A DNA stretch of 64,000 bases, from assembly GCF_003018255.1 (NCBI RefSeq), contig NZ_CP027440.1; one strand, 5' to 3'. The DNA comes from Escherichia coli (lineage in GTDB: Bacteria > Pseudomonadota > Gammaproteobacteria > Enterobacterales > Enterobacteriaceae). A model generated the notes under the pieces. The model saw only the letters and a list, made by a program, of their open reading frames with translations. It made no database searches and was not told the origin of the DNA. Of this stretch, positions 1 to 64,000 are shown in pieces. Within the stretch, counting starts at the first letter, position 1. Each line of letters opens with the position of its first letter. The position numbers and the translations under genes are program-made.

Positions 1-102
1 AAGATCGGGCACCGGGCCGTTGCTGCTGGCAAAGTAAATCTGGCGCAGGGACAGCGGGCCGTTGATCAGGCGGGAGAGCAGATAGCTGACGTCGTGATAC
101 AT
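1..102 (-). CDS. yijO: 5' end (first 34 codons) of an AraC-family regulator; gene continues past the window edge
   Basis: Reverse-strand translation from ATG at 100-102 gives MYHDVSYLLSRLINGPLSLRQIYFASSNGPVPDL, matching the recalled YijO N-terminus; position upstream of eptC fits K-12 gene order. Confidence 0.55.
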   Translation of the reverse strand, partial: MYHDVSYLLSRLINGPLSLRQIYFASSNGPVPDL

Positions 103-212
103 GTTATTCCCTTAGGTATGTAGACGGGAAAACAGTAACTGGCATTATGAAAAAAGGCCACCTGAAAAGTGTGGCCTGATGGGAGTGAGATGTAAACATT
201 GCGGCAGTTTCA

Positions 213-310
<98 letters not shown>

Positions 311-327
311 TAACATCTGGCTGATAA

Positions 328-2061
328 TTACTGATTACCCACCTGATCGCCATACGGCAGAGTGTCGTAATCGATCAGTGCGTTTTTCTTATACGGGTTA
401 CCAATCCAGCGGGTAGTTTCTTTGAACTGCGGATTCACCACTGAACGGGTTGGATCGTAACCGTCGTAAGATAAGCCCGCCAAATCTGACCAGGTGTGGA
501 TCAGTTCCGCCAGGCTGTATTTACGATCAACATCCTGTGAGAAATCACGCGGATGAGTCGCTTGCCATTTTTCTGACGTCCACAGCAGGAACGGAATGGT
601 GTACATATGACGCGTCGGGTTGTCTTCATTACGCCCCTGAGTTTTGTGCGGCGGCGTGTCGTAAACCTCTTCACCGTGGTCAGAGAAATAAACCAGGAAA
701 CCGTTCGGATCGGTCGCTTTAAAGTCTTTAATCAGGCTGGCAACCACGTGATCGTTGTACAGGTTAGCATTGTCATAATCATTATATGACTCCAGCTCTT
801 CTGCGTTTAATCCCGGTGGAACATGCTCTGTATTACCGTCAAATTTGCCCTGATCTTCCGGATAACGGTACTTGTACTTGATATGCGTACCCAGCAGATG
901 AACGATGATCAGTTTCTTCGGCGCAGGGTCCTTCAGCACTTCCTGGAACGGCTTCAGCACGTTGGTGTCGTATTCACGCGCACTCTGCGTACGTTGCTGG
1001 TTCATGTAGTACTGCTTATCGGTCTGGCGCGAAAATACCGTCAGCATGGTATTGCGGGCGGTCATCGTCTGCTGGTTGGTGATCCAGAAGGTTTTATAAC
1101 CCGCCTGTTTCATCATGTTCATCAGCGACGGCTGCGTCAGATACAGATCCGGGTTCTTTTCATTGGCAAAGGTCAGCGCCTGTTGCAGGATTTCAATGGT
1201 GTACGGACGAGACGTAACCACGTTATTAAACACGGTCAGATTCGGATCGGTTTTATGCAGCGCATCCAGCTCCGGCGTGGTTTCACGCGGATAACCGTAC
1301 AGACTCATGCGTCCACGCTGGGTCGATTCGCCAATTACCAGCACTAAGGTGCGCGGTTCGTTACCCGATTCATCTTTGAAATTCGCCAGCGGCGGCAAGG
1401 CATTATTTTCATTCAGTAGCTTTGTTAGCGAGTTTAGTTGCTGACGATACTGATAATAGCCGGTCAGGAATTGCCACGGTGCGGCAGGCTCCATACGCGA
1501 TGCCAGGTTATCCAACGTTTTCTCAAATGGCTTGTTTTTGATAAACGTATTCATGGCGATCGGATGCAGAATCAAGCCATAAAGTAGGGCAAAAGAGACA
1601 ACATAACGCCACGGCTTTGGAATATAGACCGGGCGCAGGCGCGTCCACAGCAAAACTGCCACCGCCGTATAGGCCAGCGCGATAAGCACAATCTTCAGGC
1701 TGAAATACTGGCTTAAATACTCGCTGGCTTCGTTGGTGTTGGTTTCAAACATCACAAACAGAACGCTCTGCGAGAACTCCTGACCGTAGATGACGTAGTA
1801 GCACAACGCTGCCAGAGAGGCCGCCCATAGCACCACGCCGATCACTGCGGCAATAATTTTAATCCGCTTCGGAAAGAGGAATACCGGGATCAACCACAGC
1901 GAACTGAATAACAGCGAGTCGCGAATGCCGTTAGTGCCACTATAACCACTGATGTAAATAATGGCCTGTAGCAGAGTAGAGAAAAACCAAAAGTAGAGCA
2001 GTGCCCAACCCAGGGCCTTCCAGCTAAAAAGGGGTTTAGCCTGGACTTCTGTGGAATGCAT
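328..2061 (-). CDS. eptC: Phosphoethanolamine transferase EptC (577 aa)
   Basis: Six-frame ORF 328..2106; the internal Met giving MHSTEVQAKPLFSWKALGW matches the recalled EptC/YijP start; N-terminal TM segments plus sulfatase-like C-terminal domain. Confidence 0.9.
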   Translation of the reverse strand: MHSTEVQAKPLFSWKALGWALLYFWFFSTLLQAIIYISGYSGTNGIRDSLLFSSLWLIPVFLFPKRIKIIAAVIGVVLWAASLAALCYYVIYGQEFSQSVLFVMFETNTNEASEYLSQYFSLKIVLIALAYTAVAVLLWTRLRPVYIPKPWRYVVSFALLYGLILHPIAMNTFIKNKPFEKTLDNLASRMEPAAPWQFLTGYYQYRQQLNSLTKLLNENNALPPLANFKDESGNEPRTLVLVIGESTQRGRMSLYGYPRETTPELDALHKTDPNLTVFNNVVTSRPYTIEILQQALTFANEKNPDLYLTQPSLMNMMKQAGYKTFWITNQQTMTARNTMLTVFSRQTDKQYYMNQQRTQSAREYDTNVLKPFQEVLKDPAPKKLIIVHLLGTHIKYKYRYPEDQGKFDGNTEHVPPGLNAEELESYNDYDNANLYNDHVVASLIKDFKATDPNGFLVYFSDHGEEVYDTPPHKTQGRNEDNPTRHMYTIPFLLWTSEKWQATHPRDFSQDVDRKYSLAELIHTWSDLAGLSYDGYDPTRSVVNPQFKETTRWIGNPYKKNALIDYDTLPYGDQVGNQ

Positions 2062-2189
2062 AGTAAGAACCTGTCTTGAAAAAAATATCGCCGAATGTAA
2101 CGACAATTCCTTAAGGATATCTGAAGGGATATCCAGATTTTGAATAAAATGCAGACAGAAATATATTGAAAACGAGGGTGTTAGAACAG

Positions 2190-2230
2190 AAGTATTTCAG
2201 AAAACCCTCGCGCAAAAGCACGAGGGTTTG
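2190..2230 (-). terminator. Putative rho-independent terminator downstream of ppc
   Basis: GC-rich hairpin AAACCCTCG...CGAGGGTTT just after the ppc stop, followed by a short U-run on the transcribed strand. Confidence 0.5.
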
Positions 2231-2243
2231 CAGGAGAGGAAGA

Positions 2244-4895
2244 TTAGCCGGTATTACGCATACCTGCCGCAATCCCGGCAATAGTGACCATTAACGCCTG
2301 CTCGACGCGAGGATCCGGCTCATGGCCTTCTTTTTCTGCCTGGCGGGAGCGGTGCAGCAACTCGGCCTGCAATACGTTCAGCGGGTCGGTGTAAATATTC
2401 CGTAGCTGAATAGACTCTGCAATCCACGGCAGATCGGCCATCAGGTGAGAATCGTTGGCAATCGCCAGCACCACTTTGATGTCTTCTTCTTGCAGATTGC
2501 GTAACTCTTTACCTAACGGCCACAGTGCTTTGTCTACCAGGCGTTGGTCATAGTATTCCGCCAGCCACAGGTCTGCTTTGGCGAAGACCATCTCCAGCAT
2601 GCCGAGACGCGTCGAGAAGAATGGCCAATCGCGGCACATGGCTTCCAGCTCGCTCTGTTTGCCATCTTCGACCACTTTTTGCAGCGCCGTACCTGCACCC
2701 AGCCAGGCGGGGAGCATCAGGCGGTTTTGTGTCCAGGCAAAAATCCACGGAATAGCGCGCAGTGACTCAACGCCACCGGTCGGGCGACGTTTTGCCGGAC
2801 GTGAACCCAGCGGTAGTTTGCCGAGTTCCTGCTCCGGCGTGGCAGAGCGGAAGTAAGGCACAAAATCTTTGTTTTCACGCACGTAGCCGCGGTAGACATC
2901 GCATGAGATAACCGAAAGCTCATCCATAATGCGACGCCAGCTCTCTTTCGGCTCTGGCGGTGGCAGCAGGTTGGCTTCCAGAATCGCCCCGGTATACAGC
3001 GAAAGGCTGCTAACGGTGATTTCAGGCAGACCGTACTTGAAGCGGATCATCTCGCCCTGTTCGGTCACGCGCAGGCCGCCTTTCAGACTTCCTGGTGGTT
3101 GTGACAGCAGCGCCGCATGGGCAGGTGCGCCGCCGCGACCAATGGAACCGCCGCGACCGTGGAACAACGTTAGCTCAATACCCGCTTTTTCGCAGGTTTT
3201 GATTAATGCATCCTGTGCCTGATATTGCGCCCAGGAAGCTGCCATCACGCCCGCATCTTTTGCTGAGTCGGAATAGCCAATCATCACCATCTGTTTGCCC
3301 TGAATCAGGCCGCGATACCAGTCGATATTCAGCAGCTGGGTCATGACATCGTTGGCGTTGTTCAGGTCATCGAGGGTTTCAAACAGCGGAGCAACCGGCA
3401 TCGCAAACCCGATACCCGCTTCTTTCAGCAGCAGGTGGACAGCCAGCACGTCGGACGGCGTTTTCGCCATCGAGATCACGTAGGCGGCAATGGAGCCTTG
3501 CGGTGCTTCGGCAATCACCTGGCAGGTATCGAGCACTTCGCGCGTTTCGGCGCTTGGTTGCCAGTTGCGCGGTAGAAGCGGACGTTTGGAGTTCAGTTCG
3601 CGGATCAGGAACGCCTGTTTGTCGGCTTCTGACCAGCTCTCGTAGTCGCCGATACCGAGGTAGCGGGTCAGCTCGCCCAGCGCTTCGGTATGGCGGGTGC
3701 TCTCCTGACGGATATCAATACGGACCAGCGGTACGCCGAAACATTTCACGCGGCGCAGGGTGTCGAGCAGATCGCCGTTGGCGATAATACCCATGCCACA
3801 CGCCTGAAGTGACTGGTAGCAAGCGTAGAGCGGTTCCCACAGTTCTTCGTTTTGTGTCAGCAGGCCTTCTGGTTTTGGCAGTTCTTCGCCTTTCAGGCGC
3901 GCTTCCAGCCATGCCTGTGTCGCCATCAGGCGAGAACGCAGGTTTTTCATCAGATAGCGATACGGTTCTGCGGCACCTTCTTCGCCAACCAGCGCCAGCA
4001 GTTCAGGGGTCGCTTCAACCATCGACAGTTCAGAAACCAGCACCTGAATATCTTTCAGGAACAGATCGGTGGCTTTCCAGCGACTGAGCAGCAGGACGTG
4101 GCGGGTGATATCGGCAGTGACGTTCGGGTTGCCGTCGCGGTCACCGCCCATCCACGAGGTAAAACGGACCGGAACAAATTCGACGGGCAGTTTGTAGCCG
4201 AGATTCTCTTCCAGTTGTTCGTTCAGTTCGCGCAGGTAATTCGGTACGCCTTGCCACAGGCTGTTTTCTACTACGGCAAAGCCCCATTTGGCTTCATCTA
4301 CCGGGCTTGGACGCAGCTTACGGATTTCATCTGTATGCCATGACTGGGCGATCAACTGGCGCAGGCGGCGCATCAGCTGGTTATGTTCGTAGTCGGCGAT
4401 ATCTTTGTTATCGAGCTGTTTTAAGCAGGCGTTCACTTCCACCATTTTGTGGATCAGTGTACGACGGGTAATTTCGGTTGGGTGAGCCGTGAGGACCAGT
4501 TCCAGCGACAGCGATTCCACTGCTTTTTTGATGGTGTCTTCGCTCAGTTCCGGCTGGTTTTTCAGTTTACGCAGGGTGCGGGCGATCACTTCCGGGTTGC
4601 TGGCAGCTTCGCCTTTCGGCGAAATGCTGTGGTATTGCTCAGCGGTGTTGGCCAGGTTCAGGAACTGACTAAACGCACGCGCAACGGGCAGCAGCTCGTC
4701 GTTCGACAAATTTTGTAAGGTGGTGAGCAACTCCTGGCGGTTAGCATCATTGCCAGCGCGTGAAGATTTCGACAACTTACGGATAGTTTCTACGCGTTCA
4801 AGAATGTGTTCTCCCAACGCATCCTTGATGGTTTCTCCCAGCACTTTGCCGAGCATACTGACATTACTACGCAATGCGGAATATTGTTCGTTCAT
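2244..4895 (-). CDS. ppc: Phosphoenolpyruvate carboxylase (883 aa)
   Basis: Full-length ORF; [31 protein letters not shown]-terminus and C-terminal ...MRNTG are the canonical Ppc sequence. Confidence 0.97.
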
Positions 4896-5137
4896 ATTAC
4901 CCCAGACACCCCATCTTATCGTTTGATAGCCCTGTATCCTTCACGTCGCATTGGCGCGAATATGCTCGGGCTTTGCTTTTCGTCGTCTTTTATAAAGCCA
5001 CGTAAAAGCGGTGACGTCAAATGCTGCGAAATCGCTTCAGCAAACGAATAAATAGCAGGAATTTACGCCATTAAATTCATGACGCTTTAAATAAGCGTAA
5101 CTTATGGGAATGTTAAAAAATCGCCTCGAGTAACACC

Positions 5138-5195
5138 AAAGGTGTAGGTCGGATAAGATGCGTAAGCATCGCATCCGACATTGTTTGGCCTACGT
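5138..5195. repeat. REP element
   Basis: GGTGTAGGTCGGATAAGATGCG...GCATCCGACA palindromic REP consensus between ppc and argE. Confidence 0.65.
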
Positions 5196-5196
5196 T

Positions 5197-6348
5197 TTAA
5201 TGCCAGCAAAAATGGTGAATCACCTGGGTGATCAGTTCGCGGGTGGGCTTGATAAACCTCGTCTCCAGATATTCATCAGGCTGATGAGCCTGATTAATTG
5301 AGCCAGGCCCCAGAACCAGCGTCGGGCATAACGTTTGAATAAACGGCGCTTCGGTACAGTAATTCACCACTTCGGTCTTTGCTCCGAGCAATTTCTCAAC
5401 CACTTCAACCAGTTTATGATTCGGTGGGCATTCATAGCCAGGGATCGGCGGATGCAGCTCGTCGACCGTCAGACGACCCGGCCAGCGTTCGCTCACTGGA
5501 GCCAATGCATCGTTGAGCAAACCATTAAGTTCATTGAGTGTCATGCCTGGCAGCGGACGAATATCCATATGCAACTCACAGCAAGCACAAATACGGTTAG
5601 AAGCGTCGCCACCGTGGATATGCCCGAGGTTGAGCGTAGGGTATGGCACGGTAAACGCGTCGTAGTGATAACGTTCTTTCAGGTTATCGCGCAATTGCAA
5701 AATATGCCCGATGGCGTCGTGCATCAGTTCGATAGCGTTAACTCCGCGTGCTGGATCGCTGGAGTGGCCCGACTGGCCCTGAATACGGATGGCGTTAGAG
5801 ATATGACCTTTATGCGCGCGTACCGGTTGCAGCGACGTTGGCTCGCCAATGATGGCGCAATCCGGGCGCAGGGCGGTAGTTTCGGCAAAATAACGCGCTC
5901 CGGCCATACTGGTTTCTTCATCGGCAGTCGCCAGAATGTAGAGCGGTTTTGCAAGCTTCGTGACGTCGACATCGCGTAGCGCATCAAGGATAAACGCAAA
6001 AAAGCCTTTCATGTCGGCGGTGCCTAAGCCGTAAAGCTTGCCGTCATGCTCCGTCAACGTAAATGGATCGCGCGTCCAGCGTCCGTCATCAAATGGCACC
6101 GTATCGGTATGCCCCGCCAGCAACAAACCGCCAGCCCCCTGTCCGCAACTGGCCAGCATATTAAATTTGTTGCGAGTTCCTGGCACAGGCTGTACTTCCA
6201 CATTGAAGCCTAAATCCTTAAACCAGTCCGCCAGCAGAGTGATTAAATCTGCATTGCTTTGATCGAGTGCCTCTTCCGTGGCGCTTATTGAAGGTGTGGC
6301 AATCAGAGCACGGTAAATCTCGATAAATGGCGGTAATTTGTTTTTCAT
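5197..6348 (-). CDS. argE: Acetylornithine deacetylase ArgE (383 aa)
   Basis: ORF 5197..6387; the internal Met giving [23 protein letters not shown] matches the ArgE start; M20 peptidase family. Confidence 0.93.
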
Positions 6349-6367
6349 TGTTGACACACCTCTGGTC

Positions 6368-6412
6368 ATGATAGTATCAATATTCATGCAGTATTTATGA
6401 ATAAAAATACAC
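6368..6412. promoter_or_regulatory. Divergent argE/argCBH control region with ARG-box-like ArgR operator
   Basis: AT-rich TGAAT...ATTCA-type ARG-box motifs (TATTCATGCAGTATTTATGAATAAAAATACA) between the divergent argE and argC starts. Confidence 0.6.
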
Positions 6413-6501
6413 TAACGTTGAGCGTAATAAAACCCACCAGCCGTAAGGTGAATGTTTTACGTTTAACCTGGCAACCAGACATAAGAAGGTGAATAGCCCC
6501 G

Positions 6502-7506
6502 ATGTTGAATACGCTGATTGTGGGTGCCAGCGGCTACGCTGGCGCAGAGCTAGTGACCTATGTAAATCGCCATCCGCATATGAACATAACCGCTTTGACT
6601 GTTTCAGCGCAAAGCAATGATGCGGGAAAGTTAATCTCCGATTTGCATCCGCAGCTAAAAGGCATCGTTGATCTGCCGTTGCAGCCGATGTCGGATATCA
6701 GCGAGTTTAGCCCAGGGGTGGACGTGGTGTTTCTCGCCACCGCCCATGAAGTCAGCCACGATTTAGCGCCGCAATTTCTTGAAGCAGGCTGTGTGGTGTT
6801 CGACCTTTCCGGCGCGTTTCGTGTTAACGATGTCGCCTTCTATGAAAAATATTACGGCTTTACCCATCAATACCCGGAACTGCTGGAACAGGCAGCCTAC
6901 GGTCTGGCGGAGTGGTGCGGTAATAAATTAAAAGAAGCGAACTTGATTGCCGTGCCAGGCTGTTATCCGACGGCAGCACAGCTGGCGCTGAAACCGTTGA
7001 TTGATGCCGATCTTCTTGACCTCAATCAGTGGCCGGTGATCAACGCCACCAGCGGCGTGAGCGGTGCAGGACGTAAGGCAGCGATTTCAAATAGTTTTTG
7101 TGAAGTTAGCCTGCAACCGTATGGCGTCTTTACCCATCGCCATCAACCAGAGATCGCCACACACCTCGGTGCTGACGTTATCTTCACCCCGCATCTGGGC
7201 AATTTCCCGCGCGGCATTCTCGAAACCATTACCTGCCGCCTGAAACCGGGTGTGAGCCAGGTGCAAGTGGCGCAAGCGTTACAGCAGGCGTATGCCCATA
7301 AACCACTGGTGCGGCTGTATGACAAAGGCGTTCCGGCGCTGAAAAATGTCGTTGGACTGCCATTCTGCGATATCGGTTTTGCCGTTCAGGGCGAGCATCT
7401 GATTATTGTGGCGACCGAAGACAACTTACTGAAAGGCGCGGCGGCACAAGCGGTGCAGTGCGCCAATATTCGTTTCGGCTATGCGGAAACGCAGTCTCTT
7501 ATTTAA
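6502..7506 (+). CDS. argC: N-acetyl-gamma-glutamyl-phosphate reductase ArgC (334 aa)
   Basis: Full [20 protein letters not shown] start; conserved catalytic Cys region (PGCYPTA). Confidence 0.95.
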
Positions 7507-7513
7507 GGGTGCA

Positions 7514-8290
7514 ATGATGAATCCATTAATTATCAAACTGGGCGGCGTACTGCTGGATAGTGAGGAGGCGCTGGAACGTCTGTTTAGTGCACTGGTGAAT
7601 TATCGTGAGTCACATCAGCGTCCGCTGGTGATTGTCCACGGTGGCGGCTGCGTAGTGGATGAGTTGATGAAAGGGCTGAATCTGCCGGTGAAAAAGAAAA
7701 ATGGCCTGCGGGTGACGCCTGCTGATCAGATTGACATTATCACCGGAGCACTGGCGGGAACGGCAAATAAAACCCTGCTGGCATGGGCGAAGAAACATCA
7801 GATTGCGGCCGTAGGTTTGTTTCTCGGTGACGGCGACAGCGTCAAAGTGACCCAGCTTGATGAAGAGTTAGGCCATGTTGGACTGGCGCAGCCAGGTTCG
7901 CCTAAGCTTATCAACTCATTGCTGGAGAACGGTTATCTGCCGGTGGTCAGCTCCATTGGCGTAACAGACGAAGGGCAACTGATGAACGTCAATGCCGATC
8001 AGGCGGCAACGGCGCTGGCGGCAACGCTGGGCGCGGATCTGATTTTGCTCTCCGACGTCAGTGGCATTCTCGACGGCAAAGGGCAACGTATTGCCGAAAT
8101 GACCGCCGCGAAAGCAGAACAACTGATTGAGCAGGGTATTATTACTGACGGCATGATAGTGAAAGTGAACGCGGCGCTGGATGCTGCGCGCACGTTGGGC
8201 CGTCCGGTAGATATCGCCTCCTGGCGTCATGCGGAACAGCTTCCGGCACTGTTTAACGGTATGCCGATGGGTACGCGGATTTTAGCTTAA
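7514..8290 (+). CDS. argB: Acetylglutamate kinase ArgB (258 aa)
   Basis: ORF 7481..8290; the internal start giving [24 protein letters not shown] matches ArgB; immediately follows argC. Confidence 0.95.
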
Positions 8291-8350
8291 GTTTTGTTGG
8301 CCGGAGGCGCAGCTTTCCGGCATTGAATTTCAAAATAAGGAAACAGAGTT

Positions 8351-9724
8351 ATGGCACTTTGGGGCGGGCGTTTTACCCAGGCAGCAGATCAACGGTTCAA
8401 ACAATTCAACGACTCACTGCGCTTTGATTACCGTCTGGCGGAGCAGGATATTGTTGGCTCTGTGGCCTGGTCCAAAGCCCTGGTAACGGTCGGCGTGTTA
8501 ACCGCAGAAGAGCAGGCGCAACTGGAAGAGGCGCTGAACGTGCTGCTGGAAGATGTTCGCGCCAGGCCACAACAAATCCTTGAAAGCGACGCCGAAGATA
8601 TCCATAGCTGGGTGGAAAGCAAACTGATCGACAAAGTGGGTCAGTTAGGCAAAAAACTGCATACCGGGCGTAGCCGTAATGATCAGGTAGCAACTGACCT
8701 GAAACTGTGGTGCAAAGATACCGTTAGCGAGTTGCTGACGGCTAACCGGCAGTTACAATCCGCTCTGGTCGAGACCGCGCAGAACAATCAGGACGCGGTG
8801 ATGCCGGGTTACACTCACCTGCAACGCGCCCAGCCGGTGACGTTCGCTCACTGGTGCCTGGCCTACGTTGAGATGCTGGCGCGTGATGAAAGCCGTTTGC
8901 AGGACGCGCTTAAGCGTCTGGATGTCAGCCCGCTAGGCTGTGGCGCACTGGCAGGAACGGCCTATGAAATCGACCGTGAACAGTTAGCAGGCTGGCTGGG
9001 CTTTGCTTCGGCGACCCGTAACAGTCTCGACAGCGTTTCTGACCGTGACCATGTGCTGGAACTGCTTTCTGCTGCCGCTATCGGCATGGTGCATCTGTCG
9101 CGTTTTGCTGAAGATCTGATTTTCTTTAACACCGGCGAAGCGGGGTTTGTGGAGCTTTCTGACCGTGTGACTTCCGGTTCATCATTAATGCCGCAGAAGA
9201 AAAACCCGGATGCGCTGGAGCTGATTCGCGGTAAATGCGGTCGGGTGCAGGGGGCGTTAACCGGCATGATGATGACGCTGAAAGGTTTGCCGCTGGCTTA
9301 CAACAAAGATATGCAGGAAGACAAAGAAGGTCTGTTCGACGCGCTCGATACCTGGCTGGACTGCCTGCATATGGCGGCGCTGGTGCTGGACGGCATTCAG
9401 GTGAAACGTCCGCGTTGCCAGGAAGCGGCGCAGCAGGGTTACGCCAACGCTACTGAACTGGCGGATTATCTGGTGGCGAAAGGCGTACCGTTCCGCGAGG
9501 CGCACCATATTGTGGGTGAAGCTGTGGTGGAAGCCATTCGTCAGGGCAAAGCGTTGGAAGATCTGCCGCTCAGTGAGTTGCAGAAATTCAGCCAGGTGAT
9601 TGGCGAAGATGTCTATCCGATTCTGTCGCTGCAATCGTGCCTCGACAAGCGTGCTGCAAAAGGCGGCGTCTCACCGCAGCAGGTGGCGCAGGCGATTGCT
9701 TTTGCGCAAGCTCGGTTAGAGTAG
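8351..9724 (+). CDS. argH: Argininosuccinate lyase ArgH (457 aa)
   Basis: Full [36 protein letters not shown] start; fumarate-lyase signature [12 protein letters not shown] present. Confidence 0.97.
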
Positions 9725-9764
9725 TTTGTTTATATTGCTCCCCTGAAAATGGGGAGCTTACCAC

Positions 9765-9821
9765 GCCTACAAAGTGCGACACTTCGTAGGCGGATAAGGC
9801 GTTTACGCCGCATCAGGCAGA
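9765..9821. repeat. REP element downstream of argH
   Basis: CGCCTACAAAGTGCGACACTTCGTAGGCGGATAAGGCGTTTACGCCGCATCAGGCAG palindromic REP-like unit. Confidence 0.6.
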
Positions 9822-10221
9822 AATTTGTCAGTATTCTGGTGACCTTAAATTTAACGCCCAACCAGAACCATTATTTGTCACATTCCTTTTTATTCTTGCG
9901 TCTTCTTTACCTTCACTCTCCCCATAAAAATTATATTTTCAATACATCAGCCAATACATACTTTAATTAATTGAATATAATTCATTTCTATTGCTGTGTT
10001 CATTTTTAATGATTAATGGAGTTTGTTATGTGATTATTTAACGTGTTGTTTTAACGATGATAGCTAATTATTCAGGTGGTTTTTGAGGGTGTTTTTTCTC
10101 CTCGGTAGAAATTTTTATTTTTAATGTGATCATGGTTGAATAATCGCTCTTTCTCTCTTGTATGGTAGTAGGCGCAAAATTAAGTTTGAAACGTCTATTT
10201 ACAACACAGGAGATTGCAATA

Positions 10222-11436
10222 ATGAAAATTATTGCTGCAGATGTTTTTGTTACTTGCCCAGGGCGTAATTTCGTTACGCTTAAAATAACCACTGCAAGCG
10301 GACTTTGTGGATTAGGAGATGCCACGTTAAATGGTCGCGAATTGTCGGTCGCTTCTTATCTGAAAGATCATCTTTGTCCACAACTAATTGGCCGCGATGC
10401 CAGCCGTATCGAAGATATCTGGCAATTCTTTTATAAAGGTGCTTACTGGCGACGTGGCCCCGTCACGATGTCAGCCATTTCTGCCATTGATATGGCGTTG
10501 TGGGATATCAAAGCAAAAGCGGCAAATATGCCATTGTATCAACTGCTTGGTGGTGCTTCTCGTGAAGGCGTTATGGTTTATTGCCACACCACCGGGCGTA
10601 CGATTGATGAAGTCCTTGAAGACTATGCAAAGCACCAGCAGATGGGCTTTAAGGCGATTCGTGTGCAGTGTGGTGTACCGGGTATGCAAACCACCTATGG
10701 TCTGGCGAAGGGCAAAGGACTGGCGTATGAACCAGCAACCAAAGGCCTGTGGCCAGAAGAGCAGTTGTGGTCTTCAGAAAAGTATCTCGATTTTACGCCG
10801 AAGTTATTTGAAGCGGTGCGTAATAAGTTCGGTTTTAACGAACATCTGTTGCATGACATGCACCATCGCCTGACCCCCATCGAAGCGGCGCGCTTTGGGA
10901 AGAGCATTGAAGATTACCGCCTGTTCTGGATGGAAGATCCGACGCCTGCCGAGAATCAGGAATGTTTTCGTCTGATTCGTCAGCATACCGTGACGCCGAT
11001 TGCGGTCGGTGAAGTGTTTAACAGTATCTGGGACTGCAAGCAGTTAATCGAAGAGCAGCTGATTGACTATATTCGCACGACGATTACCCATGCAGGCGGC
11101 ATTACCGGGATGCGACGGATTGCCGATTTTGCATCGCTTTATCAGGTACGTACCGGTTCGCATGGCCCTTCAGATTTATCGCCTGTTTGCCATGCGGCGG
11201 CGCTGCATTTTGACCTCTGGGTGCCAAACTTTGGCGTTCAGGAGTACATGGGCTATTCCGAACAAATGCTTGAAGTCTTCCCGCATAGCTGGCGCTTCGA
11301 TGAAGGTTATATGCACCCAGGCGATGAACCGGGGCTGGGTATTTCTTTCGATGAGAAACTGGCGGCGAAATATCCGTATGACCCGGCGTATCTCCCCGTC
11401 GCACGACTGGAAGATGGCACATTGTGGAACTGGTAA
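10222..11436 (+). CDS. Enolase-superfamily dehydratase, RspA / D-mannonate dehydratase (ManD) subgroup paralog (404 aa); accessory gene
   Basis: ORF 10162..11436; RBS AGGAG 10 nt upstream of ATG 10222; product [47 protein letters not shown]... is near-colinear with recalled E. coli RspA; putative metal-ligand/catalytic motifs [20 protein letters not shown] present. Confidence 0.85.
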
Positions 11437-11502
11437 TAGCGGTTCGCTTAATTATTTTCTGAATATTCATCAAATCGATTAATTCCGCTCAAGGAGCTAA
11501 AA

Positions 11503-12786
11503 ATGGACGTTGATGTGTCAACCAGTGTTGCGGGTAATAAACCGCAACGGATTCGTCGTATTCAGACAGTGACCCTGGTTTTATTATTTATGGCGGGGAT
11601 CGTTAATTTTCTCGACCGTTCGTCATTGAGCGTGGCAGGTGAAGCAATTCGTGGCGAGTTAGGATTATCCGCTACCGAGTTTGGTGTTTTGCTTTCTGCA
11701 TTTTCTCTGTCTTATGGTTTTTCACAACTTCCTTCCGGTATTTTGCTAGACCGCTTTGGCCCACGAATAGTGTTAGGCGCAGGCTTAATATTCTGGTCAT
11801 TAATGCAGGCATTAACAGGAATGGTTAATTCTTTTAGCCACTTTATTTTAATGCGTATCGGTCTGGGTATTGGCGAAGCGCCATTTATGCCTGCGGGAGT
11901 AAAGTCGATCACCGACTGGTATGCGCAAAAAGAACGCGGCACGGCGCTGGGGATTTTTAACTCATCTACCGTTATCGGTCAGGCTATCGCGCCTCCTGCT
12001 CTTGTATTGATGCAACTGGCATGGGGCTGGCGGACGATGTTTGTCATCATCGGCGTAGCAGGGATTCTGGTTGGGATCTGTTGGTACGCGTGGTATCGCA
12101 ACCGGGCGCAGTTTGTCCTGACCGAGGAAGAACGGACATATCTCTCCGCGCCGGTTAAACCGCGTCCACAGTTACAATTTAGCGAGTGGCTGGCGCTGTT
12201 TAAGCATCGGACAACCTGGGGGATGATTTTAGGTTTCTCTGGCGTCAATTATACCGGTTGGCTCTACATCGCGTGGTTACCCGGTTATTTGCAGGCCGAA
12301 CAAGGTTTCAGTCTGGCGAAAACCGGTTGGGTGGCGGCAATTCCTTTCCTCGCGGCGGCGGTCGGGATGTGGGTTAACGGTATTGTTGTCGATCGGCTGG
12401 CGAAAAAAGGCTATGACCTGGCGAAGACGCGTAAAACGGCGATTGTCTGCGGTTTGATGATGTCGGCATTAGGCACGTTGCTGGTCGTGCAATCTTCCTC
12501 GCCAGCCCAGGCGGTAGCGTTTATCTCAATGGCGCTGTTCTGCGTGCATTTCGCGGGAACATCTGCATGGGGGCTGGTGCAGGTGATGGTGTCAGAAACA
12601 AAAGTGGCTTCCATCGCCGGGATTCAAAACTTTGGCAGTTTTGTTTTTGCTTCCTTTGCTCCGATCGTAACCGGTTGGGTCGTGGATACCACACACTCGT
12701 TTAATCTGGCGCTGGTTATCGCGGCCTGTGTGACGTTCACCGGGGCGCTGTGTTACTTCTTTATTGTCAAAGATCGGATTGAGTAA
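11503..12786 (+). CDS. MFS transporter, anion:cation symporter (ACS) family, putative acid-sugar/aldonate permease (427 aa); accessory gene
   Basis: RBS AAGGAG upstream; about 12 predicted TM helices; motifs NFLDRSSLSVAG, GIGEAPFMP, RKTAIVCGL as in DgoT/RhmT/GudP-type transporters; 66-bp gap with no terminator after the dehydratase suggests co-transcription. Confidence 0.8.
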   Translation: MDVDVSTSVAGNKPQRIRRIQTVTLVLLFMAGIVNFLDRSSLSVAGEAIRGELGLSATEFGVLLSAFSLSYGFSQLPSGILLDRFGPRIVLGAGLIFWSLMQALTGMVNSFSHFILMRIGLGIGEAPFMPAGVKSITDWYAQKERGTALGIFNSSTVIGQAIAPPALVLMQLAWGWRTMFVIIGVAGILVGICWYAWYRNRAQFVLTEEERTYLSAPVKPRPQLQFSEWLALFKHRTTWGMILGFSGVNYTGWLYIAWLPGYLQAEQGFSLAKTGWVAAIPFLAAAVGMWVNGIVVDRLAKKGYDLAKTRKTAIVCGLMMSALGTLLVVQSSSPAQAVAFISMALFCVHFAGTSAWGLVQVMVSETKVASIAGIQNFGSFVFASFAPIVTGWVVDTTHSFNLALVIAACVTFTGALCYFFIVKDRIE

Positions 12787-12825
12787 CCGTTACTATCAGG
12801 CTCTCTTGCTGTGGGCCTGTAGAAT

Positions 12826-12942
12826 AAAAAAAAGCGGATCCTGGAGATCCGCAAAAGTTCACGTTGGCTTTAGTTATTCGAGTTGAGAAACTCTCGAAAC
12901 GGGCAGTGACTTCAAGGGTTAAAAGAGGTGCCGCTCCGTTTC
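12826..12942 (-). ncRNA. oxyS: OxyS small regulatory RNA
   Basis: Reverse complement reads GAAACGGAGCGGCACCTCTTTTAACCCTTGAAGTCACTGCCCGTTTCGAGAGTTTCTCAACTCGAATAACTAAAGCCAACGTGAACTTTTGCGGATCTCCAGGATCCGCTTTTTTTT, the known OxyS sequence with its terminator hairpin; divergent from oxyR. Confidence 0.93.
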
Positions 12943-13037
12943 TGTGAGCAATTATCAGTCAGAATGCTTGATAGGGATAATCGTTCGTTGCTATGCTACC
13001 TATCGCCGCGAACTATCGTGGCAATGGAGGATGGATA

Positions 13038-13955
13038 ATGAATATTCGTGATCTTGAGTACCTGGTGGCATTGGCCGAACACCGCCATTTTCGGCGTGCG
13101 GCAGATTCCTGCCACGTTAGCCAGCCGACGCTTAGCGGGCAAATTCGTAAGCTGGAAGATGAGTTGGGTGTGATGTTGCTGGAGCGGACCAGCCGTAAAG
13201 TGTTATTCACCCAGGCGGGAATGCTGCTGGTGGATCAGGCGCGTACCGTGCTGCGTGAGGTGAAAGTCCTTAAAGAGATGGCAAGCCAGCAGGGCGAGAC
13301 GATGTCCGGACCGCTGCATATTGGTCTGATTCCCACGGTTGGACCGTACCTGCTACCGCATATTATCCCGATGCTGCACCAGACCTTTCCAAAGCTGGAA
13401 ATGTATCTGCATGAAGCACAGACCCACCAGTTACTGGCGCAACTGGACAGCGGCAAACTCGATTGCGTGATCCTCGCGCTGGTGAAAGAGAGCGAAGCAT
13501 TCATTGAAGTGCCGTTGTTTGATGAGCCAATGTTGCTGGCTATCTATGAAGACCATCCGTGGGCGAACCGCGAATGCGTACCGATGGCCGATCTGGCAGG
13601 GGAAAAACTGCTGATGCTGGAAGATGGTCACTGTTTGCGCGATCAGGCAATGGGTTTCTGTTTTGAAGCCGGGGCGGATGAAGATACACACTTCCGCGCG
13701 ACCAGCCTGGAAACTCTGCGCAACATGGTGGCGGCAGGTAGCGGGATCACTTTACTGCCTGCGCTGGCTGTGCCGCCGGAACGCAAACGTGATGGGGTTG
13801 TTTATCTGCCATGCATTAAGCCGGAACCACGCCGCACTATTGGCCTGGTTTATCGTCCTGGCTCACCACTGCGCAGCCGCTATGAGCAGCTGGCAGAGGC
13901 CATCCGCGCAAGAATGGATGGCCATTTCGATAAAGTGTTAAAACAGGCGGTTTAA
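13038..13955 (+). CDS. oxyR: LysR-family oxidative stress regulator OxyR (305 aa)
   Basis: ORF 12993..13955; the internal start giving [44 protein letters not shown] matches OxyR; redox cysteines present (…[18 protein letters not shown]…). Confidence 0.96.
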
Positions 13956-15338
13956 GCCATTTAGCGCAGCTACCCGATAGGCTTCCGCCATCGTCGGGTA
14001 GTTAAAGGTGGTGTTGACGAAGTACTCAATAGTGTTGCCGCCACCTTTCTGTTCCATAATCGCCTGACCGATATGAATAATTTCGGCAGCGCGCTCGCCA
14101 AAGCAGTGAATACCCAGAATCTCTTTTGTTTCCCGATGGAACAAAATTTTCAGCGTGCCCACGTTCATGCCGACGATTTGTGCACGTGCCAGATGTTTAA
14201 ACTGGGCGCGGCCCACTTCATATGGCACTTTCATCGCGGTCAGCTGCTGTTCGGTTTTGCCCACAGAGCTGATTTCCGGGATGGTGTAAATACCGGTAGG
14301 GATATCTTCAATCAGATGTGCGGTGGCTTCACCTTTCACCAGCGCCTGCGCGGCAATGCGCCCCTGGTCATAGGCCGCCGACGCCAGGCTCGGATAACCA
14401 ATCACGTCGCCCACCGCGTAAACGTGCGGCTGTGCGGTCTGATACATGCTGTTGACCTTCAGCTGTCCGCGGCTGTCAGTTTCCAGCCCAATGTTCTGTA
14501 ACGCCAGCGAATCGGTATTACCGGTGCGACCGTTGGCATAGAGCAGGCAGTCAGCTTTCAGTTTTTTACCCGACTTCAAATGCATGATCACACCGTCGTC
14601 ACAGCCTTCGATCTTCTCGTACTCTTCGTTGTGACGAATCACTACGCCACTGTTCCAGAAGTGATAGGAGAGAGAATCTGACATCTCTTGATCGAGAAAT
14701 GCCAGCAGGCGATCGCGGGTGTTGATCAGATCCACTTTTACATCCATACCGCGGAAGATCGACGCATATTCACAGCCGATCACTCCAGCACCATAGATAA
14801 GTACATGGCGCGGTTCGTGGTGCATGCTAAGAATTGAGTCGCTGTCGTAAATGCGTGGATGCGTGAAATCAACATCTGTTGGATGATATGGACGAGAGCC
14901 GCAAGCAATAACAAATTTTTCAGCGGTTAGTGTCTCGACGCTGCCGTCCGGGCAATCCAGCGCCAGCGTGTGCTCGTCAACAAAGCGAGCGTTCCCCTGC
15001 AATATTTCACAGTGATTACGTTCGTAAAATCCCTGACGCATGCGCGTTTGTTGATTAATCACGTTATCGGCATGGTTAAGGATATCGGCAAAAGAAGAGC
15101 GGAGCAGTCGCGAATGGTCGCTGTAAAGTGGGTTTTGATTAAATTCTATAATGCGGCTGACGGCGTGACGGAGAGCTTTCGACGGGATGGTGCCCCAGTG
15201 GGTGCAACCGCCGCCAACATTTTGATAACGCTCGATAACTGCGACGCGCGCACCTTGCTTAACCAGGCCCATTGCAGCGCCTTCGCCGCCGGGGCCGGAA
15301 CCTATTACTATGGCATCGTAATCGTAGGAATGTGGCAT
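13938..15338 (-). CDS. sthA: Soluble pyridine nucleotide transhydrogenase SthA/UdhA (466 aa)
   Basis: [27 protein letters not shown]-binding N-terminus; 3' end overlaps the oxyR 3' end by 18 bp (convergent). Confidence 0.96.
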
Positions 15339-15672
15339 GGTAGGGCTTACCTGTTCTTATACATAAAAGCAACAGAATGGTAACATTTTATCGCGGGTAA
15401 GCCAATTGATCCCCGTCATTTATCTGGCTATATCGTGAGCGGCCTTTGCTTTGTCTGTTTCTTACTTTTGACCTGAACGTTTTATTGGATTTTTATCGAC
15501 GATACTCTCCGTTTAAGCGGCAGGTTTCCGTTGTACGTAAAAGAACCGGCCAAAGAATTGCAGTAAATATGTTTTATTGCGTTACCGTTCATTCACAATA
15601 CTGGAGCAATCCAGTATGTTCATTCTCTGGTATAGTGCCAGCAGTACTTTTGGCAAGGATTCAGACATCGTG

Positions 15673-16320
15673 ATGGGCGTAAGAGCGCAACAAAAAGAAA
15701 AAACCCGCCGTTCGCTGGTGGAAGCCGCATTTAGCCAATTAAGTGCTGAACGCAGCTTCGCCAGCCTGAGTTTGCGTGAAGTGGCGCGTGAAGCGGGCAT
15801 TGCTCCCACCTCTTTTTATCGGCATTTCCGCGACGTAGACGAACTGGGTCTGACCATGGTTGATGAGAGCGGTTTAATGCTACGCCAACTCATGCGTCAG
15901 GCGCGTCAGCGTATCGCCAAAGGCGGGAGTGTGATCCGCACCTCGGTCTCCACATTTATGGAGTTCATCGGTAATAATCCTAACGCCTTCCGGTTATTAT
16001 TGCGGGAACGCTCCGGCACCTCCGCTGCGTTTCGTGCCGCCGTTGCGCGTGAAATTCAGCACTTCATTGCGGAACTTGCGGACTATCTGGAACTCGAAAA
16101 CCATATGCCGCGTGCGTTTACTGAAGCGCAAGCCGAAGCAATGGTGACGATTGTCTTCAGTGCGGGGGCCGAGGCGTTGGATGTCGGCGTCGAACAACGT
16201 CGGCAATTAGAAGAGCGACTGGTACTGCAACTGCGAATGATTTCTAAAGGGGCTTATTACTGGTATCGCCGTGAACAAGAGAAAACCGCAATTATTCCGG
16301 GAAATGTGAAGGACGAGTAA
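15673..16320 (+). CDS. fabR: TetR-family fatty acid biosynthesis repressor FabR (215 aa; an upstream in-frame start at 15577 is possible)
   Basis: [55 protein letters not shown] region; ORF extends upstream to 15577. Confidence 0.9.
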
Positions 16321-16679
16321 TGAAACAAGCAAATCAAGATAGAGGTACGCTGCTGCTGGCGTTGGTTGCTGGCTTATCGATTAATGGTACTTTCGCAGCG
16401 CTGTTTAGCTCCATTGTGCCATTTTCTGTATTCCCGATTATTTCCCTGTTGCTGACGGTTTACTGCCTGCATCAACGTTATCTTAATCGCACCATGCCGG
16501 TAGGCTTGCCGGGTCTGGCAGCTGCCTGTTTTATTCTCGGCGTACTGCTGTACAGCACGGTAGTTCGTGCGGAATATCCGGATATCGGCTCTAACTTCTT
16601 CCCGGCAGTACTCTCCGTCATTATGGTGTTCTGGATTGGCGCGAAGATGCGTAACCGTAAGCAGGAAGTTGCTGAGTAA
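16320..16679 (+). CDS. yijD: Inner membrane protein YijD (119 aa)
   Basis: Hydrophobic 119-aa ORF whose ATG overlaps the fabR stop (TAATGA), consistent with the fabR-yijD operon. Confidence 0.85.
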
Positions 16680-16685
16680 TCGGTA

Positions 16686-16718
16686 TCATGCCGGATGCTG
16701 GTGCATCCGGCATGGGTT
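16686..16718. terminator. Hairpin between convergent yijD and trmA (probable bidirectional terminator)
   Basis: Perfect inverted repeat CCGGATGCTGGTGCATCCGG between the two stop codons. Confidence 0.55.
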
Positions 16719-17819
16719 TTACTTCGCGGTCAGTAATACGCCGCACTCCATATGGTGCGTGTAGGGGAACTGATCAAACAGAGCCAGACGTTCGACCTTG
16801 TGCGTCTGGCTTAATGTTTCCAGATTCTTGCATAACGTTTCCGGATTGCAGGAGATATACAGAATACGTGGATACGCCTGCACCATTTTCTCGGTTTCAC
16901 TGTCCAGACCGCTGCGCGGTGGGTCGACAAAAATGGTTTCGCACTGATAACTCTTTAAGTCGATTCCTTGCAGGCGGTTAAACTCGCGTACGCCATTCAT
17001 CGCCTGAGTAAATTCTTCTGCCGCCATACGAATAATTTGTACGTTATCAATATGGTTAGCGGCAATGTTGTATTGCGCGGCAGCGACCGACGGCTTAGCG
17101 ATTTCGGTGGCTAATACCCGATCAAAATTGCGCGCCAGTGCTAATGAAAAGTTACCGTTGCCGCAGTACAGCTCCAGCAAATCGCCTTTTGAGCCTTTGG
17201 TTACGTCCAGCGCCCATTCCAGCATCTGAATATTCATCGCCGCGTTCGGCTGGGTAAAGCTGTTTTCTACCTGACGGTAGATCATCTCTTTCCCTGCGAC
17301 CGGCAGACGTTCATCGATGTAATCCTGGTCCAGCTCGATTTTGGTTTTCGTTGCCCGACCAATCAGATGCACATTCAGATTCTGCGCTCGCAGTGCATCG
17401 CGCAGGGCTTCCGCTTCCTGACGCCACTCATCATCCAGCTTCTTATGGTACAGCAGGGAAACCACCGCCTGATTACTCAGCGTGGTGAGGTAATCAATCT
17501 GGAACAACTTGTGGCGCAGAACGGGATTATTACGCACACCCGCAATCATCGCCGTCATCAACTGGTTGATAAGTTCACTGGCGGCGGGGAAGCTATCCAC
17601 GCGGATGCGGCTTTTGGTTTGTTGATCGAAAATGATGTGATACAGGTCATCGCCATCGTGCCAGATGCGGAACTCCGCACGCATCCGGTAATGACTGACC
17701 GGCGAGCGAAACACTTCCGGAACCAGGTCAGAAAACGGTGCCATCATACTTTGCAAACGTACCACTTTTTCGGCTAACTGCGCTTCATACTGTTCTGTTG
17801 GAAGGTGTTCGGGGGTCAT
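16719..17819 (-). CDS. trmA: tRNA (uracil54-C5)-methyltransferase TrmA (366 aa)
   Basis: [29 protein letters not shown] start, SAM-dependent methyltransferase motifs. Confidence 0.95.
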
Positions 17820-17944
17820 GATGTATCCTGAAAAATTAAAGTACGCGGCGATTGTAGGGATTGCTCATCAGATGTCCAGATCTTGATGAATTCCTATTTG
17901 TGAGCTACGTCTGGACAGTAACTTGTTACAACCTGTAGCATCCA

Positions 17945-18187
17945 CTTGCCGGTCCTGTGAGTTAATAGGGAATCCAGTGCGAATCTGGAGCTGACGCGCA
18001 GCGGTAAGGAAAGGTGCGATGATTGCGTTATGCGGACACTGCCATCCGGTGGGAAGTCATCATCTCTTAGTATCTTAGATACCCCTCCAAGCCCGAAGAC
18101 CTGCCGGCTAACGTCGCATCTGGTTCTCATCATCGCGTAATATTGATGAAACCTGCGGCATCCTTCTTCTATTGTGGATGCTTTACA
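17945..18187 (+). promoter_or_regulatory. btuB leader containing the adenosylcobalamin (B12) riboswitch
   Basis: Leader GCCGGTCCTGTGAGTTAATAGGGAATCCAGTGCGAATCTGGAGCTGACGCGCAGCGGTAAGGAAAGGTGCGATGATTGCGTTATGCGGACACTGCCA... matches the recalled btuB riboswitch; lies directly upstream of btuB. Confidence 0.85.
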
Positions 18188-20071
18188 ATGATTAAAAAAG
18201 CTTCGCTGCTGACGGCGTGTTCTGTCACAGCCTTTTCCGCTTGGGCACAGGATACCAGCCCGGATACTCTCGTTGTTACTGCTAACCGTTTTCAGCAGCC
18301 AGTAAATACTGTCCTTGCACCTACTGATATTGTTACCCGTGAGGATATTCAACGCTGGCAGTCGAAAGACCTCAACGATGTTATGAGTCATCTCCCCGGT
18401 GTAAATATCTCTCAAACTGGTGGAATGGGGACGAGTTCTTCTCTTTATGTTCGAGGCACTGAATCGCGCCATGTTTTAGTGTTGATTGACGGTGTGCCGA
18501 TGGCCCGTGCCGGTATCGACAATGCAATTGATATTAGCCAGTTCCCGGTATCACTTGTACAGCGTGTTGAATATATTCGTGGGCCGCGTTCTGCCGTTTA
18601 TGGTTCTGGTGCCATCGGAGGTGTGGTGAACATTATTACAATGAGTAATGATGAGAAAGCTCAGATCAACGCAGGAATGGGTACAAATGGTTATCAAGCC
18701 TATGATGGGGTAATAAATAAACGTTTTGGCGATACGATGGTAACAGCAGCAGGTGCTTACCAGACGACCAAAGGTTTTAACATTCAGCCTGGCTCACCAT
18801 ACAGTGGTGATAGCGATCGCGATGGATATCGCAACAAACTTTTCTGGGGGGGGCTGCAGCATAAGTTTAACGATAACTTCTCGGGGTTCTTCCGTGGTTA
18901 CAGCTACACAGCTAATAATGATTACGACCAGGGCTCGATGTATGGTTCTGCTACTGGCAACGAAGAAGCTCAGAATTACAACCAGTCCTGGGATACTGGC
19001 CTACGCTATAACTCCGGCATCTATTCGTCTCAGTTAATTGCTAACTATCAACGACTCAAGAATTATAACTACACAAATAATCTTGGTCGTTATGCGGGAG
19101 ATGCCACCCTGGATGACATGGAACAGCGTTATATTCAGTGGGGTAATAGCATTGAGGTAGGGCATGGTGCAATTAGCGGCGGGATCGATTGGAAACAGGA
19201 AAAACTGACGTCCAGCAGCATTACAAAATCAGATGATTACGAACGCGATACCACCGGGTTATACCTGACTGGACAGCAACAGATTTCCAATGTGACTTTG
19301 GAAGCTTCTGGCCGAGAAGATCATGATGAACAGTTTGGCTGGCATGGTACCTGGCAGACAGCTGCTGGCTGGGAGTTTATTGATGGCTACCAGGCAACAC
19401 TTTCTTACGGTACCAGTTTTCTTTCGCCTTCTCTTGGACAGCAATACGGGGCTGCTCGCTTTGCTTCAATTTATGGTCCTGGTATTGCAGCCAACCCAAA
19501 TTTGAAGCCAGAAGAATCTAAACAGTGGGAGATTGGAATTGAGGGGGTAACTGGGACTCTGGATTGGCGGCTCTCAGGATATCGTTATGAAATTCAGAAC
19601 CTGATTGATTATAAAAGCATAAATAATGTCAACCAGTACATTAATGTGAAATCAGCCACGATTAAAGGGCTGGAATGGACGGGAAATATTACAACCGGTC
19701 CTGTTGAACATCGCTTGACGTTACAATATGTTGACCCGCGCGATGATGAAACAGATAAAGTGCTGTACCGTCGGGCAAAACAGCAGGTTAAGTACGAGTT
19801 GACTGGACAAGCTTATGGTTTCGAATGGGACGTATCTTACCAATATATAGGTCAACGATACGACAACGCTTATGACGAGACCTCTGGCTCATCACATACA
19901 GTTAAATTAGGCGGTGTGAGCTTGTGGGATCTTGCGGTTGCGTATCCGGTCACCTCTCATCTAACAGTTCGTGGTAAAATAGCCAACCTGTTCGACAAAG
20001 ATTATGAGACAGTCTATGGCTACCAAACTGCAGGACGGGAATACACCTTGTCTGGCAGCTACACCTTCTGA
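18188..20071 (+). CDS. btuB: TonB-dependent vitamin B12 / colicin E / phage BF23 outer membrane receptor BtuB, divergent mosaic allele (627 aa)
   Basis: ORF 18143..20071; start MIKKASLLTACSVTAFSAWAQDTSPDTLVVTANRF (signal peptide plus TonB box DTLVVTA); C-terminus ...GYQTAGREYTLSGSYTF with terminal Phe; central region differs substantially from the recalled K-12 BtuB. Confidence 0.9.
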   Translation: MIKKASLLTACSVTAFSAWAQDTSPDTLVVTANRFQQPVNTVLAPTDIVTREDIQRWQSKDLNDVMSHLPGVNISQTGGMGTSSSLYVRGTESRHVLVLIDGVPMARAGIDNAIDISQFPVSLVQRVEYIRGPRSAVYGSGAIGGVVNIITMSNDEKAQINAGMGTNGYQAYDGVINKRFGDTMVTAAGAYQTTKGFNIQPGSPYSGDSDRDGYRNKLFWGGLQHKFNDNFSGFFRGYSYTANNDYDQGSMYGSATGNEEAQNYNQSWDTGLRYNSGIYSSQLIANYQRLKNYNYTNNLGRYAGDATLDDMEQRYIQWGNSIEVGHGAISGGIDWKQEKLTSSSITKSDDYERDTTGLYLTGQQQISNVTLEASGREDHDEQFGWHGTWQTAAGWEFIDGYQATLSYGTSFLSPSLGQQYGAARFASIYGPGIAANPNLKPEESKQWEIGIEGVTGTLDWRLSGYRYEIQNLIDYKSINNVNQYINVKSATIKGLEWTGNITTGPVEHRLTLQYVDPRDDETDKVLYRRAKQQVKYELTGQAYGFEWDVSYQYIGQRYDNAYDETSGSSHTVKLGGVSLWDLAVAYPVTSHLTVRGKIANLFDKDYETVYGYQTAGREYTLSGSYTF

Positions 20072-20873
20072 ACCACGTCCCACCGTGCTGGTGTTTGACT
20101 CCGGCGTCGGTGGGTTGTCGGTCTATGACGAGATCCGGCATCTCTTACCGGATCTCCATTACATTTATGCTTTCGATAACGTCGCTTTCCCGTATGGCGA
20201 AAAAAGCGAAGAGTTTATTGTTGAGCGAGTGGTGGCAATTGTCACCGCAGTGCAAGAACGTTATCCCCTTGCGCTGGCTGTGGTCGCTTGCAACACCGCC
20301 AGTACCGTTTCACTTCCTGCATTACGCGAAAAGTTCGACTTCCCGGTTGTTGGTGTCGTGCCGGCGATTAAACCTGCTGCACGTCTGACGGCAAATGGCA
20401 TTGTCGGATTACTGGCAACCCGCGGAACTGTTAAACGTTCTTATACTCATGAGCTGATCGCGCGTTTCGCTAATGAATGCCAGATAGAAATGCTGGGCTC
20501 GGCAGAGATGGTCGAGTTGGCTGAAGCGAAGCTGCATGGCGAAGATGTTTCTCTGGATGCGCTAAAACGTATCTTGCGTCCGTGGTTAAGAATGAAAGAG
20601 CCGCCAGATACCGTTGTACTGGGGTGTACCCATTTCCCTCTACTACAAGAAGAACTGTTACAGGTGCTGCCAGAGGGAACCCGGCTGGTGGATTCTGGCG
20701 CAGCGATTGCTCGCCGAACGGCCTGGCTGTTAGAACATGAAGCCCCGGATGCAAAATCTGCCGATGCGAATATTGCCTTTTGTATGGCAATGACGCCAGA
20801 AGCTGAACAATTATTGCCCGTTTTACAGCGTTACGGCTTCGAAACGCTCGAAAAACTGGCAGTTCTAGGCTGA
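20016..20873 (+). CDS. murI: Glutamate racemase MurI (285 aa)
   Basis: MATKLQDGNTPCLAATPSEPRPTVLVFDSGVGGLSVYDEI start; start lies inside the 3' end of btuB (56-bp overlap, different frame). Confidence 0.93.
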   Translation: MATKLQDGNTPCLAATPSEPRPTVLVFDSGVGGLSVYDEIRHLLPDLHYIYAFDNVAFPYGEKSEEFIVERVVAIVTAVQERYPLALAVVACNTASTVSLPALREKFDFPVVGVVPAIKPAARLTANGIVGLLATRGTVKRSYTHELIARFANECQIEMLGSAEMVELAEAKLHGEDVSLDALKRILRPWLRMKEPPDTVVLGCTHFPLLQEELLQVLPEGTRLVDSGAAIARRTAWLLEHEAPDAKSADANIAFCMAMTPEAEQLLPVLQRYGFETLEKLAVLG

Positions 20874-20896
20874 TTTGGTTGAATGTTGCGCGGTCA

Positions 20897-20946
20897 GAAA
20901 ATTATTTTAAATTTCCTCTTGTCAGGCCGGAATAACTCCCTATAAT
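20897..20946 (+). promoter_or_regulatory. rrnB P1 promoter with AT-rich UP element
   Basis: -35 TTGTCA (20919-20924) and -10 TATAAT (20941-20946) with 16-bp spacer and GC-rich discriminator GCGCCACC; upstream A/T tract AGAAAATTATTTTAAATTTCCT. Confidence 0.85.
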
Positions 20947-21036
20947 GCGCCACCACTGACACGGAACAACGGCAAACACGCCGCCGGGTCAGCGGGGTTC
21001 TCCTGAGAATCTCAACAGAGAAAAGCAAAAAAATGC

Positions 21037-21064
21037 TTGACTCTGTAGCGGGAAAGCGTATTAT
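21037..21064 (+). promoter_or_regulatory. rrnB P2 promoter
   Basis: -35 TTGACT (21037-21042), -10 TATTAT (21059-21064); followed by the boxA antiterminator TGCTCTTTAACAATTTATCA. Confidence 0.8.
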
Positions 21065-21245
21065 GCACACCCCGCGCCGCTGAGAAAAAGCGAAGCGGCA
21101 CTGCTCTTTAACAATTTATCAGACAATCTGTGTGGGCACTCGAAGATACGGATTCTTAACGTCGCAAGACGAAAAATGAATACCAAGTCTCAAGAGTGAA
21201 CACGTAATTCATTACGAAGTTTAATTCTTTGAGCATCAAACTTTT

Positions 21246-22787
<1,542 letters not shown>

Positions 22788-22872
22788 CCTTAAAGAAGCG
22801 TACTTTGCAGTGCTCACACAGATTGTCTGATAGAAAGTGAAAAGCAAGGCGTCTTGCGAAGCAGACTGATAC

Positions 22873-22948
22873 GTCCCCTTCGTCTAGAGGCCCAGGACAC
22901 CGCCCTTTCACGGCGGTAACAGGGGTTCGAATCCCCTAGGGGACGCCA
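22873..22948 (+). tRNA. gltT: tRNA-Glu (UUC) in the 16S-23S spacer
   Basis: GTCCCCTTCGTCTAGAGGCCCAGGACACCGCCCTTTCACGGCGGTAACAGGGGTTCGAATCCCCTAGGGGACGCCA, cloverleaf with encoded CCA. Confidence 0.97.
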
Positions 22949-23132
22949 CTTGCTGGTTTGTGAGTGAAAGTCACCTGCCTTAGTATCTCAAAACTCATCT
23001 TCGGGTGATGTTTGAGATATTTGCTCTTTAAAAATCTGGATCAAGCTGAAAATTGAAACACTGAACAACGAAAGTTGTTCGTGAGTCTCTCAAATTTTCG
23101 CAACTCTGAAGTGAAACATCTTCGGGTTGTGA

Positions 23133-26036
<2,904 letters not shown>

Positions 26037-26129
26037 ACAACGCCGAAGATGTTTTGGCGGATGAGAGAAGATTTTCAGCCTGATACAGATTAAATTAACC
26101 GGCGACAAGCGGGTTAATAAAACAGAATT

Positions 26130-26249
26130 TGCCTGGCGGCCGTAGCGCGGTGGCCCCACCTGACCCCATGCCGAACTCAGAAGTGAAACGCCGTAGCGCC
26201 GATGGTAGTGTGGGGTCTCCCCATGCGAGAGTAGGGAACTGCCAGGCAT
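26130..26249 (+). rRNA. rrfB: 5S ribosomal RNA
   Basis: TGCCTGGCGGCCGTAGCGCGGTGG...CCATGCGAGAGTAGGGAACTGCCAGGCAT, 120 nt. Confidence 0.96.
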
Positions 26250-26261
26250 CAAATTAAGCAG

Positions 26262-26292
26262 AAGGCCCAGTCGGAAGACTGGGCCTTTTTGC
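26262..26292 (+). terminator. rrnB operon rho-independent terminator (single hairpin)
   Basis: AGGCCCAGTCGGAAGACTGGGCCT stem-loop followed by TTTTTGCGTTT, directly after 5S. Confidence 0.8.
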
Positions 26293-26383
26293 GTTTCTAC
26301 AAACTCTTCCTGTCATCATATCTACAAGCCATCCCCCCGCAGATACGGTAAACTAGCCTCGTTTTTGCATCAGGAAAGCAGCT

Positions 26384-27412
26384 ATGAACCACTCCTTAAA
26401 ACCCTGGAACACATTTGGCATTGATCATAATGCTCAGCACATTGTATGTGCCGAAGACGAACAACAACTACTCAATGCCTGGCAGCATGCAACCGCAAAA
26501 GGACAATCCGTTCTTATTCTGGGTGAAGGAAGTAATGTACTTTTTCTGGAAGACTATCGCGGTACGGTGATCATCAACCGGATCAAAGGTATCGAAATTC
26601 ATGATGAACCTGATGCGTGGTATTTACATGTAGGAGCCGGAGAAAACTGGCATCGCCTGGTAAAATACACTTTGCAGGAAGGTATGCCTGGTCTGGAAAA
26701 TCTGGCATTAATTCCTGGTTGTATCGGCTCATCACCTATCCAGAATATTGGTGCTTATGGCGTAGAATTACAGCGAGTTTGCGCTTATGTTGATTGTGTT
26801 GAACTGGCGACAGGCAAGCAAGTACGCTTAACTGCCAAAGAGTGCCGTTTTGGCTATCGAGACAGTATTTTTAAACATGAATACCAGGATCGCTTCGCCA
26901 TTGTAGCCGTAGGTCTGCGTCTGCCAAAAGAGTGGCAACCTGTACTGACGTATGGTGACTTAACTCGCCTGGATCCTTCAACGGTAACGCCACAGCAAGT
27001 ATTTGATGCGGTGTGTCATATGCGCACCACCAAACTCCCTGATCCAAAAGTGAACGGTAATGCGGGTAGTTTCTTCAAAAATCCTGTTGTTTCTGCCGAA
27101 ACTGCTAACGCGTTGTTGGCACAATTTCCAACAGCCCCACATTACCCCCAGGTGGATGGTTCAGTAAAACTGGCTGCAGGTTGGCTTATTGATCAGTGCC
27201 AGCTTAAAGGGACGCAAATTGGTGGGGCTGCGGTACACCGTCAACAGGCGCTGGTTCTCATAAATGAGCACGATGCAAAAAGCGAAGATGTTGTACAGCT
27301 GGCGCATCATGTAAGACAAAAAGTGGGTGAAAAATTTAATGTCTGGCTTGAGCCTGAAGTCCGCTTTATTGGTGCATCAGGTGAAGTGAGCGCAGTGGAG
27401 ACAATTTCATGA
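26384..27412 (+). CDS. murB: UDP-N-acetylenolpyruvoylglucosamine reductase MurB (342 aa)
   Basis: [34 protein letters not shown] start; FAD-binding domain; stop overlaps birA start. Confidence 0.95.
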
Positions 27413-28374
27413 AGGATAACACCGTGCCACTGAAATTGATCGCCCTGTTAGCGAATGGCGAATTTCACTCTGGCGAGCAGTTGGGTGAAACGCTGGGAAT
27501 GAGCCGGGCGGCTATTAATAAACACATTCAGACACTGCGTGACTGGGGCGTTGATGTATTTACTGTTCCGGGTAAAGGATACAGCTTGCCCGAGCCAATC
27601 CAGTTACTTAATGCCGAAAAGATATTGAGTCAGCTGGATGACGGCAGTGTAGCCGTGCTGCCAGTTATTGACTCCACGAATCAGTATCTCCTGGACCGCA
27701 TCGGAGAGCTTAAATCTGGCGATGCCTGTGTTGCAGAATACCAGCATGCTGGCCGTGGTCGTCGTGGTCGGAAATGGTTTTCGCCTTTTGGCGCGAACTT
27801 ATATTTGTCGATGTTCTGGCGTCTGGAACAGGGCCCGGCGGCGGCGATTGGTTTAAGTCTGGTTATCGGTATCGTGATGGCGGAAGTATTACGCAAGCTG
27901 GGTGCAGATAAAGTTCGTGTTAAATGGCCTAATGACCTCTATCTGCAGGATCGCAAGCTGGCAGGCATTCTTGTGGAGCTGACTGGCAAAACCGGCGATG
28001 CGGCGCAAATAGTCATTGGTGCAGGGATCAACATGGCAATGCGTCGTGTTGAAGAGAGTGTCGTTAATCAAGGGTGGATCACGCTGCAGGAAGCCGGGAT
28101 CAATCTCGATCGTAATACTCTTGCGGCCATGCTGATACGTGAATTACGCGCGGCGCTGGAACTCTTCGAGCAAGAAGGATTGACACCTTATCTTTCGCGC
28201 TGGGAAAAGTTGGATAATTTTATTAATCGCCCAGTGAAACTTATCATTGGTGATAAAGAAATATTTGGCATTTCACGCGGAATAGACAAACAGGGTGCTT
28301 TATTACTTGAGCAGGATGGAATAATAAAACCCTGGATGGGCGGTGAAATATCCCTGCGTAGTGCAGAAAAATAA
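27409..28374 (+). CDS. birA: Biotin-[acetyl-CoA-carboxylase] ligase / bio operon repressor BirA (321 aa)
   Basis: [54 protein letters not shown]-terminus; GRGRRGR biotin-binding loop. Confidence 0.96.
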
Positions 28375-28375
28375 G

Positions 28376-28402
28376 AAAGGGGAGCATTAACTCCCCTTTA
28401 AA
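28376..28402. terminator. Hairpin between convergent birA and coaA (probable bidirectional terminator)
   Basis: AAAGGGGAGCATTAACTCCCCTTTAAA inverted repeat with flanking A/T runs on both sides. Confidence 0.6.
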
Positions 28403-29353
28403 TTATTTGCGTAGTCTGACCTCTTCTACTGCATGATTAGCACTTTTCGTCAGGATTAAACTGGCACGCTCGCGAGTAGGTAGAATATTTTGCTTTAAGT
28501 TCAGCCAGTTGATCTCTTTCCACAATGTCATGGCAGTCTTAATAGCTTCTTCTTTAGTTAATTTCGCGTAGTTATGAAAATAGGAATCCGGGTCTGTAAA
28601 AGCCCCTTCGCGGAATTTCAGAAAACGGTTGATATACCACGTCTGAAGTAAGTCTTCCGGTGCATCAACATATATCGAAAAATCGACAAAATCAGAAACA
28701 AATACATGATGTGGATCGTGTGGATAATCCATCCCGCTCTGTAAGACATTTAACCCTTCAAGAATTAAAATATCAGGCTGAACAACAGTTTTATCTCCAT
28801 CCGGGATCACATCATAAATAAGATGCGAGTAAACAGGGGCTGTAACGTTTGGCACGCCGGATTTGAGATCGGAAACAAACTTCACCAGGCGATGCATATC
28901 ATACGATTCCGGGAAGCCTTTCTTCTTCATCAGACCACGTTCTTTCAGAACCTGATTAGGGTGAAGGAAGCCATCTGTAGTGATCAGTTCAACACGACGA
29001 TGTTCCGGCCAACGGCTTAATAGCGCCTGCAATACACGGGCGGTTGTACTTTTCCCCACCGCGACACTACCAGCAATACTGATAATGTAAGGAATGCGTT
29101 GCCCGTTGGTACCAAGAAACTGTTCCAGAACTGCCTGACGGCGCAGATTCGAGCTTATATAGAAGTTCAGCAAACGTGACAGAGGTAAATAGATCTCGGC
29201 AACTTCTTCTAACGAGAGATCTTCATTAATACCTTTGAGACGGGCGATCTCATCTTCCGATAACGTCATAGGTACGGAATCACGCAGAGCTGCCCACTGG
29301 TTGCGGTCAAACTGTAGGTAAGGCGTCATTAACGTTTGCTCTTTTATACTCAT
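28403..29353 (-). CDS. coaA: Pantothenate kinase CoaA (316 aa)
   Basis: ORF 28403..29359; [35 protein letters not shown] start; P-loop GSVAVGKST. Confidence 0.95.
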
Positions 29354-29671
29354 AAGCATGTTTCAGGCGGTCATAGCTCTATCGGCAAAGCGATATTTGC
29401 CATGGCGCGTCACAGTTCTGTTGAATGGGTTAATGGGCAGGAGGGTAACACCAGATGGGGAGGAATAATAAGAAAAAATCTCTCCCAGGAAGCTATCGTT
29501 GAAAAGCAATGTGACAGATATTCCATCTGATAAAAAGAATTATGGTTTAGCAGGAGCACATTGTTGAGCACAATGATGTTGAAAAAGTGTGCTAATCTGC
29601 CCTCCGTTCGGCTGTTTCTTCATCGTGTCGCATAAAATGTGACCAATAAAACAAATTATGCAATTTTTTAG

Positions 29672-29700
29672 TTGCATGAACTCGCATGTCTCCATAGAAT
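29672..29700 (+). promoter_or_regulatory. Promoter of the thrU-tyrU-glyT-thrT-tufB operon
   Basis: -35 TTGCAT (29672-29677) and -10 TAGAAT (29695-29700), 17-bp spacer, about 15 nt upstream of thrU. Confidence 0.65.
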
Positions 29701-29714
29701 GCGCGCTACTTGAT

Positions 29715-29790
<76 letters not shown>

Positions 29791-29798
29791 TCAAGTCC

Positions 29799-29883
<85 letters not shown>

Positions 29884-29999
29884 ATTTCGGCCACGCGATG
29901 GCGTAGCCCGAGACGATAAGTTCGCTTACCGGCTCGAATAAAGAGAGCTTCTCTCGATATTCAGTGCAGAATGAAAATCAGGTAGCCGAGTTCCAGGAT

Positions 30000-30074
<75 letters not shown>

Positions 30075-30080
30075 AGATGT

Positions 30081-30156
30081 GCTGATATAGCTCAGTTGGT
30101 AGAGCGCACCCTTGGTAAGGGTGAGGTCGGCAGTTCGAATCTGCCTATCAGCACCA
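30081..30156 (+). tRNA. thrT: tRNA-Thr (GGU)
   Basis: GCTGATATAGCTCAGTTGGTAGAGCGCACCCTTGGTAAGGGTGAGGTCGGCAGTTCGAATCTGCCTATCAGCACCA. Confidence 0.95.
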
Positions 30157-30234
30157 CTTCTTTTCTCCTCCCTGTTTTTTCCTTCTGTTTATTGCATTCA
30201 ACAAGTCGGGCATGTTGCCTGGTTGATGTGGTGA

Positions 30235-31455
<1,221 letters not shown>

Positions 31456-31486
31456 TTGCCGATAACATTTGACGCAATGCGCACTA

Positions 31487-31513
31487 AAAGGGCATCATTT
31501 GATGCCCTTTTTG
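31487..31513 (+). terminator. tufB rho-independent terminator
   Basis: AAAGGGCATCATTTGATGCCCTTTTTG hairpin plus T-run about 30 nt after the tufB stop. Confidence 0.8.
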
Positions 31514-31684
31514 CACGCTTTCGTACCAGAACCTGGCTCATCAGTGATTTTCTTTGTCATAATCATTGCTGAGACAGGCTCTGTTGAGGGCGTATAATCC
31601 GAAAAGCTAATACGCGTTTCGATTTGGTTTGCCTCGCGATCGCGGGGTGAAAATGTTTGTAGAATACTTCTGACAGGTTGGTTT

Positions 31685-32068
31685 ATGAGTGCGAATACCG
31701 AAGCTCAAGGAAGCGGGCGCGGCCTGGAAGCGATGAAGTGGGTCGTTGTGGTGGCATTGCTCCTGGTAGCGATTGTCGGCAACTACCTTTATCGCGACAT
31801 TATGCTGCCGCTGCGTGCGCTGGCCGTAGTAATTCTGATTGCTGCAGCGGGTGGTGTCGCGCTGTTAACGACAAAAGGTAAAGCAACCGTTGCTTTTGCC
31901 CGTGAAGCGCGTACCGAAGTCCGTAAGGTCATTTGGCCGACTCGCCAGGAAACATTGCACACCACGCTGATTGTGGCTGCGGTTACCGCAGTAATGTCAC
32001 TGATCCTGTGGGGACTGGATGGTATTCTGGTTCGCCTGGTATCCTTTATCACTGGCCTGAGGTTCTGA
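31685..32068 (+). CDS. secE: Protein translocase subunit SecE (127 aa)
   Basis: [45 protein letters not shown], three TM segments; followed 2 bp later by nusG. Confidence 0.95.
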
Positions 32069-32069
32069 G

Positions 32070-32615
32070 ATGTCTGAAGCTCCTAAAAAGCGCTGGTACG
32101 TCGTTCAGGCGTTTTCCGGTTTTGAAGGCCGCGTAGCAACGTCGCTGCGTGAGCATATCAAATTACACAACATGGAAGAGTTGTTTGGTGAAGTCATGGT
32201 ACCAACCGAAGAAGTGGTTGAAATCCGTGGCGGTCAGCGTCGCAAAAGCGAACGTAAATTCTTCCCTGGCTACGTCCTCGTTCAGATGGTGATGAACGAC
32301 GCGAGCTGGCACCTGGTGCGCAGCGTACCGCGTGTGATGGGCTTCATCGGCGGTACTTCCGATCGTCCTGCGCCAATCAGCGATAAAGAAGTCGATGCGA
32401 TTATGAACCGCCTGCAGCAGGTTGGTGATAAGCCGCGTCCGAAAACGTTGTTTGAACCGGGTGAAATGGTCCGTGTTAATGATGGTCCGTTCGCTGACTT
32501 CAACGGCGTTGTTGAAGAAGTTGATTACGAGAAATCTCGTCTGAAAGTGTCTGTTTCTATCTTCGGTCGTGCGACCCCTGTAGAGCTGGACTTCAGCCAG
32601 GTTGAAAAAGCTTAA
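32070..32615 (+). CDS. nusG: Transcription termination/antitermination factor NusG (181 aa)
   Basis: [73 protein letters not shown] (NGN plus KOW domains). Confidence 0.97.
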
Positions 32616-32646
32616 CCCAGCGATCAAAAAAGCGGCGATTTAATCG

Positions 32647-32675
32647 TTGCACAAGGCGCGAGATTGGAATACAAT
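32647..32675 (+). promoter_or_regulatory. rplKA promoter (PL11)
   Basis: -35 TTGCAC (32647-32652), 17-bp spacer, -10 TACAAT (32670-32675), upstream of the L11 leader. Confidence 0.65.
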
Positions 32676-32710
32676 TTCGCGCCTTTTGTTTTTATGGGCC
32701 TTGCCCGTAA

Positions 32711-33910
<1,200 letters not shown>

Positions 33911-33932
33911 TGCCTTTACGTGGGCGGTGATT

Positions 33933-33961
33933 TTGTCTACAATCTTACCCCCACGTATAAT
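33933..33961 (+). promoter_or_regulatory. rplJL-rpoBC promoter (PL10)
   Basis: -35 TTGTCT (33933-33938), 17-bp spacer, -10 TATAAT (33956-33961); followed by the ~360-nt L10 leader. Confidence 0.7.
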
Positions 33962-34322
33962 GCTTAATGCAGACGTATATCCGAGATATTCGGGTTGTGG
34001 CAAGGCGGTAACTGAGTGAGTCGCCAGGAGCATAGTTAACTATGTGACTGGTGCGAACGAAGGAAGCCAACGCCGCCACAAGCTGAATAGCGACGGATAG
34101 AAAAGATTTGTTCGTTGGAGCCTGGCCTATCCAGGCCTCCGTCGAAGACCGCAGGAGTTTCGCAAGAAACTTAATCCCCTGCGTAGACGGTGACAGAACG
34201 CTAAGATTATTCTTTTATATTCTGGCTTGTTTCTGCTCACCGTAATTAAGACGCTCTCTCCGTTTGGAGGAGTGAAGTGAGTTCCAGAGATTTTCTCTGG
34301 CAAACATCCAGGAGCAAAGCTA

Positions 34323-34820
34323 ATGGCTTTAAATCTTCAAGACAAACAAGCGATTGTTGCTGAAGTCAGCGAAGTAGCCAAAGGCGCGCTGTCTGCAGTA
34401 GTTGCGGATTCCCGTGGCGTAACTGTAGATAAAATGACTGAACTGCGTAAAGCAGGTCGCGAAGCTGGCGTATACATGCGTGTTGTTCGTAACACCCTGC
34501 TGCGCCGTGCTGTTGAAGGTACTCCGTTCGAGTGCCTGAAAGACGCGTTTGTTGGTCCGACCCTGATTGCATACTCTATGGAACACCCGGGCGCTGCTGC
34601 TCGTCTGTTCAAAGAGTTCGCGAAAGCGAATGCAAAATTTGAGGTCAAAGCCGCTGCCTTTGAAGGTGAGCTGATCCCGGCGTCTCAGATCGACCGCCTG
34701 GCAACTCTGCCGACCTACGAAGAAGCAATTGCACGCCTGATGGCAACCATGAAAGAAGCTTCGGCTGGCAAACTGGTTCGTACTCTGGCTGCTGTACGCG
34801 ATGCGAAAGAAGCTGCTTAA
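34323..34820 (+). CDS. rplJ: 50S ribosomal protein L10 (165 aa)
   Basis: [67 protein letters not shown]. Confidence 0.98.
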
Positions 34821-34886
34821 TCGCAGTTATCTTTTTAACGCATTCGCTTACGTATAAACTTATTCTGATATTCAGGAACAATTTAA

Positions 34887-35252
<366 letters not shown>

Positions 35253-35291
35253 GCCAACCCTTCCGGTTGCAGCCTGAGAAATCAGGCTGAT

Positions 35292-35323
35292 GGCTGGTGA
35301 CTTTTTAGTCACCAGCCTTTTTG
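35292..35323 (+). terminator. rplL-rpoB intercistronic attenuator (partial terminator)
   Basis: GGCTGGTGACTTTTTAGTCACCAGCC hairpin followed by TTTTTG, about 40 nt after the rplL stop and 250 nt before rpoB. Confidence 0.8.
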
Positions 35324-35571
35324 CGCTGTAAGGCGCCAGTAGCGTTTCACACTGTTTGACTACTGCTGTGCCTTTCAATGCTTGTTTCTATCGACGACTT
35401 AATATACTGCGACAGGACGTCCGTTCTGTGTAAATCGCAATGAAATGGTTTAAGCGTGATAGCAACAGGCATTGCGGAAAGTGTTCCATTTTCCGGTCAA
35501 CAAAATAGTGTTGCACAAACTGTCCGCTCAATGGACAGATGGGTCGACTTGTCAGCGAGCTGAGGAACCCT

Positions 35572-38500
35572 ATGGTTTACTCCTATACCGAGAAAAAACG
35601 TATTCGTAAGGATTTTGGTAAACGTCCACAAGTTCTGGATGTACCTTATCTCCTTTCTATCCAGCTTGACTCGTTTCAGAAATTTATCGAGCAAGATCCT
35701 GAAGGGCAGTATGGTCTGGAAGCTGCTTTCCGTTCCGTATTCCCGATTCAGAGCTACAGCGGTAATTCCGAGCTGCAATACGTCAGCTACCGCCTTGGCG
35801 AACCGGTGTTTGACGTCCAGGAATGTCAAATCCGTGGCGTGACCTATTCCGCACCGCTGCGCGTTAAACTGCGTCTGGTGATCTATGAGCGCGAAGCGCC
35901 GGAAGGCACCGTAAAAGACATTAAAGAACAAGAAGTCTACATGGGCGAAATTCCGCTCATGACAGACAACGGTACCTTTGTTATCAACGGTACTGAGCGT
36001 GTTATCGTTTCCCAGCTGCACCGTAGTCCGGGCGTCTTCTTTGACTCCGACAAAGGTAAAACCCACTCTTCGGGTAAAGTGCTGTATAACGCGCGCATCA
36101 TCCCTTACCGTGGTTCCTGGCTTGACTTCGAATTCGATCCGAAGGACAACCTGTTCGTACGTATCGACCGTCGCCGTAAACTGCCTGCGACCATCATTCT
36201 GCGCGCCCTGAACTACACCACAGAGCAGATCCTCGACCTGTTCTTTGAAAAAGTTATCTTTGAAATCCGTGATAACAAGCTGCAGATGGAACTGGTGCCG
36301 GAACGCCTGCGTGGTGAAACCGCATCTTTTGACATCGAAGCTAACGGTAAAGTGTACGTAGAAAAAGGCCGCCGTATCACTGCGCGCCACATTCGCCAGC
36401 TGGAAAAAGACGACGTCAAACTGATCGAAGTCCCGGTTGAGTACATCGCAGGTAAAGTGGTTGCTAAAGACTATATTGATGAGTCTACCGGCGAGCTGAT
36501 CTGTGCTGCGAACATGGAGCTGAGCCTGGATCTGCTGGCTAAGCTGAGCCAGTCTGGTCACAAGCGTATCGAAACGCTGTTCACCAACGATCTGGATCAC
36601 GGCCCATATATCTCTGAAACCTTACGTGTCGACCCAACTAACGACCGTCTGAGCGCACTGGTAGAAATCTACCGCATGATGCGCCCTGGCGAGCCGCCGA
36701 CTCGTGAAGCAGCTGAAAGCCTGTTCGAGAACCTGTTCTTCTCCGAAGACCGTTATGACTTGTCTGCGGTTGGTCGTATGAAGTTCAACCGTTCTCTGCT
36801 GCGCGAAGAAATCGAAGGTTCCGGTATTCTGAGCAAAGACGACATCATTGATGTTATGAAAAAGCTCATCGATATCCGTAACGGTAAAGGCGAAGTCGAT
36901 GATATCGACCACCTCGGCAACCGTCGTATCCGTTCCGTTGGCGAAATGGCGGAAAACCAGTTCCGCGTTGGCCTGGTACGTGTAGAGCGTGCGGTGAAAG
37001 AGCGTCTGTCTCTGGGCGATCTGGATACCCTGATGCCTCAGGATATGATCAACGCCAAGCCGATTTCCGCAGCAGTGAAAGAGTTCTTCGGTTCCAGCCA
37101 GCTGTCTCAGTTTATGGACCAGAACAACCCGCTGTCTGAGATTACGCACAAACGTCGTATCTCCGCACTCGGCCCAGGCGGTCTGACCCGTGAACGTGCA
37201 GGCTTCGAAGTTCGAGACGTACACCCGACTCACTACGGTCGCGTATGTCCAATAGAAACCCCTGAAGGTCCGAACATCGGTCTGATCAACTCTCTGTCCG
37301 TGTACGCACAGACTAACGAATACGGCTTCCTTGAGACTCCGTATCGTAAAGTGACCGACGGTGTTGTAACTGACGAAATTCACTACCTATCTGCTATCGA
37401 AGAAGGCAACTACGTTATCGCCCAGGCGAACTCCAACCTGGATGAAGAAGGCCACTTCGTAGAAGACCTGGTAACCTGCCGTAGCAAAGGCGAATCCAGC
37501 TTGTTCAGCCGCGACCAGGTTGACTACATGGACGTATCCACCCAGCAGGTGGTATCCGTCGGTGCGTCCCTGATCCCGTTCCTGGAACACGATGACGCCA
37601 ACCGTGCATTGATGGGTGCGAACATGCAACGTCAGGCCGTTCCGACTCTGCGCGCTGACAAGCCGCTGGTTGGTACTGGTATGGAACGTGCTGTTGCCGT
37701 TGACTCCGGTGTAACTGCGGTAGCTAAACGTGGTGGTGTCGTTCAGTACGTGGATGCTTCCCGTATCGTTATCAAAGTTAACGAAGACGAGATGTATCCG
37801 GGTGAAGCAGGTATCGATATCTACAACCTGACCAAATACACCCGTTCTAACCAGAACACCTGTATCAACCAGATGCCGTGTGTGTCTCTGGGTGAACCGG
37901 TTGAACGTGGCGACGTGCTGGCAGACGGTCCGTCCACCGACCTCGGTGAACTGGCGCTTGGTCAGAACATGCGCGTAGCGTTCATGCCGTGGAATGGTTA
38001 CAACTTCGAAGACTCCATCCTCGTATCCGAGCGTGTTGTTCAGGAAGACCGTTTCACCACCATCCACATTCAGGAACTGGCGTGTGTGTCCCGTGACACC
38101 AAGCTGGGGCCAGAAGAGATCACCGCTGACATCCCGAACGTGGGTGAAGCTGCGCTCTCCAAACTGGATGAATCCGGTATCGTTTACATTGGTGCGGAAG
38201 TGACCGGTGGCGACATTCTGGTTGGTAAGGTTACGCCGAAAGGTGAAACTCAGCTGACCCCAGAAGAAAAACTGCTGCGTGCGATCTTCGGTGAGAAAGC
38301 GTCTGACGTTAAAGACTCTTCTCTGCGCGTACCAAACGGTGTATCCGGTACGGTTATCGACGTTCAGGTCTTTACTCGCGATGGCGTAGAAAAAGACAAA
38401 CGTGCGCTGGAAATCGAAGAAATGCAGCTCAAACAGGCGAAGAAAGACCTGTCTGAAGAACTGCAGATCCTCGAAGCGGGTCTGTTCAGCCGTATCCGTG

Positions 38501-39600
38501 CTGTGCTGGTAGCCGGTGGCGTTGAAGCTGAGAAGCTCGACAAACTGCCGCGCGATCGCTGGCTGGAGCTGGGCCTGACCGACGAAGAGAAACAAAATCA
38601 GCTGGAACAGCTGGCTGAGCAGTATGACGAACTGAAACACGAGTTCGAGAAGAAACTCGAAGCGAAACGCCGCAAAATCACCCAGGGCGACGATCTGGCA
38701 CCGGGCGTGCTGAAGATTGTTAAGGTATATCTGGCGGTTAAACGCCGTATCCAGCCTGGTGACAAGATGGCAGGTCGTCATGGTAACAAGGGTGTAATTT
38801 CTAAGATCAACCCGATCGAAGATATGCCTTACGATGAAAACGGTACGCCGGTAGACATCGTACTGAACCCGCTGGGCGTACCGTCTCGTATGAACATCGG
38901 TCAGATCCTCGAAACCCACCTGGGTATGGCTGCGAAAGGTATCGGCGACAAGATCAACGCCATGCTGAAACAGCAGCAAGAAGTCGCGAAACTGCGCGAA
39001 TTCATCCAGCGTGCGTACGATCTGGGCGCTGACGTTCGTCAGAAAGTTGACCTGAGTACCTTCAGCGATGAAGAAGTTATGCGTCTGGCTGAAAACCTGC
39101 GCAAAGGTATGCCAATCGCAACGCCGGTGTTCGACGGTGCGAAAGAAGCAGAAATTAAAGAGCTGCTGAAACTTGGCGACCTGCCGACTTCTGGTCAGAT
39201 CCGCCTGTACGACGGCCGCACTGGTGAACAGTTCGAGCGTCCGGTAACCGTTGGTTACATGTACATGCTGAAACTGAACCACCTGGTCGACGACAAGATG
39301 CACGCGCGTTCCACCGGTTCTTACAGCCTGGTTACTCAGCAGCCGCTGGGTGGTAAGGCACAGTTCGGTGGTCAGCGTTTCGGGGAGATGGAAGTGTGGG
39401 CGCTGGAAGCATACGGCGCAGCATACACCCTGCAGGAAATGCTCACCGTTAAGTCTGATGACGTGAACGGTCGTACTAAGATGTATAAAAACATCGTGGA
39501 CGGCAACCATCAGATGGAGCCGGGCATGCCAGAATCCTTCAACGTATTGTTGAAAGAGATTCGTTCGCTGGGTATCAACATCGAACTGGAAGACGAGTAA
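35572..39600 (+). CDS. rpoB: DNA-directed RNA polymerase beta subunit (1342 aa)
   Basis: ORF 35539..39600; canonical start [53 protein letters not shown]; ends ...IELEDE. Confidence 0.98.
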
Positions 39601-39676
39601 TTCTCGCTCAAACAGGTCACTGCTGTCGGGGTAAAACCCGGCAGCGGATTGTGCTAACTCCGACGGGAGCAAATCC

Positions 39677-42600
39677 GTGAAAGATTTATTAAAGTTTCTG
39701 AAAGCGCAGACTAAAACCGAAGAGTTTGATGCGATCAAAATTGCTCTGGCTTCGCCAGACATGATCCGTTCATGGTCTTTCGGTGAAGTTAAAAAGCCGG
39801 AAACCATCAACTACCGTACGTTCAAACCAGAACGTGACGGCCTTTTCTGCGCCCGTATCTTTGGGCCGGTAAAAGATTACGAGTGCCTGTGCGGTAAGTA
39901 CAAGCGCCTGAAACACCGTGGTGTCATCTGTGAGAAGTGCGGCGTTGAAGTGACCCAGACTAAAGTACGCCGTGAGCGTATGGGCCACATCGAACTGGCT
40001 TCCCCGACTGCGCACATCTGGTTCCTGAAATCGCTGCCGTCCCGTATCGGCCTGCTGCTCGATATGCCGCTGCGCGATATCGAACGCGTACTGTACTTCG
40101 AATCCTATGTGGTTATTGAAGGCGGTATGACCAACCTGGAACGCCAGCAGATCCTGACTGAAGAGCAGTATCTGGACGCGCTGGAAGAGTTCGGTGACGA
40201 ATTCGACGCGAAAATGGGTGCGGAAGCAATCCAGGCCCTGCTGAAGAGCATGGATCTGGAGCAAGAGTGCGAACAGCTGCGTGAAGAGCTGAACGAAACC
40301 AACTCCGAAACCAAGCGTAAAAAGCTGACCAAGCGTATCAAACTGCTGGAAGCGTTCGTTCAGTCTGGTAACAAACCAGAGTGGATGATCCTGACCGTTC
40401 TGCCGGTACTGCCGCCAGATCTGCGTCCGCTGGTTCCGCTGGATGGTGGTCGTTTCGCGACTTCTGACCTGAACGATCTGTATCGTCGCGTCATTAACCG
40501 TAACAACCGTCTGAAACGTCTGCTGGATCTGGCTGCGCCGGACATCATCGTACGTAACGAAAAACGTATGCTGCAGGAAGCGGTAGACGCCCTGCTGGAT
40601 AACGGTCGTCGCGGTCGTGCGATCACCGGTTCTAACAAGCGTCCTCTGAAATCTTTGGCCGACATGATCAAAGGTAAACAGGGTCGTTTCCGTCAGAACC
40701 TGCTCGGTAAGCGTGTTGACTACTCCGGTCGTTCTGTAATCACCGTAGGTCCATACCTGCGTCTGCATCAGTGCGGTCTGCCGAAGAAAATGGCGCTGGA
40801 GCTGTTCAAACCGTTCATCTACGGCAAGCTGGAACTGCGTGGTCTTGCTACCACCATTAAAGCTGCGAAGAAAATGGTTGAGCGCGAAGAAGCTGTCGTT
40901 TGGGATATCCTGGACGAAGTTATCCGCGAACACCCGGTACTGCTGAACCGTGCACCGACTCTGCACCGTCTGGGTATCCAGGCATTTGAACCGGTACTGA
41001 TCGAAGGTAAAGCTATCCAGCTGCACCCGCTGGTTTGTGCGGCATATAACGCCGACTTCGATGGTGACCAGATGGCAGTTCACGTACCGCTGACGCTGGA
41101 AGCCCAGCTGGAAGCGCGTGCGCTGATGATGTCTACCAACAACATCCTGTCCCCGGCGAACGGCGAACCAATCATCGTTCCGTCTCAGGACGTTGTACTG
41201 GGTCTGTACTACATGACCCGTGACTGTGTTAACGCCAAAGGCGAAGGCATGGTGCTGACTGGCCCGAAAGAAGCAGAACGTCTGTATCGCTCTGGTCTGG
41301 CCTCTCTGCATGCGCGCGTTAAAGTGCGTATCACCGAGTATGAAAAAGATGCTAACGGTGAATTAGTAGCGAAAACCAGCCTGAAAGACACGACTGTTGG
41401 CCGTGCCATTCTGTGGATGATTGTACCGAAAGGTCTGCCTTACTCCATCGTCAACCAGGCGCTGGGTAAAAAAGCAATCTCCAAAATGCTGAACACCTGC
41501 TACCGCATTCTCGGTCTGAAACCGACCGTTATTTTTGCGGACCAGATCATGTACACCGGCTTTGCATATGCAGCGCGTTCTGGTGCATCTGTTGGTATCG
41601 ATGACATGGTCATCCCGGAGAAGAAACACGAAATCATCTCCGAGGCAGAAGCAGAAGTTGCTGAAATTCAGGAGCAGTTCCAGTCTGGTCTGGTAACTGC
41701 GGGCGAACGCTACAACAAAGTTATCGATATCTGGGCTGCGGCGAACGATCGTGTATCCAAAGCGATGATGGATAACCTGCAAACTGAAACCGTTATTAAC
41801 CGTGACGGTCAGGAAGAGAAGCAGGTTTCCTTCAACAGCATCTACATGATGGCCGACTCCGGTGCGCGTGGTTCTGCGGCACAGATTCGTCAGCTTGCTG
41901 GTATGCGTGGTCTGATGGCGAAGCCGGATGGCTCCATCATCGAAACGCCAATCACCGCGAACTTCCGTGAAGGTCTGAACGTACTCCAGTACTTCATCTC
42001 CACCCACGGTGCTCGTAAAGGTCTGGCGGATACCGCACTGAAAACGGCGAACTCCGGTTACCTGACTCGTCGTCTGGTTGACGTGGCGCAGGACCTGGTG
42101 GTTACCGAAGACGATTGTGGTACTCATGAAGGTATCATGATGACTCCGGTTATCGAAGGTGGTGACGTTAAAGAGCCGCTGCGCGATCGCGTACTGGGTC
42201 GTGTAACTGCTGAAGACGTTCTGAAGCCGGGTACTGCTGATATCCTCGTTCCGCGCAACACGCTGCTGCACGAACAGTGGTGTGACCTGCTGGAAGAGAA
42301 CTCTGTCGACGCGGTTAAAGTACGTTCTGTTGTATCTTGTGACACCGACTTTGGTGTATGTGCGCACTGCTACGGTCGTGACCTGGCGCGTGGCCACATC
42401 ATCAACAAAGGTGAAGCAATCGGTGTTATCGCGGCACAGTCCATCGGTGAACCGGGTACACAGCTGACCATGCGTACGTTCCACATCGGTGGTGCGGCAT
42501 CTCGTGCGGCTGCTGAATCCAGCATCCAGGTGAAAAACAAAGGTAGCATCAAGCTCAGCAACGTGAAGTCGGTTGTGAACTCCAGCGGTAAACTGGTTAT

Positions 42601-43900
42601 CACTTCCCGTAACACCGAACTGAAACTGATCGACGAATTCGGTCGTACCAAAGAAAGCTACAAAGTACCTTACGGTGCGGTACTGGCAAAAGGCGATGGC
42701 GAACAGGTTGCTGGCGGCGAAACCGTTGCAAACTGGGACCCGCACACCATGCCGGTTATCACCGAAGTAAGCGGTTTTGTACGCTTTACTGACATGATCG
42801 ACGGTCAGACCATTACGCGTCAGACCGACGAATTGACCGGTCTGTCTTCGCTGGTGGTTCTGGATTCCGCAGAACGTACCGCAGGTGGTAAAGATCTGCG
42901 TCCGGCACTGAAAATCGTTGATGCTCAGGGTAACGATGTACTGATCCCGGGTACCGATATGCCTGCGCAGTACTTCCTGCCGGGTAAAGCGATTGTTCAG
43001 CTGGAAGATGGCGTACAGATCAGCTCTGGTGACACCCTGGCGCGTATTCCGCAGGAATCTGGCGGTACCAAGGACATCACCGGTGGTCTGCCGCGCGTTG
43101 CGGATCTGTTCGAAGCACGTCGTCCGAAAGAGCCGGCAATCCTGGCTGAAATCAGCGGTATCGTTTCCTTCGGTAAAGAAACCAAAGGTAAACGTCGTCT
43201 GGTTATCACTCCGGTAGACGGTAGCGATCCGTACGAAGAGATGATTCCAAAATGGCGTCAGCTCAATGTGTTCGAAGGTGAACGTGTAGAACGTGGTGAC
43301 GTAATTTCCGATGGTCCGGAAGCGCCGCACGACATTCTGCGTCTGCGTGGTGTTCATGCTGTTACTCGTTACATCGTTAACGAAGTACAAGACGTATACC
43401 GTCTGCAGGGCGTTAAGATTAACGATAAACACATCGAAGTTATCGTTCGTCAGATGCTGCGTAAAGCTACCATCGTTAACGCGGGCAGCTCCGACTTCCT
43501 GGAAGGTGAACAGGTTGAATACTCTCGCGTCAAGATCGCAAACCGCGAACTGGAAGCGAACGGCAAAGTGGGTGCAACTTACTCCCGCGATCTGCTGGGT
43601 ATCACCAAAGCGTCTCTGGCAACCGAGTCCTTCATCTCCGCGGCATCGTTCCAGGAGACCACTCGCGTGCTGACCGAAGCAGCCGTTGCGGGCAAACGCG
43701 ACGAACTGCGCGGCCTGAAAGAGAACGTTATCGTGGGTCGTCTGATCCCGGCAGGTACCGGTTACGCGTACCACCAGGATCGTATGCGTCGCCGTGCTGC
43801 GGGTGAAGCTCCGGCTGCACCGCAGGTGACTGCAGAAGACGCATCTGCCAGCCTGGCAGAACTGCTGAACGCAGGTCTGGGCGGTTCTGATAACGAGTAA
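39677..43900 (+). CDS. rpoC: DNA-directed RNA polymerase beta' subunit (1407 aa), GTG start
   Basis: GTG at 39677 followed by [51 protein letters not shown]; NADFDGD active-site motif; ends ...GLGGSDNE. Confidence 0.98.
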
Positions 43901-43922
43901 TCGTTAATCCGCAAATAACGTA

Positions 43923-43947
43923 AAAACTCGCTTCGGCGGGTTTTTTT
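43923..43947 (+). terminator. rpoC rho-independent terminator
   Basis: AAAAACTCGCTTCGGCGGGTTTTTTT: GC stem with a TTCG tetraloop and a 7-T run, 22 nt after the rpoC stop. Confidence 0.85.
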
Positions 43948-44139
43948 ATGGGTGTTATTCAGAGGGCAATTCTTCACGGAATTTTTAAGAAAGGCAGGGC
44001 GAAACGAGGAAGAAGCTTTTCGCCCTGGACAACATTCCTGCTGACGGGACTACCATAAAAAAACACAACGCTTTCAACAACCTTGCGTTTTTCATCTTCC
44101 GTAGCGGCTCGGAATAAATTTACGTTGTTACATTCTGTC

Positions 44140-45273
44140 TCATGGCCTTTGCGAGGCGCGTCCCAGATAGCTGTCCCAGTCTTTCCATACCGGCTGCAAA
44201 CCCTGAGCAGTTAACGCGGCAGCAACCGCTTCCGGTCTGCGATCGTCGTGCGGTGAGAACTGTTCCAGCTCGGGGTGATTGTCGGCATAGCCACCTGGCT
44301 GCGTTTTCGAAAAAGCGCTGACGTTATTAATTGCCAGCGGAATAACGCGATCGCGAAACCACGGTGATTCCCGCGTGGAGAGTGACAGTTCAATCTCCGG
44401 TGCAAGCAGCCGGAAGGCGCAGATGGTTTGCACTAACTGGCGTTCATCCATAATCGACGCAGGCTCAATGCCGCCAGTACATGGACGCAGGCGTGGGAAG
44501 GAGATAGAGTAGCGGCTTTGCCAGTAATGCTGTTGCAGCCATAGCAAATGTTCTGCAACCATATAGCAGTCAACGCGCCAGCTGTCGGAAAGGCCAATTA
44601 GCGCGCCGAGGCCTATCTTATCAATCCCCGCACGGCCCAGCCGATCCGGCGTTTCCAGCCGCCAGAAGAAGTCCTGTTTTTTACCTTTCAGATGATGGCG
44701 GGCATAAGTCGCCTCGTGATATGTCTCCTGATAAACCATCACGCCATCCAGACCTAGTTGCTTTAACTCGGCGTATTCCGTCTCCGCCAGCGGTTGCACT
44801 TCCATCTGTAGTGAAGAGAACTGTTCACGCAGGGCAGGGAGATGACGACGAAAGTAATCCATCCCCACTTTCACCTGATGTTCACCAGTGACTAATAGCA
44901 GATGTTCAAAGCCCATCTCCCGTATAGCGGCGCTTTCCCTGGCAATATCCGCTTCATCCAGCGTTTTGCGCTTGATGCGATTGCTCATGGAAAATCCGCA
45001 GTACGTGCAGTCGTTAGCGCAAAGATTGGAAAGATAAAGCGGGACGTAGAAGCTGACGACGTTGCCAAATCGCTGACGGGTCAGACGCTGCGCCCGTTGG
45101 GCCAGTGGTTCCAGATAGCCACTGGCGGCTGGCGATAACAGCGCCATCATATCGTCGCGGGTGAGTTGCGAGGCATTTAGCGCCCGCTCTACGTCAGCAG
45201 CCGTTTTGCTGTTGATACGCAGGCGGATGTCGTCCCAGTCCAGTTGTCGCCAGCGATCGCTGAAGGTTTTCAT
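44140..45273 (-). CDS. thiH: 2-iminoacetate synthase ThiH (radical SAM, 377 aa)
   Basis: [41 protein letters not shown] start; CxxxCxxC radical-SAM motif ([10 protein letters not shown]). Confidence 0.95.
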
Positions 45274-46040
45274 GCTGATGCCTCCAGAAATCCGGTCAGC
45301 GGGCTGGTGGCATGAGCAAAATGACTGCGGCTGCCCGGTCCGGACTGACGTGCCAGCAGGCCTGCTTCTACTGCCAGACGAAATGCCTTCGCCATGTTGA
45401 CGGGATCGTCCGCGACGGCAATCGCCGTATTCACTAACACCGCGTCGGCCCCCATTTCCAGCGCCTGCGCGGCATGGCTGGGAACGCCGATGCCAGCATC
45501 GACAACCACCGGAACCGTGGCTTGCTGGGTAATAATCTCCAGCATGGCACGGGTTTCCAGTCCCTGATTCGAGCCAATCGGCGCGCCGAGCGGCATCACC
45601 GCTGCACAGCCGACTTCTTCCAGACGTTTACACAATACCGGATCGGCCCCGCAGTAAGGCAGCACGACAAATCCCTGTTGTACCAGCGTTTCGGCGGCTT
45701 TCAGGGTTTCGATGGGATCGGGCAACAGCCAGCGGGCGTCAGGGTGAATCTCTAATTTTAACCAGTTTGTGCCTAACGCTTCACGAGCCAGATGGGCGGC
45801 GAAAATGGCTTCTTCCGCTGTTTTCGCCCCGGATGTATTTGGCAGCAGGGTCACACCCGCCGCGATAAGCGGTTCGAGGATAGCGTCGTTGTGCTGGCGC
45901 AAGTTGACGCGTTTCATCGCCAGTGTCACCAGTTGGCTGCCGCAAGCGCGGATCGCCTCCATCATCAGTTGTGAAGAGGCGAATTTCCCTGTGCCGGTAA
46001 ACAGATGTGAATCAAACGTTTTGTCCGCAATACGTAACAT
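45270..46040 (-). CDS. thiG: Thiazole synthase ThiG (256 aa)
   Basis: ORF 45270..46298; the internal start giving [32 protein letters not shown] matches ThiG; stop overlaps thiH start. Confidence 0.93.
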
Positions 46041-46041
46041 C

Positions 46042-46242
46042 TCAACCCCCTGCAATAACCTGAAAAAGCAGGATCTGGTCGCCATCCTGCACGATATGTT
46101 GCGCCCACTGCTCACGCGGGACGATTTGCTGATTAATCGCCAGAGCCGCGCCCGATTGTCGTTGGTCGAGTTGCTCCAGTAGTTCGTGAACCGTTTGCCC
46201 GGCGGCGCACTGCATCGGTTGATCGTTAAACAGGATCTGCAT
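46042..46242 (-). CDS. thiS: Sulfur carrier protein ThiS (66 aa)
   Basis: [66 protein letters not shown] with C-terminal GG. Confidence 0.92.
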
Positions 46243-46981
46243 TGCTTCCTCCGCATACCGGGCAACCACTGGCGCGGCGCAACGCCAGGTTGCGCCACTG
46301 GCTCGATTTACCGTCGAACAGTCGGAGTTCTCCCGCAGGCGTCTCTATACCGCTTAATAACTTAATGGCTTCCAGTGCCTGTAAAGTGCCCATAACCCCG
46401 ACCACCGGGCCAACCACGCCCGCCGTGCGGCAGTTGCGTTCAGGCTCCTGGTTATCTGGCCACAGGCAGCGGTAACACCCCTGCTCCCAGGGCGGCGTCA
46501 GTACCATCAACTGACCGCCAAATCCGACCGCGCTGGCGGTGATAAGCGGCGTGTTGAGTGCCACGCAGGCGGCATTAATCTCCTGACGAGTCGCCATATT
46601 GTCGGTACAGTCGAGCACCACATCGGCCCGTGCTACCGCATCTTTTAACGCCTCACCCGTTAACCGTTGTTGTAATGCTGTCAGTTGAATATCGGGATTC
46701 AACTGTGTCAGTCGCTGATGGCTGACCTGCGATTTCGGGCGATCGATATCTTCAGTGGTAAAGAGGATTTGTCGTTGCAGATTGCTTAAATGCACATCGT
46801 CGTCATCTGCCAGTACCAGCGTCCCGACGCCAGCGCCCGCCAGGTATAGCGCAGCAGGTGTACCCAGCCCGCCAAGACCGATAATCAGCACCTGGCTGTC
46901 GAGCAGTTTTTGCTGCCCGTCAAGAGCGATATCGTCGAGCAGGATTTGGCGGCTATAACGCATAAAGTCACGGTCATTCAT
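46226..46981 (-). CDS. thiF: ThiS adenylyltransferase ThiF (251 aa)
   Basis: [53 protein letters not shown] (E1-like nucleotide-binding fold); 3' end overlaps thiS start. Confidence 0.93.
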
Positions 46982-47608
46982 CGCCAACTCCTGCAATTTC
47001 CAGCAACTGTGCCGTTGCCAAACGCCAGTCTGCGGCTTGAGTAATGGCGCTTACGACGGCGATGCTGCCGACACCCGTTGCTATCACCGCAGGCGCGCGC
47101 GCCAGACTGATACCGCCAATCGCCACGGTGGGATAATCCGCCAGGCGCTCAACATGCCGTGCCAGCTGTTCCAGCCCCTGCGGTGCAGAAGGCATCTGTT
47201 TGGTTTGCGTCGGGAACACATGTCCCAGCGCGATATAAGAGGGGCGTGCTGCCAGCGCGACGTCGATCTCCATATCGTCATGGGTCGAAACGCCCAGTCG
47301 CAGACCTGCCGCGCGGATGGCGCTGAGATCGGTGGCTTGCAAATCTTCCTGCCCCAGATGGACGCCATATGCCTGATGCTTGATCGCCAGCCGCCAGTAA
47401 TCGTTGATAAACAATCGCGCGTTATAGCGGCGGCCCAGCGCAATTGCCGCCACGACATCGGCTTCCACCTCTTCATCGCGTCGATCTTTGATGCGTAGCT
47501 GGAGAGTACGTACGCCTGCATCCAACAGACGTTCGATCCACTGTACGCTGTCCACCACCGGGTACAGTCCTAAACGAAAGGGTACAGGAGGAAAATCTGG
47601 CTGATACA

Positions 47609-47609
<1 letters not shown>
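46974..47609 (-). CDS. thiE: Thiamine-phosphate synthase ThiE (211 aa)
   Basis: [42 protein letters not shown]; overlaps thiF start and thiC stop. Confidence 0.93.
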
Positions 47610-49507
<1,898 letters not shown>

Positions 49508-49519
49508 TCATTCCAAAAA

Positions 49520-49700
49520 GTTAAGGACGTGGCTTGTCAGACGACGGATGAAGCAAGAGACGATCGCCGCAAAGGCGATGCGATAGCAGATTAACTCTTG
49601 TTCCCTTCGCAGGTATTAGCCTGATCAGGTTCCGCGGATCCCGAATAAACGGTCTCAGCCAGTTAAGGCACTCCGACAAGAAATTAGCCCCACAAACGGG
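49520..49700 (-). promoter_or_regulatory. thiC leader with TPP riboswitch (thi-box)
   Basis: Reverse strand of about 49640-49680 contains GGCTGAGACCGTTTATTCGGGATCCGCGGAACCTGATCAGGCTAATACCTGCGAAGGGAAC, i.e. the CUGAGA thi-box core, directly upstream of thiC. Confidence 0.8.
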
Positions 49701-49736
49701 GCGTTGAATGTAAATTACGCGTTAACAGCGCAGAAC

Positions 49737-50213
49737 TCAAGCAGGATGTTTGACGCGGGCGGCGTCAAGTACCAGCAGAATCAACTTATCTTCCAGCACA
49801 AAGCGTGCTTCCAGCGCCTCGCCGATGTCAGATAAAACCTGTTGAAACTCAAGGTAATTATCATGATCGATGGCGGTTTCCAGGCTGGAATCGTAGTAAT
49901 CCATAATCTGTTGGGTATTGGCTTCGAGTTGCGGCCAAATCTTCGCGGCGCGCGCGAGTTGCCCGTTGCCTTCCAGCTTATGAAGAATGCGCTCATAAAT
50001 ACTGAAATGTCCGGCAGACAAGTAATCGACCAGGCTCTGACAAAAATCATCAAGGGCTTTTTCGTTTAGCCTCATGTACGATTCTTTGCCAGGCTTAATG
50101 CCAACCAGATTGTAGTAAGCCACGAGCAGATGCTTACGTACATGTAGCCAGCGATCAACCAGTTTGTTACTTCCTCTGACGCGTTCCGTCAGGTTATCGA
50201 GCTGGTTAAGCAT
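49737..50213 (-). CDS. rsd: Regulator of sigma D, Rsd (158 aa)
   Basis: MLNQLDNLTERVRGSNKLVDRWLHVRKHLLVAYYNLVGIKPGKESYMRLNEKALDDFCQSLVDYLSAGHF. Confidence 0.95.
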   Translation of the reverse strand: MLNQLDNLTERVRGSNKLVDRWLHVRKHLLVAYYNLVGIKPGKESYMRLNEKALDDFCQSLVDYLSAGHFSIYERILHKLEGNGQLARAAKIWPQLEANTQQIMDYYDSSLETAIDHDNYLEFQQVLSDIGEALEARFVLEDKLILLVLDAARVKHPA

Positions 50214-50307
50214 GATTGACTCCGCAAGTTTGTATTCAAAAACTGCTCAGTGAGAAATGTAAAAACCATGTTAAACATGCCAGTGATGCAAAGGTAGTGC
50301 AAGAGCT

Positions 50308-51081
50308 ATGGATCGTATAATTGAAAAATTAGATCACGGCTGGTGGGTCGTCAGCCATGAACAAAAATTATGGTTGCCGAAGGGAGAATTGCCATATGGC
50401 GAAGCGGCAAATTTCGATCTTGTGGGTCAGCGCGCACTACAAATCGGCGAATGGCAAGGGGAACCTGTTTGGTTAGTACAACAGCAGCGGCGTCACGATA
50501 TGGGGTCGGTACGTCAGGTCATTGATCTCGATGTAGGGCTGTTTCAACTGGCCGGACGTGGCGTGCAACTGGCGGAGTTTTACCGATCGCATAAATACTG
50601 TGGTTACTGCGGGCATGAAATGTATCCAAGCAAAACCGAATGGGCGATGCTGTGCAGCCATTGCCGTGAGCGTTACTACCCGCAAATCGCCCCCTGCATT
50701 ATTGTTGCCATCCGTCGCGATGATTCGATCCTCCTCGCCCAGCATACCCGCCATCGTAACGGTGTCCATACAGTACTTGCCGGATTCGTCGAAGTGGGTG
50801 AACCCCTCGAGCAGGCAGTCGCGCGGGAAGTGATGGAAGAGAGCGGAATTAAAGTTAAAAACTTGCGTTACGTGACCTCCCAACCGTGGCCGTTTCCTCA
50901 GTCGTTAATGACCGCGTTTATGGCGGAATATGACAGCGGCGACATCGTTATCGACCCGAAAGAATTGCTCGAGGCGAACTGGTATCGCTATGACGATTTG
51001 CCGTTACTCCCGCCGCCCGGCACCGTAGCGCGCCGTCTGATAGAAGATACGGTGGCGATGTGTCGGGCAGAGTATGAGTGA
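50308..51081 (+). CDS. nudC: NADH pyrophosphatase NudC (Nudix, 257 aa)
   Basis: [44 protein letters not shown]; zinc-ribbon CGYCGH...CSHC; Nudix box [22 protein letters not shown]. Confidence 0.95.
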
Positions 51082-51120
51082 TGATACACTGACCGCCTGA
51101 CGCACTAAGGAACAGCCAAA

Positions 51121-52185
51121 ATGACCGAACTTAAAAACGATCGTTATCTGCGGGCGCTGCTGCGCCAGCCCGTTGATGTCACTCCAGTATGGATGATGCG
51201 CCAGGCGGGTCGCTATCTACCGGAATATAAAGCCACGCGCGCCCAGGCGGGCGATTTTATGTCGCTGTGCAAAAATGCCGAGCTGGCGTGCGAAGTGACT
51301 TTGCAACCGCTGCGTCGCTATCCGCTGGATGCGGCGATCCTCTTTTCCGATATCCTCACCGTGCCAGACGCGATGGGTTTAGGGCTCTATTTTGAAGCCG
51401 GAGAAGGTCCGCGTTTTACCTCACCAGTCACCTGCAAGGCCGACGTCGATAAACTGCCAATTCCGGACCCGGAAGATGAGCTGGGTTACGTGATGAACGC
51501 GGTGCGTACCATTCGTCGCGAACTGAAAGGCGAAGTGCCGCTGATTGGTTTTTCCGGCAGCCCGTGGACGCTGGCGACCTATATGGTGGAAGGCGGCAGC
51601 AGCAAAGCGTTCACCGTGATCAAAAAAATGATGTATGCCGATCCACAGGCGCTGCACGCGCTACTCGATAAACTGGCGAAAAGCGTCACTTTGTATCTGA
51701 ATGCGCAGATTAAAGCCGGTGCTCAGGCTGTGATGATTTTCGACACCTGGGGCGGCGTGCTTACCGGGCGCGATTATCAACAGTTCTCGCTCTATTACAT
51801 GCATAAAATTGTTGATGGTTTACTGCGTGAAAACGACGGTCGCCGCGTACCGGTCACGCTGTTTACCAAAGGCGGCGGACAGTGGCTGGAAGCCATGGCA
51901 GAAACCGGTTGCGATGCGCTGGGCCTCGACTGGACAACGGACATCGCCGATGCACGCCGCCGCGTGGGCAATAAAGTCGCGTTGCAGGGCAATATGGATC
52001 CGTCGATGCTGTACGCGCCGCCTGCCCGCATTGAAGAAGAAGTAGCGACTATACTTGCAGGTTTCGGTCACGGTGAAGGTCATGTCTTTAACCTTGGTCA
52101 CGGCATTCATCAGGATGTGCCGCCAGAACATGCTGGCGTGTTTGTGGAGGCAGTGCATCGCCTGTCTGCGCCTTATCATCTGTAA
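51121..52185 (+). CDS. hemE: Uroporphyrinogen decarboxylase HemE (354 aa)
   Basis: [50 protein letters not shown]. Confidence 0.96.
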
Positions 52186-52194
52186 GGAGTGGTT

Positions 52195-52866
52195 ATGGAT
52201 CTCGCGTCATTACGCGCTCAACAAATCGAACTGGCTTCTTCTGTGATCCGCGAGGATCGACTCGATAAAGATCCACCGGATCTGATCGCCGGAGCCGATG
52301 TCGGATTTGAGCAGGGCGGAGAAGTGACGCGAGCGGCGATGGTGCTGCTGAAATACCCCTCGCTTGAGCTGGTGGAGTATAAAGTGGCCCGCATCGCCAC
52401 CACCATGCCTTACATTCCTGGTTTTCTCTCCTTTCGTGAATATCCTGCGCTGCTGGCAGCGTGGGAGATGCTGTCACAAAAGCCGGATTTAGTGTTTGTC
52501 GATGGTCATGGGATCTCGCATCCTCGCCGTCTTGGCGTCGCCAGCCATTTTGGTTTGCTGGTGGATGTGCCGACCATTGGCGTAGCGAAAAAACGGCTCT
52601 GCGGTAAATTCGAACCGCTCTCCAGCGAACCGGGCGCGCTGGCCCCGCTGATGGATAAAGGCGAGCAGCTGGCCTGGGTCTGGCGCAGCAAAGCGCGCTG
52701 TAACCCATTGTTTATCGCTACCGGCCATCGGGTCAGCGTGGACAGCGCGCTGGCGTGGGTACAACGCTGCATGAAAGGCTATCGTCTGCCGGAGCCAACG
52801 CGCTGGGCGGACGCGGTGGCCTCGGAACGTCCGGCGTTCGTGCGCTATACAGCAAATCAGCCCTAA
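52195..52866 (+). CDS. nfi: Endonuclease V, Nfi (223 aa)
   Basis: ORF 52189..52866; [42 protein letters not shown]; start adjacent to the hemE stop. Confidence 0.93.
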
Positions 52867-52908
52867 TTCAGGTAAACTGCGGATAATTTCCGTATTTGAG
52901 AACTCAAC

Positions 52909-53499
52909 ATGTTACAAAACCCAATTCATCTGCGTCTGGAGCGCCTGGAAAGCTGGCAGCACGTCACTTTTATGGCCTGCTTATGCGAACGTATGTACCC
53001 CAATTACGCCGTATTCTGTCAGCAAACCGGCTTCGGCGATGGGCAGATTTACCGCCGCATTCTCGATCTCATTTGGGAAACGCTGACCGTCAAAGACGCA
53101 AAAGTAAATTTCGACAGCCAACTGGAGAAATTTGAAGAAGCGATTCCTTCAGCCGACGATTTCGATCTGTACGGCGTTTATCCGGCAATCGATGCTTGCG
53201 TGGCGTTAAGTGAACTGGTCCATTCGCGTTTAAGTGGCGAAACGCTCGAACACGCGGTGGAAGTGAGTAAGACTTCCATCACGACCGTGGCGATGCTGGA
53301 AATGACTCAGGCTGGTCGCGAAATGAGCGATGAAGAGCTCAAAGAAAACCCAGCTGTAGAGCAAGAATGGGACATTCAGTGGGAAATATTCCGACTTTTA
53401 GCTGAGTGCGAAGAACGCGATATCGAGCTGATAAAAGGCCTTAGGGCAGACCTGCGTGAGGCGGGTGAGAGCAATATTGGTATAATTTTTCAGCAATAA
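52909..53499 (+). CDS. yjaG: DUF416 family protein YjaG (196 aa)
   Basis: Full ORF MLQNPIHLRLERLESWQHVTFMACLCERMYPNYAVFCQQTGFGDGQIYRRILDLIWE; conserved position between nfi and hupA. Confidence 0.85.
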   Translation: MLQNPIHLRLERLESWQHVTFMACLCERMYPNYAVFCQQTGFGDGQIYRRILDLIWETLTVKDAKVNFDSQLEKFEEAIPSADDFDLYGVYPAIDACVALSELVHSRLSGETLEHAVEVSKTSITTVAMLEMTQAGREMSDEELKENPAVEQEWDIQWEIFRLLAECEERDIELIKGLRADLREAGESNIGIIFQQ

Positions 53500-53685
53500 G
53501 ACCAGAAAACGTGATTTAACGCCTGATTTGTCGTACCTGGAGTCTTCCCTTTCGCCCCCCGTCTGGTCTACATTTGGGGGGCGAAAAAAAGTGGCTATCG
53601 GTGCGTGTATGCAGGAGAGTGCTATTCTGGCATTTCCGTCGCACTCGATGCTTAGCAAGCGATAAACACATTGTAAGGATAACTT

Positions 53686-53958
53686 ATGAACAAGACTCAA
53701 CTGATTGATGTAATTGCAGAGAAAGCAGAACTGTCCAAAACCCAGGCTAAAGCTGCTCTGGAGTCCACTCTGGCTGCAATTACTGAGTCTCTGAAAGAAG
53801 GCGATGCTGTACAACTGGTTGGTTTCGGTACCTTCAAAGTGAACCACCGCGCTGAGCGTACTGGCCGCAACCCGCAGACCGGTAAAGAAATCAAAATTGC
53901 CGCAGCTAACGTACCGGCATTTGTTTCTGGCAAGGCACTGAAAGACGCAGTTAAGTAA
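53686..53958 (+). CDS. hupA: DNA-binding protein HU-alpha (90 aa)
   Basis: [90 protein letters not shown]. Confidence 0.98.
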
Positions 53959-53970
53959 GATTGCGTGGCA

Positions 53971-54666
53971 GTGAACAGTTTTAACGAAGGGGTGGTTTCA
54001 CCCCTTTTGTCTTTCTGGCGTCGATCATTGATGCTGGCTGGCGCTCTGTTTCTCACTGCTTGTAGTCACAACTCTTCACTTCCTCCCTTTACCGCCAGTG
54101 GATTTGCTGAAGACCAGGGCGCGGTACGCATCTGGCGAAAAGACAGCGGCGATAATGTGCATCTTCTTGCCGTGTTTAGCCCGTGGCGCAGTGGCGATAC
54201 GACGACGCGAGAGTATCGCTGGCAGGGCGATAACCTCACGCTCATCAATATCAATGTTTACAGCAAACCCCCGGTGAATATTCGCGCGCGTTTTGACGAT
54301 CGCGGCGATCTGAGCTTTATGCAACGCGAATCCGATGGGGAAAAGCAGCAGCTTTCTAACGACCAAATCGATTTATACCGTTATCGTGCTGATCAGATCC
54401 GCCAGATTAGCGATGCCTTACGTCAGGGGAGAGTCGTGCTGCGCCAGGGGCGCTGGCATGCGATGGAGCAGACTGTGACCACCTGCGAAGGGCAAACCAT
54501 TAAACCTGATTTAGATTCGCAGGCGATAGCGCATATCGAGCGCCGCCAGAGCCGCTCTTCTGTTGATGTCAGCGTGGCATGGCTGGAAGCGCCCGAAGGT
54601 TCGCAATTACTGTTGGTGGCAAACTCTGATTTCTGTCGCTGGCAACCCAACGAGAAAACGTTCTGA
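53971..54666 (+). CDS. yjaH: DUF1481 family putative lipoprotein YjaH (start codon uncertain)
   Basis: ORF 53965..54666; N-terminal region ...SFWRRSLMLAGALFLTACSHN has an n-region/h-region/lipobox (LTAC) signal; candidate starts are GTG 53965/53971/53989, TTG 54006 or ATG 54031. Confidence 0.7.
   Translation: MNSFNEGVVSPLLSFWRRSLMLAGALFLTACSHNSSLPPFTASGFAEDQGAVRIWRKDSGDNVHLLAVFSPWRSGDTTTREYRWQGDNLTLININVYSKPPVNIRARFDDRGDLSFMQRESDGEKQQLSNDQIDLYRYRADQIRQISDALRQGRVVLRQGRWHAMEQTVTTCEGQTIKPDLDSQAIAHIERRQSRSSVDVSVAWLEAPEGSQLLLVANSDFCRWQPNEKTF
53987..54012 (+). terminator. hupA rho-independent terminator
   Basis: AAGGGGTGGTTTCACCCCTTTTGTCTTT hairpin plus T-run about 30 nt after the hupA stop. Confidence 0.75.
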
Positions 54667-54667
54667 T

Positions 54668-55087
54668 TTACCAGTGGTCCATACCCATATGACCGCCACC
54701 ACCGCAGCCGCCGTAACCCATTCCGGTACCGCGCGGAATACCCGCTTCAGCCATCGCAATATCTCGTTTCACCCGTAACTCATCTAACGACTGACGCAAA
54801 TTCTCCATCTCTTTGGCGACCGCGTTAATTTTGCTGCTATCCGGTGGGTTCGCGGCTAACAGGGCATTGTATTCATAACGCTTTGTTACCAGTTGCTGTT
54901 GCAGTGCGCTGCTTTGAGCGTAAAAGTCATTATGGATTTTCTGCCACGCTGTCTGTTGTTCGCTGGTCAAAGGCGCGGCATTTTGCTGCCACATACCGTG
55001 TCCGCCGTGAGCAAATGCCGATGTCGATCCCATCGCCATTGCTGAAAGCGCCATCATTACCAGGGCAATTTTCGTGTTCCGTTTCAT
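54668..55087 (-). CDS. zraP: Zinc resistance-associated periplasmic protein ZraP (139 aa)
   Basis: ORF 54668..55228; internal Met with RBS GGAGGA gives MKRNTKIALVMMALSAMAMGSTSAFAHGGHGMWQQNAAPLTSEQQTAWQKIH; Gly/His-rich C-terminus. Confidence 0.92.
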   Translation of the reverse strand: MKRNTKIALVMMALSAMAMGSTSAFAHGGHGMWQQNAAPLTSEQQTAWQKIHNDFYAQSSALQQQLVTKRYEYNALLAANPPDSSKINAVAKEMENLRQSLDELRVKRDIAMAEAGIPRGTGMGYGGCGGGGHMGMDHW

Positions 55088-55122
55088 GGTTAATCCTCCA
55101 GTGGTTGTCTTACTTCGGGTAT

Positions 55123-55138
55123 TGCATCTTCCGTGCCA
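55123..55138 (-). promoter_or_regulatory. sigma-54 (-24/-12) promoter of zraP
   Basis: Reverse strand reads TGGCACGGAAGATGCA (GG-N10-GC spacing) about 35 nt upstream of the zraP ATG. Confidence 0.7.
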
Positions 55139-55180
55139 ACGATGAAACGCTGATATGACGGGTAATCTGGCATGATAAAC

Positions 55181-55226
55181 GAGTAAAAATGACTCGCCTG
55201 CTGCGGGTAGCGAGTCATTTTTACTC
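55181..55226. promoter_or_regulatory. ZraR upstream activating sequence: perfect 17-bp inverted repeat
   Basis: GAGTAAAAATGACTCGC-N12-GCGAGTCATTTTTACTC lying between the divergent sigma-54 promoters of zraP and zraS. Confidence 0.7.
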
Positions 55227-55277
55227 ATTGAAACTTAAGCCTTTGTGTTACAGCGCAGGGTAAGCGCTGATAAAAGA

Positions 55278-55293
55278 TGGCATGATTTCTGCT
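55278..55293 (+). promoter_or_regulatory. sigma-54 (-24/-12) promoter of zraSR
   Basis: TGGCATGATTTCTGCT with GG and GC at consensus spacing, about 30 nt upstream of the zraS start. Confidence 0.65.
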
Positions 55294-55324
55294 GTCAGAA
55301 AGGGATGAGCAGGCAAAGAAGAAG

Positions 55325-56701
55325 ATGCGTTTTATGCAACGTTCTAAAGACTCCTTAGCTAAATGGTTAAGCGCGATCCTCCCCGTGGTCATTGTTGGGC
55401 TGGTGGGGCTGTTTGCGGTGACAGTGATTCGCGATTACGGGCGCGAGACTGCAGCCGCCAGACAAACGCTGCTGGAAAAAGGCAGTGTACTTATCCGTGC
55501 TCTCGAATCCGGCTCGCGCGTCGGCATGGGGATGCGCATGCATCATGCGCAGCAGCAGGCATTACTGGAAGAAATGGCCGGGCAGCCTGGTGTACGTTGG
55601 TTTGCGGTCACGGATGAACAAGGAACAATCGTGATGCATAGCAACTCCGGCATGGTGGGAAAACAGCTTTATTCCCCGCAGGAAATGCAGCAGTTACATC
55701 CGGGAGATGAAGAAGCGTGGCGGCGGATCGATAGCGCAGACGGCGAGCCTGTTCTGGAAATTTATCGCCAGTTTCAACCGATGTTTGCTGCTGGAATGCA
55801 CCGGATGCGCCATATGCAGCAGTATGCCGCGACACCACAAGCAATTTTTATCGCTTTCGACGCCAGTAACATTGTGAGTGCCGAAGATCGTGAGCAGAGA
55901 AACACCCTGATTATCCTCTTCGCCCTGGCGACGGTCTTGCTGGCAAGCGTGTTGTCATTCTTCTGGTATCGCCGATATCTGCGCTCGGGCCAGCTGTTGC
56001 AGGATGAAATGAAGCGCAAAGAGAAGCTGGTGGCACTGGGGCATCTTGCGGCAGGCGTTGCCCACGAAATCCGTAACCCACTTTCCTCGATTAAAGGGCT
56101 GGCGAAATACTTTGCCGAACGCGCGCCAGCAGGGGGAGAAGCGCATCAACTGGCGCAGGTGATGGCGAAAGAAGCCGACCGTTTAAACCGCGTGGTAAGC
56201 GAGTTGCTGGAACTGGTTAAGCCAACGCATCTGGCTTTGCAGGCGGTGGATCTCAACACGCTGATTAACCACTCATTACAGCTGGTAAGCCAGGATGCAA
56301 ACAGCCGGGAGATCCAGTTACGCTTTACCGCCAACGACACATTACCGGAAATTCAGGCCGATCCGGACAGGCTGACTCAGGTCCTGTTGAATCTCTATCT
56401 CAATGCTATTCAGGCGATTGGTCAGCATGGCGTGATTAGCGTGACGGCCAGCGAAAGCGGCACGGGTGTGAAAATCAGCGTTACCGACAGCGGTAAGGGA
56501 ATTGCGGCGGATCAGCTTGAAGCCATCTTCACCCCGTATTTCACCACGAAGGCCGAAGGCACCGGACTGGGGCTGGCGGTCGTGCATAATATTGTTGAAC
56601 AACACGGTGGTACAATTCAGGTCGCAAGCCAGGTGGGAAAAGGCGCAACGTTCACCCTCTGGCTTCCGGTCACTATTACGCGTAAGGACCCACAAGGATG
56701 A
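55325..56701 (+). CDS. zraS: Sensor histidine kinase ZraS (458 aa)
   Basis: MRFMQRSKDSLAKWLSAILPVVIVGLVGLFAVTVIRDYGRE; H-box LGHLAAGVAHEIRNPL; HATPase_c G-boxes (DSGKGI, GTGLGLAV). Confidence 0.94.
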   Translation: MRFMQRSKDSLAKWLSAILPVVIVGLVGLFAVTVIRDYGRETAAARQTLLEKGSVLIRALESGSRVGMGMRMHHAQQQALLEEMAGQPGVRWFAVTDEQGTIVMHSNSGMVGKQLYSPQEMQQLHPGDEEAWRRIDSADGEPVLEIYRQFQPMFAAGMHRMRHMQQYAATPQAIFIAFDASNIVSAEDREQRNTLIILFALATVLLASVLSFFWYRRYLRSGQLLQDEMKRKEKLVALGHLAAGVAHEIRNPLSSIKGLAKYFAERAPAGGEAHQLAQVMAKEADRLNRVVSELLELVKPTHLALQAVDLNTLINHSLQLVSQDANSREIQLRFTANDTLPEIQADPDRLTQVLLNLYLNAIQAIGQHGVISVTASESGTGVKISVTDSGKGIAADQLEAIFTPYFTTKAEGTGLGLAVVHNIVEQHGGTIQVASQVGKGATFTLWLPVTITRKDPQG

Positions 56702-58023
56702 CGCACGATAATATCGATATTCTGGTGGTGGATGATGACATTAGCCACTGCACTATTTTGCAGGCTTTGCTGCGCGGCTGGGGCTATAACGTCGCGCTGG
56801 CGAACAGCGGGCGACAGGCGCTGGAGCAGGTGCGGGAACAGGTTTTTGATCTTGTGCTTTGCGATGTGCGAATGGCGGAGATGGACGGCATTGCCACGCT
56901 AAAAGAGATCAAAGCGCTAAATCCGGCGATTCCGGTACTGATTATGACCGCATACTCCAGCGTCGAGACGGCGGTAGAGGCACTGAAAACCGGGGCGCTG
57001 GATTATCTCATCAAGCCGCTGGATTTCGATAACCTGCAGGCGACGCTGGAAAAGGCGCTCGCACATACGCACAGTGTTGACGCTGAAACGCCTGCGGTGT
57101 CTGCCAGCCAGTTCGGTATGGTAGGTAAAAGCCCGGCGATGCAACACCTGCTCAGTGAAATCGCCCTCGTCGCGCCATCGGAAGCCACAGTGCTGATCCA
57201 CGGCGATTCCGGCACCGGTAAAGAGCTGGTCGCAAGGGCGATTCACGCCAGTAGCGCACGGAGTGAAAAACCACTGGTAACGCTCAACTGTGCGGCACTC
57301 AACGAATCCTTGCTGGAATCTGAATTGTTCGGTCACGAAAAAGGGGCGTTTACCGGAGCCGATAAACGCCGGGAAGGGCGCTTTGTTGAGGCGGACGGCG
57401 GCACGCTGTTTCTCGATGAAATTGGCGATATCTCGCCGATGATGCAGGTTCGTCTGCTGCGTGCGATTCAGGAGCGCGAAGTTCAGCGTGTCGGCAGCAA
57501 CCAGACCATCTCGGTTGATGTCCGGCTGATTGCGGCGACTCATCGCGATCTTGCCGCAGAGGTGAATGCCGGGCGTTTTCGCCAGGATCTCTACTATCGC
57601 CTGAACGTGGTGGCGATTGAAGTTCCGTCGCTGCGTCAGCGGCGGGAAGATATTCCTCTGCTGGCAAACCATTTTCTTCAGCGCTTTGCCGAGCGTAATC
57701 GTAAGGCGGTAAAAGGTTTTACGCCCCAGGCGATGGATCTGCTGATTCACTACGACTGGCCGGGAAATATTCGTGAACTGGAAAACACGGTGGAACGGGC
57801 GGTGGTGCTGCTGACCGGGGAATATATTTCCGAACGCGAGCTGCCGCTGGCGATTGCGAGTACGCCGATCCCGCTGGTACAAAGTCAGGATATTCAGCCG
57901 CTGGTGGAAGTCGAAAAAGAGGTGATTCTGGCGGCGCTGGAGAAAACGGGCGGCAACAAAACCGAAGCCGCCCGCCAGTTAGGGATCACGCGCAAAACGC
58001 TATTGGCAAAACTGTCGCGTTAG
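56698..58023 (+). CDS. zraR: sigma-54-dependent response regulator ZraR (441 aa)
   Basis: Receiver domain (DILVVDDD...[10 protein letters not shown]), AAA+ sigma-54 interaction domain ([14 protein letters not shown]), C-terminal Fis-type HTH; overlaps zraS stop. Confidence 0.95.
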
Positions 58024-59309
58024 TTCTGCTCGCGTTCGATAGCGCGCCAGCCGATATCTTTCCGGCAGAAGCAGTCGTCCCAATGGATATCGGTCATTAA
58101 GGCATAAGCGCGTTTCTGCGCTTCTGCCACGGTATGACCCAGCGCGGTAACGCACAGTACGCGCCCGCCGCTGGTCACTACCTGCTCGTCATCCGCTAGT
58201 TTCGTGCCCGCGTGGAACACTTTGCCGTCTGCCACTTCTTCCAGCGGCAGGCCGTGGATCACATCGCCGGTGCGGTAATCGCCCGGATATCCACCCGCAG
58301 CCATCACCACGCCGAGAGAAGCGCGTTCATCCCACTCGGACGTTTTCTCGTCCAGCTTGCCTTCACAGGCCGCCAGGCAGAGCTCAACCAGATCGGACTT
58401 CATGCGCAGCATAATCGGCTGGGTTTCTGGATCGCCAAAGCGGCAGTTAAATTCAATAACCTTCGGATTGCCCTGTTTGTCGATCATCAGGCCCGCGTAG
58501 AGAAAACCAGTGTAGGTGTTGCCTTCTGCCGCCATGCCTTTCACGGTTGGCCAGATGATTCGTTCCATCGTGCGCTGATGAACTTCATCGGTTACTACCG
58601 GCGCGGGGGAGTAAGCGCCCATCCCGCCCGTGTTTGGTCCGGTATCTTTATCGCCTACGCGTTTGTGATCCTGGCTGGTAGCCATCGGCAGCACATGCTC
58701 GCCGTCCACCATCACGATAAAGCTCGCTTCTTCGCCATCGAGGAACTCTTCGATAACGATGCGATGACCCGCGTCGCCAAACGCGTTGCCCGCCAGCATA
58801 TCGTGAACAGCTGCTTCAGCTTCTTCCAGCGTCATCGCCACGATAACGCCTTTCCCGGCTGCCAGACCGTCAGCTTTAATGACGATTGGCGCGCCTTTCT
58901 CACGCAGATACGCCAGCGCAGGTTCTACCTCGGTGAAGTTCTGGTATTCCGCTGTGGGAATGTTATGGCGGGCCAGAAAGTCTTTGGTGAATGCTTTAGA
59001 ACCTTCCAGTTGTGCGGCACCTGCGGTTGGGCCGAAGATTTTCAGCCCGGCGGCGCGGAAGGTATCGACTACGCCTTTCACCAGCGGCGCTTCCGGGCCG
59101 ACGATGGTTAGATCGATCTTTTCGTTTTGCGCGAAATCCAGCAGCGCCGGGATATCGGTTACGCCGATAGCGACGTTTTGCAGTGTGGGTTCCAGCGCAG
59201 TGCCTGCATTACCCGGAGCAACAAAAACAGTTTCAACCAGCGGCGACTGGGCCGCTTTCCAGGCCAGCGCGTGCTCGCGCCCGCCGTTACCAATCACTAA
59301 TACTTTCAT
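58020..59309 (-). CDS. purD: Phosphoribosylamine-glycine ligase PurD (429 aa)
   Basis: ORF 58020..59321; internal start MKVLVIGNGGREHALAWKAAQSPLVETVFVAPGNAGTA; 3' end overlaps zraR stop by 4 bp (convergent). Confidence 0.95.
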   Translation of the reverse strand: MKVLVIGNGGREHALAWKAAQSPLVETVFVAPGNAGTALEPTLQNVAIGVTDIPALLDFAQNEKIDLTIVGPEAPLVKGVVDTFRAAGLKIFGPTAGAAQLEGSKAFTKDFLARHNIPTAEYQNFTEVEPALAYLREKGAPIVIKADGLAAGKGVIVAMTLEEAEAAVHDMLAGNAFGDAGHRIVIEEFLDGEEASFIVMVDGEHVLPMATSQDHKRVGDKDTGPNTGGMGAYSPAPVVTDEVHQRTMERIIWPTVKGMAAEGNTYTGFLYAGLMIDKQGNPKVIEFNCRFGDPETQPIMLRMKSDLVELCLAACEGKLDEKTSEWDERASLGVVMAAGGYPGDYRTGDVIHGLPLEEVADGKVFHAGTKLADDEQVVTSGGRVLCVTALGHTVAEAQKRAYALMTDIHWDDCFCRKDIGWRAIEREQN

Positions 59310-59320
59310 CTGTCGCTCCA

Positions 59321-60910
59321 TTAATGGCGGAAGTGGCGCATGTCGGTGAAGAGCATCGCAATACCGTGCTCGTCGGCGGCGGCAATCACTTCGTCATCAC
59401 GGATAGAACCGCCAGGCTGGATTACGCAGGTCACACCCGCAGCGGCGGCGGCATCAATACCGTCGCGGAACGGGAAGAACGCGTCAGAAGCCATCGAGGA
59501 ACCTTTCACTTCCAGGCCTTCATCGGCCGCTTTAATACCGGCGATTTTTGCGGAGTACACGCGGCTCATCTGGCCCGCGCCAATGCCGATGGTCATATTG
59601 TTTTTGGCATAGACAATGGCGTTGGATTTCACGAACTTCGCCACTTTCCAGCAGAACAGCGCATCACGCAGTTCCTGTTCGGTCGGCTGACGTTTGGTGA
59701 CGACGCGCAGTTCTTCTGCACCGACCATGCCCAGGTCGCGATCCTGAACCAGCAGACCGCCGTTAACACGTTTGAAATCAAGACCCGGAACACGCTCGCC
59801 CCACTGACCGCAGGTCAGGACGCGTACGTTCTGTTTGGCGGCGGTGATTTTCAGGGCTTCTTCGCTGGCGGACGGCGCAATAATCACTTCAACAAACTGA
59901 CGAGAAATGATGGCCTGCGCGGTTTCCGCATCCAGCTCGCGGTTAAAGGCGATAATGCCGCCGAATGCGGAGGTCGGGTCGGTTTTGTACGCGCGATCGT
60001 AAGCATCAAGAATGGAATTGCTGATAGCCACGCCGCACGGGTTGGCGTGCTTCACAATCACACATGCTGGCTCGGCGAACTCTTTCACGCACTCCAGCGC
60101 CGCATCGGTATCGGCGATGTTGTTATAAGAGAGGGCCTTACCCTGAACCTGGGTTGCGGTGGCAACAGAGGCTTCTTTCACGTTCTCTTCTATATAGAAG
60201 GCAGCCTGCTGGTGGCTGTTCTCGCCGTAACGCATATCCTGCTTCTTAATGAAGTTCAGGTTCAGCGTGCGTGGGAAGCGACCGGCGGCTTCTTTGCTTT
60301 CACCGTGGTAAGCCGGAACCATGCTGCCGAAGTAGTTGGCAATCATGCTGTCGTAGGCGGCGGTATGTTCAAAGGCTTTGATAGCGAGATCGAAACGGGT
60401 TGCAAGCAGAAGCGATCCTTCGTTGGCATCCATCTCTTTAATGATGGCGTCGTAGTCGCTGCTCTTCACCACGATGGCGACATCTTTATGGTTCTTGGCG
60501 GCAGAGCGCACCATCGTCGGGCCGCCGATATCGATGTTCTCAACCGCATCTTCCAGCGAGCAACCTTCACGGGCAACGGTCTGGGCGAACGGATACAGGT
60601 TAACAACCACCATATCGATAGGCTGGATCTGATGTTCTTCCATAATGGCATCGTCCTGGCCGCGACGGCCCAGAATGCCACCATGTACTTTCGGATGCAG
60701 GGTCTTCACGCGTCCATCCATCATCTCCGGGAAACCGGTGTAATCGGAAACTTCGGTTACCGGCAGACCTTTTTCTGCTAACAGACGGGCTGTGCCCCCT
60801 GTAGACAGCAGCTCCACACCGCGTGCGGAAAGTGCCTGGGCGAATTCGACGATACCGGCTTTGTCAGAAACACTGAGCAGAGCGCGGCGGACTGGACGAC
60901 GTTGTTGCAT
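59321..60910 (-). CDS. purH: Bifunctional AICAR transformylase / IMP cyclohydrolase PurH (529 aa)
   Basis: [80 protein letters not shown]. Confidence 0.97.
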
Positions 60911-61017
60911 GGTAAATCCCCTGGATTTGACTATTACAGAGAGCGTTAGCTGAATTTTTCGCGAAAAACTCAGCTAACGCCCCTAACGGGGCATCCTTAT
61001 TTTTCGCCCGCATTGTA

Positions 61018-61033
61018 ACGAAAACGTTTGCGC
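61018..61033. promoter_or_regulatory. PurR-box-like operator upstream of purHD
   Basis: ACGAAAACGTTTGCGC (reverse complement GCGCAAACGTTTTCGT) is a close match to the recalled pur-box consensus ACGCAAACGTTTTCTT; about 108 bp upstream of the purH start. Confidence 0.5.
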
Positions 61034-61204
61034 AACGCTCGCGAATTTTTCTCTTTCAATGGTGATCACAATTTTGACAGTGGCTACCGTGGGAAAAATA
61101 CAGAAATTACATTGATGATTGTGGATAACTCTGTGCGTAAAAAGGTATAAAGCGGGGTTTTGCTGGGGAATGCAGCAGTCAGTCATTTTTATGCAATTTT
61201 TCTA

Positions 61205-61232
61205 TTGCGACCTGCGGAGAACTCCCTATAAT
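61205..61232 (+). promoter_or_regulatory. rrnE P1 promoter
   Basis: -35 TTGCGA (61205-61210), 16-bp spacer, -10 TATAAT (61227-61232), GC-rich discriminator GCGCCTCC, AT-rich UP-like tract upstream. Confidence 0.75.
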
Positions 61233-61314
61233 GCGCCTCCATCGACACGGCGGATGTGAATCACTTCACACAAACAGCCGGTTCGGTTGAAGAGAAAAAT
61301 CCTGAAATTCAGGG

Positions 61315-61343
61315 TTGACTCTGAAAGAGGAAAGCGTAATATA
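61315..61343 (+). promoter_or_regulatory. rrnE P2 promoter
   Basis: -35 TTGACT (61315-61320), -10 TAATAT (61338-61343), followed by boxA TGCTCTTTAACAATTTATCA. Confidence 0.7.
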
Positions 61344-61526
61344 CGCCACCTCGCGACAGTGAGCTGAAAGCCGCGTCGCAGCTGCTCTTTAACAATTTAT
61401 CAGACAATCTGTGTGGGCACTCGAAGATACGGATTCTTAACGTCGCAAGACGAAAAATGAATACCAAGTCTCAAGAGTGAACACGTAATTCATTACGAAG
61501 TTTAATTCTTTGAGCATCAAACTTTT

Positions 61527-63068
<1,542 letters not shown>

Positions 63069-63153
63069 CCTTAAAGAAGCGTACTTTGCAGTGCTCACAC
63101 AGATTGTCTGATAGAAAGTGAAAAGCAAGGCGTCTTGCGAAGCAGACTGATAC

Positions 63154-63229
63154 GTCCCCTTCGTCTAGAGGCCCAGGACACCGCCCTTTCACGGCGGTAA
63201 CAGGGGTTCGAATCCCCTAGGGGACGCCA
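63154..63229 (+). tRNA. gltV: tRNA-Glu (UUC) in the rrnE spacer
   Basis: Same tRNA-Glu sequence as at 22873-22948. Confidence 0.95.
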
Positions 63230-63413
63230 CTTGCTGGTTTGTGAGTGAAAGTCACCTGCCTTAGTATCTCAAAACTCATCTTCGGGTGATGTTTGAGATA
63301 TTTGCTCTTTAAAAATCTGGATCAAGCTGAAAATTGAAACACTGAACAACGAAAGTTGTTCGTGAGTCTCTCAAATTTTCGCAACTCTGAAGTGAAACAT
63401 CTTCGGGTTGTGA

Positions 63414-64000
63414 GGTTAAGCGACTAAGCGTACACGGTGGATGCCCTGGCAGTCAGAGGCGATGAAGGACGTGCTAATCTGCGATAAGCGTCGGTAAGGT
63501 GATATGAACCGTTATAACCGGCGATTTCCGAATGGGGAAACCCAGTGTGATTCGTCACACTATCATTAACTGAATCCATAGGTTAATGAGGCGAACCGGG
63601 GGAACTGAAACATCTAAGTACCCCGAGGAAAAGAAATCAACCGAGATTCCCCCAGTAGCGGCGAGCGAACGGGGAGCAGCCCAGAGCCTGAATCAGTGTG
63701 TGTGTTAGTGGAAGCGTCTGGAAAGGCGCGCGATACAGGGTGACAGCCCCGTACACAAAAATGCACATACTGTGAGCTCGATGAGTAGGGCGGGACACGT
63801 GGTATCCTGTCTGAATATGGGGGGACCATCCTCCAAGGCTAAATACTCCTGACTGACCGATAGTGAACCAGTACCGTGAGGGAAAGGCGAAAAGAACCCC
63901 GGCGAGGGGAGTGAAAAAGAACCTGAAACCGTGTACGTACAAGCAGTGGGAGCCTCTTAATGGGGTGACTGCGTACCTTTTGTATAATGGGTCAGCGACT
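63414..64000 (+). rRNA. rrlE: 23S ribosomal RNA, 5' portion (continues past the window)
   Basis: Starts GGTTAAGCGACTAAGCGTACACGGTGGATGCC as for rrlB; truncated by the window edge. Confidence 0.95.

Follow-up and report, generated by a model that had tools for sequence, protein, structure and literature searches.

The intergenic region between the divergently transcribed zraP and zraSR genes of Escherichia coli contains a perfect 17-bp inverted repeat placed between two outward-facing promoters of the sigma-54 type, which raises the question of what the repeat does and whether its perfect symmetry is itself the feature that matters. The window analysed here (the whole stretch of DNA under study, 64,000 nucleotides of an E. 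coli chromosome) had been described in an earlier note made from the sequence alone, in which the region was read as an enhancer-binding-protein arrangement, the repeat as presumably the ZraR site, and the symmetry as striking. In the present analysis, the locus was annotated, its spacer was compared with K-12 and with other genera, and published binding and expression data were mapped onto it.

The zra locus and its identity to K-12

The gene order in the window is yjaG-hupA-yjaH-zraP<>zraS-zraR-purD-purH, and the order from yjaG to purD is common to the window and K-12. The features of the zra region are collected in Table 1. ZraR, ZraS and ZraP all pass the NCBIfam equivalog cut-offs (ZraP, for instance, scores 278 bits, the cut-off being 200), and the zraP product is a periplasmic chaperone of the Metal_resist/CpxP-like kind which acts as a repressor of ZraSR. 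The Pfam domains of ZraR comprise a REC (Response_reg) domain, a Sigma54_activat AAA+ domain, in which the GAFTGA motif was read in the translation, and a Fis-type HTH_8 domain. A cognate activator with both the sigma-54-interaction AAA+ module and a DNA-binding helix-turn-helix is therefore encoded at the zra locus itself. The nearest solved structure to this protein is 1OJL, Salmonella ZraR, a hexamer.

The zraP-zraS spacer is identical in 237 of 237 positions to that of K-12 MG1655 (NC_000913.3 4201689-4201925; a window position equals the K-12 coordinate minus 4,146,601), and published K-12 experiments can therefore be transferred directly to the window sequence. In comparison with the K-12 zraP-zraSR (hydHG) region, the locus, the gene order and every base of the spacer are the same, and the differences are confined to the flanking coding sequences, namely the length of ZraP and the allele class of the ZraS periplasmic domain. 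The locus is thus the already-characterised zraP-zraSR control region, ordinary in kind, and one shared ZraR element between two outward-facing sigma-54 promoters is already known.

Table 1. Coordinates of the features of the zraP-zraSR control region in the window.
Feature	Position	Strand	Length	Remarks
zraP CDS	54668..55087	-	139 aa + stop	ORF/translation; Pfam PF13801; NCBIfam ZraP equivalog
zraP-zraS intergenic spacer	55088-55324		237 bp	
zraP -24/-12 element TGGCACGGAAGATGCA	55138->55123	-		Predicted TSS ~55112; K-12 OS38 motif
Left arm of inverted repeat GAGTAAAAATGACTCGC	55181-55197		17 bp	
Inter-arm nucleotides	55198-55209		12 nt	
Right arm of inverted repeat GCGAGTCATTTTTACTC	55210-55226		17 bp	
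ZraR site 1 (left) GAGTAAAAATGACTC	55181..55195		15 bp	Reverse complement of GRGT-CATTTTT-ACYC unit; centre 55188
Spacer between the 15-bp sites	55196..55211		16 bp	Length fixed, sequence free
ZraR site 2 (right) GAGTCATTTTTACTC	55212..55226		15 bp	Centre 55219
zraSR -24/-12 element TGGCATGATTTCTGCT	55278-55293	+		Predicted TSS ~55304; K-12 OS39 motif
zraS, sensor histidine kinase	55325..56701	+	458 aa	K-12: 465 aa; NCBIfam ZraS equivalog, 882 bits
zraR, NtrC-family bacterial enhancer-binding protein	56698..58023	+	441 aa	ZraR equivalog, 994 bits

Two divergent sigma-54 promoters

The -24/-12 elements which the earlier note had placed on each strand around the repeat were both recovered, with TGGCACGGAAGATGCA facing zraP and TGGCATGATTTCTGCT facing zraS. 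In each of them, GG and GC lie 10 bp apart within TGGCAC-N5-TTGCW and point toward the downstream gene. Sigma-54 ChIP-seq in K-12 (Bonocora et al. 2015, PMC4591121) reported two intergenic peaks here, OS38 with the motif TTGGCACGGAAGATGCA for zraP (FAT 39) and OS39 with the motif ATGGCATGATTTCTGCT for zraS (FAT 9), and the predicted transcription start sites lie 25 nt and 21 nt upstream of the start codons, respectively. The counterpart motifs of Salmonella were bound by sigma-54 in ChIP-chip (PMC3844500), and the Salmonella locus aligned in this study carries the same -24/-12 motifs as those reported to be bound. Moreover, a promiscuous enhancer-binding protein induced zraP 16-fold and hydHG 3.7-fold in Salmonella, as determined by microarray (PMC3844500).

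The pattern TGGCAY-N6-TGCW has three matches in the 64 kb, against 0.8 expected. The third match, TGGCACCGGGCGTGCT (38696-38711), was rejected as a promoter and is most likely due to chance, because it lies inside rpoB, in sense orientation, and is absent from the published sigma-54 ChIP-seq tables. In addition, nine nucleotides of the zraS -24 element recur exactly, in direct orientation, 110 bp further upstream (TGGCATGAT, 55168-55176). This copy was also discarded as a candidate third promoter of the sigma-54 type, given that it lacks the GC at -12 and is not conserved in E. albertii or in other genera, and it is probably no promoter. The zraP sigma-54 promoter is also enclosed by a further inverted repeat of 12 nt (55080-55091 / 55138-55149; arms 92% complementary and separated by 46 nt), which lacks conservation in Citrobacter and was set aside as a functional candidate, probably having arisen by chance. 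Basal expression of zraS in LB is independent of ZraR (log2 fold change -0.02; PMC7657598), and a simple scan for a sigma-70-like promoter that could explain this basal expression found none.

The inverted repeat and its conservation across genera

The repeat itself was confirmed as the earlier note had given it, with arms that are complementary in 17 of 17 positions and 12 nucleotides between them, and the complementarity extends to 20 nt at 95%. No other short-range inverted repeat in the whole window ranks as high. When the 237-bp spacer was shuffled 2000 times with its dinucleotides preserved, perfect repeats reached 11 bp at most, so a perfect 17-bp repeat is far beyond chance. Elsewhere in the window, at 60943-60980, there is a 38-bp near-perfect palindrome (GCGTTAGCTGAATTTTTCG/CGAAAAACTCAGCTAACGC; 19-nt arms, 95% complementary, no loop), which sits 33-70 bp upstream of the purH start codon (60910, minus strand).

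The spacer was aligned over 16 genomes, comprising seven of Escherichia (the window included), six of Citrobacter and one each of Salmonella, Kosakonia and Pluralibacter. A contig scan based on ZraP gave Escherichia and Citrobacter loci only, and the loci of Salmonella, Kosakonia, Pluralibacter, C. rodentium and C. freundii were obtained via protein search and contig look-ups. Only four conserved noncoding blocks were found among the 16 genomes, namely the two -24/-12 elements and two 15-bp sites. Both promoter elements are retained in all 16 genomes across the five genera, and for zraP the -24 and -12 dinucleotides are kept in every one of them, with scattered changes only between and around these dinucleotides.

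When the 32 copies of the 15-bp sites are oriented alike, they read G-R-G-T-C-A-T-T-T-T-T-A-C-Y-C, with 13 of 15 positions invariant except in a single site that is changed at position 6; the variable positions are 2 (A/G) and 14 (T/C), and the GT-N7-AC core is invariant in 32 of 32. Dyad sites with such a GT-N7-AC core are typical of HTH_8 activators. Site 1 is invariant at 14 of its 15 positions in all 16 genomes, and site 2 varies across genera only at positions 2 (A/G) and 14 (T/C), and at position 6 in one genome. The non-palindromic centre CATTTTT is unchanged in 31 of the 32 sites, and the two sites are always mirror-oriented with the A/T tract outside. Within the 64-kb window, GAGT-N7-ACTC occurs twice, both times in this element.

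The spacing between the conserved blocks is constrained as well. The distance from site to site, start-to-start or centre-to-centre, is 31 bp in all 16 genomes, and the 16 bp between the sites never change in length and vary freely in sequence. Site 2 is followed by the zraS -24 element after 50-51 bp in all 16 genomes. The stretch from the zraP -24 element to site 1 (55139-55180 in the window) measures 42 bp in Escherichia (41 in E. albertii) and 53 bp in Citrobacter, Salmonella, Kosakonia and Pluralibacter; the 11-bp difference corresponds to one helical turn and, therefore, the phasing is kept. In the window, the centre of site 1 lies at about -76 from the zraP start site and about -116 from that of zraS, and the centre of site 2 at about -107 and -85, respectively. 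The two sites thus lie on one helical face, with phasing preserved, and fall within the range of about 70-150 bp upstream of a promoter that marks enhancers of the NtrC/NorR type. These observations refine the description of the element, in that the functional units would be the two 15-bp dyad sites with centres 31 bp apart, rather than the 17-bp arms.

The symmetry that the earlier note had called striking exceeds anything seen in the shuffles, but 17/17 complementarity is not conserved beyond some Escherichia. It was found in only three Escherichia sequences of the 16 genomes, the arms matching elsewhere in 13-16 of 17 positions. As the symmetry is limited in this way, it is incidental and not itself the selected feature; the complementarity of the arms results from two near-identical sites set head-to-head.

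The same comparison bears on the proposal that the repeat acts as a nucleic-acid structure (a DNA cruciform, an RNA hairpin or a bidirectional terminator) instead of a protein site. The 17-bp stem does fold as single-stranded DNA at -17.7 kcal/mol with a z-score of -6, as such a structure would be expected to do. However, the element is situated upstream of either predicted start site and would hence be absent from both zra transcripts, and the flanking genes diverge from the region, so that nothing there needs termination. The element has no T-run (and hence no U-tract), a terminator scan returned no terminator-like site in it, and a search of Rfam gave no match other than a sub-threshold plant miRNA hairpin (E=0.2). 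Pairing is not maintained across genera either, since among the changed arm-to-arm pairs only one is compensated (L14/R2, in Kosakonia), and it is the unpaired centre of each 15-mer that stays invariant. On these grounds, the hairpin, cruciform or terminator reading was rejected, and the chance that it is right is negligible.

Within E. coli, the element, taken as 56 bp, is unchanged in 4356 of 5419 genomes, and the variants examined, including the most divergent spacer (93% identity), carry changes only in the spacer between the sites. In addition, the interval from ZraR site 2 to the zraS -24 element holds a box TTTGTGT...CAGGGT (55243-55262), which is conserved in Escherichia and Citrobacter and partly beyond. 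Its TTTGTGT part is unchanged throughout the first 11 sequences of Escherichia and Citrobacter and slightly altered in C. rodentium and C. freundii, and the other genera keep part of it (CAGGGTTA). The box could be a candidate bend or a site for an accessory factor.

Occupancy of the element by ZraR

The assignment of the element to ZraR can be examined directly with published data. In ZraR ChIP-exo (Choudhary et al. 2020, PMC7657598, Data Set S2), the strongest peak (peak_9, S/N 73) covers NC_000913.3 4201786-4201818. Mapped onto the identical sequence of the window, it spans 55185-55217 (AAAAATGACTCGCCTGCTGCGGGTAGCGAGTCA), lies wholly within the repeat with its centre 2.5 bp from the dyad, and places ZraR on the element. 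Genomic SELEX with purified ZraR recovered the spacer in 81 of 86 clones and identified it as the one high-affinity target of ZraR (PMC8249747). Furthermore, under zinc, the deletion of zraR reduced expression by about 12.7 log2 units for zraP and about 3.2 for zraS (PMC7657598). The presumption that this is the ZraR site of an enhancer-binding-protein arrangement, for which a comparison with published ZraR footprints had been proposed as a check, is thereby upheld, the spacer being identical to that of K-12. At the level of single bases, the protection by ZraR here rests on the 33-bp ChIP-exo peak together with conservation.

Each of the two sites can be read as a dyad in itself, CGAGT-N7-ACTCG at 55180-55196 and CGAGT-N7-ACTCA at 55211-55227, with 14 bp between them. 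This parse fits what Leonhartsberger et al. (2001, J Mol Biol 307:93) reportedly state in their abstract, that HydG recognises 'two inverted repeats separated by a 14 bp spacer'. A review gives the ZraR enhancer sequence as 'not known' (PMC4987338), and text searches of the literature yielded no usable quotation that describes the ZraR site.

The element might alternatively be the operator of another regulator, either a repressor or Fis, with ZraR binding elsewhere in the spacer. The core layout of Fis sites is 15 bp with G and C at the two ends and an A/T-rich centre, and the 15-bp sites appear to resemble it. A second ZraR ChIP-exo peak (peak_8, S/N 34, K-12 4201673-4201698; PMC7657598) could also be taken to favour binding elsewhere. 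It maps to 55072-55097 in the window, over the zraP ribosome-binding site and start codon and downstream of the sigma-54 promoter, and no GT-N7-AC motif is present within this interval. This peak may possibly reflect cross-linking through an enhancer-promoter loop, and is otherwise unaccounted for by the model. Against another operator, it is the strongest ZraR peak that falls on the element, the purified protein selects the spacer, and no other block of the spacer, the two promoters aside, combines dyad symmetry with conservation across genera. Fis or IHF may also occupy the element, but this would be in addition to ZraR and not in its place. Given the ChIP-exo and SELEX results, a regulator other than ZraR at the element is unlikely, and the full alternative, in which ZraR would act from elsewhere in the spacer, is very improbable.

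A shared enhancer and its relation to known systems

Published data obtained on the identical sequence place ZraR on the element and the sigma-54 holoenzyme on both promoters, and they make both transcription units dependent on ZraR under zinc. The element is, with near certainty, the upstream activating sequence (enhancer) which the divergent sigma-54 promoters of zraP and zraSR share. Phosphorylated ZraR dimers would bind the two 15-bp dyad sites through the C-terminal Fis-type helix-turn-helix (binding is published, and the dimeric state is presumed). With centres 31 bp apart, or about three helical turns, the two mirror-image sites lie on the same face of the DNA. By analogy with the family and with structure 1OJL, the bound dimers may nucleate an AAA+ ring, which would loop to the closed E-sigma54 complexes about 76-116 bp to either side and open them by ATP hydrolysis. 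The stoichiometry of the oligomer on the sites, the looping and any role of IHF or of intrinsic bending are likewise those expected from the family. Since enhancers act in either orientation, one element could serve both promoters, driving zraP, which encodes a chaperone and repressor, and, in an autoregulatory manner, zraSR. The shared element would consequently couple ZraP expression to the positive autoregulation of ZraSR.

Among well-known enhancers, that of NtrC at glnAp2 resembles the zra element. It consists of two dyad sites for dimers, separated by about three helical turns and located some 100-140 bp upstream of a sigma-54 promoter, from which an AAA+ oligomer is nucleated that works through looping. 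Against the NtrC model, ZraR reaches 462 bits, and the zra element shares with the glnAp2 enhancer the paired dyad sites, their separation of about three turns and their location upstream of a sigma-54 promoter. The two differ in the recognition sequence, which is of the TGCACC type for NtrC and GRGT-N7-ACYC for ZraR, and in the number of promoters served, one by the NtrC enhancer and two, facing opposite ways, by the zra element.

NorR is another HTH_8 enhancer-binding protein with GT-N7-AC sites in a divergent region (PMC2831303). The E. coli norR-norVW system has in common with ZraR an HTH_8 activator, a GT-N7-AC dyad core, several sites and an adjacent regulator gene (PMC2831303, PMC8249747). 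In contrast, NorR uses three sites together with IHF and senses NO via a GAF domain, whereas ZraR is a phosphorylated response regulator with two sites that have a CATTTTT centre. Moreover, both divergent promoters are of the sigma-54 type in the zra region, unlike in norR-norVW.

A more specific reading holds that the 46-bp element is one composite, shape-dependent enhancer and not two ordinary palindromes. The DNA-binding domain of ZraR is related to Fis, and the geometry of the A-tracts, read out through the minor groove or an intrinsic bend as in Fis, may be essential for assembly of the ZraR ring or for looping that is free of IHF. Co-occupancy of the Fis-like 15-mers by Fis itself is a related possibility. 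No statement of a shape-dependent enhancer was found in the literature searched, and the composite reading is put forward tentatively, as a rather doubtful extension of the shared ZraR enhancer described above.

The ZraP tail and the ZraS sensor alleles

The flanking proteins differ from those of K-12 more than the spacer does. The earlier note had remarked that ZraP is 139 aa here, with a tail shorter than in the 141-aa K-12 protein, and this holds: one Gly-Met unit is missing, and the Gly/His/Met tail (54668-54740, the 3' end of zraP) also carries A121T and G139D relative to K-12. Among 30 rows taken at even intervals from the E. coli genomes, zraP aligns with that of the window without an indel in about 12 and has an additional 6 nt in about 16. 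The 139-aa and 141-aa alleles are both common in E. coli, and the 139-aa form is no oddity.

In the adjacent sensor kinase, the periplasmic sensor domain of ZraS (55440-55900, residues ~39-192) is deeply dimorphic in E. coli. A segment of the window type, at no less than 95% nucleotide identity, is present in 4183 of 5419 E. coli genomes, and the remaining 1236 of 5419, K-12 included, match at 60-80% over half the segment. K-12 therefore carries the minority type of the ZraS sensor. Over about 156 residues, 63% of the amino acids are identical between the two types, which also differ by a 7-aa indel. By contrast, hardly any difference between them is seen in the transmembrane and cytoplasmic regions of ZraS, in ZraR or in the promoter region. 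The K-12-type domain is closest to those of E. whittamii (93%) and E. albertii (83%), which suggests either an old polymorphism or an import between species.

Implications

As a textbook ZraPSR control region, the locus carries little weight for discovery. What the analysis adds is a consensus for ZraR across genera, GRGT-CATTTTT-ACYC, occurring twice with centres 31 bp apart, the demonstration that the symmetry is incidental, and, for this genome, a clean annotation of the enhancer and its two promoters. That the symmetry is not the selected feature is useful to engineers of PzraP zinc and lead biosensors. For the biology of E. coli, the dimorphism of the ZraS sensor is more likely to matter than the enhancer finding.

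Follow-up and report, generated by a model that had tools for sequence, protein, structure and literature searches.

Two palindromes between purH and rrnE of Escherichia coli probably form a conserved RNA hairpin element of the purHD leader

The DNA considered here is the E. coli purH-rrsE intergenic region, in which purH is divergent from rrnE. All positions refer to the window, meaning the whole 64-kb stretch of DNA that was analyzed. In the MG1655 annotation the flanking genes are purH, on the minus strand, and rrsE/gltV, which belong to rrnE. A window position x converts to MG1655 coordinates as 4207532 + (x - 60910), which puts the long palindrome discussed below at 4207565-4207602. The segment 60880-61260 was present in 5,425 of 5,426 genomes and was 100% identical in several complete genomes. 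From the purH start through the PurR box, the window is identical to MG1655, and this same region is essentially invariant among 5,419 complete E. coli genomes. The features referred to throughout are as follows.

59321-60910, minus strand: purH coding sequence, 529 aa, with its ATG at 60910-60908
60917-60922, minus strand: purH Shine-Dalgarno region (AGGGGA), which the hairpin base precedes by 34 nt
60940-60944, minus strand: near-invariant GCUCU, immediately 3' of the long hairpin
60943-60980, minus strand: long leader hairpin, mRNA GCGUUAGCUGAGUUUUUCG/CGAAAAAUUCAGCUAACGC, with a stem of 17-19 bp and a CGCG apical loop
60979-60992, minus strand: small GC hairpin, mRNA GCCCC-GUUA-GGGGC, 5 bp
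61005, minus strand: predicted purHD transcription start, placed by promoter geometry at the seventh nt after the -10 hexamer
61012-61017, minus strand: purHD -10 hexamer TACAAT, which follows the PurR box without a gap and at a constant position in the purH loci compared
61018-61033, no strand assigned: PurR operator (PUR box) ACGAAAACGTTTGCGC, overlapping the spacer/-35 region of the purHD promoter
61120-61140, minus strand: double DnaA box TTACGCACA-gag-TTATCCACA, context only, outside the hairpin element
61205-61232, plus strand: rrnE P1 hexamers TTGCGA-16-TATAAT, context only
61315-61342: rrnE P2, context only

Read in the sense of purH, the order is therefore PurR box, TACAAT, approximately 14 nt, the small hairpin, the long hairpin, and finally 34 nt holding the Shine-Dalgarno sequence and the ATG. 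A previous sequence-only reading of this DNA had drawn attention to a long inverted repeat, to GCCCCTAACGGGGC, and to a near-consensus PurR box at 61018-61033, and we found each of the three where it had been placed. The box matches the symmetric PUR-box consensus ACGCAAACGTTTGCGT (16 bp, central CpG) at 14 of 16 positions and is the sole match with three or fewer mismatches in the window. Because 0.44 such matches are expected by chance per window, the sequence of the box alone is weak evidence. However, the purH-purD motif under the PurR ChIP-chip peak of Cho et al. 2011 (PMC3159470) is ACGAAAACGTTTGCGC letter for letter. The predicted box is thus identical to the published purHD operator, and the PurR site is both genuine and already described. 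According to a table from 2023, purHD is repressed by PurR and RbsR and activated by phospho-PhoP (PMC10100675), and RbsR is also named elsewhere (PMC5601083). The direct succession of PurR box and -10 hexamer is kept across the purH loci examined, and the overlap with the promoter resembles that of the PUR boxes of other pur operons. The PUR box and the palindromes are separate elements, as the palindromes lie farther downstream, in the predicted transcript, and lack the architecture of a LacI-family operator: the center of the long palindrome is TTTCG/CGAAA, unlike the AAAC/GTTT of such operators.

To compare the locus across species, we searched a single genome of each species with PurH residues 1-200, which returned 80 loci. 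Most Enterobacterales purH contigs stop a few hundred bases upstream of purH, and those running further hold rrn leader or 16S sequence there. Judging by these longer contigs, the divergent purH-rrn arrangement is old. The interval between the purH and rrnE promoters also contains the double DnaA box, which the earlier reading had missed. It consists of a perfect DnaA box, TGTGGATAA, at 61120-61128 and a second box-like 9-mer 3 bp away at 61132-61140. In E. coli, a 2024 study found strong DnaA ChIP-seq signal, in the form of a peak, at this site and dissected it by mutagenesis (PMC11317965); the site is also cited in PMC12371093. A perfect DnaA box occurred in 41 of 43 Enterobacterales purH-rrn intervals versus 1 of 37 other loci. 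Its orientation was always the same, and it lay exactly 98 nt from the rrn P1 -10 wherever the contig included P1. The distance to the PurR box was usually 41-43 nt, and Escherichia, Citrobacter, and Kluyvera carry an insertion of 55-65 bp between the two. This fixed register of DnaA box and rrn P1 across the order goes unmentioned in the available parts of both papers.

The arms of the long palindrome, as reported by a repeat finder, are 60943-60961 and 60962-60980. They comprise 19 + 19 nt without a spacer and are complementary at 18 of 19 positions (95%), resulting in a palindrome of 38 bp with one mismatch (A60954/C60969 on the plus strand). This is the longest hairpin-type repeat of the window, and across ten dinucleotide-preserving shuffles of the same DNA the longest arms measured 11-15 nt. 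Fold z-scores were -4.8 for the purH-sense strand and -4.3 for the other strand, with none of 200 shuffles being as stable. The second palindrome, at 60979-60992, overlaps the first by 2 nt. The sequence-only reading had started the long repeat at 60942 and had assigned it a palindromic loop. The repeat itself is real, although A60942 is unpaired and falls outside of it; likewise, the loop is indeed palindromic but is simply the center of one continuous 38-bp palindrome.

Both palindromes were assigned to the transcribed leader because they lie downstream of the PurR-box-overlapped -10 hexamer (61017-61012). With a start near 61005, as promoter geometry predicts, they would sit inside a purHD leader of about 95 nt. 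A search of the available literature and datasets returned no measured start and no 3' ends for this leader. The 5' end was reportedly mapped by primer extension in the 1990 purHD sequence paper, which is also said to have remarked on two mutually exclusive dyad symmetries in the 5' end of the mRNA. This placement displaces the previous view of the palindromes as promoter or operator DNA upstream of purH. That view had itself listed a transcription start upstream of the palindrome as counting against it, and the predicted start does lie there, which bears on that part of the list only. Purine and rRNA control elements had furthermore been described as interleaved, whereas we find them to be neighbors only. 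The P1 hexamers are at 61205-61232, roughly 210 bp separate the end of the palindrome region (60992) from the rrnE P1 -35, and the PurR box is about 170 bp from the same -35.

In the purH-sense mRNA, the A60954/C60969 mismatch of the DNA becomes a G.U wobble. The small hairpin abuts the long hairpin with no spacer, and 2 nt are common to the small hairpin and the 19-bp version of the long stem. Pairing of GCUCU with GGGGC could extend the long stem. The hairpins start about 14 nt from the predicted 5' end in E. coli and much farther from it in some Yersinia. Rare polymorphisms among E. coli genomes are found in the apical loop, at unpaired leader positions, or as C-G to U.G changes, and natural variants disrupt the center of the palindrome. 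The element is single-copy, with one locus per genome in 5,419 E. coli genomes; the two places returned by BLAST reflect the palindrome matching itself. A pairing between GCGAAAAA at the 5' end (61000-61007) and UUUUUCGC in the hairpin was also considered. As the apex is unconserved, this pairing is limited to E. coli and E. albertii, and we deemed it incidental.

We next turn to conservation. At 35 purH loci from Enterobacteriaceae, Erwiniaceae, and Yersiniaceae, the PurR box and -10, the small GC hairpin, and the long hairpin follow one another in the same order. The base of the long hairpin is near-invariant from Escherichia to Yersinia (CGUUAnCUGA...UCAnnUAACGCUCU), whereas its apex is freely replaced between species, such that the hairpin spans 34-98 nt with pairing retained. 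In Escherichia the apex is UUUUU-CGCG-AAAAA, and in some Enterobacter-like genomes it is GGGAUC...GAUCC. Cedecea, Erwinia, Pantoea, Serratia, Yersinia, and Rahnella have 20-60 extra nt at the apex that are rich in CUCUAUAUAGAGAG-type motifs. The small hairpin has conserved arms (GCCCC-loop-GGGGC) and differing loops, and pairing is preserved in its arm variants GCCUC/GAGGU and UCCCG/CGGGA. Between the hairpin base and the ATG the spacing is held to 34-56 nt, as compared to anything from about 30 to beyond 150 nt between the promoter and the hairpin. In Photorhabdus, Edwardsiella, Budvicia, Rosenbergiella, Acerihabitans, and Mangrovibacter, the PurR box and -10 are present, but the hairpin is a different one or none can be recognized.

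A covariance model built from 20 Enterobacteriaceae leaders found one match per locus, on the purH-sense strand, at most loci of Enterobacteriaceae, Erwiniaceae, and Yersiniaceae. In the 64-kb window it gave a single sense match of 98.6 bits on the minus strand, with a palindromic echo of 35 bits on the plus strand. Nothing rose above noise at the Vibrio, Aeromonas, and Pasteurellaceae loci, and the only marginal match was to a Tolumonas locus (E = 2.4).

Compensatory change was quantified in a gap-free alignment of the basal stem comprising 32 distinct sequences and 21 pairs. Standard pairs accounted for 88.2% of cells versus 80.2% when partners were shuffled (0 of 500 shuffles reached the observed value), where the shuffle statistics overstate independence since the aligned sequences are phylogenetically related. 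Both sides had changed in 12 of the 21 pairs, and there were 56 double-change cells versus 20 expected, with the caveat that such pair counts are somewhat biased because the anchors of the basal stem were chosen partly by pairing. Covariation was 0.268, in comparison to at most 0.136 when the 3' partners were slid by 1-3 columns. Pair 5, for example, occurs as G-C, C-G, U-A, and U-G. In roughly half of the species, pairs 6 and 8 carry mismatches (C.C, C.U, G.G), which implies that the perfect stem of E. coli is a derived state.

The alignment also indicates which strand is folded. Basal-stem cells with G.U outnumbered those with A.C by 41 to 15, and pair 10, corresponding to the A60954/C60969 mismatch of E. 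coli, is G.U in 15 sequences. As G.U wobbles are tolerated and A.C is avoided, the folded strand appears to be the purH-sense strand. The sense hairpin was more stable than the antisense hairpin in 26 of 33 species; Serratia silvae and Rahnella bruchi were among the exceptions, their expanded apex folding much more stably as antisense than as sense RNA. GCUCU is kept as a sequence, given that its 5' partners GGGAC (Yersinia) and GGGAA (Rahnella) are uncompensated. Taken as a whole, we consider it very probable that the palindromes represent a conserved purH-sense RNA hairpin element of the purHD leader. The function of the large palindrome had previously been called unclear from sequence. Comparison across species now shows a conserved purH-sense RNA hairpin, and for its mechanism we can offer a proposal.

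Several familiar categories of element were searched for and rejected. Rfam returned no relevant family match in the window or in 32 related loci. Its microRNA-precursor matches to the hairpin (mir-725 with E = 0.023, and mir-4716 at a Yersinia locus) are spurious, and its sub-threshold Ysr197 matches correspond to the rrn promoter and leader. A riboswitch was rejected since the perfect E. coli duplex has no ligand pocket and no Rfam family matched. In 20 further gamma-proteobacterial purH loci, Rfam likewise detected neither a ZTP riboswitch nor one of any other kind. The ZTP (pfl) riboswitch of other phyla is similar in being a cis-acting RNA in a purH leader, but differs from the purHD duplex, which has neither ligand pocket nor pseudoknot. 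An intrinsic terminator or attenuator was rejected because the long hairpin is followed in the purH sense by GCUCUCUGUAAUAG, with no U tract, and the terminator scan found none on the minus strand. Small ORFs overlap the palindrome region, but the minus-strand ORF begins upstream of the predicted transcription start, and the apex length changes between species are not multiples of three. Separately, the only terminator-like call was the small hairpin on the plus (antisense) strand, with a displaced U run.

We propose that the two hairpins constitute a conserved leader module acting in cis as a stabilizer or insulator of the purHD mRNA, and we assign this statement as a whole a probability of roughly 0.4. 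Under this proposal, about 55 of the 95 leader nt would be locked into autonomous helices. Rho needs a long unstructured C-rich stretch, and too little single-stranded RNA would be left for it to load. Because structure hinders RNase E in its scanning from the 5' end, the hairpins would obstruct this 5'-end-dependent step. With the hairpins in place, the leader would also be kept from base-pairing to the ribosome-binding site. After PurR derepression, a stable, translatable, full-length purHD mRNA would be expected. In about 28 of 34 species, the Shine-Dalgarno sequence was as open or more open in the native leader than when the upstream part was dinucleotide-shuffled. A positive reading of this test is that the hairpins keep the leader off the ribosome-binding site. 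The stabilizer mechanism, which combines this accessibility with the background on RNase E and Rho, is put forward tentatively.

The proposed role has precedent in leader hairpins of the ompA type, which are obstacles to RNase E scanning and are likewise stable and autonomous with an accessible Shine-Dalgarno sequence. Similar to 5'-UTR stabilizers, the purHD hairpins keep their position relative to the ribosome-binding site and are free in apex sequence. Unlike ompA-type stabilizers, they are not at the extreme 5' end, and both their helix base and their 3' flank show sequence conservation. They are not a classical 5'-terminal protective stem-loop, because they start about 14 nt from the predicted 5' end and farther in some Yersinia. 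Moreover, a pure structural obstacle leaves the near-invariance of the helix base and GCUCU unexplained. This near-invariance suggests a putative sequence-specific reader of the helix base.

Such a reader leads to an alternative explanation, in which a trans-acting factor docks sequence-specifically on the helix base and the 3' GCUCU flank. Near-invariance of CGUUA...UAACGCUCU and the uncompensated changes opposite GCUCU (GGGAC, GGGAA) favor docking, as does the conserved G.U wobble, which is often a recognition feature. Even so, a literature search yielded no candidate protein or sRNA, and a search of literature and datasets found neither CsrA nor sRNA partners of the purH leader; we regard docking in general as unlikely. 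Its most concrete version is a nut-like hairpin followed by a boxA-like CGCUCUU that recruits NusB/NusE/SuhB. The rrn leaders have a hairpin and then boxA, and purH has the same order. Flanks reading CGCUCUUA or CGCUCUUUA, which match the core sequence of the lambda and rrn boxA, occur in Erwinia, Pantoea, Serratia, and Rahnella. The purH element thereby shares with the rrn and lambda nut sites and the suhB BoxA a hairpin followed by CGCUCU(U) and a location in a leader, here next to an rrn operon. Unlike them, it fails the BoxA consensus in E. coli and its relatives: none of 32 sequences contains a perfect BoxA, with the best at 10/11. The E. coli sequence GCTCTCTGTAA scores 8/11 against the gamma-proteobacterial consensus GYTCTTTAANA (Baniulyte et al. 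2017, PMC5725501) and has C for T6, position 6 being one of the two changed in a suhB mutant without SuhB recruitment (PMC5725501). Nor is there significant similarity between the purH and rrnE leaders, whose local alignment was no better than that of shuffles (p ~0.35). An rrn-type boxB-boxA-like docking site for Nus factors or another sequence-specific RNA-binding protein, composed of CGCUCU(U) and the helix base, therefore seems a long shot.

The duplex could alternatively be a substrate of RNase III, whose cleavage would create a new 5' end that alters the stability or translation of purHD mRNA. In E. coli the length and perfection of the helix suit this type of substrate (about two turns of dsRNA): the duplex is 17-19 bp, or about 24 bp if stacked coaxially on the small hairpin or extended via GGGGC/GCUCU. 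A long continuous helix has remained under selection although the apex sequence was repeatedly replaced. Single-cut phage RNase III sites carry internal loops, to which the mismatches that many species have at pairs 6 and 8 are similar. The RNase III leader hairpins of pnp, rnc, and adhE are likewise long near-perfect duplexes just upstream of a ribosome-binding site. What separates purH from them is that the available parts of the RNase III datasets do not report cleavage in its leader. In the part of Gordon et al. 2017 available to us, the only site in the purH-rrsE interval is at 4207874, in the rRNA leader, rather than within 4207565-4207602, and the available text of Altuvia et al. 2018 makes no mention of purH. 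In addition, we know of no requirement of RNase III for sequence conservation at the base of a helix, which this element nonetheless displays. On balance, we judge RNase III processing to be improbable.

Two further explanations would have the element act as a switch or as DNA. In the former, GGGGC pairs either with GCCCC, leaving the Shine-Dalgarno sequence free, or with GCUCU, releasing CCCC to pair with the GGGG of the Shine-Dalgarno sequence and turning purH off. The minimum free energy fold of the E. coli leader, and of many relatives, is this "off" form with its extended stem and CCCC:GGGG pairing. GGGGC and GCUCU are both near-invariant, and the mutually exclusive dyad symmetries reportedly noticed in 1990 would fit as well. 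We nevertheless demoted the switch because native leaders hide the Shine-Dalgarno sequence no more, and usually less, than shuffled leaders. GGGGC and GCUCU also show no covariation, with 5' changes going uncompensated, no flipping signal is apparent, and an internal loop or bulge that might serve as a ligand pocket is absent from the E. coli stem. For these reasons, we give the switch little credence. At the level of DNA, which comes nearest to the sequence-only reading, the palindrome might be an operator for a dimeric protein or a cruciform absorbing negative supercoils from the divergent rrnE promoters, which are very strong, and act on purH, rrnE P1, or both. This would agree with a 38-bp palindrome having a perfect center and an A/T-rich middle, with the rrn-adjacent location conserved wherever the element is found, and with the better folding of the other strand in a few species. 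However, a conventional dimeric DNA operator is excluded by the spacing between the conserved half-sites, which varies from ~16 to ~80 bp between species. Both the surplus of G.U over A.C and pair 10, with its conserved G.U, favor purH-sense RNA, natural E. coli variants break the center of the palindrome, and the element is located downstream of the predicted purH start, over 200 bp away from rrnE P1. Within the available part of the literature on purHD regulators, PurR, RbsR, PhoP, and DnaA are not reported to bind the palindrome. A DNA-level role is accordingly very unlikely. It could also be argued that the palindrome has no function and arose by chance or as a relic of a REP, ERIC, or MITE-like element, given that many such elements reside in bacterial intergenic regions and a REP-like hairpin exists elsewhere in the window. 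Its length is far beyond chance, there is one locus per E. coli genome instead of dispersed copies, and it holds the same position in three Enterobacterales families with compensatory changes. We find a lack of function hardly credible.

The PurR and DnaA boxes were already known, and what is new is the presence of conserved, uncharacterized leader hairpins in a classic operon. As a structural stabilizer and nothing else, the element would be of routine interest. If factor docking were true, the output of purine synthesis would be tied to how available the rRNA antitermination machinery is, complementing the DnaA and PurR inputs of the intergenic region beside rrnE. Because the element is small, single-copy, and located in a genetically tractable organism, the question is directly testable. 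Control of purHD is usually described only at the promoter, by PurR, RbsR, PhoP, and, since 2024, DnaA. A conserved leader module implies an extra layer after initiation, whether mRNA stability, processing, or factor binding, and this layer could explain purine-gene regulation beyond PurR.

Besides the long hairpin of the purHD leader RNA, the window contains the following features:

61120-61128 and 61132-61140, minus strand: double DnaA box, TTACGCACA-gag-TTATCCACA, between the purH and rrnE P1 promoters
61169-61405, plus strand: sub-threshold Rfam match to Ysr197 ("Yersinia sRNA 197"), spanning the rrnE P1-P2 promoter/leader
21103-21114 and 23023-23034, then 61384-61395 and 63304-63315: rrn boxA sets, each a leader GCTCTTTAACAA and a spacer GCTCTTTAAAAA, all exact matches
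246-284: REP-like palindrome, CTTATCCGGCCTAC…GTAGGCCGGATAAG, the second-longest hairpin repeat of the window

The two sets of exact boxA sequences lie ~40 kb apart, and the window therefore holds a second rRNA operon in addition to rrnE, presumably rrnB. The Ysr197 match, at 122 bits, falls short of the family's gathering score of 167, and Rfam returned further sub-threshold matches to this family at other purH loci from our 80-locus PurH scan of one genome per species (L005, L024, L026, L028, L032, and L036). The Ysr197 family appears to model the leader of rrn operons, not an sRNA in its own right.

Within the purHD leader, a 9-nt direct repeat, GCGAAAAAU, occurs on the minus strand at 61000-61008 and 60954-60962, with the first copy at the 5' end inferred for the mRNA and the second in the 3' half of the apex, the freely varying tip of the long hairpin. 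Among the purH leaders compared, this repeat was limited to Escherichia, and it may be left over from the origin of the Escherichia-type apex. The expanded apices of Serratia, Yersinia, and Rahnella (loci L028, L029, and L033-L037) carry a palindromic CUCUAUAUAGAGAG / UCUAUAUAGA motif once or twice. In two of these species, Serratia silvae and Rahnella bruchi, the antisense fold of the apex is the more stable one, by ~14 kcal/mol. Such an apex could be an element of its own, at the DNA or RNA level, enclosed within the long hairpin. Photorhabdus caribbeanensis has a different GUUAU…AUAAC hairpin in place of the Escherichia-type hairpin. The purH leader of this species (L038) also contains an insertion, …GAATCCCTGGGAGCATAGCGAACTATGTGACCAGGGTGAGTG…, ~100-170 nt upstream of the ATG, that resembles an ERIC/IRU repeat.

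The double DnaA box has already been published as a strong ChIP-seq site for DnaA in the upstream region of purH (PMC11317965). The present comparison adds its conservation and spacing across Enterobacterales. A perfect DnaA box was present in 41 of the 43 Enterobacterales purH loci compared. Its distance to the PurR box was usually 41-43 nt, and an insertion of 55-65 bp separates the two sites in Escherichia, Citrobacter, and Kluyvera. The distance from the perfect box to the rrn P1 -10 hexamer was always 98 nt in Enterobacterales loci with P1 on the contig. This constant register raises the question of whether DnaA might act on rrnE P1 in addition to purH.
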